Origin: Clostridia bacterium
GTDB taxonomy: Bacteria > Bacillota > Clostridia > Christensenellales > CAG-1252
Assembly: GCA_017455605.1 (NCBI GenBank)
Contig: JAFSZO010000072.1
Span: forward strand, 1 to 42,642
Length of the DNA: 42,642 bases
Reading direction: 5' to 3'
The position numbers were made by a program, and so were the translations under genes. Below the pieces are notes generated by a model. The model was not told the origin of the DNA and made no database searches. It saw only the letters and a list, made by a program, of their open reading frames with translations. Of this stretch, positions 1-42,642 are shown in pieces. The number at the start of each line of letters is the position of its first letter. Position 1 is the first letter of the stretch.

Positions 1-315
1 AGCCACCTGATGCTCCTCGATCTCACGAGCAACCACATCACGGGCAAGGAGCTCGAGGCGCTTCTCGACGAGGCGCACATCACGGTGAATAAGAATGCGA
101 TCCCCTTCGATACCGAGAAGCCCTTCGTCACGAGCGGCGTCCGTATCGGCACCCCCTCGGTCACCCAGCGCGGGATGAAGGAGGCGGATTGCGAGTACAT
201 AGCCGACCTCATCACCGACGTCATCAAGCATCGCGCCGAGGCGGTCGAACGCGTCAAGGCGGCGGTCATCGCCCTCTGCGAGAAATACCCGATCTACGAC
301 GGCGACGTGCTGTAA
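1..315 (+). CDS. glyA: Serine hydroxymethyltransferase, C-terminal part (gene starts before the window)
   Basis: Frame open from base 1 (SHLMLLDL...); ITVNKNAIPFD..PFVTSGVRIGTP is the SHMT C-terminal signature. Confidence 0.95.
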   Translation, partial: SHLMLLDLTSNHITGKELEALLDEAHITVNKNAIPFDTEKPFVTSGVRIGTPSVTQRGMKEADCEYIADLITDVIKHRAEAVERVKAAVIALCEKYPIYDGDVL

Positions 316-316
316 A

Positions 317-1501
317 ATGACCGACCGCACGATCTATCTCGATCACGCCGCGACCACGCCGACGGACGAAAAGGTGCTTCGGGAGATGCTCCCGTACTTT
401 TCGGATGCGTATGGCAACGCGAGCAGTCTGCATCGGGTAGGTCGCAGGGCGATCGCTGCGGTTGACGCGGCGCGGGAAAAGGTCGCTCAGGCGATCGGCG
501 CCCTTCCGTCGGAGATCTATTTCACGTCCTGCGGCACCGAGTCGGATAACTGGGCGATCGCGGGCGTGGCGGAAGCCTACGCGGACAAGGGCAGGCACAT
601 CCTCTCCTCCTCCGTCGAGCATCCCGCCGTGATGCGCTCCCTCGCTCGTCTCGAAGCGCGCGGCTACGAGGTCACCTATCTGCCCGTAGACCGCAGCGGA
701 GCCGTTTCCGTCGAGGCGGCGGTCGCCGCGATGCGCTCGGACACCGTCCTCGTCACGATCATGACGGCGAACAACGAGGTCGGTTCGATCCAGCCTGTCG
801 CCGAGATCTTCGCGGCGGCGCGCGCTCGCGGCATCGTGACGCACACCGACGCGGTCCAAGCGATCGGCTCGATCCCTGTGAACGTAGGGGAACTGAACGC
901 GGACCTTTTGTCCCTTTCGGCGCATAAGTTTTACGGTCCCAAGGGCGTCGGCGCCCTCTACCTCCGCAAGGGGGTCAGGATCAAGGGGCTGCTCCTCGGC
1001 GGCGAGCAGGAGAGGTCGCTTCGCGGCGGCACCTACAACACCCCCGCCATCGTCGGACTGGGCGCCGCCATCGAGGCTGCGACCGCGTCGCAAGGGGAGA
1101 ACGCCCGTCACCTCGCTTCTCTGAAGGAGCGTTTCGTCGCGGCTCTTCGCGAGATCCCGTTCACTTCGTTGAACGGCGGCTCGCCCTCCCTCCCGGGTAC
1201 GGTCAACGTGACCTTTTCGGGCGTGCGCAACAGTGAACTGCTCTTTGCCCTCGATCTCGAAGGGATCGCGGCGTCCTCGGGCAGCGCTTGCTCGTCGGGG
1301 AGCGTCGAACCTTCCCACGTGCTCACGGCAATGGGACTGACCAAGGAGGAGGTCGGTTCTTCCGTTCGCTTCTCGTTCGGCAGGGAGAACACGGAGGAGG
1401 TGGTGGATCGCACCGTCGCCGCGTTGAAGGATATCCTCGCGAGGCTTCGCGCGGATCGGGACCTATTTTTACAAAAGAAGAACGATCGCAAGGACGTATA
1501 A
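317..1501 (+). CDS. iscS: Cysteine desulfurase (IscS/NifS family)
   Basis: IYLDHAATTP, SAHKFYGPKG (PLP lysine), SSGSACSS (catalytic Cys). Confidence 0.92.
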   Translation: MTDRTIYLDHAATTPTDEKVLREMLPYFSDAYGNASSLHRVGRRAIAAVDAAREKVAQAIGALPSEIYFTSCGTESDNWAIAGVAEAYADKGRHILSSSVEHPAVMRSLARLEARGYEVTYLPVDRSGAVSVEAAVAAMRSDTVLVTIMTANNEVGSIQPVAEIFAAARARGIVTHTDAVQAIGSIPVNVGELNADLLSLSAHKFYGPKGVGALYLRKGVRIKGLLLGGEQERSLRGGTYNTPAIVGLGAAIEAATASQGENARHLASLKERFVAALREIPFTSLNGGSPSLPGTVNVTFSGVRNSELLFALDLEGIAASSGSACSSGSVEPSHVLTAMGLTKEEVGSSVRFSFGRENTEEVVDRTVAALKDILARLRADRDLFLQKKNDRKDV

Positions 1502-1556
1502 CGGGACCTCCCGATTGTTTTTACAGGACGGGCTCGCCCCGCCAATTGAGGAAAAA

Positions 1557-3755
1557 ATGGATCTGTCATCGTTGAACAAAGAACAACTCGAAGCGGTGCA
1601 AGCCACCGAAGGCGCTGTGCTCGTCCTCGCGGGAGCGGGGAGCGGCAAGACGCGCGTTTTGACCTATCGCATCGCCTACCTTATCAAGGAAAAAGAGGTG
1701 AATCCCTATCGCATCCTCGCGATCACCTTCACGAACAAGGCGACCAACGAGATGAAGGAGCATCTGACGAATATGCTCGGCGAAGGTTCGGGGGTGTGGG
1801 TCTCCACCTTCCACTCGCTTTGCGCCCGCATTCTGCGTTACGACGCCGAAAAGCTCGGCTACGACAAGAATTACACGATCTACTCCGACGCGGACAGCGA
1901 ACGGGTCATCAAGAGGATCGTGCAGAACAAGCACATCCAAAAGGAAGGGTTCGAGAGCAAGGTCGCCTATCACATCGGCAACGCCAAGACTTATCTCTTT
2001 TCGCCTGAGGAATATCGCAAGGAATGCGGCGACCGCGACGCGATGCTGATCTGCGACGTCTACGAGGCGTACGAGGAGGAGCTCCGTGCCGCCAACGCGA
2101 TGGACTACGACGATCTGCTCATCAAGACCTACGAGCTCTTCACCGAGTTCCCCGACGTGCTGAAGAAGTACGCCGACCGATTCCGTTACATACACATCGA
2201 CGAGTATCAGGACACCAGTCGCCTGCAGTACAAGATCGCGGCGATGCTCTCCTCGGTGCACGGCAACCTCTTCGTCGTGGGTGACGAGGATCAGAGCATC
2301 TACGGTTGGCGCGGCGCGGACATCTCGAACATCCTCGACTTCCGCAAGGATTTTCCCGACGCAAAGGTCATCAAGCTTGAGCAGAATTACCGCAGCACGA
2401 CCAACATTCTGAACGCGGCGAACGCCGTGATCTCGCATAACAGCGAACGCTTTGAGAAAAAGCTCTGGTCGGAAGGGGACAAGGGCGTGCGCGTCGAGAC
2501 CTATTCGGCGCAGGATGACAGGGAAGAGGCGGAGTTCGTCGCCCGTCAGATCTCCAATATGATCCGCGAGCGCAGGATGTCTCCTTCGGACTTCGCGATC
2601 CTCGTGCGCCTCAACGCCTTGACCAAAAAGATCGAGGAAAAGCTCCGCTACTTCCGCATCCCGTACAAGATGTATGGCGGGTTCAAGTTTTACGAGCGCA
2701 AGGAGGTCAAGAGCTTGCTCGCCTACTTCCGCGCCCTCGTGAACCCGCGCGACAACGACGCTTTCCTGCGCATCATCAATACGCCCAAGCGCGGCATCGG
2801 CGACAGCGTGACGGACGAGCTCTCCCTCCTCGCTTCGGAGCGGGGCGTTTCGGTCTCCGACGTGCTGTTCGGCGATCCCATCGCTCTCGGGCTGTCGGAG
2901 AAAAGCGCGAAGAAACTCCGCGTGTTCAAGGAGCTTTTCGACAAACTCGCCGCCGCGCGTGGCGAAAAGGGGCTCGCGGACTTCGCCGAATACGTCGCCT
3001 CCGAGGCGGGATTCTTCCTCGCCTATTCGGGGGACAAAGAGGAGGATCTCAGCCACCGCGAGAACCTCAATCAGCTGATCGGCGAGATCGCGGAGTTCGA
3101 GAAGGCGAACCAAGGCGCGACCCTCGAGGAGTACCTGCAATCCGTCGCCCTGATCTCGGATACCGACGAGATCCAAACCGACGAATACGTGACGGTCTCC
3201 ACCGTTCACTCGGTCAAGGGGCTGGAGTTCAACGTCGTCTTCGTGACGGGGCTGGAGGAGAACGTCTTCCCCTCGCAGTCCTACGGCAAATCCTCCTCCG
3301 AGATCGAGGAAGAGCGCCGCGTGATGTACGTCGCGATGACCCGCGCGAAGCGCCGCCTTTACCTGACCTCGGCGCGCTCCCGCTTTATGTACGGCAGGAC
3401 CAACTACAACGCCCGCAGCCGCTTCCTGAACGAGGCGGACGAGGCGATCAGTCCGAAGCAACGGATCGGCGCATCCGCCCCCAAGCCTCTCGTGCAGTCT
3501 TCGCCCAAGATCGGCTATTCCGCTCCCGAGCAGCCTAAGCGCAGCGAGGAAGAGTACCGCCGCAGCTTCGGCGTCGGCGCAAAGACGGCGGGGAACAAGG
3601 GCGCGCATGACTTTAAACTCGGCGACAAGGTCCTCCATCCGCGTTACGGCGTGGGCAGGATCATACAGATCACGGGCGACAACGCCTCCATCGCGTTCGA
3701 CGGGCTCGGGATCAAGCAGTTCAATATGAAGATCGCACCCTTCAAGAAGGCATAG
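1557..3755 (+). CDS. pcrA: ATP-dependent DNA helicase PcrA/UvrD
   Basis: LAGAGSGKT, DEYQD, VGDEDQSIYGWRGA, HSVKGLEF, EEERR..YVAMTRA and C-terminal tudor-like HPRYGVG; start moved to ATG 1557 after GAGG. Confidence 0.95.
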   Translation: MDLSSLNKEQLEAVQATEGAVLVLAGAGSGKTRVLTYRIAYLIKEKEVNPYRILAITFTNKATNEMKEHLTNMLGEGSGVWVSTFHSLCARILRYDAEKLGYDKNYTIYSDADSERVIKRIVQNKHIQKEGFESKVAYHIGNAKTYLFSPEEYRKECGDRDAMLICDVYEAYEEELRAANAMDYDDLLIKTYELFTEFPDVLKKYADRFRYIHIDEYQDTSRLQYKIAAMLSSVHGNLFVVGDEDQSIYGWRGADISNILDFRKDFPDAKVIKLEQNYRSTTNILNAANAVISHNSERFEKKLWSEGDKGVRVETYSAQDDREEAEFVARQISNMIRERRMSPSDFAILVRLNALTKKIEEKLRYFRIPYKMYGGFKFYERKEVKSLLAYFRALVNPRDNDAFLRIINTPKRGIGDSVTDELSLLASERGVSVSDVLFGDPIALGLSEKSAKKLRVFKELFDKLAAARGEKGLADFAEYVASEAGFFLAYSGDKEEDLSHRENLNQLIGEIAEFEKANQGATLEEYLQSVALISDTDEIQTDEYVTVSTVHSVKGLEFNVVFVTGLEENVFPSQSYGKSSSEIEEERRVMYVAMTRAKRRLYLTSARSRFMYGRTNYNARSRFLNEADEAISPKQRIGASAPKPLVQSSPKIGYSAPEQPKRSEEEYRRSFGVGAKTAGNKGAHDFKLGDKVLHPRYGVGRIIQITGDNASIAFDGLGIKQFNMKIAPFKKA

Positions 3756-3765
3756 GGAGGTTACT

Positions 3766-5694
3766 ATGGGCAGAATGGAAGAGCTTGTCGAGCTCCTCAA
3801 TCGTTACGCACGCGAGTATTACGAGCAGGATAATCCCACCGTTTCGGACGCCGAGTACGACGCCCTTTACGACGAGCTCGTGATGCTGGAACGCTTCGGC
3901 GGGCTGGTCCTCCCCGATTCTCCCACGAGGCGGGTCGGCGGTCGCCCGAACGAAGGATTCCGTCAGGTCAAGCACAAGGAACGCCTCTACAGCCTCGACA
4001 AGACCAAGACGGTGGAGGGCGCGTTGGAGTGGATCGACAAGATCGGCGCTCCCCCTTTGACTCTCGAATATAAGTACGACGGATTGACCCTCAACCTCAG
4101 TTACGAGGGCGGCGTTCTCGTCCGCGCCTGTACGCGCGGCGACGGCGAGGTCGGCGAGGAGGTCACCGAACAAGTCAAGACCATCGCGAACGTGCCGCAG
4201 ACGATTCCCTTTAAGGGAGAGATCGACGTATCGGGCGAGGGCATTATGCCCCTTTCTTCGCTCGAAGCCTACAATCGTGACGCCAAGGTACCCCTCAAGA
4301 ACGCGCGCAACGGCGTCGCGGGCGCGATCCGCAACCTCGACGTCTCGGAAACGGCGCGTCGCGGGCTGGCTTTTTATGCTTACAACGTCGGCTATCACAA
4401 GGGGATAGAGTTCGCGTATCAGCACGAAGTGCACGATTTTTTGCGGGAGCAGGGCTTCGACGTCGGATCCTTTTTCGAGGTCGTGACCGATCCCGGCGAG
4501 GTGACGAGACTCCTCGACGAGGCGGCGGCTCGTCGCCCGCATCTGGACTTCCTCATCGATGGCATGGTCTTCAAAGCCGACAGTTTCGATTTACGTGAAA
4601 AGCTCGGATTTACCGAGAAATTTCCTCGTTGGGCTCTTGCCTACAAGTTCAAGGCGGAAGAGATCTCCACCGAGGTCAAAGACGTGCTTTGGCAGGTCTC
4701 CCGCACCGGCAAGCTCAATCCTCTCGCGGTGCTGTCTCCCGTCGATATCGGCGGGGCGACGGTCTCACGCGCCACCCTCTCGAATATCAGCGAGATCCGC
4801 CGCAAGGGCATCCGCATCGGCGACCGCGTTTTCGTGCGTCGTTCCGGCGACGTGATCCCCGAGATCACGGGCGTGGCAGAGGCGGTCGAGGGCGCCCGAG
4901 AGGTGGAGAAGCCGACGGTCTGTCCCGTTTGCGGCAGTCCCGTGATCGAAAAGGGCGTCTTCCTCTATTGTTCCAACAGCGAGAATTGCGCGCCCAAGAT
5001 CATCTCCGCGCTCGAGCATTTTTGCTCCAAGGACGCGATGGACGTGGACGGCTTGTCCGAGAAAACCATCGAACAGTTCTACGAAGAGTTCGGCTTGCGC
5101 AGTCCCGACGAACTTTACTCCCTCAAAAAGGAGGATCTCCTCTCTCTCGAAGGGTTTAAGGAGAAAAAGGCGGAGAATGTCGTCTCCTGCATCGAGAAGT
5201 CCAAGCGCACGACCCTCGCGCGTTTCCTGACCGCGCTCGGCGTCCCGAACGTTGGCAAGAAAGCGGCGAAGGTGCTGGAGCAGACCTTCGGCACGCTGGA
5301 CGCGCTGATGGCGGCGTCGGTGGACGACGTGGCGTCGATCGAGGACTTCGGACTCATCACGGCAAGCTCCGTCGTGGACTTTTTCGCCTCGGAGGAGAAT
5401 CGCGCGCTCATCGAACGTCTCCTCGCCGCGGGTATCACCTTTATACAGGAGGAGCGCACCGAGGGCGTATTCTCGGGTCGCACCGTGGTCATCACGGGGA
5501 CGCTCTCGTCCTACAAGCGTTCTGCCGCGCAGGAGGAGATACGCAAGCGGGGCGGCGCCGTCTCGGACACGGTCAGCAAGGCGGTCGACCTCGTCGTCGT
5601 GGGAGAGGACGCGGGTAGCAAGCTCGAGAAGGCGAAGAAGCTCGGCATCGAGATCATCGACGAAGCCCGCTTCTTGGAGTTGTTGGCGCAGTGA
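3766..5694 (+). CDS. ligA: NAD-dependent DNA ligase
   Basis: KYDG adenylation motif, CPVC..C..C zinc finger, HhH repeats, C-terminal BRCT; GGGAGG RBS. Confidence 0.97.
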   Translation: MGRMEELVELLNRYAREYYEQDNPTVSDAEYDALYDELVMLERFGGLVLPDSPTRRVGGRPNEGFRQVKHKERLYSLDKTKTVEGALEWIDKIGAPPLTLEYKYDGLTLNLSYEGGVLVRACTRGDGEVGEEVTEQVKTIANVPQTIPFKGEIDVSGEGIMPLSSLEAYNRDAKVPLKNARNGVAGAIRNLDVSETARRGLAFYAYNVGYHKGIEFAYQHEVHDFLREQGFDVGSFFEVVTDPGEVTRLLDEAAARRPHLDFLIDGMVFKADSFDLREKLGFTEKFPRWALAYKFKAEEISTEVKDVLWQVSRTGKLNPLAVLSPVDIGGATVSRATLSNISEIRRKGIRIGDRVFVRRSGDVIPEITGVAEAVEGAREVEKPTVCPVCGSPVIEKGVFLYCSNSENCAPKIISALEHFCSKDAMDVDGLSEKTIEQFYEEFGLRSPDELYSLKKEDLLSLEGFKEKKAENVVSCIEKSKRTTLARFLTALGVPNVGKKAAKVLEQTFGTLDALMAASVDDVASIEDFGLITASSVVDFFASEENRALIERLLAAGITFIQEERTEGVFSGRTVVITGTLSSYKRSAAQEEIRKRGGAVSDTVSKAVDLVVVGEDAGSKLEKAKKLGIEIIDEARFLELLAQ

Positions 5695-5800
5695 CCCATC
5701 ACTTGTGCTGTCAGGCACAAACTTCACTGCATAGCAACTTCACTTGCCGTTAGGCAAACTTCACTCGGCGCAAGCAGAACTTCACTGCGACAGCTTCGCC
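5695..5800. repeat. Array of four AACTTCACT 9-mers separated by variable short hairpins
   Basis: AACTTCACT at 5720, 5736, 5757, 5778 plus degenerate CCCATCACT at 5695; spacers TGTGC-N6-GCACA, GC-ATA-GC, TGCC-GTTA-GGCA, CGGC-GCAA-GCAG, GCGA-N5-TCGC. Confidence 0.9.
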
Positions 5801-5830
5801 GTTATTTCCGAAAGATTTTTCCTTAAATGC

Positions 5831-5860
5831 TTGTATTTTTTTTCGCAACTATGCTATGAT
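5831..5860 (+). promoter_or_regulatory. Putative sigma-A promoter of the yloC-gmk-rpoZ operon
   Basis: TTGTAT-18 nt-TATGAT with extended -10 TG, in an AT-rich gap. Confidence 0.6.
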
Positions 5861-5908
5861 ATAAAATAATCTTTTATTTTGGGCGTATATACGCTCGCGG
5901 AGGCGCGA

Positions 5909-6781
5909 ATGTACAGCATGACAGGATACGGCAGAGGAGAGGCGGAACGGAACGGTCGCACCCTCGTCGTCGAACTCAAAAGCGTGAATCACCGGTTTCT
6001 CGATCTCTCGATCAAGCTTCCGCGCGTGCTTCTTTTTGCGGAAGACGCGATGAAGAAGGTGATCTCTTCCCGTCTTTCCCGCGGACACATCGACGTATTC
6101 ACCACCTATACCGCTCCCGCCGAGCAGGGCGCGTTGTCTCTCGACCGCGACCTCGCCGCGAGCTATCTCGCGATGGGCAAGGAGCTCGCGCAGTCTTTCG
6201 GCGTGAAGGACGATCTCACCGCGTCCGCCCTTCTTCGCGTGCAGGGCGTCGTGACCGAGAATGCGGTTGCCGCTCCCGAGGAGGAGCTCGTCGACCTCGT
6301 TCGCACGGCGACGGATCGCGCGCTCGACAGCCTGCTCAAGATGCGGGACGTCGAGGGCAAGGCGATCACCGCCGACATCATGACCAAGCTCGCCGAGATC
6401 GAGCGCCTGACGGGGCTCATCGAGTCACGTGCGCCCCTCGTCACGGCGGAGTATCGCACCCGTCTCGAGGAGAGGATGCGCGAGGCGCTCTCGGGCGCGG
6501 ATTACGACGAGACCCGCCTTTTGACCGAGGTCGCTCTCTTCGCGGACAAATGTGCGATCGACGAGGAGCTCGCTCGGTTGCACGCGCATATCGACCATTA
6601 TCGATCGATTCTTTCCACCGAGCCCGCCGCAGGCAGAAAGCTGGATTTCCTGACGCAGGAGCTCAATCGCGAGGCAAATACGATCGGCAGCAAGTGCAAC
6701 GACGCCGCGATCGCGGAGAACGTCGTCCTCTTGAAATGCGAGATCGAGAAAGTCAGAGAACAAATACAAAACTTGGAGTGA
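5909..6781 (+). CDS. yloC: YicC/YloC family endoribonuclease
   Basis: SMTGYGR, ELKSVNHRFLD, GRKLDFLTQELNREANTIGSK, EKVREQIQNLE; ATG 5909 after GGAGG. Confidence 0.93.
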   Translation: MYSMTGYGRGEAERNGRTLVVELKSVNHRFLDLSIKLPRVLLFAEDAMKKVISSRLSRGHIDVFTTYTAPAEQGALSLDRDLAASYLAMGKELAQSFGVKDDLTASALLRVQGVVTENAVAAPEEELVDLVRTATDRALDSLLKMRDVEGKAITADIMTKLAEIERLTGLIESRAPLVTAEYRTRLEERMREALSGADYDETRLLTEVALFADKCAIDEELARLHAHIDHYRSILSTEPAAGRKLDFLTQELNREANTIGSKCNDAAIAENVVLLKCEIEKVREQIQNLE

Positions 6782-6783
6782 CT

Positions 6784-7392
6784 ATGAAAAGAGGCAAAGT
6801 ATTCGTTATCTCAGGACCGTCGGGGGTAGGCAAGGGCACCCTTTGCGCCGAGCTGATGCGCCGCTATCCCGAGCTCGCCGCTACCACCGTATCGGTCACG
6901 ACCCGCGCGCCCCGTCCCGGCGAAGTGGACGGCGTGCACTATTATTTCCGCACCGAGGCGCAGTTCGACGAGATGCTCGCCGCAGAGATGTTTCTCGAGA
7001 CGGTAAATAAGTTTACGCATCGCTACGGCACCCTTCTCTCCGAGGTGGAGAAGGTGCTCGACGCGGGCAAGAACGTGATCCTCGAGATCGAGATGCTCGG
7101 CGGTGCGAACGTAAAGAAACGCATCTCGGACGCCGTCCTCATCTTCATTCTGCCGCCCACGCTCGCCGCGCTCACCGACCGCATCGTCGGCAGGGGGAGC
7201 GAGACCGAGGCGCAGATCCGCCTCCGTCAAGCGCAGGTGGAGGAGGAGTTCGACCAAGCCGATCCCTACGAGTATTTCGTCGTGAACGACGACCTCGCGG
7301 AGGCTGTGGAGAACGTAAGAGCCATCATCGTCGCCGAAGGCTTGAAAGCCGACGGGAAAGACGTGAAAAAGAATTATTTTGGGAGGAACTGA
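6784..7392 (+). CDS. gmk: Guanylate kinase
   Basis: ISGPSGVGKGT P-loop, SVTTRAPRPGEVDGVHYYF; start ATG 6784. Confidence 0.95.
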   Translation: MKRGKVFVISGPSGVGKGTLCAELMRRYPELAATTVSVTTRAPRPGEVDGVHYYFRTEAQFDEMLAAEMFLETVNKFTHRYGTLLSEVEKVLDAGKNVILEIEMLGGANVKKRISDAVLIFILPPTLAALTDRIVGRGSETEAQIRLRQAQVEEEFDQADPYEYFVVNDDLAEAVENVRAIIVAEGLKADGKDVKKNYFGRN

Positions 7393-7396
7393 TACT

Positions 7397-7591
7397 ATGA
7401 TGATTGACCCGCCTATTGATAAACTTATCAAGAAGACCGAATGCCGCTATATGCTCGTTTGCGGCGTGGCGAAACGCGCCCGCGAACTCCTCAATCAGGA
7501 AGGCGATATGCTCGCTCGCACCAAGGAGAAGCCCATCTCCGTCGCGGCGAAAGAGATCTACGAAGGCAAGATCAAGATCACCAGAGACTAA
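7397..7591 (+). CDS. rpoZ: RNA polymerase omega subunit
   Basis: MIDPPIDKL..RYMLVCGVAKRAREL..KPISVAAKEI; gmk-rpoZ-coaBC synteny; GGGAGG RBS. Confidence 0.93.
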   Translation: MMIDPPIDKLIKKTECRYMLVCGVAKRARELLNQEGDMLARTKEKPISVAAKEIYEGKIKITRD

Positions 7592-7594
7592 CAG

Positions 7595-8776
7595 ATGAAA
7601 CGCAAAGTTCTCGTGGGCGTTACGGGCGGCATCGCCGCCTATAAGTCCTGCTATCTCGTCAGCGCACTCGTGAAGCTCGGGTGCGACGTGCACGTACTCA
7701 TGACCGATCACGCGCGGGAGTTCGTCTCGGCGATGACCTTCGAGACTCTCTCGCACAATCCCGTCATCACGAATATGTTTCGGCGGGATCGTGAGTGGGA
7801 GGTGGAGCACGTCTCGCTCGCCAAGAGTTCGGAGGTGATCGTCGTCGCACCCGCGACGGCGAACTTTTTCGCTAAGGTCGCGCACGGGATCTGCGACGAT
7901 ATGCTCACGACGACCTATCTCGCCTCTTCCGCGCCGAAGATCCTCTGTCCCGCGATGAACACGGGGATGTACGAGGACGCCGTCTTTCAGGAGAATCTGG
8001 CTAAGGTACGGGCGTCGGGGGCGGAGATCCTCTCTCCCGTCACGGGGCGCCTCGCTTGCGGAGACGTCGGCGTCGGCAAGATGGTAGAGCCGGACGAGAT
8101 CGTCGAAGCGGTGAAGAGGGCGCTCGCCCTGCGCTTGGATTTCGCGGGCAAGCGGGTGCTGGTCACCGCAGGCGCCACGGTCGAGGAGATCGATGGCGTG
8201 CGCTATCTGTCCAATCACAGCAGCGGCAAGATGGGCGCGGCGATCGCGGAACGCTTCGCGGACCGCGGCGCGACGGTCACCCTCGTTGCGGGCAATATGA
8301 CGGTGAAACCCGCGGATAATATTTCCGAGGTGATCCGCGTCCGCTCCACGCACGACCTGTACGAGGCGGTCACCTCTCGCGCCGAGGCTGTGGACTACGT
8401 CGTGATGGCGGCGGCTCCCGCCGACTATACCCCCGTTCGACCCTTCGCGCAAAAGGTGAAGTCGGATCGGCTGACTCTCGAGCTCGTCAAGACCGAGGAC
8501 GTCGCCGCGGCGGTGGGGCGGATCAAGGGCGCGGGTACCAAGCTCGTGATCTTCAGCGCCGAGACCGAGGACCTTCTCGTTAATGCGAAGGGCAAGCTCG
8601 AACGCAAAAACGCCGACCTCGTCGTCGCGAACGACGTGACGCAGGAAGGCGCGGGATTCGGCGTCGACACGAATATCGTGACGATGATCGACCGTGACGG
8701 CGGCGTGTATCCCTATGAAAAAATGACCAAGATCGAGGTCGCAGACGCGATCCTCGACCGCTTGCGGACGCTATGA
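7595..8776 (+). CDS. coaBC: Bifunctional phosphopantothenoylcysteine decarboxylase/synthase
   Basis: GVTGGIAAYK, PATAN, PAMN, LACGDVGVGK, SNHSSGKMG. Confidence 0.96.
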   Translation: MKRKVLVGVTGGIAAYKSCYLVSALVKLGCDVHVLMTDHAREFVSAMTFETLSHNPVITNMFRRDREWEVEHVSLAKSSEVIVVAPATANFFAKVAHGICDDMLTTTYLASSAPKILCPAMNTGMYEDAVFQENLAKVRASGAEILSPVTGRLACGDVGVGKMVEPDEIVEAVKRALALRLDFAGKRVLVTAGATVEEIDGVRYLSNHSSGKMGAAIAERFADRGATVTLVAGNMTVKPADNISEVIRVRSTHDLYEAVTSRAEAVDYVVMAAAPADYTPVRPFAQKVKSDRLTLELVKTEDVAAAVGRIKGAGTKLVIFSAETEDLLVNAKGKLERKNADLVVANDVTQEGAGFGVDTNIVTMIDRDGGVYPYEKMTKIEVADAILDRLRTL

Positions 8777-10968
8777 TCGCCGAAGTCATCGTCGACATCT
8801 CCACGAGCGAAATAGACAAGATCTTCGACTACGTCGCGCCGCCCGAACTGGATCTTAGGGCGGGCGATCGGGTCAAGGTCCCCTTCGGCAGACAGCAGAC
8901 CGAAGGCTTTATCGTTAAAATCAAAGAAAACCCCGATACCACCCACGCCTTGAAGTCGGTCACGTCCAAGCTCGACGACTTCACTCCCATCCTGCCCGAA
9001 ATGCTCGAGCTGATGCGCGAGATGAGCCGCGAGTACAATCTGCGTCTCGTGGACGTGCTCCGTCTCTTTATTCCCGCGATGATGCGAGGAGGCAGGATCC
9101 GCGAGATCAAGCGCCACTTCGTGACCCTCGCGGACGGCGTCTCCTACGAGGCGGCGTTGTCCCGTCTCAAGCCGAACGCGGTCAACCAGCGCGGGGTCAT
9201 CGCCTCGCTCGGACAGGGCGGCGAATGGGCGGCGATCCTCGGGGAAGAGTACGGTTTTTCCGCCGTTTCCGCCCTCGCGGAGAAGGGACTGGTCAAGGTG
9301 ACCGAGGTCACCAAGCGCCGTCGTCCCGCTCTCCGTCCCGTGGAGGACAAGCGCGTCACCTTGAACGACGAACAGGCGGCGGCAGCGCGCGAGATCATGC
9401 ACGGGGACAAGGACAGCTATCTCCTTTTCGGCGTGACGGGCAGCGGCAAGACCGAGATCTATCTCGAATGCATCGAGGAGGTCCTCTCGGCGGGCAAGAC
9501 CGCGATCATGCTCGTGCCGGAGATCTCCCTGACGCCGCAGATGATGGGACGCTTCCGCGCTCGTTTCGGCGACAAGGTCGCGGTGCTCCACAGCGGGCTG
9601 TCCGACGGCGAACGCTACGACGAGTGGCTCCGTCTCTTGCGCGGCGACGCCGTGATCGCGATCGGCGCCCGTTCGGCGGTGTTTGCGCCCCTTCGTAACG
9701 TCGGCATTATCATCATCGACGAGGAGCACGACGGCAGCTATATCAGCGAGAACAATCCTCGCTACGTCACCTCCGAGGTCGCGGAGTTGCGCCGCGCCTA
9801 CAACGGCGCAAAACTCGTGGTCGGCAGCGCGACGCCCGCTCTCGAGACCTTTAAAAAGGCGCGGGAGGGCAAGCTCGGCCTCATCACGCTCAAGAACCGC
9901 GTGAACGGCACGGGAATGCCCGAGATCTGCGTCGTGGATATGTGCGCCGAACTCCGAGGGGGCAACAACGGTTTTCTGTCGGAGGAGCTCGCCGAACGCC
10001 TCGAGCAGACCCTCGCGGACGGCAACCAAAGCATGATCTTTCTCAATCGTCGCGGCTTCGCTTCCTTTATGATCTGCCGCAAGTGCGGGCACGTGATGAA
10101 GTGCGAGGATTGCGACGTCTCGCTGACCTGGCACAAGGAGGACAACCTCCTGAAATGCCACTACTGCGGCAAACCGTACGCCGTGCCGAACAAATGCCCC
10201 GCCTGCGGCGAGACCGATATGCGCCTCGGCAGGGTGGGCACGGAACGGGTGATCGAGGAGCTGCATCGTCGCTTCCCTTCGGCGCGCACCCTTCGTATGG
10301 ACAAGGATACGACCCGCAAGAAGGGCAGTTACGACGAGATCCTCTCCGCGTTCCGTATGGGCGAAGCGGATATCCTCGTCGGCACGCAGATGATCGTGAA
10401 GGGGCACGATTTCCCCAACGTGACCCTCGTCGGCATCCTCGACGCGGATATGAGCCTCTACTACGAGGACTACCACAGCGCGGAGCGCACCTATCAGCTC
10501 GTGTCGCAGATGAGCGGCAGAGCGGGCAGGGCGGACAAGGCGGGCGTCGTGGTCTTGCAGACCTATTCGCCGCGCCACTACGTCTTCCTCTATGCGAAAG
10601 AGAACGATTACGAAGGCTTTTTCCGCAAGGAGATCAACGTGCGGGAGGTCACGAATTTCCCGCCTTTTACCAAGATCGTTCGCGTTCTCACGATGAGCGA
10701 GGACGAGGAGCGCGCCCTCGGCTTGACCAAGGAAATGCTCGCCAAGATCCGCGCCTACCAAAAGGAAGCGCCCGAGCGCTTCGTCTCGGTCTCGGGGATG
10801 AAGTCTCCCGTCAAAAGGATCGAGAATAAATACCGCTATCAGATCATTATGCGCCTGACGCGAGAGGAGGAATCGGATACCCTATCCCACGTCTATGACA
10901 TCGTCAACGCGCAGGAGAAAAAGAACGCTACCGTATTCGTGGAGATCAATCCGCAAAATATGAATTGA
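8773..10968 (+). CDS. priA: Primosomal protein N' (replication restart helicase)
   Basis: GVTGSGKTEIY, DEEH, SATP, four CxxC zinc motifs, GTQMIVKGHDFPNV. Confidence 0.97.
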   Translation: MIAEVIVDISTSEIDKIFDYVAPPELDLRAGDRVKVPFGRQQTEGFIVKIKENPDTTHALKSVTSKLDDFTPILPEMLELMREMSREYNLRLVDVLRLFIPAMMRGGRIREIKRHFVTLADGVSYEAALSRLKPNAVNQRGVIASLGQGGEWAAILGEEYGFSAVSALAEKGLVKVTEVTKRRRPALRPVEDKRVTLNDEQAAAAREIMHGDKDSYLLFGVTGSGKTEIYLECIEEVLSAGKTAIMLVPEISLTPQMMGRFRARFGDKVAVLHSGLSDGERYDEWLRLLRGDAVIAIGARSAVFAPLRNVGIIIIDEEHDGSYISENNPRYVTSEVAELRRAYNGAKLVVGSATPALETFKKAREGKLGLITLKNRVNGTGMPEICVVDMCAELRGGNNGFLSEELAERLEQTLADGNQSMIFLNRRGFASFMICRKCGHVMKCEDCDVSLTWHKEDNLLKCHYCGKPYAVPNKCPACGETDMRLGRVGTERVIEELHRRFPSARTLRMDKDTTRKKGSYDEILSAFRMGEADILVGTQMIVKGHDFPNVTLVGILDADMSLYYEDYHSAERTYQLVSQMSGRAGRADKAGVVVLQTYSPRHYVFLYAKENDYEGFFRKEINVREVTNFPPFTKIVRVLTMSEDEERALGLTKEMLAKIRAYQKEAPERFVSVSGMKSPVKRIENKYRYQIIMRLTREEESDTLSHVYDIVNAQEKKNATVFVEINPQNMN

Positions 10969-10983
10969 CAAAGGAGAAGCACC

Positions 10984-11451
10984 ATGGCACTTCGCGAGAT
11001 CGTGAAAGACGGCGACCCGTTACTCAGAAAGAAATCCCATCCCGTCGAGAAATTCGACGGCAAGCTCCACGCCCTTTTGGACGATATGCTCCAGACGATG
11101 CGCGCCTCGGATGGCGTAGGTATCGCCGCGCCGCAGGTCGGCATTCTTCGCCGTGCGGTGATCTGCGAGCTCGAGGTACCGGACAAGGAGGAGGGGGAGA
11201 TCCTCGAACTCATCAACCCCGTCATCACCGAGAAGTCGGGAGAGCAGGTCGGCGCCGAAGGGTGCCTGTCCGTCCCCGGCAAGCGGTGCGACGTCCGTCG
11301 CCCGATGCGCGTCGCAGTGACCTTTTTCGATCGCTTCGGCAAGGAACATCATCGGGTCTTCGAGGGGTTTAATGCCGTAGTCGCTTCGCACGAGATCGAC
11401 CACCTCTTCGGCATCCTCTTTTATGACAAAGCGGTCAAGACGGATCAGTAA
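10984..11451 (+). CDS. def: Peptide deformylase
   Basis: GVGIAAPQVG, EGCLS, HEIDH motifs. Confidence 0.96.
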   Translation: MALREIVKDGDPLLRKKSHPVEKFDGKLHALLDDMLQTMRASDGVGIAAPQVGILRRAVICELEVPDKEEGEILELINPVITEKSGEQVGAEGCLSVPGKRCDVRRPMRVAVTFFDRFGKEHHRVFEGFNAVVASHEIDHLFGILFYDKAVKTDQ

Positions 11452-11460
11452 GGAGGCACT

Positions 11461-12375
11461 ATGAGAGTTCTTTTCCTCGGCACTCCGGATTTTGCCGTTC
11501 CCTCGCTTCGTGCGATCCACGCTTCGGATCACGAACTGATCGGCGTCGTCACCCAGCCCGACAGGCAGGGCAAACGTTTGGCGCTCACCCCGCCTCCCGT
11601 CAAGGTCGAGGCGGCGGCTCTCGGATTGCCCGTTTATCAGTTCGAGAGCCTACGAAAGGAGGGGGTGGATCTCGTTCGCTCTCTCGCGCCCGACGTAATG
11701 GTCACCGCCGCGTTCGGACAGATCCTCTCGCAGGAGATTCTCGATATACCCAAGTACGGTGTTTTCAACGTGCACGGCTCTCTGTTGCCCGCTCACCGCG
11801 GCGCTTCTCCCATTCAGGCGAGCCTGCTCGCGGGGGACGAGGTCACGGGCGTTACGATCATGCGTACCGCGCTCGCGGTGGACAGCGGCGACGTTATCTT
11901 GAGGAAGCCGTTGCCCATCTTCCCCGACGACACCGCGGGGACCCTCTTCGATAAACTCGCCGTCCTCGGCGCGGAGGGGATCGTCGAGGCGCTCGACCGC
12001 CTGAAGCGCGGCGTCATCACTTACACCCCGCAGGATCACGCAGCGGCGACGTTTTGCAAGATGATCACCAAGGCGGACGGCGAGATATTGCCTTCGCTCT
12101 CCGCGGTCCTCGCTTCGCGTATGATCCGCGCGTTCGATCCTTGGCCCGTCGCCTTTCTGACGGTCGAAGGGGAGCGCTTACGTCTCTTCGGCTCCGAGGT
12201 GATCCCCGCCGAAGGAGCGGCGGGCACCTTCTTTGAGAGAGAGGGCGATCTTTGCTTGAATCTCGCGCAAGGGGCGCTTCGCCTCAAAGAGGTGCAGGCG
12301 GAGGGGAAAAAGCGTATGAGCGGCGCGGACTACCTGCGCGGTCATGCGGCGATCCTCGGTAAACGGATCGGATGA
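11461..12375 (+). CDS. fmt: Methionyl-tRNA formyltransferase
   Basis: FLGTPDFA, VVTQPDR, NVHGSLLPAHRGASPIQ; follows def. Confidence 0.96.
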   Translation: MRVLFLGTPDFAVPSLRAIHASDHELIGVVTQPDRQGKRLALTPPPVKVEAAALGLPVYQFESLRKEGVDLVRSLAPDVMVTAAFGQILSQEILDIPKYGVFNVHGSLLPAHRGASPIQASLLAGDEVTGVTIMRTALAVDSGDVILRKPLPIFPDDTAGTLFDKLAVLGAEGIVEALDRLKRGVITYTPQDHAAATFCKMITKADGEILPSLSAVLASRMIRAFDPWPVAFLTVEGERLRLFGSEVIPAEGAAGTFFEREGDLCLNLAQGALRLKEVQAEGKKRMSGADYLRGHAAILGKRIG

Positions 12376-13595
12376 AGGGTCTCGTCGAAGCGTATCGCGC
12401 CTTGACCGACGTCTATCAGGGAGGCGCTTGGGTCGACGAGTCGATCCGCAAGCAGGGCGCGCCCCTATTCGATAACAAGGGGGCGTTTCGTCTCGTGTAC
12501 GGGGTCGTGGAGCACACCTATCTGTACGACCATCGTCTCACGCGACTGACCGAACGCCCGCCCAAACCTTCCGTGCGGTTGCTTGCCAAAATGGGGATGT
12601 ATCTCCTTGACGATTCCTCTCTCCCCGCCCACGCGGTCGTGAACGACATCGCGGAGACGGCGAAGAAGGTGGGCAAGGGCGGCGTGGTCGGGTTCCTGAA
12701 CGCGCTGCTGCGTCGCTATGCTGCGGTAGGCAAAGAACTTATGCCCGTCGATCCCGACGAACTGCTGTCCGTTCGGGCGAATCTGCCCCTTGATCTCGTC
12801 CGCCTCTACGTCAAAGAATGCGGCAGAGAGGGCGCGGAGCGTCGTCTCCTCGTCTCGCGCAGGACCGATACCCACGTTCGTCCCGCTTTTGCCTTTGGCA
12901 AAGAAAGGCTCGCGGAGACGTTGCGGGAACGGGGGATTGCCTACGTAGAAACGCCGCACGGCTTTTACCTGCGGTCGGTCGGCGAGATCGTCGACCTTTT
13001 GAACGAAGGCAAAGCGACGGTGATGTCCTACGGCAGCGCGGAGGTCGCCTCCGCCGTCCCCTATGCGGGCGGTGAGATCCTCGATCTGTGCGCCGCGCCG
13101 GGAGGCAAGAGCGTGTACCTCGCCGAGAAATACGCCGCCCCCGTTCTCGCTTGCGACCTGCACGAGCATCGCGTTCAGTTGATCGAATCGTACGCGGCGC
13201 GTATGCACGCCTCGAACGTGACCGCGACTCGGGCGGACGGCACCGTCCTTCGCGAGGAATGGCGGGATCGATTCTCTACCGTCCTCCTCGACGCGCCTTG
13301 CTCGGGGCTCGGCTCCCTCGGGACCAATGCGGACGTCGCCTTGCATCGCACGGTCTCTGAGATCGAGTCGTTGAGGGCGACCCAGTCTCGGCTCATTCGC
13401 AACGCGGGCGAATACGTTCGCCGCGGCGGCTGCCTTGTGTACGCCACTTGCTCCGATCTCCCCTCCGAGGACGAGGACGTCGTGCGTGATTTTCTGTCGG
13501 AAAACGCCGCATTCTCTCTCGAAAAGGAGTGTCCCGTCGACCCCGAGAAATGCGGCGGCGACGCCTACTACTACGCGATATTGAGGAAGGTATGA
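12372..13595 (+). CDS. rsmB: 16S rRNA m5C967 methyltransferase (RsmB/Sun), divergent
   Basis: NusB-like N-terminus (GFLNALLR), DLCAAPGGKS, DAPCSG, YATCS; follows fmt. Confidence 0.88.
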   Translation: MKGLVEAYRALTDVYQGGAWVDESIRKQGAPLFDNKGAFRLVYGVVEHTYLYDHRLTRLTERPPKPSVRLLAKMGMYLLDDSSLPAHAVVNDIAETAKKVGKGGVVGFLNALLRRYAAVGKELMPVDPDELLSVRANLPLDLVRLYVKECGREGAERRLLVSRRTDTHVRPAFAFGKERLAETLRERGIAYVETPHGFYLRSVGEIVDLLNEGKATVMSYGSAEVASAVPYAGGEILDLCAAPGGKSVYLAEKYAAPVLACDLHEHRVQLIESYAARMHASNVTATRADGTVLREEWRDRFSTVLLDAPCSGLGSLGTNADVALHRTVSEIESLRATQSRLIRNAGEYVRRGGCLVYATCSDLPSEDEDVVRDFLSENAAFSLEKECPVDPEKCGGDAYYYAILRKV

Positions 13596-14641
13596 AACTG
13601 CTGACCGATCTGGATCTCTCCGAATTGAAACAGCTGATGTCCGCCTACGGCGAACCCGCTTTTCGCGCGGATCAGCTGTATCTGAATCTCTACGCGGGCA
13701 AGGACTACCCCGAGATGACCAACGTCGGCAAAGCCTTGAAGGAGCGCCTTGCCGCGGACGGGTATCTCGCGGTCGGAGCCTCCATACTCGAATCCCACAC
13801 TTCCAAAGAGGACGGTACCGTGAAGTTCCTCTTCTCCCTCGCGGACGGCAACGTCGTCGAGGGGGTGCTGATGCGCTACAAATACGGCAACACCCTTTGC
13901 GTCTCCACGCAGGTCGGTTGCCGCATGAATTGCGCCTTTTGCGCCTCGGGGCTGGAAGGACTGAAGCGCAATCTCTCCGCGGGCGAGATCCTCGGTGAGG
14001 TCATCGCCGCCAATCGCTTTGACGGCGGCACCCTCGCGGATCGCCGTGTCACCAACGTCGTGCTGATGGGGAGCGGGGAGCCTCTGGACAACTACGACAA
14101 CGTCGTGAAGTTCCTGCGCCTCGTGAACGCCGAAAAGGGGCTGAATATCAGCTATCGCAACATCTCTCTCTCGACCTGCGGGTTGATCGACGCCTTCGAT
14201 CACTTCCTCGAGGAGGACATTCCCGTCACGATGACCTTCTCGCTCCACTCGGCGATCGACGAGGTCCGATCCCGCATCATGCCCGTGAATAAGAAATACG
14301 GGGTGGCGCGTGTCGTGGACGCCGCGAAACGCTATTTCGCTCGCACGTCCCGCCGCGTCGTCTTCGAGTATTCCCTCATCAAAGGGGTGAACGATCGCGA
14401 GGAAGACGCCGCCGCGCTGATCGCCGCGGTGAAGGGATTCCCGTGCATCGTGAATCTGATCGTCTTGAACTACGTCAAGGAACGCGGGCTGGCGGGGACG
14501 TCGCGTAAGGACGCCTACCGCTTCGCCGCCACGCTGGAGAAGGGGGGCGTTTCCGCCACCGTTCGTCGCACGATGGGCGCCGACATCGAGGGCGCTTGCG
14601 GACAGCTCCGCGCCAAATATATCAAGAATACCAACCGATAA
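13592..14641 (+). CDS. rlmN: 23S rRNA A2503 C2-methyltransferase (radical SAM)
   Basis: STQVGCRMNCAFCAS, MGSGEP, GACGQL; ATG 13592 overlaps the rsmB stop. Confidence 0.95.
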   Translation: MKLLTDLDLSELKQLMSAYGEPAFRADQLYLNLYAGKDYPEMTNVGKALKERLAADGYLAVGASILESHTSKEDGTVKFLFSLADGNVVEGVLMRYKYGNTLCVSTQVGCRMNCAFCASGLEGLKRNLSAGEILGEVIAANRFDGGTLADRRVTNVVLMGSGEPLDNYDNVVKFLRLVNAEKGLNISYRNISLSTCGLIDAFDHFLEEDIPVTMTFSLHSAIDEVRSRIMPVNKKYGVARVVDAAKRYFARTSRRVVFEYSLIKGVNDREEDAAALIAAVKGFPCIVNLIVLNYVKERGLAGTSRKDAYRFAATLEKGGVSATVRRTMGADIEGACGQLRAKYIKNTNR

Positions 14642-14655
14642 CAGGAGGAAAAACT

Positions 14656-15306
14656 ATGAGTAATTGCAGGATCGCACCGTCTATTTTGTCCGGAAACTTC
14701 GCCGCGATGGGCGAGACCGTCGCGAACGTCGAGAAATGGGGCGCCGACCTCGTGCACTGTGACGTGATGGACGGCGTTTTCGTGCCGAATATCACCTTCG
14801 GGATGCCGATGATCAAGGCGATCCGTCCTCATACGACTCTCCCGCTCGACGTGCATCTGATGATTGTCGAACCCGAGAAATACGTCGAGCGTTTTTGCGA
14901 TTCGGGCGCGGATATCGTGACCTTCCATCCCGAGGCGAGCAAGGATCCCCGCGCCGCCCTCCTCGCGATCAAGGCGAAAGGGAAGAAATGCGGTTTGGTA
15001 GTGAATCCCGACAAAGGCTTTGACCTCGTCGAGCCCTATATGGATCTTGTCGATATGATCGTGCTGATGGGGGTGTTCCCGGGCTTCGGCGGACAGTCTT
15101 ACATCGAGAGTGTGTCGGACAACATCGTCCTCTTCGCGCGAAAGATCGCGGAGTCGGGCAGGGCGATCGCCCTCGAACTGGACGGCGGCGTGACCGAGAC
15201 CAACGCGGCGCGTTTCCGTTCGCTCGGCGTCACGGTGCTCGTTGCGGGCAGCGCCACCTTTAAAGCGGCGGATCCCGAGCAGGCGATCAAGGTGATGCGC
15301 GGATGA
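14656..15306 (+). CDS. rpe: Ribulose-phosphate 3-epimerase
   Basis: IAPSILS, HCDVMDGVFVPNITFG, DVHLM, PGFGGQ, DGGV; AGGAGG RBS. Confidence 0.96.
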   Translation: MSNCRIAPSILSGNFAAMGETVANVEKWGADLVHCDVMDGVFVPNITFGMPMIKAIRPHTTLPLDVHLMIVEPEKYVERFCDSGADIVTFHPEASKDPRAALLAIKAKGKKCGLVVNPDKGFDLVEPYMDLVDMIVLMGVFPGFGGQSYIESVSDNIVLFARKIAESGRAIALELDGGVTETNAARFRSLGVTVLVAGSATFKAADPEQAIKVMRG

Positions 15307-15899
15307 AGAGGGGCGCTCTCATCCTCTCCCAACCTTTTGAGCGGTATTCTCCCGCTCCTTTCGTGATCGCGGCGGACGCCGGCTACCTTCGCGCTCTGGA
15401 GAAAGGCATTCACCCCGATCTCCTCGTCGGCGATCTGGACAGCCTCGGACGCGCGCCCGAGGGCGTTGAGGTCGTCACCGTTCCCGTCGAGAAGGATTTC
15501 TCGGACGGAGAACTCGGCGTCCGTCAAGCGGCGCTTTGTAACCTATCCGCACTCGATATCTACGGCGCCATCGGCGGCAGACCCGATCACTTCCTTTACA
15601 ATTTACACTTATTAAAACTTGCCTCCGATCTCGGCATTCGCGCCGTGATCCGAGGTGATCGCACGGATATTTATTACACGGAAAACACTTTGCTGCTCGA
15701 CGTTGCCGTCGGCGACACCCTCTCTCTCGTACCTTTCGGGGGCGACGCGCATATACTACAAGCGACGGGGCTGTATTATCCCGCCGAGGGCGTGACCTTG
15801 ACCTCGAAAGATACGCTCGGCTTATCCAACCGTTGCGTTGCGCCCTGCGTGTTTTTACGGGTAGAGGGCGGCGTCCTCGCCGTGCATACGTCGAAGTAG
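15303..15899 (+). CDS. thiN: Thiamine pyrophosphokinase
   Basis: IAADAG, VGDLDS, EKDFSD, GAIGGRPDH, GLSN; follows rpe. Confidence 0.9.
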   Translation: MKRGALILSQPFERYSPAPFVIAADAGYLRALEKGIHPDLLVGDLDSLGRAPEGVEVVTVPVEKDFSDGELGVRQAALCNLSALDIYGAIGGRPDHFLYNLHLLKLASDLGIRAVIRGDRTDIYYTENTLLLDVAVGDTLSLVPFGGDAHILQATGLYYPAEGVTLTSKDTLGLSNRCVAPCVFLRVEGGVLAVHTSK

Positions 15900-15911
15900 G
15901 AGGTGTTTTCT

Positions 15912-16004
15912 TTGAGAATGTATTGTTTTAACCCGCCGCATTTCGTGAAGGCGGCGCTCAGATTTCTGTGCGGAAAGATCGGGAAGAAATATACTCACAA
16001 GTAG
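15912..16004 (+). CDS. spoVM: SpoVM-like 30-aa spore morphogenetic peptide (not in ORF track)
   Basis: GGAGGTG RBS (15899-15905) then TTG start; MRMYCFNPPHFVKAALRFLCGKIGKKYTHK shares Y4, P9, F11, R17 with B. subtilis SpoVM; same thiN-spoVM-rpmB position. Confidence 0.75.
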   Translation: MRMYCFNPPHFVKAALRFLCGKIGKKYTHK

Positions 16005-16127
16005 AATATTCTACAAAATAATCCCTATTTCGTGTATTTACGCATATCAAGATCGAATGGATACGCCTTGCGTAGGGCGGGGAAGTGTCTCTCGGAGGTT
16101 GTCAGTTCGAGACTCGGATCGAGGTAG

Positions 16128-16154
16128 AAAAAAGGCGTGACCTATGGTCACGCC
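16128..16154 (-). terminator. Rho-independent terminator of rpmB
   Basis: GGCGTGACC-TAT-GGTCACGCC hairpin with A6 on its left (U-tract on minus strand). Confidence 0.8.
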
Positions 16155-16171
16155 CGTTGCTTTTCGATCTC

Positions 16172-16369
16172 TTAGTCCGCCTTTCTCTTGACGGCGCCGT
16201 TTCTCAAGCATCTGGTGCAAACGTACTGTTTGGACACCGTACCCTTCTCATCCACGACGGAAACCTTTTGGATATTCGCGTTCCAATGGGTGGGGGCTTT
16301 GCGATTACTGTGGCTGACGGTGTTTCCCGCCATTTTACCCTTTCCGCAAACGCTGCAAACTCTCGACAT
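16172..16369 (-). CDS. rpmB: 50S ribosomal protein L28 (zinc-ribbon type)
   Basis: MSRVCSVCGK..GNTVSHSNRK..WNANIQ..YVCTRCLR; GGGAGGT RBS. Confidence 0.97.
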   Translation of the reverse strand: MSRVCSVCGKGKMAGNTVSHSNRKAPTHWNANIQKVSVVDEKGTVSKQYVCTRCLRNGAVKRKAD

Positions 16370-16441
16370 ATATCTATACCTCCCGTAACGATCTCACTTG
16401 TGATAGGTGAAAAGGATTTGCCATCCATTCACGACCTAATA

Positions 16442-16470
16442 ACTATATCACGAAAAAAAACGCTTGGCAA
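16442..16470 (-). promoter_or_regulatory. Putative sigma-A promoter of rpmB
   Basis: Minus strand TTGCCA-17 nt-TATAGT with extended TG. Confidence 0.65.
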
Positions 16471-16497
16471 CAGTTTTTACGGATTTTTGAAAATTAG

Positions 16498-16526
16498 TTG
16501 CAAATGCGTTTATAATATTCTATTAT
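16498..16526 (+). promoter_or_regulatory. Putative sigma-A promoter of asp23-DAK2
   Basis: TTGCAA-17 nt-TATTAT, back to back with the rpmB promoter. Confidence 0.6.
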
Positions 16527-16554
16527 TATAGAAAAAGCGATCACGGAGAAGGCT

Positions 16555-16905
16555 ATGGCTGTCATGACCTCGAATAAATACGGCAAGATCCTCGTTTCGG
16601 ACGAAGCCGTCGCGATGTGCGCGCACCGCGCCGCATCCGAGTGTTACGGTGTGATGGAACTGGTTTCCAAAGGTTTCACCGACAGCGTATCTTCTCTTTT
16701 TAAGAAAAATGCCGCCACGAAAGGAGTCAGAGTCACCACAACGGACAATCGCATCTTTATCGATCTGTTCGTCATTTTGAAGGAGGGCGTCCTCGCCGAC
16801 GCTGTATCCGAGTCTCTTCGCTCGGTCGTGACTTACTCCGTCGAGTCTTTCACCGGTATGCGCGTCAAAGCGGTGAACGTCCACGTGGTCGGCACCAAAG
16901 AATAG
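16555..16905 (+). CDS. yloU: Asp23/Gls24 family protein (YloU-like)
   Basis: YGKILVSDEAVA..AASECYGV..KGV..TGMRVKAVNVHV; rpmB-yloU-yloV synteny. Confidence 0.88.
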   Translation: MAVMTSNKYGKILVSDEAVAMCAHRAASECYGVMELVSKGFTDSVSSLFKKNAATKGVRVTTTDNRIFIDLFVILKEGVLADAVSESLRSVVTYSVESFTGMRVKAVNVHVVGTKE

Positions 16906-16914
16906 GAGACAGTA

Positions 16915-18552
16915 ATGATAAAGTCGATCGACGTATCCACGTTACGTAAAATGTTTCTCGGCGCGGCGCAGAACCTCGCCGTTCACGAAGAAGAGATCAA
17001 CGCCCATAACGTATTTCCCGTCCCCGACGGCGACACCGGCACGAATATGTGCGCCACCGCGACCACGGCGGCGCGCGAGCTCGCGGCGATCCCGGACAGG
17101 GACCTCACTTGGAGCAAGTTCGCTTCCGTATTGACCTCGGCGTCCCTTCGGGGCGCGAGGGGCAACAGCGGCGTGATCCTTTCGCAGATCTTCAAGGGGT
17201 TTGCGGACGTAGTCGCGCCCCTCGACACCCTGATGACCACCAAGCTCCTTTCCAAAGCCTTTTTGGAGGCGGCGCGCGTCGCGTACAGCGCGATGGAGAA
17301 GCCGAAAGAGGGCACCATCCTCACCGTGATCCGCGTCGTGGCGGAGGAGTCGGAGAAGGCGGCGAGCGGCAGGAACGCTTGTTTCGAGACGATGCTCCAG
17401 CGCCTGAACGAGAAGGGACAGCAGATCCTCAACGAGACCCCGAATATGCTCCCCGTCCTCAAGAAGGCGGGCGTCGTGGATGCGGGCGGTATGGGACTCA
17501 TGCGCGTGCTCGAAGGGTTTTCCATGGTCGTGGAGGGCAAGGAGATCCCCACGACGGCGATCAAGGTCGCGGTCGAAGAGAACGACGCGGGATTTGCCGC
17601 GGACGTGCACGATCTCGATGAGATCGAGTTCGCCTATTGCACCGAGTTCTTCGTCAAGAACATTCGTCCCCGCGCGACGGAGGCGGATATCGACAAGCTC
17701 CGCGACAAGCTCTCTCGTCTCGGCAACAGTCTGATCTGTATCGGCGATCTCAAACTCGTCAAGGTGCACGTGCACACGAACAACCCCGGTAGGGCGCTCC
17801 AATACGCCCTCGAGCTCGGTGAGCTCGATCGAGTCAAGATCGAGAATATGCTGGAGCAGAATCGCAAGATCAAGGAGGAGATGGAGCGCAACAAAAAGCC
17901 GATCGGTATGGTCAGCGTATGCGCGGGCAGCGGCATCGCGAAGATCTTTAAGGACCTGACCGTGGACGTCATCGTGCAGGGTGGTCAGACGATGAACCCC
18001 AGCGTGAATGAGATCCTCTCGGCGATCAATCGCGTGAATGCGGACAGCGTGATCGTCCTTCCGAACAACAAGAATATCATTCTCGCCGCGCAGAAGGCGC
18101 AGGAGCTCACGGAGCGCCATTGCGTCGTGCTGGATACCGAGAACGTCGCCGCCGGCATCGCCGCCGCGATCGCCTTCGATCCGCAGGCGGACGTGGATCA
18201 AAACGTGGCGCAGATGACCGAGGCGTATCGCGCGGTGACTTGCGCGCAGGTCACCTCGTCGGTGCGCACGACCAAGATGGACGGTCTCTCCCTCTCGAAG
18301 GGCGACATCATCGGTCTCTCGGAGAAAAAGATCCTCGTCAAAGGCAGCGACCTCAATACCGTCACCGTGGACCTCGTCAAAAAGATGAAGATGGACGAAA
18401 TGGACGTGCTCAACGTCTACGCGGGCGAAGAGGTCTCGGAGGCGACCGTCGCGGATCTGACCGAGCGGCTCGGCGAGGTCTGTCCCGATCTCGAGGTGAT
18501 CCCGTATCGCGGCGATCAACCCCATTCCTTCTATATTTTGGCGGCAGAATAA
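16915..18552 (+). CDS. yloV: DAK2-domain fatty acid kinase catalytic subunit (FakA/YloV)
   Basis: NVFPVPDGDTGTNM, GARGNSGVILSQ, EGTILTV, YCTEF, VKVHVHT, GGQTMNPS. Confidence 0.93.
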   Translation: MIKSIDVSTLRKMFLGAAQNLAVHEEEINAHNVFPVPDGDTGTNMCATATTAARELAAIPDRDLTWSKFASVLTSASLRGARGNSGVILSQIFKGFADVVAPLDTLMTTKLLSKAFLEAARVAYSAMEKPKEGTILTVIRVVAEESEKAASGRNACFETMLQRLNEKGQQILNETPNMLPVLKKAGVVDAGGMGLMRVLEGFSMVVEGKEIPTTAIKVAVEENDAGFAADVHDLDEIEFAYCTEFFVKNIRPRATEADIDKLRDKLSRLGNSLICIGDLKLVKVHVHTNNPGRALQYALELGELDRVKIENMLEQNRKIKEEMERNKKPIGMVSVCAGSGIAKIFKDLTVDVIVQGGQTMNPSVNEILSAINRVNADSVIVLPNNKNIILAAQKAQELTERHCVVLDTENVAAGIAAAIAFDPQADVDQNVAQMTEAYRAVTCAQVTSSVRTTKMDGLSLSKGDIIGLSEKKILVKGSDLNTVTVDLVKKMKMDEMDVLNVYAGEEVSEATVADLTERLGEVCPDLEVIPYRGDQPHSFYILAAE

Positions 18553-18570
18553 CTTTTTTCGTAAAAACGG

Positions 18571-18599
18571 TTGCAAAACCTTTTGCGATTTGATATAGT
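18571..18599 (+). promoter_or_regulatory. Sigma-A promoter of tRNA-Gly
   Basis: TTGCAA-17 nt-TATAGT with extended TG, ending 14 nt upstream of the tRNA. Confidence 0.75.
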
Positions 18600-18613
18600 A
18601 ATAGAGCATTCGC

Positions 18614-18688
18614 GCGGGAGTGGCTCAGTGGTAGAGCGTTGCCTTGCCAAGGCAAATGTCGCGGGTCCGAATCCCGTCTCCCGCTCCA
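18614..18688 (+). tRNA. tRNA-Gly (GCC), CCA encoded
   Basis: Acceptor GCGGGAG/CTCCCGC, anticodon arm TTGCC-TTGCCAA-GGCAA, T-arm GCGGG-TCCGAAT-CCCGT, U73-CCA. Confidence 0.95.
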
Positions 18689-19129
18689 AAATGCTATTGT
18701 TCGACCCGAATAGACGGGATTCACGTTGCGCCAGCAACGGATGCGACAGCATCGGCCCCGCCCGCGGGACCGAACCGGAGCGAAGCGTAGGTCCCCGAGG
18801 TACTCGGGCATCCCGTCTCCCGCTCCACAATGCATTTGTACGGTCCTAACAGACGGGATTCGCGTTGCGTAGCAACGGATGCGACAGCATCGGACCCGCC
18901 CGCGGGACCGAACCGGAGCGAAGCGTAGGTCCCCGAGGCACTCGGGCATCCCGTCTCCCGCTCCAAAATGCTATTGTTCGACCCCAGCAGACGGGATTCG
19001 CGTTGCGTAGCAACGGACGCGTAGCGTCAGACCCGCAGGGGCCGCACCGGAGCAAAGCGTAGGTCCGCGAGATAACGATAATCGGAATGATCTGAAACGC
19101 AAAACTCTCGCGCACACCGTCTCCCGCTC
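18689..19129 (+). repeat. tRNA-linked tandem repeat: three ~139-164 nt structured units, each ending in a copy of the tRNA-Gly 3' end
   Basis: ATCCCGTCTCCCGCTCCA at 18671-18688 (tRNA), 18810-18827 and 18948-18965; CCGTCTCCCGCTC at 19117-19129; units 1 and 2 nearly identical, unit 3 diverged. Confidence 0.93.
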
Positions 19130-19208
19130 TGAGGGCACCGCCCTTTAAACGGTTACAACGGCAGATATGCACCGCGCCTCGCGTGCGATTCATATTATAT
19201 AGCGTTAT

Positions 19209-19283
<75 letters not shown>

Positions 19284-19289
19284 AAAAGA

Positions 19290-19375
19290 GCCGAAGTGGC
19301 GGAATGGTAGACGCAAGGGACTTAAAATCCCTCGGGGGTAACTCCGTGCGGGTTCGAGTCCCGCCTTCGGCACCA
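19290..19375 (+). tRNA. tRNA-Leu (TAA), CCA encoded
   Basis: Acceptor GCCGAAG/CTTCGGC, anticodon loop CTTAAAA, long variable arm, canonical TTCGAGT T-loop. Confidence 0.96.
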
Positions 19376-19379
19376 AATC

Positions 19380-19565
19380 GGGACGGACACGTCGCCCCGC
19401 ACCCGCATTCTCCAGAGAGTTTCGCCTTGGCTGAGAGCGAAGCGAATGCAGCGGAGCGGTACCACCGTTCTCAGTACAATCGTCATAAAGAGTGGGGCTT
19501 TGCGCCCAAATAAGGTGGAACCGCGGCAATCGTCGTCCTTATACGTGATCGTATAAGGGCTTTTT
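19380..19565 (+). promoter_or_regulatory. Thr T-box riboswitch leader with terminator
   Basis: Stem I with AGAGAG bulge and GGCTGAGA loop, ACC specifier (19461-19463), T-box AATAAGGTGGAACCGCG (19509-19525), terminator GTCCTTATACG-TGAT-CGTATAAGGGC-T5; upstream of thrS. Confidence 0.9.
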
Positions 19566-19590
19566 GTTATATAGCTCATAGGAGGAGAAT

Positions 19591-21525
19591 ATGAAGATTT
19601 ATTTGAGAGATTCGGTCAAAGAATACGACGCTCCCGTCACGGTGGAGCAGATCGCCGCCGACATCGGCGAGGGCTTGCATCGTGTCGCGCTCGCGGGCAA
19701 GGTGGACGGCGTTCCCGTCGATCTCGCCTACGTCGTCGATCACGACGCCGAGGTGCAGATCCTGACCTTCAAGGATCAGGAGGGCAAGCACATCTACAAC
19801 CACACCGCCGCGCACGTGATGGCGCAGGCGGTCAAGAGCATCTATCCGACCGCCAAACTCGCGATCGGTCCCGCCATCGACACGGGGTTCTATTACGACA
19901 TCGAATACATCACCCCTCCGACGATGGACGACCTCCAAAAGATCGAGGAGGAGATGCAGCGCATCATCAAGGCGAATCTCCCGATCAGCAGGGAGGTCCT
20001 TCCGCGCAAGAGCGCGAACGCGCTGATGCGCAAGCTCGGCGAGCCGTACAAGCTCGAGATGATCGCTGAGCTCCCGAAGGGCGCGGAGATCAGCTTTTAT
20101 CATCAGGGCGATTTCGTCGATATGTGCGTCGGTCCTCACCTCAAGAGCACGGGCGTCATCAAGGCGGTGAAGCTCACCAGCATCACGGGCGCGTATTGGC
20201 GCGGCGACGCGAAGAATAAGATGCTGACCCGTATCTACGGCGTCGCGTTCGACAAGAAGTCCGCGCTCGACGAGTACCTCGTTCAGCTCGAAGAGGCGAA
20301 GAAGCGCGACCACAACAAGCTCGGTCGCGACCTCGGGATCTTTATGACCTCCGACCCCATCGGGCAGGGCTTGCCCCTCCTGATGCCCAAGGGCGCTAAG
20401 ATCATGCAGACCTTGATCCGTTTCGTTGAAGACGAAGAGGAGCGCCGCGGCTTTATGCTCACCCGCACTCCCGCGATGGCGAAGAACGACCTTTACAAGA
20501 TCTCCGGTCACTGGGATCACTATCGTGACAAGATGTTCGTGATCGGCGACGAGGAGGACGACGACGAGGTGCTCGCGCTCCGTCCGATGACCTGTCCCTT
20601 CCAATATCAGATCTACAAGAACGGCATCAAGAGCTATCGTGACCTCCCGTGTCGCTACGCCGAGACGGCGACTCTGTTCCGCAACGAGGCTTCGGGTGAG
20701 ATGCACGGTCTCATCCGCGTCAGACAGTTCACCCTCTCCGACGGACACATCGTTTGTACCCCCGAGCAGATCGAAGGGGAGTTCAAGCGCTGCTTGGATC
20801 TGTCGTACTATTTCTTGGATTGTCTCGGTCTCCGTGACGACGTGACCTTCCGTTTTAGCAAGTGGGATCCGAAGAATACGGATAAGTACATCGACAACCC
20901 CGCCGAATGGGAACGCACGGAGGGCTTGATGAAAGAGATCCTCGACCATCTCGGTCTCGACTATGTCGAGGCGACGGGCGAGGCGGCTTTCTACGGACCG
21001 AAACTCGACGTACAGGCGAAGAACGTCTACGGCAAAGAGGACACCATCATCACGATCCAGATCGACTTTGCCGCCGGCTCGCGCTTCGAAATGTCCTACG
21101 TTGACGAGAACGGCGTGAAGCAGACCCCTTACGTCATTCACCGCAGCAGTATCGGTTGCTACGAGCGCACCCTCGCGATGCTCATCGAGAAGTACGCCGG
21201 AGCTTTCCCCGCTTGGATCGCTCCCGTGCAGGTCAAGGTCATCAGCTTGACCGACAGGACGGCGGCTGACGTGGAGGAGCTCACGGACAAGCTGTCTCGG
21301 ATGGGCTTCCGCGCCGAGTCCGACACCCGCAGCGAGAAGGTCGGTTACAAGATCCGCGAAGCGCAGCTGGAAAAGGTGCCGTATATGCTCATTCTCGGCG
21401 ATAAGGAGAAGGAGAACGGCACGATCAGCGTGCGCCATCGCAGCGAGGGCGACCTCGGCACGATGACGGTGGACGCCTTCGTCGAGCGTCTCGCCAAGGA
21501 TGTTCGCGATAAAATCCTGAAATGA
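19591..21525 (+). CDS. thrS: Threonine--tRNA ligase
   Basis: TGS and editing domains (HTAAH, DMCVGPH), RDHNKLG, RPMTCP, FRNEASG, AAFYGPKLD, anticodon-binding domain. Confidence 0.98.
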   Translation: MKIYLRDSVKEYDAPVTVEQIAADIGEGLHRVALAGKVDGVPVDLAYVVDHDAEVQILTFKDQEGKHIYNHTAAHVMAQAVKSIYPTAKLAIGPAIDTGFYYDIEYITPPTMDDLQKIEEEMQRIIKANLPISREVLPRKSANALMRKLGEPYKLEMIAELPKGAEISFYHQGDFVDMCVGPHLKSTGVIKAVKLTSITGAYWRGDAKNKMLTRIYGVAFDKKSALDEYLVQLEEAKKRDHNKLGRDLGIFMTSDPIGQGLPLLMPKGAKIMQTLIRFVEDEEERRGFMLTRTPAMAKNDLYKISGHWDHYRDKMFVIGDEEDDDEVLALRPMTCPFQYQIYKNGIKSYRDLPCRYAETATLFRNEASGEMHGLIRVRQFTLSDGHIVCTPEQIEGEFKRCLDLSYYFLDCLGLRDDVTFRFSKWDPKNTDKYIDNPAEWERTEGLMKEILDHLGLDYVEATGEAAFYGPKLDVQAKNVYGKEDTIITIQIDFAAGSRFEMSYVDENGVKQTPYVIHRSSIGCYERTLAMLIEKYAGAFPAWIAPVQVKVISLTDRTAADVEELTDKLSRMGFRAESDTRSEKVGYKIREAQLEKVPYMLILGDKEKENGTISVRHRSEGDLGTMTVDAFVERLAKDVRDKILK

Positions 21526-21538
21526 TCCGCAAAAACGC

Positions 21539-21567
21539 TTGACACTCGGCGTTTGCGGTGATACCAT
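21539..21567 (+). promoter_or_regulatory. Sigma-A promoter of infC-rpmI-rplT
   Basis: TTGACA-17 nt-TACCAT with extended TG. Confidence 0.8.
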
Positions 21568-21572
21568 AATTC

Positions 21573-21672
21573 ACGAAGTAGAACTGTTCTCACCCGAGCA
21601 GCAGGTTGCGTAGGGTTTCTTAAATATCCTTTTATCAGGTTATTTTCGGGCAGTTTTACTGCCCGATTTTTA
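21573..21672 (+). promoter_or_regulatory. Ribosomal protein L20 leader (autoregulatory attenuator)
   Basis: AGAAC-TG-TTCTCACC...AGGGT core resembling the Bacillota L20 leader, then terminator-like TCGGGCAG-TTTTA-CTGCCCGA-T5 before the infC RBS. Confidence 0.7.
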
Positions 21673-21688
21673 TTAGGAGGACGAGTTT

Positions 21689-22198
21689 ATCAAAGAGTAT
21701 CAGATCAACGGACAGATCCGTGACAGTCAGGTCACGCTCATCGACCAAGCGGGGAACAACCTCGGCACGATGAGCGCTTACGACGCCCAAATGATCGCCA
21801 ACGAGCAGGGGCTCGATCTCGTGAAGATCGCGCCGCAGGCACTGCCCCCGACGTGCAAGTTGATGGACTACGACAAGTTCCGTTTCGACAGCATCAAGAG
21901 GGAAAAAGAGGCGAAGAAGAACCAAAAGATCGTCAAGATCAAGGAAGTCCAGCTCAGCATTCTGATCGACATCGGGGACATCAACGTTAAGGCGAAGCGC
22001 GCCAGCGGGTTCATCGCGGACGGTGACAAGGTGCGCGTCGTCATCAGGATGCGCGGCAGACAGAACAAGCGTCCCGAGCTCGGGATGAAGGTCATGGAGC
22101 AGTTCTGCGGACTCCTGACGGAAGAGTACGTAATGGAGCAAGCGCCTACGATCGAGGGAAACACGATCAAGATGCAACTTGCCAAAGCAAAAAAATAA
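21689..22198 (+). CDS. infC: Translation initiation factor IF-3, non-canonical ATC start
   Basis: AGGAGG (21675-21680) 8 nt before an in-frame ATC; the extension adds (M)KEYQINGQIRDSQVTLID, the IF3 N-terminal motif; LDLVKIAP..PPTCKLMDY. Confidence 0.92.
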   Translation: MKEYQINGQIRDSQVTLIDQAGNNLGTMSAYDAQMIANEQGLDLVKIAPQALPPTCKLMDYDKFRFDSIKREKEAKKNQKIVKIKEVQLSILIDIGDINVKAKRASGFIADGDKVRVVIRMRGRQNKRPELGMKVMEQFCGLLTEEYVMEQAPTIEGNTIKMQLAKAKK

Positions 22199-22214
22199 AA
22201 CGGAGGTAGGCAAA

Positions 22215-22409
22215 ATGCCAAAACAGAAGTCGCACAGCGGTGCAGGAAAGAGATTCAGAGTAACTAAAAACGGACTCATCAAGAGAAGCAAGCAAGGGAA
22301 AAACCATATCCTTACCAAGAAAGAGACCAAGAGAAAGCGCGGTCTGAGGGCGGGCGGCTATGTTTCCGAGACGCAAGCCAAAACGATCAGGACGATGATT
22401 CAGAAGTAA
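22215..22409 (+). CDS. rpmI: 50S ribosomal protein L35
   Basis: [23 protein letters not shown]; GGAGGT RBS. Confidence 0.97.
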
Positions 22410-22422
22410 GGGAGGTAAGATT

Positions 22423-22767
22423 ATGAGGATCAAAAGAGCAGTAAACGCAGTCAAAAAGCGCAGAAAGATTTTCAAGCTCGCCAAGGGATATCGCGGCGCG
22501 AAGAGCAAGCTTTACAGAGTCTCCCGCGAAGCGGTGATGAAGTCCCAGATGTATGCCTACGTCGGCAGAAAGGACAAGAAGGGCGCCTTCCGCAAGATCT
22601 GGATCGCCCGCATCAACGCGGCGGCGAGGATGAACGGTCTCAGCTACAGCAGGTTCATGAACGGTCTCAAGAAGAACGGCATCGATCTGAACCGCAAGGT
22701 GCTCGCCGATCTCGCGGTCAACGACGCGGCGGCATTCACCGCGCTCTGCGAAAAGGCAAAAGCGTAA
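22423..22767 (+). CDS. rplT: 50S ribosomal protein L20
   Basis: [32 protein letters not shown]. Confidence 0.98.
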
Positions 22768-22778
22768 TAACGCCATTC

Positions 22779-22809
22779 AATGCTTTCGGTTCGCCGAAAG
22801 CATTTTTTT
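22779..22809 (+). terminator. Rho-independent terminator after rplT
   Basis: AATGCTTTCGG-TTCG-CCGAAAGCATT followed by a T-run. Confidence 0.88.
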
Positions 22810-22822
22810 ATAGGACAGAACC

Positions 22823-23581
22823 ATGGTCATTACGAGTATTTCCAACGAGAAGGCGCGCCTGTTCCGCGCGCTGTCCGACGCAAGGTCGCGCAGGGAACTG
22901 GGACTTTACCTCGTCGAAGGGGCAAATTCCGTCGGCGACATCCCGCCCTCCGCCGTCGTTCGTTCTCTCTACGTAAAGGAGAGCAAGCAGGCGGACTACG
23001 AGTCCATCCTCTCCCGCTTTGCGGCGGAACGGGTGGTGCTGTCCGACGATCTGTTCGATCGCGTCTCCGCGACGGTGACTCCCGCCGGGATCGCCGCCGT
23101 GGTGGAGATCCCCGCATCTGCGGATATTTCCGCACTTAACGGGGATAAACTCATCGTGCTCGATCACGTCTCCGACGCGGGAAACGTCGGTGCGATCCTG
23201 CGTACCGCCGTCGCGGCGGGCTACAGAGAGGCGGTGCTTATCGGCTCGGCGGATCCCTATTCGCCCAAGGCGGTGCGTTCCTCGATGAGCGCGATATTTA
23301 AGATCGATCTCTGTTTTTCCGATATTCCTGCATTTTTAAGTAGTAAAAATATGCAGAGTTATGATATAATGGTACTTGATATGATGGGAGAAAGTATTTT
23401 TACGCACGTTCCCCGCGGGAAATACGCTCTCGTCGTCGGGAACGAGGCGCACGGCGTCAGCGCGGAGATCAAGGCGGCGGCAGGACGGAGACTATCGATA
23501 CCGATGGTCTCGATGGAGTCCCTGAACGCGGCGGTCAGCGCAGGCGTTGCGATGTACCTTCTCGAAAGAAATCGCATCTGA
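22823..23581 (+). CDS. TrmH/SpoU family RNA 2'-O-methyltransferase
   Basis: ITSISN, LVEG, DAGNVGAILRTA, VVGNEAHGVS, ESLNAAVS. Confidence 0.9.
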   Translation: MVITSISNEKARLFRALSDARSRRELGLYLVEGANSVGDIPPSAVVRSLYVKESKQADYESILSRFAAERVVLSDDLFDRVSATVTPAGIAAVVEIPASADISALNGDKLIVLDHVSDAGNVGAILRTAVAAGYREAVLIGSADPYSPKAVRSSMSAIFKIDLCFSDIPAFLSSKNMQSYDIMVLDMMGESIFTHVPRGKYALVVGNEAHGVSAEIKAAAGRRLSIPMVSMESLNAAVSAGVAMYLLERNRI

Positions 23582-23599
23582 CAAGTTAGGAGGATAGTT

Positions 23600-24340
23600 A
23601 TGTCGGGACACAGCAAATGGGCTAATATCAAGAACAAGAAAGCGAAGGGCGACGCCGCGAGGGCGAATGTCTTCACCAAGATCGGCAGGGAGCTGGCGAT
23701 CGCCGTCAAGCAGGGCGGTCCCAACCCGGACAGCAACTCCCGTCTGCGCGACGTCATCGCGAAGGCGAAGGCGGCGAATATGCCGAACGACAACATCTCC
23801 CGCTCCATCAAGAAAGCGTCGGGTGAGCTGAACGCCGTCAACTACGAGGAGATCACCTACGAGGGGTATGCGGCGGGCGGCGTCGCGGTCATCGTGGAGA
23901 CCCTCACGGACAACAAGAACCGCACGGCGAGCGACGTTCGTTGCGCCTTCGACAAGTTCGGCGGCAACCTCGGCAGCACCGGTTGCGTGTCCTATATGTT
24001 CAGCAAGAAAGGCGTCATCGTGATCGACGGCGAGGGCATCGCCGAGGACGATCTCTTTATGCTCGCTGTGGACGCGGGCGCGGACGACGTGCAGAACGAC
24101 GACGGCGTCTACGAGGTCTACACCTTGCCGCAGAACTACACCGCCGTTCGCGAGAACCTCGAGAAGGCGGGGCTCAAGATCCTCTCGAGCGACCTCGAGA
24201 TGGTCCCCGAGAACTACGTGACTCCCGAGGAGTCCGCGATCACCAAGATACTCAACCTGATCGACAGGTTGGAGGAGAACGACGACGTGCAGAACGTGTT
24301 CCACAACGCGATCCTGCCCGAAGAGGAAGAGGAGGACTGA
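23600..24340 (+). CDS. yebC: YebC/PmpR (TACO1) family protein
   Basis: [32 protein letters not shown]. Confidence 0.96.
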
Positions 24341-24341
24341 T

Positions 24342-25589
24342 ATGAGCAACGTTTCCGAGATCTGTGCCTTAGCGAAGGAGGCGTCCTACCGCCTCGCCAC
24401 CTATACCGATACCGAGAAGAAGGCGATGCTGATCGCGATGGCGAACGGCATCGGCGATGAAATGGACGCGATCCTCGAAGCAAACGCGGACGACCTCTTT
24501 ATCGCGAAGGAGAACGGCAAGGAGGAGACCTTTATTGACCGTCTCACCCTCTACAAGAGCCGTATCCGTCAGATGATCGACGGCATTATGCAGGTCGCGG
24601 AGCTTCCCGATCCCGTCGGCGAGACCACGGACAAGTGGACCCTCCCCAACGGGCTGAAGATCACCAAGGTCCGCGCTCCTCTCGGCGTGATCGCCATCAT
24701 CTACGAGGCGCGCCCCAACGTGACGGCGGACGCCGCGGCGCTCGCGATCAAGAGCGGCAACGCAGTCGTACTCCGCGGCAGTAGGGAGGCGATCAATTCC
24801 AATCTTTCGATCTTCAACGCGATGAAGAACGCTCTCGTCAAGGGCGGTTACGACGCCAACGTACTCCAGTTCCTTGCGGACCCCGAGCGCGAGGCGACGG
24901 CGGAACTGTTGAAACAGTCGGGTGTCGTGGACGTCGTGATCCCGCGCGGCGGCGAAGGGCTCAAGAAGTTCGTCCTCGAGAACGCCTCCGTTCCCGTCAT
25001 CGTTTCGGCGGGCGGCAATTGCCACACCTACGTCGAGAAGACCGCCGATCTCAAGATGGCGGACAACGTTCTTTTCAACGCCAAAGTCAGCCGTCCTTCG
25101 GTCTGCAACGCCACCGAACAGCTCATCGTGGACAGAGCGATCGCCGCTCCCTTCCTGACGCAGAGCCTCGACAGGCTCGCCAAGCAAGGCGTGCGCATCC
25201 TCGGTTGCAACGAGACCTGCCGCATCTATCCCCCGGCAGAGCTCGCGACGGAGAAGGACTACTACACCGAGCATCTCGGGCTCGTGATCTCCGTAAAGGT
25301 GGTCAGCGGCTACAAGGAGGCGATCGAGCGCATCAACAAGTACGGCACTCACCACAGCGATGCGATCATCTCCATGAGCAAGGAGGCGATCGACGCCTTC
25401 ACCGCAGGCGTGGACAGCGCGGCGGTCTACGTGAATGCCAGCACCCGTTTCACCGACGGCTTCGAGTACGGTTTCGGTGCGGAAATGGCGATCAGCACGC
25501 AGAAATTGCACGCACGCGGTCCCTTGGGGCTTCGCCAACTCACGAGTGAGAAATACGTCGTCGTGGGCGAGGGACAGGTGCGTAAGTGA
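24342..25589 (+). CDS. proA: Gamma-glutamyl phosphate reductase
   Basis: IIYEARPNVT, KSGNAVVLRG, IPRGG, RPSVCNA (catalytic Cys), NASTRFTDG, ISTQKLHARGP. Confidence 0.95.
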   Translation: MSNVSEICALAKEASYRLATYTDTEKKAMLIAMANGIGDEMDAILEANADDLFIAKENGKEETFIDRLTLYKSRIRQMIDGIMQVAELPDPVGETTDKWTLPNGLKITKVRAPLGVIAIIYEARPNVTADAAALAIKSGNAVVLRGSREAINSNLSIFNAMKNALVKGGYDANVLQFLADPEREATAELLKQSGVVDVVIPRGGEGLKKFVLENASVPVIVSAGGNCHTYVEKTADLKMADNVLFNAKVSRPSVCNATEQLIVDRAIAAPFLTQSLDRLAKQGVRILGCNETCRIYPPAELATEKDYYTEHLGLVISVKVVSGYKEAIERINKYGTHHSDAIISMSKEAIDAFTAGVDSAAVYVNASTRFTDGFEYGFGAEMAISTQKLHARGPLGLRQLTSEKYVVVGEGQVRK

Positions 25590-26077
25590 TCATTCTCGGC
25601 ATCGACCCCGGGCTCGCCATCGTCGGATACGGCGTGGTGGAGAGTGTGAAGGGCAGGGTCACGCCCATCGATTACGGCGTGATCAATACCCCCGCGGGGA
25701 TGCGGACCCCTCTCCGCTTGCAGCGCATCCACAAAGGACTTTTGACTTTGTTTGAGAAGTTTAAGCCCGAGGAGATCGCGGTCGAGGAACTCTTTTTCTC
25801 CAACAACAAGACCACCGGCATCCCCGTCGCGGAGGCACGCGGCGTGATCTTGATGACGGCGATCAACTATACGGACAAACTCTTTGAATATACCCCGAAT
25901 CAGATCAAACAGGCGATCACGGGGTGGGGCGGCGCAGACAAACGCCAAATGCAGGAAGTCGTGCGCCAAACGCTCAGGCTCAAGGCGATCCCGAAACCGG
26001 ACGACGCGGCGGACGCCCTCGCGGTGGCGCTCACCCACGCGCAGACCAATCGCTTCGGGTCGCTCTTCGGAATGTAA
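25586..26077 (+). CDS. ruvC: Holliday junction resolvase
   Basis: ILGIDPG, AVEELFF, EYTPNQIK, PDDAADALA. Confidence 0.96.
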   Translation: MIILGIDPGLAIVGYGVVESVKGRVTPIDYGVINTPAGMRTPLRLQRIHKGLLTLFEKFKPEEIAVEELFFSNNKTTGIPVAEARGVILMTAINYTDKLFEYTPNQIKQAITGWGGADKRQMQEVVRQTLRLKAIPKPDDAADALAVALTHAQTNRFGSLFGM

Positions 26078-26079
26078 TT

Positions 26080-26682
26080 ATGTATGCTTATATAGTCGGA
26101 AAGGTGGATACGTACGGCGACGGCTATCTCGTCGTGGAAACAGGCGGCATCGGTTATTTGCTGAATGCCTCGAACTTTACCGTGTCCAAGCTCGGCAGGG
26201 CGGGACAAACGGTGAAGGTCTATACGTATCTCGCCGTGCGCGAGGACGATATGAGCCTTTACGGCTTCGCCACGGAGGAGGAGAAACAGATGTTCCTTCG
26301 CCTCATCACCGTTTCGGGCGTCGGCCCCAAGATGGCGCTCGGCATTCTGTCTGCGGCGGACGTATCGACTTTGGCGACTTCCATCGTTTCCGGTGACACC
26401 AAGACGCTCTCGAAGGTGAAAGGCATAGGCAAAAAGACGGCGGAACGCATCGTCGTTGAGCTGAAGGAGAGTATCGGTGAAAGCGGCGCCTCCTTCCTGA
26501 GCGCAGGATCTTCGATCGGCGTCCCGCTCGAGAGCGATACGATGATCGAGGAAGCGCTCGAAGTGCTGACTACGCTCGGCGTGAGTCGTACGGAAGCCTA
26601 TACGCTCGTATCGGCTGTACGCAAGGATGCGAAAAACGTCAACGATCTCGTTATGACGGTACTCAGAAGGTTGGATAAGTGA
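26080..26682 (+). CDS. ruvA: Holliday junction branch migration protein
   Basis: [43 protein letters not shown]; start ATG 26080. Confidence 0.95.
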
Positions 26683-27776
26683 TGTTTGACGACGACAGTT
26701 TTATCACCAGCGCGATCGGCGACAGGCTGGTCGAACGCGACAGAGAAGAGACGGAAGAGGAGATAGAGAACACCCTTCGCCCCAAGACGATGGCGGAATA
26801 CGTCGGACAGGAGAAGGTGAAGGCAAATCTCTCCGTATTCATCCATTCGGCGAAGAAGCGCGGCGAAGCGCTCGACCACGTCCTTTTATACGGTCCGCCG
26901 GGGCTCGGCAAAACCACACTCGCGCACATCGTCGCGAACGAGATGAACGCGCAGATCAAGGTGACCTCCGGTCCCGCGATCGAGAAAGCCGCCGACCTCG
27001 CCGCGATGCTGACCAACCTCTACGACGGCGACGTGCTCTTTATCGACGAGATCCATCGTCTGTCTCACGCGGTCGAGGAGATCCTCTATCCCGCGATGGA
27101 GGACTACGTTTTAGACTTCGTGGTCGGCAAGGGTCCCAGTGCGAAGAGCATTCGCCTCCCCCTGAAAAAGTTTACTTTGATCGGCGCCACGACCCGTGCG
27201 GGTATGCTGACGGCGCCCCTCCGCGACCGTTTCGGCGTGATCTGCCGTTTGGAGATCTACAAGCCCGAGGAGCTCGCCCGCATCGTCACGCGCAGTGCGA
27301 AACTCCTCGACATCGGCATCGAGAGGGAGGCGGCGGTGGAGATCGCTCGCCGTTCCCGCGGCACGCCGCGTATCGCGAATCGACTCTTGAAGCGTGTGCG
27401 CGACTTTTCCGAGTACCGGAATGAGAAGACCGTCACCCTTGCCACGGCGAAGAAGAGCCTCGACCTGCTTGAGATCGACGACCTCGGTCTCGACAACGTC
27501 GACCGTGAGATCTTGCTCACCATCTTGCAGAAACATAACGGAGGCCCGGTTGGTCTCGACACCCTCGCGGCGACCATCGGGGAAGACGCGAATACCATCG
27601 AGGACGTTTACGAGCCGTATTTGATCCAATTGGGATTCATCGCTCGCACCCCGCGGGGCAGGGTCTGTTTGTCCGGTGCGTACAAGCACCTCGGGTTCAA
27701 GGTCCCCCCTTCGAAGGAAGCGATGCTCGAACAACTGGAGAAGACCACTGCGAAGAAGACCGATGAAGACGAGTGA
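26679..27776 (+). CDS. ruvB: Holliday junction branch migration helicase
   Basis: [37 protein letters not shown]; start is GTG 26679 or ATG 26682. Confidence 0.97.
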
Positions 27777-28785
27777 TTTTTATTACGACCTTCCCGAAGA
27801 CAGGATCGCCCAACACCCCGCCGAACCGAGAGATTCCTCTCGGCTTTTGGTCATTGATCGCGCGAGCGGCGCGTGGCAGGACCGCATTTTTCATGACGTC
27901 ATCGAGTATCTCCGCGCAGGCGACGTCCTCGTGGTCAATAACACAAAGGTCATCCCCGCCCGCCTGATCGGGCACCGCAAGGGGTTTACGGGTGAGGTCG
28001 AGTTCCTCCTCCTGAAACGATTGGATTACACCCATTGGCGTGCCATCGTCCGCCCGGGCAAGAAGCTCGGCGTCGGCGCCGAGGTCGTCTTTTCGGACGA
28101 GCTGTCCGCTCGCGTCACAGAGCGTGGCAAAGAGGGCGAACGCGTCGTGGAGTTTCTCTTCGACGGCGTCTTTGAGGATATCCTCGCCAAGGTCGGCGCG
28201 ATGCCGCTCCCTCCATATATCAAGGAGAAACTTGAGGACAGCTCACGGTATCAGACCGTCTACAGCAAGATCGACGGTTCCGCCGCGGCGCCCACCGCGG
28301 GGCTTCACTTCACCCCCGAGCTGCTGGATCGCATTCGCGCGAAAGGCGTTCGCGTGGTCGAGATCCTTCTGCACGTCGGTCTTTCCACCTTCCGTCCCGT
28401 GAAGGTCGAGAACGTCGAAGACCACAAGATGCACGACGAGTATTACGAGATCTCCGAGGAGGCGGCGGCTGAGATCAACGCAGCGAAATCCGAGGGCAGG
28501 CGAGTGATCTCGGTCGGCACGACTTCGGTGCGTACCCTCGAGAGCGCGGCGGACAGGAAAGGACACGTCCTCGCCGGTAGCGGCAATACCGACATCTTCC
28601 TCTATCCCCCTTACGAGTTCAAGATCGTGGATGGGCTCATCACGAACTTCCACCTTCCCGAAAGTACGCTCTTGATGCTCGTTTCCGCCTTTATGGGCAG
28701 GGAGAAGATCCTGGCGGCGTACAAGCACGCGGTGGACTCTGGGTATCGCTTCTTTAGTTTCGGCGATGCGTGTTTTATCGTATAG
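27763..28785 (+). CDS. queA: S-adenosylmethionine:tRNA ribosyltransferase-isomerase
   Basis: [53 protein letters not shown]. Confidence 0.96.
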
Positions 28786-28814
28786 GCGGCGCATGTCTGA
28801 TCGTATAGGCGGCG
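28777..28814 (+). repeat. 15-bp direct repeat duplicating the queA 3' end and stop codon
   Basis: ATCGTATAGGCGGCG at 28777-28791 and 28800-28814. Confidence 0.8.
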
Positions 28815-28984
28815 TCATGCTTTGTTACTGCTTCGGAGCTCGACCTCATCGACCGACAAGGTCGACTTCGCCCGATCTCCTTCGCGAGCCTCGCCTGACT
28901 TGCCTCTCCGATCAGACATTGTCTGCTTCGATCAAGGGGTGGGAAAAACATAGAGGTTGTGAGTCTTGCTTCTTCGACCGTAAC

Positions 28985-29172
28985 TAAGTTCGCCTAACGG
29001 CGAGTGAAGTTTGCGGGTGCAAGTGAAGTTGCCTTCGGCAGAGAAGTTTGCGCCGCATCCGGCGCAAGTTGCGGATGAAAGGCGAACTTAACTTCACTGA
29101 GAGCGAAGCGAGCAACTTCACTATGCAATAACTTCACTTTGCGTGCGGTGCGCGCAAAACTTCACCTGCGCA
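28985..29172. repeat. Two-armed AGTGAAGTT / AACTTCACT hairpin-spacer element
   Basis: AGTGAAGTT at 29003 and 29022, AGAGAAGTT at 29040; AACTTCACT at 29090, 29114, 29130, AACTTCACC at 29158; most spacers are hairpins; TAAGTTCGCC (28985) is complementary to GGCGAACTTA (29081). Confidence 0.9.
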
Positions 29173-29226
29173 AGATCAAAACGATCTCGGTGAATGGAAG
29201 AGTGCTATAAAACAATAAGGAAATAG

Positions 29227-30348
<1,122 letters not shown>

Positions 30349-30389
30349 CCTTTCTCGCCCAAAGAAATGGGATAACACCTAAAATCTGC

Positions 30390-30418
30390 TTGTTATTCCG
30401 CCGGAAATAGTGTATACT
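30390..30418 (+). promoter_or_regulatory. Putative sigma-A promoter of yajC
   Basis: TTGTTA-17 nt-TATACT. Confidence 0.55.
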
Positions 30419-30451
30419 TTCGATAGAATATAGGCACAAGGAGAAATTATT

Positions 30452-30871
30452 ATGGTTTCGAATATTATCGCATTGGAAACTTCCAACGTCGTGATGATCG
30501 TGATCCTTTTGGTCCTTTTCGTCGGTATGATGGCGATCTCCATCATCCCGCAGAAGAAGAAGCAGAAGGAATACGCCGCCATGCAGGAGGCGATCAAGGT
30601 CGGCACCCGTATCATGACCATCGGCAGGCTCGTCGGCACCGTCGTGGCGATCAACACCGATAACACCATCGAGGTCGACATCGGCGCGAAGGGCTCTCCC
30701 GTCGTCATCGTCATCAATCGCGAAGGCATCGGTCTGAATCTCGACGCACAACAGGTCGCGCCGGGCAGCAAGGGCGACATCAAGGCGGACGACAAGTCCG
30801 GTGACGTCGACGCCGAGGACGCCTCTGCCGAGGCTCCCACCGAGGAGAAGAAGGACGACGACGCGATCTGA
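30452..30871 (+). CDS. yajC: Preprotein translocase subunit YajC
   Basis: Single TM segment then PQKKKQKE..IKVG..TIGRLVGTV; tgt-yajC synteny; acidic tail. Confidence 0.9.
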   Translation: MVSNIIALETSNVVMIVILLVLFVGMMAISIIPQKKKQKEYAAMQEAIKVGTRIMTIGRLVGTVVAINTDNTIEVDIGAKGSPVVIVINREGIGLNLDAQQVAPGSKGDIKADDKSGDVDAEDASAEAPTEEKKDDDAI

Positions 30872-30896
30872 TCGCGAGCGTTCATTTGTTTAAACG

Positions 30897-30929
30897 AAAG
30901 GGAAGGATCATTACTCCTTCCTTTTTTTT
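30897..30929 (+). terminator. Rho-independent terminator after yajC
   Basis: AAAGGGAAGGA-N7-TCCTTCCTTT followed by a T-run. Confidence 0.8.
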
Positions 30930-31128
30930 GTTTTCGTCAGAAGAGTGCCGTCTTATGTTCGTCCGCTTTTTCGTCCGATGATGGCTTTTTGTCGGCGGTG
31001 CAATGCTTGACGTCCCGGTCGCTTCGTGAGTAGGACCGCATCGTTTGGAAAAGGGTTTTTGTCTTGTCGGATCGCATTTTTTATACATATCCCTCCGTTC
31101 TTCCGCATACTCTTTCTCGGAGGTGCTT

Positions 31129-31524
31129 ATGGAAAAAGGTGTTGCTCGTCAAATCTTGGATATCGTCAAGACCGTCGTGATCGCGATCTTGATCTCTATG
31201 GTCTCGGTTCTCGTCTTCGCTCTCGTCGTGAAGTCGACGGACGTCGGAGAGGACGTGATCGGATACGTGAACCTCGCCATCAAGATCCTGTCCGTCGTGA
31301 TCGGCTGTTTGGTCGGCTTCCGTCGAGGGAGCGGATTCGGTTGGCTCAAGGGCGTGATCTCGGGACTTTTATACGTCGTTACGTCCTTTCTCGTCTTTTC
31401 GGCGATCTCGGGCGAGTTCTCCCTCGCGGACGTTTCCGTTCTCGATCTCGTGACGGGCGCCGTGGTGGGGCTGCTCTCGGGCGTGCTGACCGTGAACCTC
31501 AAAAAGAGCCCGAAAAACGCTTGA
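31129..31524 (+). CDS. Four-TM membrane protein (TIGR04086/YrzE-like)
   Basis: GGAGGTG RBS and ATG 31129; four hydrophobic segments with GWLKGVISGLLY; position between yajC and SCIFF is typical of this family. Confidence 0.75.
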   Translation: MEKGVARQILDIVKTVVIAILISMVSVLVFALVVKSTDVGEDVIGYVNLAIKILSVVIGCLVGFRRGSGFGWLKGVISGLLYVVTSFLVFSAISGEFSLADVSVLDLVTGAVVGLLSGVLTVNLKKSPKNA

Positions 31525-31550
31525 TAATAATAGAAAATATATGCTATAAT
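31521..31550 (+). promoter_or_regulatory. Sigma-A promoter of scfAB
   Basis: TTGATA-18 nt-TATAAT with extended TG. Confidence 0.75.
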
Positions 31551-31599
31551 TTTATCAAATAAAAAGAGCGGTCTCGCCGCTCCGATCAAGGAGAAAATT

Positions 31600-31770
31600 A
31601 TGAAGCATATCAGCACCATTGCGAAAACCGAAAGAAAGTCCACCGTCATCGGCTGTGCCGAGTGCCAGTCCAGCTGCCAGTCCGCTTGCAAGACCAGCTG
31701 CACCGTCGGCAATCAGACTTGCAAGCAGGAAGAAAGGATCAATAATCAAAAGAAGAACGAGACCCTTTGA
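31600..31770 (+). CDS. scfA: Six-cysteine ranthipeptide precursor SCIFF, 56 aa (not in ORF track)
   Basis: AAGGAG RBS; MKHISTIAKTERKSTVIGCAECQSSCQSACKTSCTVGNQTCKQEERINNQKKNETL contains the SCIFF core CQxSCQSACKTSCTVGNQ. Confidence 0.95.
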   Translation: MKHISTIAKTERKSTVIGCAECQSSCQSACKTSCTVGNQTCKQEERINNQKKNETL

Positions 31771-31777
31771 TCTCTCA

Positions 31778-33145
31778 ATGAGGCTCATTACTCATAGTTT
31801 CCCCTTCTCGTACAAAGGCGAAACTTTTTACCTCGTCTATCATCCGTACAGCAACAGTCTGCATTCGGTCGATCGCAAGGCGTATCTCGTTATCAAACAT
31901 AAGTACGAAGAGTTGAGTCCGCAAGAACTTGCGGACTTTTCCGCGCTTTCTCAGGCGGAGGTCGCCGAGATCGAGTCCGAGATCGCCGAGCTGGAGTCGC
32001 AGGGGCTCCTCGGCGTCGACGAGACTTTCCCGTATCGGAAGTCCGACGTCGTCAAGGCGCTCTGTTTGCACGTCTGTCACGACTGCAATCTCCGTTGCAA
32101 ATACTGCTTCGCCAAAGAGGGTACCTACAACACCGCCCGCGACTATATGACCGAGGAGGTCGCTCGTGCGGCGATCGACTTCCTGATCGCGAGAAGCGGG
32201 TCGAGGCATAACCTCGAGATCGACTTTTTCGGCGGGGAACCCTTGATGAATATGTCCGTCGTGAAGGCGGCTGTCGCCTACGGCAAGGAGCGCGCGGCGC
32301 AAGCGGGCAAAGAGCTCAGCTTCACGATGACCACGAACGCCCTTCTTTTAAACGACGAGAACATCGATTTCCTCAATCGCGAGATGGACAACGTCGTCAT
32401 CAGCATCGACGGCAGAGAAGAGGTGCACAATCGTGTCCGTACGACCCGCAGCGGGGCGAATGCCTACGGGGCGATCCTCTCCGCGGCGAAAAAATTCCGC
32501 GCGGTGCGCGGGGACAAGCGCTATTACATTCGCGGCACCTTCACCGCCTACAATCTCGATTTCGCTTCCGACGTCTTGGCGCTCGCCGACGCGGGCTTCG
32601 ATCAGATCTCGGTCGAGCCGGTGGTCTTGCCCCCCGAGGATCCGATGGCGATCACTTCGGACAAGGTCGGCACCGTACTCGCAGAGTACGATCGCCTCGC
32701 CGAGGCGTACATCGACCGTCGTGCGAACGGGAAGTGGTTCAACTTTTTCCATTTCATGATCGACCTCGAGAGCGGACCTTGCATCATGAAGCGCCTTTCC
32801 GGTTGCTCCGCGGGATGCGGCTATTTGGCGGTCTCTCCCGTCGGCGACGTCTATCCTTGCCACCAGTTCGTGGGGCAGGAAGGTTATTTGATCGGTAACG
32901 TTTTGGACGGGTCTTTCGATCCTTCCGTACGTGAGACCTTTGCCGAGATCACGGTGAACAACAAGGCGAAGTGCGAGAACTGTTTCGCGAAGTACTATTG
33001 CAGCGGCGGATGCGTCGCGGCTTCGCATTATTATGAAAAGGATCTCTTTACTCCCTATGCGGCGGGGTGTGAAATGATGAAGAAGAGGCTCGAGTGCTCG
33101 CTCGGGATCTACGCCGTGGAGAAAAAAATCAACGAAAAGCGTTGA
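31778..33145 (+). CDS. scfB: SCIFF radical SAM/SPASM thioether maturase
   Basis: KALCLHVCHDCNLRCKYCFA, FFGGEP, GCSAG..YLAVSP.GDVYPCHQF, CxxC....CSGGC SPASM domain; the track's 31619 start overlaps scfA, so ATG 31778 is preferred. Confidence 0.92.
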   Translation: MRLITHSFPFSYKGETFYLVYHPYSNSLHSVDRKAYLVIKHKYEELSPQELADFSALSQAEVAEIESEIAELESQGLLGVDETFPYRKSDVVKALCLHVCHDCNLRCKYCFAKEGTYNTARDYMTEEVARAAIDFLIARSGSRHNLEIDFFGGEPLMNMSVVKAAVAYGKERAAQAGKELSFTMTTNALLLNDENIDFLNREMDNVVISIDGREEVHNRVRTTRSGANAYGAILSAAKKFRAVRGDKRYYIRGTFTAYNLDFASDVLALADAGFDQISVEPVVLPPEDPMAITSDKVGTVLAEYDRLAEAYIDRRANGKWFNFFHFMIDLESGPCIMKRLSGCSAGCGYLAVSPVGDVYPCHQFVGQEGYLIGNVLDGSFDPSVRETFAEITVNNKAKCENCFAKYYCSGGCVAASHYYEKDLFTPYAAGCEMMKKRLECSLGIYAVEKKINEKR

Positions 33146-33171
33146 CTTGCATTTACTATTATATATATAAT
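33142..33171 (+). promoter_or_regulatory. Putative sigma-A promoter of secDF
   Basis: TTGACT-18 nt-TATAAT. Confidence 0.65.
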
Positions 33172-33204
33172 AGTTAGGTAATACTATTTTTTGGAGGCAT
33201 TACA

Positions 33205-34698
33205 GTGGCGACTTCACCGAGAGAAATCGGCTCCAAGCCCAAAATGACCAAAGCGAAAGCGATCGTCGTCTTCGCGATCCTGGGGGTCCTGATCCTCATG
33301 GGCGCGATCTTTGCGTTCGTTTCCTTGGACAACGGCGAGCTCGGAGTATACGATTACAAGGCTTTTCCGAGGACGATCAGTCTCGGTCTTGATATGAAAG
33401 GCGGCGTTTACGCCGTTTTCGAAGCAAATACCGCAGACCGTGACGACAACTTTTCTTCCCGTATGGACGGCACCGTCGAGCAGCTTTCCAAGATGCTCTA
33501 CGACAAGGGCTACACCGAGGCTACGGTCGGCAAGGTCGGCGAGGACAGGATCCGCGTCGAGGTTCCTGACGTTTCCGATCCCGAGACGCTCTTCACCTTG
33601 ATCGGCACGCCGTCGAGCTTGGAGTTCAGAACGGAAGGCAAGGACGACACCTTCACCGACGACGGCTTGTGGGTCACGGGTAAAGACCTCGCGAACGCCT
33701 ACGTCTCCGTCAACGAAGACAACGAATACGTCATTGCGCTGCAGTTCGATGCGGAAGGCACCAAAAAGTTCGCCGAAGCGACCACCGAGCTGAACGGCAA
33801 GGCGCTCAACATCTGGATCAACGGCGACTTGGTCATGGGCCCGACGGTTAACTCCGTGATCTCGGACGGCAGGGCGATCATCACGAGCAGCGAATGGGCG
33901 CAGAGCTACACGACCGCGAACGAATACGTGACCAAGCTCCTCGCGGGCGCTTTCGACGTCGAGCTGAAGCTCGTCGAGAGCCGTGAGATCTCCGCTACCC
34001 TCGGTGACAACGCTCTCTCCACCAGTTTGATCATCGGCGCGATCGCGATCGCGATCATCATCTTGCTCCTGATCCTCTTGTATCGCATGCTCGGCGTGGC
34101 TTCGGGCATCGCGCTCATCTACTACATCATCACCTACGTCTTCATCCTGTCCGTCTTCCCGTGGGTGCAGCTCACCCTCGCAGGTATCGCGGGCGTGCTG
34201 ATCAGTATCGGTATGGCGGTCGACGCGAACGTCATCATCTTCTCCCGTATCAAGGACGAGTATCGTTCCGGCACGGGTGACATCTCCATCCAGACGGCGG
34301 TCACTTCCGGTTTCAAGAAGTCCATCTCCGCCATCATGGACGGTAACGTGACGACCCTTCTCGGCTGTCTCGTGATGTACCTGCTCGGTACCTCTGCGAT
34401 CAAGAGCTTTGCTCTTACCCTCGCGATCGGTATCTTGATCAGTATCTTCACCGCTCTCGTGGTCACGAGGCTCCTCGTGAACGGCTTCTTGACCTTCAAC
34501 AGGGAGAATCCGAAGCTGTACAACCTCTACAACAAGTTCAAGGAGGAGGCTGCGGCGGAGCGTTCGGCGGCTGCCCTCGCTCAGGCGACTGTCGTCACGG
34601 CGCCCGTCGACGCGACGGTTGATACCTCGAGCGCTACGGAGGAGGTCGATGAGTCCGACGAGCCCATCAAGACTGAGGAGGTGACCGACAATGACTAA
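33205..34698 (+). CDS. secD: Protein translocase subunit SecD
   Basis: LGLDMKGG, RIRVEVP, LTLAGIAG..IGMAVDANVIIF, IMDGNVTT; GTG start after GGAGG. Confidence 0.95.
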   Translation: MATSPREIGSKPKMTKAKAIVVFAILGVLILMGAIFAFVSLDNGELGVYDYKAFPRTISLGLDMKGGVYAVFEANTADRDDNFSSRMDGTVEQLSKMLYDKGYTEATVGKVGEDRIRVEVPDVSDPETLFTLIGTPSSLEFRTEGKDDTFTDDGLWVTGKDLANAYVSVNEDNEYVIALQFDAEGTKKFAEATTELNGKALNIWINGDLVMGPTVNSVISDGRAIITSSEWAQSYTTANEYVTKLLAGAFDVELKLVESREISATLGDNALSTSLIIGAIAIAIIILLLILLYRMLGVASGIALIYYIITYVFILSVFPWVQLTLAGIAGVLISIGMAVDANVIIFSRIKDEYRSGTGDISIQTAVTSGFKKSISAIMDGNVTTLLGCLVMYLLGTSAIKSFALTLAIGILISIFTALVVTRLLVNGFLTFNRENPKLYNLYNKFKEEAAAERSAAALAQATVVTAPVDATVDTSSATEEVDESDEPIKTEEVTDND

Positions 34699-35743
34699 GC
34701 GCAGTTTCAAAGATTTCAGCATCCGCAAGCTGGACCTCAGCTCGTATGACGTTCATTTCCTGTCCAAGTATCGCATTTGGTTTGCGATCCCGCTCGTTGT
34801 GATCCTCATCGCCGTCATCGTCTTCTCGGTGTTCGCCATCGTGAATAAGGACGCACAGGATGGTATGAACCTCGGCATTGACTTCACCGGCGGTACCGTT
34901 ATGACGGTCACGGTCGGCAATGCGCTGGAGGAAGAGGGTGCATACGCCGAATACAGCGAGGCGCTTCGCAAAATCGTCGAAGACGCCGGCTACAACGTCA
35001 GCTACGTACAGAAATCCGGCACGGGGGCCGAGGCGGGCGTCATGCTGAAGTATCAGAACAAAGACGCCGACATTGAGGCGAGCAACCAGGCGATGAAGGA
35101 CGCGATCACCTTACGTTATCCTTCCGTCACTGCGGAAGATGTCTCTCTCGAGTCCATCAGTGCCTCTTCCGCCAACGACCTGCTTGAAAAGGCGCTCATC
35201 TCCCTCGCCGTGATCTTCGTGGTCATGCTGGTCTACATCGCGATCAGGTTCGAGCTGTGGAGCGGTATTTCCGCTTTGATCGCCTTGATCCACGACGTGC
35301 TGATGATGATCGCGTTCACCATCATCTTCCACATCGAGGTCAACACGACCTACGTCGCCGCCGTCATCACGATCGTCGCGTACAGTATCAACAACACGAT
35401 CATCGTCTTCGACAGAGTGCGTGAGTTGATGCCCAAGACGCAGAAAGCCTACGGATCGCGTAGGGAGCCGCTCGCACGTAACATCGAGGAGGCAGTCAAC
35501 GAGACCTTTACCCGTTCCGCCGTCTCCACCCTTACGACGATGATCCCGGTCTTCCTGCTCGGCGTCTTCGGCGTGCTGTCTCTCCGTCAGTTTGCTTGGC
35601 CGATCATGTTCGGTTTGGTCGCCGGTGCATTCTCATCCTTGTTCCTCGCTCCCACGATCTATTACCTGATCCGCAACGCGGTCAACGAGGCGAAGGACAG
35701 AAAGAATACCAAAGCGCCTCAGCTCAAGCAAGCACGCAGATAA
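34691..35743 (+). CDS. secF: Protein translocase subunit SecF
   Basis: NLGIDFTGG, YIAIRF, ALIHDV, AYSINNTIIVFDRVRE. Confidence 0.95.
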   Translation: MTKRSFKDFSIRKLDLSSYDVHFLSKYRIWFAIPLVVILIAVIVFSVFAIVNKDAQDGMNLGIDFTGGTVMTVTVGNALEEEGAYAEYSEALRKIVEDAGYNVSYVQKSGTGAEAGVMLKYQNKDADIEASNQAMKDAITLRYPSVTAEDVSLESISASSANDLLEKALISLAVIFVVMLVYIAIRFELWSGISALIALIHDVLMMIAFTIIFHIEVNTTYVAAVITIVAYSINNTIIVFDRVRELMPKTQKAYGSRREPLARNIEEAVNETFTRSAVSTLTTMIPVFLLGVFGVLSLRQFAWPIMFGLVAGAFSSLFLAPTIYYLIRNAVNEAKDRKNTKAPQLKQARR

Positions 35744-35765
35744 CGTGGGATCTACCGATGAAAAG

Positions 35766-35791
35766 AAAAGGGGGCGTTGCACGCCCCTTTT
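35766..35791 (+). terminator. Terminator-like hairpin after secF
   Basis: AAAAGGGGGCGT-TGC-ACGCCCCTTTT. Confidence 0.65.
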
Positions 35792-35809
35792 CCATAATAT
35801 ACGATAACT

Positions 35810-38140
35810 ATGATCGAGATCGAAAAAGGGAAAATCAAAGACCTTTCACAAAGGATAGGAGTCAGCGAGCGCTTCGCCGAGCTTTTGATCCGTCGCGGAT
35901 TTGACGACGTTGAGTCGGCGAATGCTTTTCTGTATCCCTCTCGCGACGCCTTGGAAGATCCTTTCCGTTTGACGGGGATGCGTGAGGCGGCAGATCGTAT
36001 TCGGGCGGCGATCGACGGCGGAGAAAAGATCGTCGTATACGGCGATTACGATTGCGACGGCATCACCGCTACCGCGATCTTGGTCGATTACCTCTCCTCG
36101 GTCGGCGCCGACGTAGATTATTTTATCCCCAATCGTTTCGATACCGGCTACGGGCTCTCCACCGAGACGCTCGAGGAGATCGCGGAGCGTATTTCTCCCG
36201 ATCTTATTGTGACGGTGGACTGCGGCGTCTCTTCCGTATCGGAGGCGGAATACGCGATCGAGGTGCTCGGCATCGATCTCGTCGTAACCGATCACCATAT
36301 CCTTCCCGACGTTTTGCCAGACACCGTCGTCGTCAATCCACGCCTCGATCCGACGTCCGCTTCTACGGACCTCTGCGGCGCAGGCGTCGCGTACAAGCTC
36401 GTCACCGCGCTCGGCGGTGAGGCTGCCTCTTGGAAGTATATCGAGATCGCCGCGATCGGCACCATCGCCGACGTCGTGCCTCTCACCCGTGAGAATCGTC
36501 TGATCGCCTCTCTCGGTATCAAGAAGATCCGTTCCCGCGAGCCGATCAACAAGGGTTTGCGTATGCTGATCGAAGCGGCAGGGTGTCGACGCGAGGAGCT
36601 GACCGCCTCAGACGTCGGCTTTTATATCTCCCCGCGTATCAATGCGCTAGGTCGCATCGAGGAGTGCAGCGAGGTGGTGACCCTCTTTACCACGGAGGAG
36701 TACGTCGTCTTGCAGGGCTTGATCGAGAAGCTGGATCGGGTGAACGAACTGCGCAAGTCTCTCGTTGAACGGGAGCTTGCCGAAGCCATCGAAATGATGA
36801 AGGACTACGACCTCATCGCGCACAAGGTCATTATGCTCTGCGATCCCAAGTGGAATGCGGGCGTTTTGGGCTTGGTCGCGGGCAGGCTAAAGGATCGTTT
36901 TCATCGTCCCGTCGTCCTTTTGACGGGTGAGGACGAGTTGCGCGGCAGTTGCCGTTCCCCCGAAGGGGTGGATATGGTCGCCACGCTCAAGGCTGCCGAG
37001 AGCGTCCTCATGAAATACGGCGGACACAGCAGGGCGGCAGGGCTATCCGTCGAACGTGCCAACGTGATCGCCGCGCGCGATCTGATGGACGCGTATCTCG
37101 AGCGCACTTGCTCCAACGAGGTCTTTTCTCGCAGCGAGAGCTATGACCTCGATCTCTCTCCCGAGGAGGTGACGCTCTCCTTTGCGGATGAGGTCTCCCT
37201 CTTTGAGCCGACCGGTGCGGGGAATCCCGCTCCGAAGTTTCGCTTTGACAGCGCGGTCGCACCCCTCGCGCCTTTCGGTACGGGCGCGCACGCTAAGTGC
37301 CGCTTGTGGCGGGAAGGGGAGATCGTCGCCTTTCGGCAGGCACCTCTCGCGGAGGCGATCGCGAGCGGCGCTACCTTCGACCTCGTGTGTAATCTCTCCA
37401 AAAACGTCTTTAACAATCGTGCTACGGCGCAAATGTGCGTCCGTGAGGTTTTCCCGCGTGAACTTACCTTGCGTGCGGACGATCCCTCTCTCTTTAACCG
37501 CTATCTCCGCTCCAACCTCTACAAAGAGGAGCCGTGCGCTTCTACGGCGATCGAGGCGTCGCGGCTTGCGGACGCTCTGTACGACGACGACTTTTGCACG
37601 CAATTCATCGCCTTCTCGAATGAGAATGCCGATCTCGTGCGTCGCGATCCCGTGCTCGCCTCGAAGGTGCGCAAGTGTGCCTACGGCTCTAACGACGACA
37701 ATCCTTGGAATGAGGTGATCTTCGCTCCCGAGGATGACGCGCATCTCGGCTACAAGCGTATCGTCTTGTTGGACACGCCTCTCTCCACGGGCTATGCGGC
37801 GAGACTCGTCAAGAATACCGGCGCGGAGCTCTTCGTCGTCAAGGATCGCTATCCCTTTGCCGACTTCTTCCGTCGAGCCGACCTTTCGGCTGATGCGATC
37901 GGAAGGACTTTTGAGGGGATCAGGAGGTTTCTCTTCGCCGGAGGCAGGGCGATCTCGCCTCTCGACCTGATGCGCAAGGTCGAGCCGAACGACGTCGCCT
38001 TCTTGCTCCGTTTCTACGTCCTGTACGAAAGCGGATCCATCGCCATCGGGCAGAATTTCTCCCTTTCTCCTTCGACTCTTCGCGATCATTCCGCTTCTAC
38101 TCTCTATCTCCGCACGTTGGCGCTGAAGAAACGGCTATGA
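35810..38140 (+). CDS. recJ: Single-stranded DNA exonuclease RecJ with long C-terminal domain
   Basis: YGDYDCDG, PNRF..GYG, TVDCG, TDHH, GTIADVVPL, PRINALGR, GGHSRAAG, EPTGAGNP. Confidence 0.93.
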   Translation: MIEIEKGKIKDLSQRIGVSERFAELLIRRGFDDVESANAFLYPSRDALEDPFRLTGMREAADRIRAAIDGGEKIVVYGDYDCDGITATAILVDYLSSVGADVDYFIPNRFDTGYGLSTETLEEIAERISPDLIVTVDCGVSSVSEAEYAIEVLGIDLVVTDHHILPDVLPDTVVVNPRLDPTSASTDLCGAGVAYKLVTALGGEAASWKYIEIAAIGTIADVVPLTRENRLIASLGIKKIRSREPINKGLRMLIEAAGCRREELTASDVGFYISPRINALGRIEECSEVVTLFTTEEYVVLQGLIEKLDRVNELRKSLVERELAEAIEMMKDYDLIAHKVIMLCDPKWNAGVLGLVAGRLKDRFHRPVVLLTGEDELRGSCRSPEGVDMVATLKAAESVLMKYGGHSRAAGLSVERANVIAARDLMDAYLERTCSNEVFSRSESYDLDLSPEEVTLSFADEVSLFEPTGAGNPAPKFRFDSAVAPLAPFGTGAHAKCRLWREGEIVAFRQAPLAEAIASGATFDLVCNLSKNVFNNRATAQMCVREVFPRELTLRADDPSLFNRYLRSNLYKEEPCASTAIEASRLADALYDDDFCTQFIAFSNENADLVRRDPVLASKVRKCAYGSNDDNPWNEVIFAPEDDAHLGYKRIVLLDTPLSTGYAARLVKNTGAELFVVKDRYPFADFFRRADLSADAIGRTFEGIRRFLFAGGRAISPLDLMRKVEPNDVAFLLRFYVLYESGSIAIGQNFSLSPSTLRDHSASTLYLRTLALKKRL

Positions 38141-38796
38141 AGGTCTATTCTCTGATCGGCGCGCAGCCGCTCTGCGAGCGCACGTATATCGTCACGAAAG
38201 AGAGCAGGGCGCTTATCGTCGATCCCGGCGTATCCGCCGAGACCGTCTCTGCCGCTTGCGCTTCTCTCGGCGTCTTGCCGATCGCCGTCCTGCTCACGCA
38301 CGGACACGCGGATCATATTCTCGGTGCGGCAGCCTTGCAACGTTCGGGTATTCCCGTATATGCCCACGAGGAGGAGTTCGATCTGATCTCGTCCCGTAAA
38401 AACCTTGCACTTGCGGTCGGCTTGTCCGTCGAATCCTTTACCCCGAACGTCGCTCTGCACGACGAAGATACCCCGGATCTGCCTCCCTTTGACGTGCGCG
38501 TTCTGCATACTCCGGGACATACGGCAGGTGGCGTCTCCTATTTGATCGACGGCGCGTTGTTTTCGGGTGATACTCTTTTTGAGGGCTCGTACGGTCGCAC
38601 GGATTTCCCGACGGGAGACGAACAGGACCTTTTGTGTTCTATCGCGAATACCCTTTTCGATCTGCCTAAGGAGACTCCCGTCTATGCAGGACACGGCGCC
38701 GACTTGGAGCGAGAGGGCGACGTTTGCAGTCTCGCTTTGCCCGATACGACGATTGGCAAAGAATATTACACTAATCCAATACTCAACTTGTTATGA
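38137..38796 (+). CDS. MBL-fold metallo-hydrolase (glyoxalase II-like)
   Basis: THGHADH, HTPGHT, FSGDTLF, GRTDFP, YAGHG. Confidence 0.9.
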   Translation: MKVYSLIGAQPLCERTYIVTKESRALIVDPGVSAETVSAACASLGVLPIAVLLTHGHADHILGAAALQRSGIPVYAHEEEFDLISSRKNLALAVGLSVESFTPNVALHDEDTPDLPPFDVRVLHTPGHTAGGVSYLIDGALFSGDTLFEGSYGRTDFPTGDEQDLLCSIANTLFDLPKETPVYAGHGADLEREGDVCSLALPDTTIGKEYYTNPILNLL

Positions 38797-40190
38797 AACT
38801 CCGCGTAGAAACCAATAAGCCGAATATGCAAAACGAACTCGAAGAGGTGATACGAGCCTTTGCGCCGTATGCCGTATTCGATCCCCTCGGCGAGGTGATT
38901 TCTGCGGAAATATCCGAGTTTTCTTCTTCCGCGCGCACTTCGATCCGTTCCTCTCTTGCTCCCGAGATATCGCGGGAATACGAGCTGTCGGACGATCTTA
39001 CCGACCTGATGCGAAAGCGCTTGGTCAAGCGCTATTTGAAGCGCGATCTGTATGATTACCTATGCTTGTTGACCGGCAAGACTCTGTCCTACGGGTCCCT
39101 GACGGGCATTCGTCCGACCAAGCTCTATTACGAACTCGAGAGCGAGGGCGTCTCTCCCGAAGAGCGGCTCTCCGACTTCTTTCGCGTCTCTCCCGGCAAG
39201 GTGCGTTTGCTATCGGACATCGTTCGGACCCAGCGCGGCGTCATCGGCGCGGAGACGGAGAAGGTGGACTGGTTCGTCAACATTCCCTTCTGTCCCACGC
39301 GTTGCGCGTATTGCAGTTTTTTGTCCGAGGTCATCCGACCCAAGAAGAGTAACCTTCCCGCCTATACCGACGCGCTGATCCGTGACATCCTTGCCGTTCC
39401 CTCTGGTCGTCCGCGTCGCGCGATCTACGTCGGAGGCGGCACGCCGACCTCCCTCCCGCCCGACCTCCTCGACCGCATCTTGGCGGCGATCGACGCGCAC
39501 GGCGAAGAGTTTACGGTCGAAGCGGGGCGCCCGGAGACCCTCTCGGAGGAGAAGGTCGCCGTCCTCGCCGCCCGCGGCGTGACTCGCGTTTCGGTCAATC
39601 CCCAGTCCTTCAAGCAGGAGACTCTTGACTTGATCGGCAGGCGGCACACGGTCGAGGATATTTTTCACGCCTACGACCTCGTCCGTCGCGGTGGCGCCTT
39701 CGACGTGAATATGGACTTCATCACGATGCTCCCCGGCGAGACCTTTGAGGACTTCCGTCGCTCGATCGAGATCGCGATCGACCTCTCGCCCGAGAACGTC
39801 ACGGTGCATTCTCTCTCGGTGAAGCGGGGCAGCGTTTTCGCGGAGAGCGGGTACGATAACCACAGCGACACCCTCGCCGAGCGGATGTCTGACTTTGCCC
39901 GTTCCGCGCTTGAGGGGGCAGGCTATCGTCCATACTACATCTATCGGCAGAAGAATACCTCGGGCAGACAGGAGAACGTCGGCTATGCGAAGGAAGGCAA
40001 GGTCTGCCGTTACAACGTCGACATTATGGAGGAAACGCACGACATCTACGCGTCCGGCGCGGGAGCTATCTCCAAGCGTCTCTTCGGCAACGGTCGCATC
40101 GAGCGCCTCGCCGAGGTGAAGGAGATCAAGGGGTATCTCGAGCGCATCGACGAGCTGATCCGAAAGAAAATCGTTTTTTTCAAGGATTAG
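38793..40190 (+). CDS. hemZ: HemZ-type radical SAM protein (HemN-like family)
   Basis: GSLTGIRPTK, IPFCPTRCAYCSF, GGGTPT, EFTVEAGRP, PYYIYRQK. Confidence 0.88.
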   Translation: MKLRVETNKPNMQNELEEVIRAFAPYAVFDPLGEVISAEISEFSSSARTSIRSSLAPEISREYELSDDLTDLMRKRLVKRYLKRDLYDYLCLLTGKTLSYGSLTGIRPTKLYYELESEGVSPEERLSDFFRVSPGKVRLLSDIVRTQRGVIGAETEKVDWFVNIPFCPTRCAYCSFLSEVIRPKKSNLPAYTDALIRDILAVPSGRPRRAIYVGGGTPTSLPPDLLDRILAAIDAHGEEFTVEAGRPETLSEEKVAVLAARGVTRVSVNPQSFKQETLDLIGRRHTVEDIFHAYDLVRRGGAFDVNMDFITMLPGETFEDFRRSIEIAIDLSPENVTVHSLSVKRGSVFAESGYDNHSDTLAERMSDFARSALEGAGYRPYYIYRQKNTSGRQENVGYAKEGKVCRYNVDIMEETHDIYASGAGAISKRLFGNGRIERLAEVKEIKGYLERIDELIRKKIVFFKD

Positions 40191-40232
40191 TGCTTTACTT
40201 CCCTATATTTTGATGTTATTATAGAAAAGGTA

Positions 40233-40279
40233 CCTTGCGCTTGGTCTCGCAAGTCGCTTATGCGACACTACGCACAAGG
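40233..40279 (+). promoter_or_regulatory. Probable structured S15 (rpsO) autoregulatory leader
   Basis: CCTTGCGC/GCACAAGG stem enclosing a GTCGC-TTAT-GCGAC hairpin, between a TTTACT-17-TATTAT promoter (40194-40222) and the RBS. Confidence 0.5.
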
Positions 40280-40310
40280 CGAATAACGATATCCTATGGA
40301 GGTAATGAAA

Positions 40311-40565
40311 ATGGATAAAAGCGAAATCATCAAGAAATTTGCCCGCAGCGAAGGCGACACCGGTTCCCCCGAGGTCCAGATTGCTCTCCTGACCGCCCGC
40401 ATCGAGGCGCTCAACGCGCACCTCTCCGTCCACAAGAAGGACAACCACGGTCGTCGCGGTCTGCTGCAAATGGTCAGCACGAGGAAGAAGCTCCTCAACT
40501 ACCTGAAGAACACCGACATCGAGCGTTACAGAGCTCTCATCGAGGCGCTCGGCTTGAGGAAATAA
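40311..40565 (+). CDS. rpsO: 30S ribosomal protein S15
   Basis: [30 protein letters not shown]; GGAGG 8 nt before ATG 40311. Confidence 0.97.
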
Positions 40566-40574
40566 TTTCTGCCG

Positions 40575-40602
40575 ATAAGAGCGGGGCGACCTGCTCTTAT
40601 TT
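40575..40602 (+). terminator. Hairpin after rpsO (weak terminator or processing stem)
   Basis: ATAAGAGCGGG-GCGA-CCTGCTCTTAT with only a short T tail. Confidence 0.55.
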
Positions 40603-40700
40603 GCGCTGCGGCGGCAGGGCGTAAGCGAGCTTTCCCGCCGCTCCCCACAACGTATAAAACAGGGCGATTCCAGAGACGGTCTCGTCCGTAGGAGGTAATA

Positions 40701-42642
40701 ATGGAAAGAAAGATTTACAAGACAACGATCGGCGGCAGAGAAGTCTCCGTCGAAGTAGGCGCGTACTGCGAACAGGCGAACGGTTCCTGCTTGGTCCGTT
40801 GCGGCGACACCGCGGTGCTGACCAACGTGACGATGGCGGCGTCTCCGCGCGACGGCATCGATTTCTTCCCCTTGGGCGTTGACTTCGAGGAGAAGATGTA
40901 CGCCGTGGGCAAGATCCCCGGCGGATTTAAAAAGAGAGAAGGCAGACCTTCCGACAAGGCGATCCTCGTCAGCCGTCTGATCGACAGACCGATCCGCCCC
41001 TTGTTCCCGAAGGGACTGTTCAACGACGTGGCGGTCGTTTGCACCGCGATGAGCGTTGACACCGACATCCCGCCCGAGGTCTACGCGATGCTCGGCAGCT
41101 CCATCGCTCTGTCCATTTCGGACATCCCGTGGGGCGGTCCGACCGGCTCCGTCGTCGTCGGCTACGTGGATGGCAAGTACGTCATCAACCCCAAGTCCGC
41201 CGAGAGGGAGAAGAGCAGACTGCACCTCTCTCTGTCCGGTACGAAGGACGCCATCATGATGGTCGAGGCGGGCGCGAGCGAGATCACTGAGGAAGAGATG
41301 CTCGGCGCGATCCTCTTCGGTCACGAAGAGATCAAGAAGATAGTCGCGTTCATCGAGAGCATCGCCGCCGATTGCGGCAAGCCCAAGACCACCAAGGTGG
41401 ATATGTATTCCGTTCCCGCCGAGATCTCTCAGGCGGTCCGCGAGTACGCCTCCTCCAAGATGGACGAGGTGCTGACCCACTTCAACCGCTACGAGCGTCA
41501 GGCGCTCGAGGACGACCTTGACAAGGACGTTCAGGCGCACTTTGCCGAGATCTTCCCGACCTCGAAGAGGGAGATCTTCGACGCGATGTACGCCCTCAAG
41601 AAGGAGAAGGTCCGCGCGAAGATCATCAACGACGGCGTTCGTCCCGACGGCAGATCTCTCAAGGAGATCCGTCCGATCTGGTGCGAGGTCGGCGTGATGC
41701 CCCGCGTCCACGGTACGGGTGTCTTCACCCGTGGCTCCACGCAGGCTCTGACCACCTGTACCCTCGGCACGATCAGCGAGGCGCAGAAGCTCGAGAGCCT
41801 CGACGACGACGTGTTTAAGAGATATATGCACCACTACAATCTGCCCCCGTACTCCACGGGCGAGGCGAAGCAGCTCAAGAGCCCGGGCAGGCGTGAGATC
41901 GGTCACGGCGCTCTTGCCGAGCGTGCTCTCGAGCGGGTGCTCCCCCGCGAGCAGGATTTCCCCTATGCGATCCGCACGGTGTCCGAGATCCTCTCTTCCA
42001 ACGGTTCCACCTCTCAGGCGAGTATCTGCGGTAGCACCCTCGCGCTGATGGATGCCGGTGTGCCCATCAAGGCGCCCGTCGCGGGCATCGCGATGGGCCT
42101 CATCAAGGACGTCCAGAGCGGCAAGGTCGCGGTCATGAGCGACATTCAGGGTCTCGAGGACTTCCTCGGCGATATGGACTTCAAGGTCGCGGGTACCAGC
42201 GAAGGCATCACCGCGATCCAGATGGATATCAAGATCAAGGGCATCGACGAGCAGATCCTCCGCACCGCTCTCGCGCAGGCGAAAGAGGGCAGAGCCTTCA
42301 TCTTGAAGAAGATGCTCGACGTGCTTCCCGCTCCGCGCAAGGAGCTGTCCAAGTACGCTCCCAAGATCATCTCCTTCTCCATCGATCCCGACAAGGTGCG
42401 TGAGGTCATCGGCAGCGGTGGCAAGACCATCAACAAGATCATCGAGGAGACGGGCGTCAAGATCGACATCAGCGACGATAATGTCGTCTTCATCGCTTCT
42501 CCGGACAGCGCGAGCGCGGACAAGGCGAAGAAGATTATCGACGCCATCTGCAAGGATCCCGAGAAGGGTGACGTGTTCGAGGGCAGGGTCGCCCGCATCA
42601 TCCCGATCGGCGCCTTCGTGGAGCTCGCTCCCGGCAAGGACG
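40701..42642 (+). CDS. pnp: Polyribonucleotide nucleotidyltransferase, runs off the window (not in ORF track)
   Basis: AGGAGGT RBS and ATG 40701; DFFPL.VDFEEK, GKIPGGFKKREGRP, RLIDRPIRPLFP, GRREIGHG, SSNGSTS, GDMDFKVAG, KH domain and start of S1. Confidence 0.97.
   Translation, partial: MERKIYKTTIGGREVSVEVGAYCEQANGSCLVRCGDTAVLTNVTMAASPRDGIDFFPLGVDFEEKMYAVGKIPGGFKKREGRPSDKAILVSRLIDRPIRPLFPKGLFNDVAVVCTAMSVDTDIPPEVYAMLGSSIALSISDIPWGGPTGSVVVGYVDGKYVINPKSAEREKSRLHLSLSGTKDAIMMVEAGASEITEEEMLGAILFGHEEIKKIVAFIESIAADCGKPKTTKVDMYSVPAEISQAVREYASSKMDEVLTHFNRYERQALEDDLDKDVQAHFAEIFPTSKREIFDAMYALKKEKVRAKIINDGVRPDGRSLKEIRPIWCEVGVMPRVHGTGVFTRGSTQALTTCTLGTISEAQKLESLDDDVFKRYMHHYNLPPYSTGEAKQLKSPGRREIGHGALAERALERVLPREQDFPYAIRTVSEILSSNGSTSQASICGSTLALMDAGVPIKAPVAGIAMGLIKDVQSGKVAVMSDIQGLEDFLGDMDFKVAGTSEGITAIQMDIKIKGIDEQILRTALAQAKEGRAFILKKMLDVLPAPRKELSKYAPKIISFSIDPDKVREVIGSGGKTINKIIEETGVKIDISDDNVVFIASPDSASADKAKKIIDAICKDPEKGDVFEGRVARIIPIGAFVELAPGKD

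Follow-up and report, generated by a model that had tools for sequence, protein, structure and literature searches.

To our knowledge, the RtT repeats at tyrT of Escherichia coli (Rfam RF00391; gene rttR) have been known since the late 1970s and have no accepted origin or function. The tyrT/tyrV locus of E. coli K-12 harbors 3.1 copies of a 178-nt unit, and across E. coli genomes the copy number varies from 1 to 10, with a median of 3. In the Rfam consensus a 5' segment pairs with the start of the tRNA-derived tail, while the last 9 nt are unpaired. The E. coli units B, C and D carry a 10-nt complement to tail positions 2-11, which encloses 90 nt and leaves an overhang of 8 nt, and this complement was reached by 0, 0 and 1 of 1000 shuffles, respectively. 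The bodies of the E. coli units consist of tRNA-Tyr positions 54-66, a 68-nt insert and positions 67-85. The score of this split T arm was reached by 16, 68 and 39 of 500 shuffles (units A, B and D). All members of RF00391 that were seen in Rfam belong to E. coli. RtT has been reported as an observed RNA (PMC3318445) and is thought to modulate the stringent response, although its mode of action is described as unknown (10.1101/2024.07.17.603846).

An array of the same design was found in a stretch of 42.6 kb from a Clostridia bacterium (the window). On its plus strand, the tRNA-Gly(GCC) gene (18614-18688, 70.3 bits to the Rfam tRNA model) is followed by repeats of its own 3' end. The last 18 nt of the gene (ATCCCGTCTCCCGCTCCA, 18671-18688) recur exactly at 18810 and 18948, where the original prediction had placed them; 0.09 exact matches were expected by chance and three copies were reached in 0 of 100 shuffles. 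A fourth copy at 19114-19131 (ACACCGTCTCCCGCTCTG) is degenerate (14/18) and contains the 13-nt recurrence that had been predicted at 19117, which is exact from 19117 to 19129. These tail copies delimit three units of 139 nt (18689-18827), 138 nt (18828-18965) and 166 nt (18966-19131), all on the plus strand, and Tandem Repeats Finder reported a repeat from 18671 to 19071 with a period of 138, 2.9 copies and 87% matches.

Unit 1 starts with a 23-nt leader, which is followed by the 5' arm of a helix termed P1 (18712-18720), two hairpins (18724-18739 and 18740-18753), a copy of the 5' half of the T arm (18762-18773), a conserved 21-mer (18774-18794), a third hairpin (18795-18807) and the tail (18810-18827). 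Unit 2 is composed of the same parts, with the P1 arm at 18851-18859, the T-arm copy at about 18900-18911, the 21-mer at 18912-18932 and the tail at 18948-18965. Unit 3 is a diverged end unit, in which the P1 arm lies at 18989-18997, a variant of the 21-mer at 19046-19066 and the degenerate tail at 19114-19131. The arm AGACGGGAT is present in all three units, starting at 18712, 18851 and 18989, and complements nucleotides 1-9 of the tail, so that the predicted pairing of an upstream segment with the tail start was recovered. It lies in a longer antisense match to the tRNA gene itself, of 12 nt in units 2 and 3 (reached by 2-3 of 500 shuffles) and of 11 nt in unit 1 (10 of 500). For units 1 and 2, the longest complement between body and tail was the one on tail positions 1-9, which encloses 88-89 nt and leaves an overhang of 9 nt; it was reached by 10 and 13 of 1000 shuffles, while in unit 3 P1 is reduced to 6 bp. 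In line with the original prediction, the hairpin stems CGTTGC/GCAACG, GATGC/GCATC and CCGAG/CTCGG were present, as were the replacement hairpin GACGC/GCGTC of unit 3 and its enlarged loop, in which GCGAGA (19067-19072) and TCTCGC (19106-19111) close 33 nt.

When the array and RtT were compared part by part, the same design emerged. In both systems, a tRNA gene is followed immediately, and in the same orientation, by tandem units, all of which terminate with the last 18-19 nt of that tRNA, from the T loop onward. Base pairing of an upstream arm of 9-10 nt to the first part of the tail closes a domain of hairpins of about 90 nt and leaves the 8-9 nt of the CCA end unpaired. The body repeats the 5' strand of the T stem together with the beginning of the T loop, with an insert before the tail. 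Arginine-rich small ORFs are likewise common to both, a likeness of doubtful meaning. The two differ in the tRNA (tRNA-Tyr in E. coli, tRNA-Gly here) and the phylum, in the length of the insert (68 nt versus 36 nt) and of the leader (56-59 nt versus 23 nt), and in the order of the inner hairpins; moreover, RtT is reported as an observed RNA (PMC3318445), whereas an RNA from the window array is a prediction.

The likeness does not extend to the sequence. The RF00391 covariance model, for which at least 45 bits are needed, gave no match at E values up to 10 on 18000-20000 or 18680-19140, while four E. coli units, used as positive control, matched it at 133-138 bits. Local alignments of window and E. 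coli unit bodies were marginal at most: 6-9 of 300 shuffles equalled the scores of units 1 and 2 against E. coli unit A, and none of the remaining 10 same-strand pairs was significant. Homology based on the common words GGAGCGAAGCG and the common stem CGTTGC/GCAACG was rejected, as these were within or near chance by shuffles. A MAFFT alignment with E. coli RtT was uninformative, and blastn of the array against 5,426 E. coli genomes gave no match. Since the sequence similarity is not significant and the RtT model found no match, the array is not a member of the RtT family, and it matches RtT in design only. Given this weak likeness in sequence, the common design may reflect convergence or be a by-product of any duplication of a tRNA 3' end. 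What was known is the RtT design in E. coli; new is the same design on tRNA-Gly in Clostridia. The recurrence of one design on a different tRNA without sequence similarity suggests that such units have either their mode of formation or their use in common, and it opens the question of the origin and function of RtT to comparative genomics.

We consider it roughly an even chance that the array is an RtT-type tRNA-trailer element on tRNA-Gly(GCC), present in three tandem copies. The units would then derive from the 3' part of the tRNA gene, remodelled and without its function, and be laid out as the T-stem 5' strand and T-loop start (10/12 nt), a 36-nt insert and the exact last 18 nt of the tRNA, while further upstream 9-12 nt of the same tRNA segment are repeated in inverted orientation. 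Because of this inverted copy, a transcript or single-stranded DNA could form P1, with about 89 nt of hairpins inside the helix and CCCGCUCCA left unpaired.

The layout bears on a second explanation, in which the repeats are the scar of a site-specific integration. An element would have entered the T loop of tRNA-Gly, restored the 3' end of the gene and displaced the old one, and would since have been mostly lost; a cargo-free, att-bounded remnant, comparable to a cis-mobilizable element, would then have been duplicated in tandem, the hairpins and the 21-mer being remains of recombinase-binding arms and any RNA incidental. A direct repeat of the tRNA 3' end indeed stands at both ends, as in integrative elements, and the repeat runs from the T loop to CCA, as in islands with sites in the T-stem region (PMC4383910). 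The tandem islands and cis-mobilizable elements described, for example, at ssrA of Dehalococcoides have further features in common with the array: repeats of the 3' end from the T loop, several copies downstream in a row, a conserved motif just upstream of each repeat and, in some cases, no integrase (PMC3146451, PMC4383910). They are, however, kilobases long, contain genes and mostly an integrase, while a window unit comprises 139 nt and no gene. Displaced fragments are often degenerate, and so is the last copy in the window. A Pfam scan of the 38 large ORFs of the 42.6-kb window revealed no integrase, transposase or cargo, in agreement with the predicted lack of a nearby integrase, and the array shows no compositional break (GC 0.595 versus 0.585 overall).

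The split T arm is also relevant in this respect. The unit bodies carry CCGCGGGACCGA, which corresponds to tRNA-Gly positions 46-57 (10/12), a stretch comprising the 5' strand of the T stem and the first part of the T loop. It is followed by the 36-nt insert, which holds the best-conserved 21-mer and a small hairpin, and then by positions 58-75 exactly. The colinear score was reached by 6, 18 and 78 of 500 shuffles for units 1, 2 and 3, corresponding to p values of about 0.01-0.15 per unit. In contrast to the islands, in which similarity to the tRNA should stop at the crossover of an att site, it appears to resume upstream of the insert, and the sharp 18-nt edge looks like the edge of a T-loop insert rather than the end of homology. 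In addition, the T-stem-like arm lies about 89 nt from the tail, whereas the core half-sites of a recombinase would be a few bases apart. A circle of 139 bp is too small for a plausible recombination substrate, and we know of no case in which the E. coli RtT design has been tied to an integrase. An integration scar is therefore regarded as unlikely. For programs that use displaced tRNA fragments as ends of islands, arrays of this kind would give false or confusing calls.

In the reading as RtT-type copies, copy number would change by unequal crossing over or gene conversion between the 18-nt repeats. The leader had been predicted to be the most variable part of the units, which held true for units 1 and 2 (15/23 identical, compared with about 96% in the remainder) but not for units 1 and 3, where the leader (20/23) is no worse than the remainder. 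This mosaic of leader and body fits exchange between units. Slippage duplication without structure or mechanism, or an assembly artefact, would be compatible with an array of three units only and with the weak structure statistics described below. Slippage alone would not be expected to produce the complement between arm and tail, the split T arm or a homologous block elsewhere, and an artefact is hard to reconcile with the array because the units differ (5/116 positions plus 8/23 in the leader between units 1 and 2, about 15% and a 32-column insert for unit 3), unlike those of a collapsed or inflated repeat. Both are considered highly improbable.

The surroundings of the array suggest that it is expressed. 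Upstream of tRNA-Gly, a promoter-like site (TTGCAA, 17-nt spacer, TATAGT with a TG) was identified at 18571-18599, the sole one on the plus strand within 18300-19800. As predicted, no terminator-like site separates it from the array; none was detected from the promoter-like site to 19172, and a weak one follows at 19173-19187. Downstream, tRNA-Cys(GCA) (19209-19283) and tRNA-Leu(UAA) (19290-19375) are encoded on the same strand and probably share a transcript with the array, followed by a T-box-like leader (19375-19543, 50.1 bits at a family cut-off of 93), a terminator-like hairpin (19535-19560) and thrS (19591-21525), all on the plus strand. Because it lies between the tRNA promoter and two tRNA genes with no terminator in between, the array is most likely transcribed together with the flanking tRNAs. 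The enzymes that trim tRNA ends would be expected to cut out CCA-ended RNAs of about 139 nt.

Such RNAs might act in trans, as partial tRNA mimics under selection that serve as decoys or sponges for readers of tRNA 3' ends or in a starvation response as proposed for RtT. This would agree with the recurrence of the design in two distant phyla on different tRNAs, and with the proposed role of RtT in the stringent response (10.1101/2024.07.17.603846). Unit 3 differs from the others by two compensatory changes (U-A to C-G and C-G to G-C), both of which had been noted in the original prediction, and by an additional wobble change (A-U to G-U). The leuZ 3' external transcribed spacer is a single sequence that does not reproduce a tRNA 3' end. 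Like the proposed RNAs, it is a non-tRNA piece of a tRNA operon transcript that persists after processing, and it acts as a sponge RNA (10.1101/2021.04.25.441314), whereas no base-pairing target is proposed for the array.

The folding analysis gave a mixed picture. In unconstrained minimum-energy folds, a P1-type helix closed a multibranch loop in window unit 1, in E. coli units A and B and in the units of two related loci (L001 and L003, see below). The RNAalifold consensus preferred a different fold, with GGAGCG of the 21-mer as the partner of the tail, and unit 2 including its leader also folds with the tail on GGAGCG; the originally predicted fold was thus rejected as a consensus. Folding energy showed no strand preference (z -3.5 on the plus and -3.7 on the minus strand). 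A mimic of the acceptor stem, formed by GCGGGA in the body and UCCCGC in the tail, was dismissed, as this pairing occurs in units 1 and 2 and is lost in unit 3. Covariation within the array was weak: two of 30 pairs changed on both sides, a number also reached by 60 of 500 shuffles. The end unit appears to be decaying (tail 14/18, P1 of 6 bp), and its fold is no better than that of shuffles (z -0.9). An anticodon arm is missing from the units, and only the three real tRNAs were called by ARAGORN and the Rfam tRNA model, so that a tRNA gene or pseudogene was excluded and the term tRNA mimic, used in the original prediction, proved too strong. Of the predicted cassette of co-transcribed, structured RNAs ending in CCA, the design agrees point by point with RtT, whose locus tyrT the prediction had mentioned simply as background, but the selection for structure was not borne out, and we regard a selected trans-acting RNA as quite unlikely.

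Relatives of the units were identified by scanning a genome collection of 596 Gb with a 20-mer, which yielded nine loci in six independent groups. Two of them, L001 (1888-2125) and L003 (1133-1378), reside in one rumen Clostridia genome; their identity is 84% across 246 nt and 93% within a core of 144 nt. Both contain the 21-mer unchanged, while the sequence that precedes it cannot be aligned with the window, a pattern that would suit a selected RNA. The block after the 21-mer matches the tail region of the window at the same offset, with a score reached by 1-2 of 2000 shuffles for L003 and 40-68 of 2000 for L001. In this other genome, the homologous block is part of units whose tails are those of tRNA-Val(GAC) and of another tRNA, which points to a spread between tRNA genes. 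Both units retain an internal, degenerate tRNA-Gly-like tail, as if they had moved from a tRNA-Gly site. Spread between tRNA genes, with related units elsewhere carrying other tRNA tails, would also form part of the RtT-type reading. Both tRNAs are followed by a strong terminator hairpin after CCA, which is why the units are probably not co-transcribed with their tRNA, a point against both the RtT-type reading and a trans-acting RNA. Two features would rather suit an integration scar: the conserved block spans both sides of the tail, as an attachment site would, and the L003 unit is the last of three short cassettes ending in TCTCCACCA beside a low-GC gene. The GC content of the locus is 0.42 for L003 and 0.51 for L001.

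These loci also bear on the possibility of an active, non-autonomous mobile element that targets tRNA 3' ends and is mobilized in trans, either by a recombinase or by a reverse transcriptase using tRNA 3' ends, with the tail and the arm reset each time. Besides the degenerate inner tail, such movement would fit the finding that in L001 the end of tRNA-Val(GAC) recurs exactly, over 22 nt, at a distance of 228 nt downstream of the gene, and likewise the coordinated difference of tail and pairing arm in two otherwise similar units (AAGGGAC with GTCCCTT in L001, AGGGGG with CCCCCT in L003). The 18-nt tail (positions 59-76) is the stretch of the primer tRNA that is copied by retroviruses, which serves as a lead only. 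However, the L001 complement was reached by 71 of 1000 shuffles and that of L003 comprises 6 nt, the scan gave two such loci only in one other genome, and the array units are too different for recent insertions of one master copy. Furthermore, no mobilising enzyme is known and none was found in the window, and blastn of 18689-19140 against plasmid and phage collections gave no match. As a point against the RtT-type reading, the split T arm is absent in L001 (score reached by 183 of 500 shuffles). The original prediction of a tRNA-targeting mini-element is partly supported, by the homologous block under other tRNA tails but not by a recombinase or by the 18-nt edge, which resembles the edge of an insert; we judge an active element decidedly unlikely.

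A broader proposal, which we consider very unlikely, is that RtT-type units form one widespread class of tRNA-3'-end-bounded elements that move between tRNA genes across phyla, a bacterial counterpart of SINEs, by means of an enzyme acting at T-loop position 58/59. This enzyme might be a recombinase that reads the folded single strand, with arm and tail rebuilding the target duplex. Alternatively, it might be a reverse transcriptase that employs the final 18 nt of a tRNA or copies them, a part of the proposal that we find just as doubtful. Equally speculative, the tail and the complementary arm would be rewritten at each tRNA, and the 21-mer would be the recognition site of the enzyme. Eukaryotic tRNA-derived SINEs, which serve as an analogy only, are short non-coding repeats that arose from tRNA genes and are spread by enzymes encoded elsewhere. 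They keep the 5' promoter part of the tRNA and not its 3' end, move by reverse transcription and are dispersed, not targeted to tRNAs. We know of no SINE-like system in bacteria.

Other known kinds of repeats were compared as well. No known RNA family matched the array in Rfam at E values up to 10. The boxes of integron attC sites have the consensus GTTRRRY and RYYYAAC. An attC array was rejected, as the unit boundaries GGGC/ATCCCG and CCA/AAATGC lack such boxes and the window contains no integrase. RNA repeats of a type III toxin-antitoxin system were rejected too, as the array precedes tRNA-Cys, tRNA-Leu and thrS and not a terminator and toxin gene. With respect to MITEs, inverted arms of 9 nt are present; the arm sequence follows the local tRNA and is not constant family-wide, and the flanking repeat is 18-22 nt long. 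Ten ORFs of at least 40 aa overlap the array. Searches of a protein collection with three of them (on the minus strand one of 81 aa and residues 133-227 of one of 227 aa, on the plus strand one of 43 aa) gave no match and hence revealed no related arrays by way of spurious ORFs. A string search of the literature for a 15-mer found no occurrence, and literature searches for 178-bp tyrT repeats and for tRNA operon repeats found nothing.

For the 20-mer used in the genome scan, chance alone would give about 2 matches in a collection of 596 Gb if the base composition were even, and a larger number in GC-rich genomes. The matches in Rhodohalobacter, Hyphomonas and Verrucomicrobiota look like chance, and the 20-mer was rejected as a cross-phylum motif. 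Rfam searches at E values up to 10 returned nothing at the common motif in the nine other loci. With no tRNA nearby in either case, a Gemmatimonadetes trio has 24 nt in common with L001 and L003, and a Planctomycetota locus has 25 nt in common with units 1 and 2.

To characterize the repeats behind tRNA-Gly(GCC), three units on the + strand were compared (18689-18827, 18828-18965 and 18966-19131; 139, 138 and 166 nt). Exact copies of the final 18 nt of tRNA-Gly (18671-18688, the tail) were found at 18810 and 18948, as had been originally predicted, along with a degenerate copy matching at 14 of 18 positions at 19114-19131. Three exact 18-nt copies were reached in none of 100 shuffles (0.09 matches expected by chance), and Tandem Repeats Finder described the array as 2.9 copies with a period of 138 and 87% matches. 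All units contain AGACGGGAT, which is exactly complementary to tail positions 1-9, and the complementarity extends to 12 nt of the tRNA-Gly gene itself in units 2 and 3. The individual hairpins listed in the original prediction and both compensatory changes that it described for unit 3 were likewise recovered, and unit 3 carries a 32-column insert within the loop of the last hairpin. An arginine-rich ORF of 43 aa, counted from the ATG, was seen in each of units 1 (18741-18872) and 2 (18879-19010). Unit 3 has lost its start codon, and the protein collection yielded no relatives. The RtT unit of the E. coli tyrT/tyrV operon also holds an ORF, annotated as 'protamine-like' tpr; the arginine-rich ORF probably arises just from the high GC content of the sequence.

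The surrounding window is a housekeeping chromosomal stretch with a GC content of ~59% and genes mostly on the + strand. Upstream of the tRNAs lie uvrD/pcrA, ligA, priA, def, fmt, rsmB, rlmN and rpe, followed by a FakA/DAK2 gene ending at 18552, and thrS, infC, rplT, ruvCAB, queA, tgt, secDF, recJ and pnp lie downstream. Between fakA and thrS, a promoter-like site (18571-18599) precedes tRNA-Gly (18614-18688) and the array, which is followed by tRNA-Cys (19209-19283), tRNA-Leu (19290-19375) and a T-box-like leader (19375-19543; 50.1 bits, under the family cut-off of 93). The first base of this leader (19375-19560 region) is the last base of tRNA-Leu, and a terminator-like hairpin closes it immediately 5' of thrS. 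As a separate promoter would not fit, transcription of thrS may start at the tRNA promoter that precedes the array.

The array had been proposed to fold into units in which a closing helix (P1), formed by an upstream arm and the start of the tail, encloses several hairpins. This fold was obtained as the minimum-energy structure of units 1 and 2 without their leader (the first 23 nt), with P1 around several hairpins and the CCCGCUCCA end free (z-scores -3.3 and -1.8, respectively), whereas the RNAalifold consensus differed and paired the tail with GGAGCG of the 21-mer, the best-conserved internal segment. In the three-unit alignment 97.8% of cells are able to pair, and both-sided changes occur in just 2 of 30 pairs, a value equalled by 60 of 500 shuffles. 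Because covariation is weak, RNAalifold offers an alternative and folding does not distinguish the two strands (z -3.5 and -3.7), the array by itself is no proof of a selected RNA fold.

Rfam returned no family in the array at E values up to 10, the plasmid and phage collections gave no match, and three ORFs crossing the array had no relatives in the protein collection. The array was compared with the RtT repeats (Rfam RF00391, gene rttR) at the tyrT/tyrV locus of E. coli K-12; outside E. coli, the analysis covered five related units. This locus has 3.1 copies of a 178-nt unit, each closed by the last 19 nt of tRNA-Tyr, and the Rfam model scored four K-12 units at 133-138 bits. In the Rfam consensus structure a 5' segment pairs with the start of the tail and the final 9 nt are unpaired, which is the same fold as that drawn for the window units. 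The longest complement between arm and tail is 9 nt in window units 1 and 2 (tail positions 1-9, overhang 9 nt, 88-89 nt enclosed; reached by 10-13 of 1000 shuffles) and 10 nt in E. coli units B-D (tail positions 2-11, overhang 8 nt, 90 nt enclosed; 0-1 of 1000), so that the two geometries are close. Unconstrained folding gave a multibranch loop closed by the arm-tail helix for the first window unit, for units A and B of E. coli and for those of two further loci, L001 and L003.

A second likeness concerns the T arm. In the body of the window unit, CCGCGGGACCGA matches tRNA-Gly positions 46-57 at 10 of 12 sites and corresponds to the 5' strand of the T stem plus the start of the T loop; it is followed by a 36-nt insert (21-mer and hairpin) and then by positions 58-75 exactly. 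RtT bodies comprise tRNA-Tyr positions 54-66, an insert of 68 nt and positions 67-85, so the sequence taken from the tRNA is broken at a single T-loop point with no loss here as well as in E. coli. The colinear scores are modest: 6, 18 and 78 of 500 shuffles reached those of window units 1-3, 16, 68 and 39 those of E. coli units A, B and D, and 183 that of L001. If the split is real, the sharp boundary at 18 nt marks where an insert begins and not where homology stops, which fits a simple integrase scar poorly. That the array was left by integration at tRNA-Gly has good precedents: tandem islands, as well as 3'-end repeats that begin within the T loop, are described in two papers (PMC4383910, PMC3146451). 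Yet no recombinase, integrase or transposase was found among the window's 38 ORFs by Pfam scan, and integration leaves the distant arm and the apparently split T arm unexplained; we regard this origin as unlikely.

Taken together, the array is most likely a trailer element of the RtT type that arose from the 3' part of tRNA-Gly. Its transcription and processing, like any function, are inferred. No terminator separates the array from tRNA-Cys and tRNA-Leu in the tRNA operon, and it is therefore probably co-transcribed with both; the transcript would probably be trimmed at every CCA copy. Copies may be gained and lost through exchange between the 18-nt repeats, which fits the mosaic likeness of the units (leaders 1 and 3 identical at 20/23 positions, bodies 1 and 2 96% alike). 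Words common to the window and RtT were rejected as a sign of common descent, since local alignments of unit bodies were at best marginal (two pairs reached by 6-9 of 300 shuffles; the remaining 10 same-strand pairs were not significant) and a blastn search of 5,426 E. coli genomes gave no match. The RtT covariance model did not match the window either; we place the array outside RF00391 and regard it as an element that works like RtT. RtT itself was found in 4,738 of the 5,426 genomes at 1-10 places each (median 3), with 18 of 13,297 places on plasmids. A preprint attributes to RtT a presumed modulating role in the stringent response, by an unknown mode of action (10.1101/2024.07.17.603846), and a passage of a comparative paper describes rttR merely as one of the tyrT repeat units (PMC3318445).

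To find relatives, the genome collection was scanned with the best-conserved internal 20-mer. Nine loci were returned, with the source genome and its close relatives absent; about two matches are expected by chance (our own arithmetic, even base composition), and most of the nine are probably chance matches. L001 and L003, from the same rumen Clostridia genome, are not. In L001, a terminator hairpin lies 3' of tRNA-Val(GAC) (1819-1894), and after it comes a unit of ~230 nt that ends with a 22-nt exact copy of the tRNA-Val end. The L003 unit, 84% identical to it over 246 nt, has another tRNA-like tail, CCCCCCCTCATCTCCACCA, and is the third and final short cassette ending in TCTCCACCA; a low-GC gene adjoins the cassettes. 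Both units contain the window 21-mer exactly and, at a matching offset 3' of it, a degenerate tRNA-Gly tail (for L003, 1-2 of 2000 shuffles attained the block score, and for L001, 40-68 of 2000), while no similarity was found in the 70 nt 5' of the 21-mer. This indicates that a block has travelled which, judged from these alignments, comprises the 21-mer together with a small hairpin and the tRNA-Gly tail; it now lies within units that have tails of other tRNAs at their ends. L001 and L003 are the two loci that speak for the array unit being an active mobile element, which we consider improbable.

Between two TCTCCACCA copies, L003 carries very short GC hairpins in series (860-1140), spaced by AT-rich words (TTATCAT, for example) that occur in either orientation, and a similar stretch lies 3' of the L001 unit (2160-2260); these runs could be repeats of an integrative element to which proteins bind. 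L001 also has a 46-nt duplication (610-655 and 778-823, 96% identical) spanning the first 22 nt of tRNA-Pro(GGG) on the minus strand plus its upstream sequence. Further matches were obtained in L005 (1692-1716 and 951-975), L006 (1996-2020), and L008 and L009 (around 2001-2021). Three Gemmatimonadetes loci have a common repeat of at least ~45 nt, 24 nt of which are identical to L001 and L003, and one of them is adjoined by a putative AbrB/MazE-like gene, read from translation; a Planctomycetota locus has 25 nt in common with the first two window units. The Gemmatimonadetes and Planctomycetota loci yielded no tRNA, and their matches are likely chance.

The regions 5' of tRNA-Gly (18553-18613) and tRNA-Cys (19132-19208) have the blocks AAACGGTT(G/A)CAA and ATATAG in common. 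In the copy upstream of tRNA-Cys, where no + strand promoter-like site was called, a gap of ~22 nt lies between the blocks, which would leave too long a distance between the -35 and -10 parts. In their T loops, tRNA-Gly (18660-18670) and tRNA-Cys (19255-19265) read TCCGA, which puts C where pseudouridine 55 usually stands, and TTCGA is found in the T loops of most tRNAs, including the window tRNA-Leu and the tRNAs of L001.

What the first reader, a model, noticed from the sequence alone, without database searches (positions are those of the whole stretch)
28985..29172. Two-armed element: constant 9-mer repeats alternating with variable hairpins, the arms being mutually complementary
Seen: the left arm has three AGTGAAGTT-type repeats flanked by hairpins of different sequence (CGCC-TAAC-GGCG, TGC-GGGT-GCA, GCC-TTC-GGC, TGCGCCG-CATC-CGGCGCA) and is bracketed by a 10-bp stem (28985-28994 with 29081-29090). 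The right arm has four reverse-complement AACTTCACT-type repeats with variable spacers, such as TTGCGTGC-GGT-GCGCGCAA. The CATC loop could also pair with GATG at 29074-29077 as a pseudoknot. This inverts CRISPR logic: the constant part is unpaired and the variable part is the hairpin. The element interrupts the normally tight queA-tgt junction, which is a 444-nt gap here. Inference: either the left and right 9-mers zip into a long rod with side hairpins, or the 9-mers are a multivalent protein-binding array on ssRNA/ssDNA. It could be an uncharacterised mobile structured element or ncRNA.
Basis: partly seen in the sequence, partly recalled or inferred. Interest (0 to 1): 0.72.

Follow-up and report, generated by a model that had tools for sequence, protein, structure and literature searches.

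The report
Gene-less IVS-like repeat cassette remnant
The two-armed repeat between queA and tgt is a gene-less copy of a small, probably selfish cassette that is common in this family of gut Clostridia; its arms resemble the orphan 'Gut-1' RNA motif and normally flank a four-helix-bundle protein gene of the kind found inside ribosomal RNA intervening sequences.

Summary
Window 28985-29166 holds three GTGAAGTT-type words, then four AACTTCAC words, separated by different small hairpins, and a perfect 10-bp bracket stem. It is one of 45 such arms in this 1.26-Mb draft genome, all intergenic. The word is 92 copies against about 5 expected. The same word with other hairpins occurs in 13 of 61 related genomes.

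The left arm is a sub-threshold, full-length match to Rfam Gut-1 (RF01706; 31.3 bits, cut-off 50). Gut-1 is an orphan motif with the same word/hairpin layout.

In relatives these arms flank a ~117-aa four-helix-bundle gene (PF05635/TIGR02436, the protein of 23S rRNA intervening sequences). Sense words lie upstream and reverse words downstream. Protein clades track word "dialects".

The queA-tgt copy keeps the ribosome-binding-site-like stretch and ATG AAA of that gene, joined to post-stop sequence, so it is an ORF-less derivative. An 85%-identical ORF-less copy sits at an unrelated locus in another species. The queA-tgt spacers of 25 relatives lack it.

No Y1 transposase or reverse transcriptase was found. 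How it moves, and whether it acts as RNA, remains inference. It is a new variant of known kinds (Gut-1 motif, IVS elements).

The parts
28985..29002 (+). Left (outer) end: half-word TAAGTT plus first hairpin CGCC-TAAC-GGCG. 28985-28994 is also the 5' half of the 10-bp bracket stem.
   Evidence: Sequence. The element boundary comes from the alignment with the G009 copy, where similarity starts at AAGTTCGCC. The same start, TAAATTCGCCTAATGGCGAGTGAAGT, heads the 5' arm of the G012 IVP cassette.
29003..29066 (+). Sense (Gut-1-strand) arm. Words at 29003-29011, 29022-29030 and 29040-29048 alternate with hairpins at 29012-29021, 29031-29039 and 29049-29066.
   Evidence: Rfam Gut-1 match 28981-29052, model 1-77 of 77, 31.3 bits, E 2e-4, cut-off 50. 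The last hairpin TTGCGCC..GGCGCAA is conserved, with a compensatory change, in the G012 and G005 cassettes.
29067..29080 (+). AGTTGCGGATGAAA: remnant of the ribosome-binding site (GAGGA in intact cassettes), the start codon ATG and codon 2 (AAA) of the lost four-helix-bundle gene.
   Evidence: Alignment A1 with the G012 and G005 cassettes, where AGTTGAGGA..ATG AAA/AAG begins the IVP ORF.
29081..29090 (+). GGCGAACTTA: 3' half of the 10-bp bracket stem. It aligns with the sequence just after the IVP stop codon in G005 (GGCAAAT).
   Evidence: The equivalent start/centre complements in ORF-less copies of other dialects were read.
29090..29166 (+). Antisense arm. Reverse words AACTTCACT at 29090, 29114, 29130 and AACTTCACC at 29158, with spacers 29099-29113, 29123-29129 and 29139-29157.
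   Evidence: It aligns with the 3' arms of the G012 and G005 cassettes and with the G009 ORF-less copy.
5695..5795 (+). Second copy in the window: a solo 3'-type arm directly after the ligA stop codon. It has a head hairpin TGTGC-TGTCAG-GCACA and four exact AACTTCACT words at 5720, 5736, 5757 and 5778.
   Evidence: The whole-genome search gives a Gut-1 match at C35:5732-5812 on the - strand, 29.1 bits.

Best explanation
WHAT IT IS (about 0.8). The element is a non-autonomous, ORF-less derivative of a small cassette family found in this Christensenellales-like family of gut Clostridia. An intact cassette has three parts: a 5' arm of 3-5 copies of a 7-9-nt word, a ~117-aa four-helix-bundle gene (PF05635/TIGR02436, the S23p/IVP protein of 23S rRNA intervening sequences, homologous to the DGR protein Avd), and a 3' arm of the reverse-complement word. 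In this lineage small hairpins of free sequence separate the words, and that 5' arm is what Rfam models as the Gut-1 RNA motif. In the queA-tgt copy the gene has been deleted between codon 2 and the stop codon, so the two arms abut.

HOW IT WORKS (inferred).
(a) No promoter-like or terminator-like site lies in the spacer, so the element is probably transcribed within a queA-tgt transcript. There the inverted words pair into an interrupted rod with side hairpins. This resembles the terminal stem of rRNA intervening sequences, which RNase III cuts. Such a fold could make the insertion tolerable and could uncouple the two mRNAs (about 0.45).
(b) The word arrays are the recognition sites of the oligomeric IVP protein, supplied in trans by intact cassettes (about 0.3).
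(c) In this decayed copy the structure may do nothing for the host.

SPREAD. The family behaves as mobile: it is multicopy, it is present or absent at a given site among relatives, and it has crossed family boundaries. The enzyme that moves it is unknown.
For: SHOWN.
(1) Family size. There are 92 exact words against about 5 expected. The 45 arms of 3 or more words are all intergenic. The pattern occurs in 13 of 61 relatives, and the reversed control occurs in none.
(2) Gut-1. A full-length sub-threshold match to the left arm shows the same word/hairpin layout. G000 has 47 matches at E<=1, one above the cut-off. Matches at E<=1e-3 occur in 22 of 61 genomes (family f1 20 of 27, plus G045), and 14 of 61 genomes exceed the cut-off. 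The published seed alignment already mixes the words GUGAAAU, GUGAUAU and GUUAUAU (PMC2864571 supplement 5).
(3) Linkage to IVP. PF05635 occurs in 21 of 61 genomes. Cross-tabulated with Gut-1: both 17, Gut-1 only 5, IVP only 4, neither 35. Arms flank the ORF in one dialect each at G012:C71, G011:C90, G016:C3, G019:C16, G011:C79 and G005:C2.
(4) Inverted words around IVP. A 7-mer present at least twice upstream, with its reverse complement at least twice downstream, occurs in 11 of 26 IVP loci (at least three times in 6 of 26). The direct-repeat control gives 1 of 26. Background G000 genes give 4 of 803 and 0 of 803.
(5) Orientation. Gut-1 hits (E<=0.01) occur in 9 of 31 IVP loci. All 9 have an upstream, same-strand hit, and 3 also have a downstream, opposite-strand hit.
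(6) Deletion junction. The SD-like stretch plus ATG AAA is joined to post-stop sequence.
(7) The same ORF-less element lies at an unrelated locus in G009. It matches in 135 of 158 columns, against 14 of 57 and 23 of 108 in the flanks.
(8) The queA-tgt spacers of 25 relatives lack the array.
(9) Dialects and protein. 15 dialect labels need the minimum 14 changes on the IVP tree (shuffled mean 20.1; 0 of 200 as low). The IVPs of G021 and G045, from different families, are near-identical.
(10) Classical IVS. IVP genes inside LSU rRNA have heptamer words in the same inverted layout.
(11) Folding. The folds zip the words: RNA -79.7 kcal/mol, z -3.6; DNA z -5.3; 0 of 200 shuffles fold as well.
(12) A full IVP cassette lies between queA and tgt in a distant genome of the phylum.

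FROM THE LITERATURE. IVS stems are cut by RNase III, S23p is a pentamer, and heptamer repeats precede the S23p ORF in Coxiella (PMC4990558, passages read).
Against: The Gut-1 score is below Rfam's cut-off (31.3 against 50).

No expression data exist: no RNA run was listed. The RNA-level role and RNase III cutting are therefore untested.

Arm orientation relative to neighbouring genes is mixed: downstream gene same 22, opposite 17 (using my own crude gene caller). A strict sense-RNA function would not predict this.

In several intact cassettes (G000 C97, G021, G016) a promoter-like TTGAAA..TATAAT lies between the 5' arm and the ORF (read by eye). There the arm may not be part of the IVP mRNA.

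No target-site duplication and no transposase were found, so 'mobile' rests on distribution only.

The match between dialect and protein shows co-inheritance, not binding. I assigned the dialect labels by eye.

In a wider sample of the phylum the exact-7-mer test is weak: inverted at least twice in 7 of 26 loci against direct in 5 of 26. There the arrays are degenerate and were judged by eye in 13 loci that I picked.

G000 is 75% complete. No intact GTGAAGT-dialect cassette was found in it.
Confidence: 0.7

Rival explanations
1. DNA-level element. The arms are terminal inverted repeats with multiple protein-binding words, like the subterminal repeats of Tn7, Mu or plant transposons. They are bound as DNA by the IVP oligomer or by an unidentified transposase. 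On this reading the finding is a MITE in the strict sense, and any RNA structure is incidental.
For: The family is multicopy, intergenic and in both orientations relative to genes. It is present or absent at a given site among relatives. The same ORF-less unit lies at unrelated loci in two species. The single-stranded DNA fold is even further from shuffles (z -5.3). Some cassettes have a promoter-like site between the arm and the ORF (by eye).
Against: Word spacing varies from 16 to 28 nt. The spacers keep hairpin potential through compensatory changes, such as TGTGCC/GGCACA, TGTACC/GGTACA and TGCGCC/GGCGCA, or ACG.AGT against GCG.AGC. That points to a single-stranded state. No target-site duplication is seen. 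No DDE or HUH transposase was found next to the arms in the loci I examined. IVP has no known catalytic activity.
Confidence: 0.17
2. A free-standing, trans-acting small RNA gene, which is how Gut-1 is filed in Rfam (Gene; sRNA). Its repeated single-stranded words would sponge a protein or another RNA.
For: Weinberg et al. 2010 rated Gut-1 'RNA? Y, cis-reg n' (PMC2864571 Table 1). The hairpins covary. The word/hairpin layout suits multivalent binding.
Against: There are dozens of copies per genome, on both strands. No promoter-like or terminator-like site lies at the finding. Where an IVP gene is present the arm always sits upstream of it on the same strand (9 of 9 loci). A mirror arm lies downstream, which an sRNA gene would not need.
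Confidence: 0.07
3. A REP/BIME-type element mobilised by a RAYT (IS200/IS605-like Y1 transposase) acting on hairpins in single-stranded DNA.
For: It consists of intergenic, mosaic, hairpin-rich repeats that occur as inverted pairs.
Against: PF01797 was not found in G000, G005, G011, G013 or G016 (G016 is 100% complete). All of these carry 35-90 pattern matches. No GTAG-type hairpin foot is present. The constant part lies between the hairpins, not within them.
Confidence: 0.03
4. A host cis-regulatory leader of tgt, such as an attenuator or protein-binding 5' UTR, specific to queuosine metabolism.
For: It lies 64 nt upstream of the tgt start codon, on the sense strand for the right arm.
Against: It is absent from the queA-tgt spacer of 25 relatives, including 10 spacers of the same genus. 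The same element occurs next to unrelated genes.
Confidence: 0.03

Closest known systems
Gut-1 RNA motif (Rfam RF01706; Weinberg et al. 2010, Genome Biol 11:R31)
   Same: The layout is the same: three small variable hairpins separated and flanked by a constant word (consensus UGAAAU/GUGAAAU). The model aligns end to end with the left arm. Bona fide hits above the cut-off occur in this genome (C97) and in 14 of 61 relatives.
   Different: The word here is GUGAAGU(U), and the score of 31.3 is below the cut-off of 50. Gut-1 was described as a stand-alone sRNA from unknown human-gut organisms. The link to IVP genes, the mirror arm, the copy number and the host lineage are not in the paper's main text or in the supplements I could read. 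The paper's Additional file 1 (.DOC), which discusses the motif, could not be read.
23S rRNA intervening sequences (IVS) carrying an S23p/IVP ORF (Leptospira, Coxiella, etc.; PMC4990558)
   Same: A PF05635 ORF lies between inverted terminal sequences that can form a stem, and short direct heptamer repeats lie upstream of the ORF. Five IVP genes inside LSU rRNA in this phylum show the same word/reverse-word layout. ORF-less forms exist in both.
   Different: The finding lies between protein genes, not in rRNA. Its words are separated by hairpins, so the arms are complementary only at the words. RNase III processing has not been shown for it.
MITEs (miniature inverted-repeat transposable elements)
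   Same: It is a short, non-coding, inverted-repeat derivative of a longer gene-bearing element. It is multicopy and intergenic, and is present or absent at a given site among relatives.
   Different: No target-site duplication is seen, and the parent element encodes no recognisable transposase.
REP/BIME elements with RAYT transposases
   Same: Both are mosaic, hairpin-rich intergenic repeats, often in inverted pairs.
   Different: No Y1 transposase goes with it. The conserved part is the linker, not the hairpin.
DGR accessory protein Avd (bAvd)
   Same: The cassette protein belongs to the same fold and family (PF05635; a weak PF22296 bAvd hit; homology stated in PMC10053308, passages read).
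   Different: No reverse transcriptase (RVT_1) was found in G000, G005, G011, G013, G016, G022, G024 or G045. These are therefore not DGRs.

Membership tests
Rfam Gut-1 (RF01706) | Score at or above the curated gathering cut-off (50 bits) | tested here: not met
   31.3 bits, E 2e-4 to 3.5e-4, model 1-77 of 77. There was no hit at the gathering threshold over the whole window.
Rfam Gut-1 (RF01706) | Three hairpins separated and flanked by a constant UGAAAU-type word | tested here: met
   The cmscan alignment places the three hairpins and four words in register. The word here is GUGAAGU/GAGAAGU instead of GUGAAAU.
Rfam Gut-1 (RF01706) | Bona fide members in the same genome or lineage | tested here: met
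   G000:C97:3021-3096 scores 51.4 bits. 14 of 61 relatives have hits above the cut-off.
IVS-type cassette (S23p/IVP ORF between inverted arms) | Encodes a PF05635/TIGR02436 four-helix-bundle protein | tested here: not met
   This copy has no ORF. Only the SD-like stretch plus ATG AAA remains. Cassettes of the same dialect in G012 and G005 do encode it: TIGR02436 97 bits, PDB 2rld E 3e-24.
IVS-type cassette (S23p/IVP ORF between inverted arms) | Terminal inverted sequences able to form a stem | tested here: met
   The 10-bp bracket and three word-by-word helices appear in the minimum-energy fold. z is -3.6 (RNA) and -5.3 (DNA).
IVS-type cassette (S23p/IVP ORF between inverted arms) | Located within a 23S rRNA helix | tested here: not met
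   It lies between queA and tgt.
IVS-type cassette (S23p/IVP ORF between inverted arms) | Excised from the transcript by RNase III | not testable with these tools
   No RNA run was listed.
MITE | Terminal inverted repeats and derivation from a longer element by internal deletion | tested here: met
   Alignments A1 and A2 with intact cassettes.
MITE | Target-site duplication | tested here: not met
   No direct repeat flanks the element in G000 or in the G009 copy.
MITE | Cognate transposase encoded by the parent element | tested here: not met
   The parent element encodes only the four-helix-bundle protein.
REP/BIME with RAYT | Y1 (HUH) transposase in genomes that carry the repeats | tested here: not met
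   PF01797 was not found in G000, G005, G011, G013 or G016.
DGR (Avd with reverse transcriptase) | Reverse transcriptase gene present | tested here: not met
   RVT_1 was not found in 8 array-rich genomes, including G016 (100% complete).

The most novel reading that the evidence does not exclude
The S23p/IVP four-helix-bundle proteins, whose function has been unknown since the 1990s, are sequence-specific binders of the repeated 7-nt words that flank their own genes, one word per subunit of the ring. Protein and word co-diversify into 'dialects'. Together they form a previously unrecognised class of self-propagating cassette that needs no classical transposase. rRNA intervening sequences, the orphan Gut-1 motif and ORF-less copies such as the queA-tgt element would all be manifestations of that class.
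Probability: 0.25. Interest if true: 0.85.

Novelty: new variant of a known kind. Interest (0 to 1): 0.6.

Why it matters
First, it places an orphan Rfam motif. Gut-1 was known only from anonymous human-gut metagenome reads. Here it is assigned to a host lineage and a genetic context: the arms of cassettes that encode the intervening-sequence protein.

Second, it shows that IVS-like cassettes are not confined to rRNA. In one bacterial family they are an abundant, diversifying intergenic repeat system with gene-less derivatives.

Third, it makes an old question experimentally approachable. What S23p/IVP proteins do, and how IVSs spread, can be tested because each protein clade now has a candidate cognate word to try for binding.

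Practically, these repeats break MAG assemblies, since many copies lie at contig ends. They could also be mis-annotated as sRNA genes.

Tried and rejected
RAYT/Y1 transposase association: not found in the array-rich genomes.

Reverse transcriptase / DGR association: not found.

CATC/GATG pseudoknot: no support from the homologous copy.

Strand bias relative to flanking genes: none clear (my own simple gene caller, which may include spurious ORFs).

Cargo between distant inverted arms: the 5 kb between the arms at C3:8949 and C3:14009 holds housekeeping genes (tilS, CCA/poly(A) polymerase, rmuC), not a transposon.

Target-site duplication: none seen.

Insertion borders by comparison with relatives' queA-tgt spacers: not alignable.

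Rfam at gathering threshold over the window: only tRNAs.

Literature search for the 9-mer: only unrelated primer hits.

Searches for later work on Gut-1 and on PF05635/TIGR02436/S23p: I found no paper linking the motif to IVP genes, or describing word arrays around non-rRNA IVP genes. Only those searches support 'not in print'. Additional file 1 of PMC2864571 (.DOC) and its file S3 could not be read and may discuss the context of Gut-1.

Expression: no RNA holder was listed for window:27700-30300.

Exact-7-mer test on 26 IVP loci across the phylum: weak (inverted at least twice in 7, direct at least twice in 5). Generality beyond this order therefore rests on my reading of 13 loci that I chose.

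A universal consensus for all word dialects: none found.

Full report
OBSERVATION

The sequence is as described. On the + strand, 28985-29066 holds a half-word, then three GTGAAGTT-type words at 29003, 29022 and 29040 (the last reads AGAGAAGTT). Four different hairpins separate them. 29090-29166 holds four AACTTCAC words with three different spacers.

TAAGTTCGCC (28985-28994) and GGCGAACTTA (29081-29090) are perfectly complementary.

With one mismatch allowed the word occurs 17 times in the window, against 4.8 +/- 2.4 in shuffles (0 of 100 reach 17). The other cluster is four exact copies at 5720-5786, directly after ligA.

The element lies in a 444-nt spacer between queA and tgt.

A GENOME-WIDE FAMILY

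The window is contig C35 of a 1.26-Mb, 125-contig draft genome of 58% G+C and about 75% completeness.

The exact 9-mer occurs 92 times, against about 5 expected from base composition. With one mismatch there are 50 clusters of two or more words. There are 45 same-strand arms of three or more words: 15 with three, 29 with four and one with five. None overlaps a predicted gene, in a genome that is about 85% coding. Three pairs of arms are head to head, like the finding (my own simple gene caller).

Many copies lie at contig ends.

The between-word spacers are hairpins more often than chance. Of 67 distinct spacers, 30% have an end-anchored stem of 4 bp or more, against 2.2% after shuffling. Copies differ by compensatory changes, such as TGTGCC/GGCACA, TGTACC/GGTACA and TGCGCC/GGCGCA, or ACG.AGT against GCG.AGC.

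Orientation relative to neighbouring genes is mixed. The downstream gene is on the same strand in 22 cases and the opposite strand in 17. The upstream gene is the same in 9 and opposite in 16.

RELATIVES

A three-word pattern matches 13 of 61 related genomes: 7 of 13 in the genus, two other genera of the family, and one genome of another family. The reversed-pattern control gives 0 in all 61. The word is constant while the hairpins differ between species.

By TGT identity (96%) the closest named record is a MAG labelled Christensenella sp..

In 23 relatives where both queA and tgt were found, the spacer is 0-451 nt, median 55. None of the 25 relatives' loci carries the array. The insertion is therefore specific to this lineage.

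MATCH TO A DESCRIBED MOTIF

At relaxed threshold the left arm (28981-29052, + strand) matches Rfam Gut-1 (RF01706) over the whole model: 31.3 bits, E 2e-4, cut-off 50. The Gut-1 consensus is word-hairpin-word-hairpin-word-hairpin-word, with the word (G)UGAAAU.

G000 has 47 Gut-1 matches at E<=1. One is above the cut-off (C97:3021-3096, 51.4 bits). Many of the rest are the AACTTCAC arms read on the GTGAAGT strand.

Across 61 genomes, matches at E<=1e-3 occur in 22: 20 of 27 in the family, plus G045. None occurs in the other 32 families sampled. 14 genomes exceed the cut-off, and some have more than 50 matches.

Gut-1 was published as a probable non-coding RNA known 'from human gut only' (PMC2864571, main-text passages and Table 1). 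Its seed alignment already mixes the words GUGAAAU, GUGAUAU and GUUAUAU (supplement 5). I could not read the paper's Additional file 1, which discusses the motif. Two searches found no later functional work.

G000 also carries arrays of the same build with other words: GTTATAT/GTGATAT, ATGAATT, ATGATAT, ATGATAA, CATGATGTA and CATTATGTA.

THE ARMS FLANK A GENE

In G011 two arms enclose about 500 nt that encode a four-helix-bundle protein.

PF05635 (23S_rRNA_IVP) was then found in 21 of 61 genomes. Cross-tabulated with Gut-1: both 17, Gut-1 only 5, IVP only 4, neither 35. Relatives are not independent, so this is only suggestive.

The physical linkage is stronger. At G012:C71 the order is: upstream terminator, TAAATTCGCC-TAAT-GGCGA, three GTGAAGT words with hairpins, ATTGAGGAGATCAA-ATG, the IVP ORF, TTTTTATCCGCAACT, and four ACTTCAC words with hairpins. 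The same plan holds with other words:
- TGAATTG/CAATTCA (G011:C90)
- GAAATCC/GGATTTC (G016:C3)
- GTGATAT/ATATMAC (G019:C16, G011:C79)
- GTGAAGT/ACTTCAC (G005:C2)
.

Other IVP genes are flanked by plain tandem heptamers without hairpins: CGGAATG/CATTCCG, GAGTGGA/TCCACTC, TGCAAAA/TTTTGCA and CCAGCCG/CGGCTGG.

Counts. Of 26 IVP loci with both flanks, 11 have a 7-mer at least twice upstream with its reverse complement at least twice downstream, and 6 have it at least three times. The direct-orientation control gives 1. Among 803 background G000 genes the figures are 4 and 0.

Gut-1 hits at E<=0.01 occur in 9 of 31 IVP loci. All nine have an upstream, same-strand hit. Three also have a downstream, opposite-strand hit.

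The protein is TIGR02436 'four helix bundle protein' (97 bits). It matches PDB 2rld (E 3e-24; five chains in the entry).

RELATION TO rRNA INTERVENING SEQUENCES

One IVP of G028 lies inside LSU rRNA (Rfam RF02541). It has TAGAGGT three times upstream and ACTTCTA-type words downstream. Four more such cases were found in a sample of 200 genomes of the phylum.

For Coxiella, published work reports a terminal stem cut by RNase III, heptamer repeats before the S23p ORF, a pentameric S23p structure, and the old idea that IVSs are mobile (PMC4990558, passages read).

Across the phylum sample the exact-7-mer statistic is weak: inverted at least twice in 7 of 26 loci, direct at least twice in 5 of 26. 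In the 13 loci that I chose to print, degenerate inverted arrays are visible by eye.

THE queA-tgt COPY IS AN ORF-LESS DERIVATIVE

Aligned with the G012 and G005 cassettes of the same dialect, the finding shares three features: the outer start, the last 5'-arm hairpin (with a compensatory change in G012), and AGTTG(A/C)GGA. In the cassettes that stretch is the ribosome-binding site, followed by ATG AAA/AAG.

The finding reads AGTTGCGGATGAAA and then jumps to GGCGAAC. That aligns with GGCAAAT just after the G005 stop codon, and then with the 3' arm.

An ORF-less copy with the same junction lies at an unrelated locus in G009, next to a UPF0210-like gene and a rubrerythrin-like gene (both named by eye). 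It is identical in 135 of 158 columns within the element, against 14 of 57 and 23 of 108 in the flanks. There is no target-site duplication.

ORF-less two-armed units of other dialects show the same start/centre complement. Examples are AAATCCGTCC/GGACGGATTT, ATATCCGTTCC/GGAACGGATAT and ATATTCGTTCC/GGAACGAATAT.

MOBILITY AND CO-DIVERSIFICATION

One locus holds a GTGAAGT cassette in G012, a TGAATTG cassette in G011 and neither in G000.

On an IVP tree of 31 proteins, the 15 word labels that I assigned by eye need 14 changes, the minimum possible. The shuffled mean is 20.1, and 0 of 200 shuffles are as low. The GTKATAT clade spans two genera and a second family, with near-identical proteins in G021 and G045. 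I left two truncated proteins out of the tree. This shows that protein and words travel together. It does not show that the protein binds the words.

A full IVP cassette with AGCAGGT/ACCTGCT arms lies exactly between queA and tgt in a distant genome of the phylum.

tRNA genes lie within the fetched stretch of 8 of 31 IVP loci.

Neither Y1 transposase nor RVT_1 was found in the array-rich genomes, including one that is 100% complete.

MECHANISM

The 211-nt region folds well below shuffles: RNA -79.7 kcal/mol against -64.8 +/- 4.2, and DNA z -5.3. In both cases 0 of 200 shuffles fold as well. The minimum-energy structure zips three word-by-word helices between the arms and keeps some side hairpins.

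No sigma-70-like promoter or intrinsic terminator was found in 28700-29300. Co-transcription with queA and tgt is therefore plausible, but it is inferred.

My preferred reading is that the element is a decayed passenger. Its RNA forms an IVS-like rod that may be cut by RNase III. The words are probably the binding sites of the IVP oligomer.

A purely DNA-level role as terminal repeats is the main rival. No expression data could be obtained.

VERDICT

The feature is real. Its layout is already described (Gut-1) and its kind is already known (IVS-type cassette). This copy is a new variant. The link between the two known kinds, the word dialects and the gene-less derivatives appear, on my searches, not to be in print.

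Noticed in passing
window 28786-28945: The first ~150 nt after queA are single-copy in G000. The same position in G011, G005 and G006 holds a similar stretch, and similar stretches occur upstream of tgt in G026 and G022. It gave no Rfam match at E<=10. It may be a conserved 3' UTR or sRNA element.
   Followed up: partly
G000 contigs C103 (~4200-4420), C97:2817-3096, C91:213-362, C48:11723-11907, C110, C72, C90: These are arrays of the same word/hairpin build with other words: CATTATGTA/CATGATGTA, GTTATAT/GTGATAT, ATGATAT, ATGAATT and ATGATAA. Several lie next to G000's own IVP genes (C97:2403-2711, C103:3810-4100, C40:319-615).
   Followed up: partly
G000 C81:7290-7604 and many intergenic sites: Tandem heptamers (GGAATKC)n and (ATTCCGC)n flank an IVP gene without hairpin spacers. 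The same heptamers, and (CTCCACT)n, are scattered through the genome joined to AACTTCACT arms. This gives mosaics of arms from different dialects.
   Followed up: partly
L170 (G106:C38), locus 393-3052: A complete IVP cassette (PF05635, 142 bits; AGCAGGT x3 upstream, ACCTGCT x3 downstream) sits exactly between queA and tgt in a distant genome of the phylum. This is the same junction as the finding. A second IVP hit lies 2.5 kb further on in that contig.
   Followed up: partly
L174 (G169) and L172 (G191): IVP cassettes lie between a upp-like and a dCMP-deaminase-like gene in two genomes. I named both genes by eye from the end translations and did not test them.
   Followed up: no
L144, L151, L156, L157, L158, L161, L163, L167: tRNA genes lie within a few hundred bases of the IVP cassettes in 8 of 31 loci. 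Several ORF-less units start directly after a tRNA or a terminator. This may indicate a target preference.
   Followed up: no
L140 (G021) vs L162 (G045): These are near-identical IVP proteins with the same GTTATAT dialect, in genomes of different families. The G045 copy has an in-frame TAA. This suggests recent horizontal transfer and decay.
   Followed up: partly
L005 2737-2816: A ZMP/ZTP riboswitch (55.6 bits) lies near the G009 ORF-less copy. It is unrelated to the element.
   Followed up: no
L035 (G014), L042 (G026), L045 (G022) queA-tgt spacers: Other relatives carry different repeats at the same junction: tandem ~20-nt AACGCGTAACGCAAACAAGA-type units, (ACAACTGTRCGCA)n, and a duplicated ~190-nt block. 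The junction seems to collect insertions.
   Followed up: no
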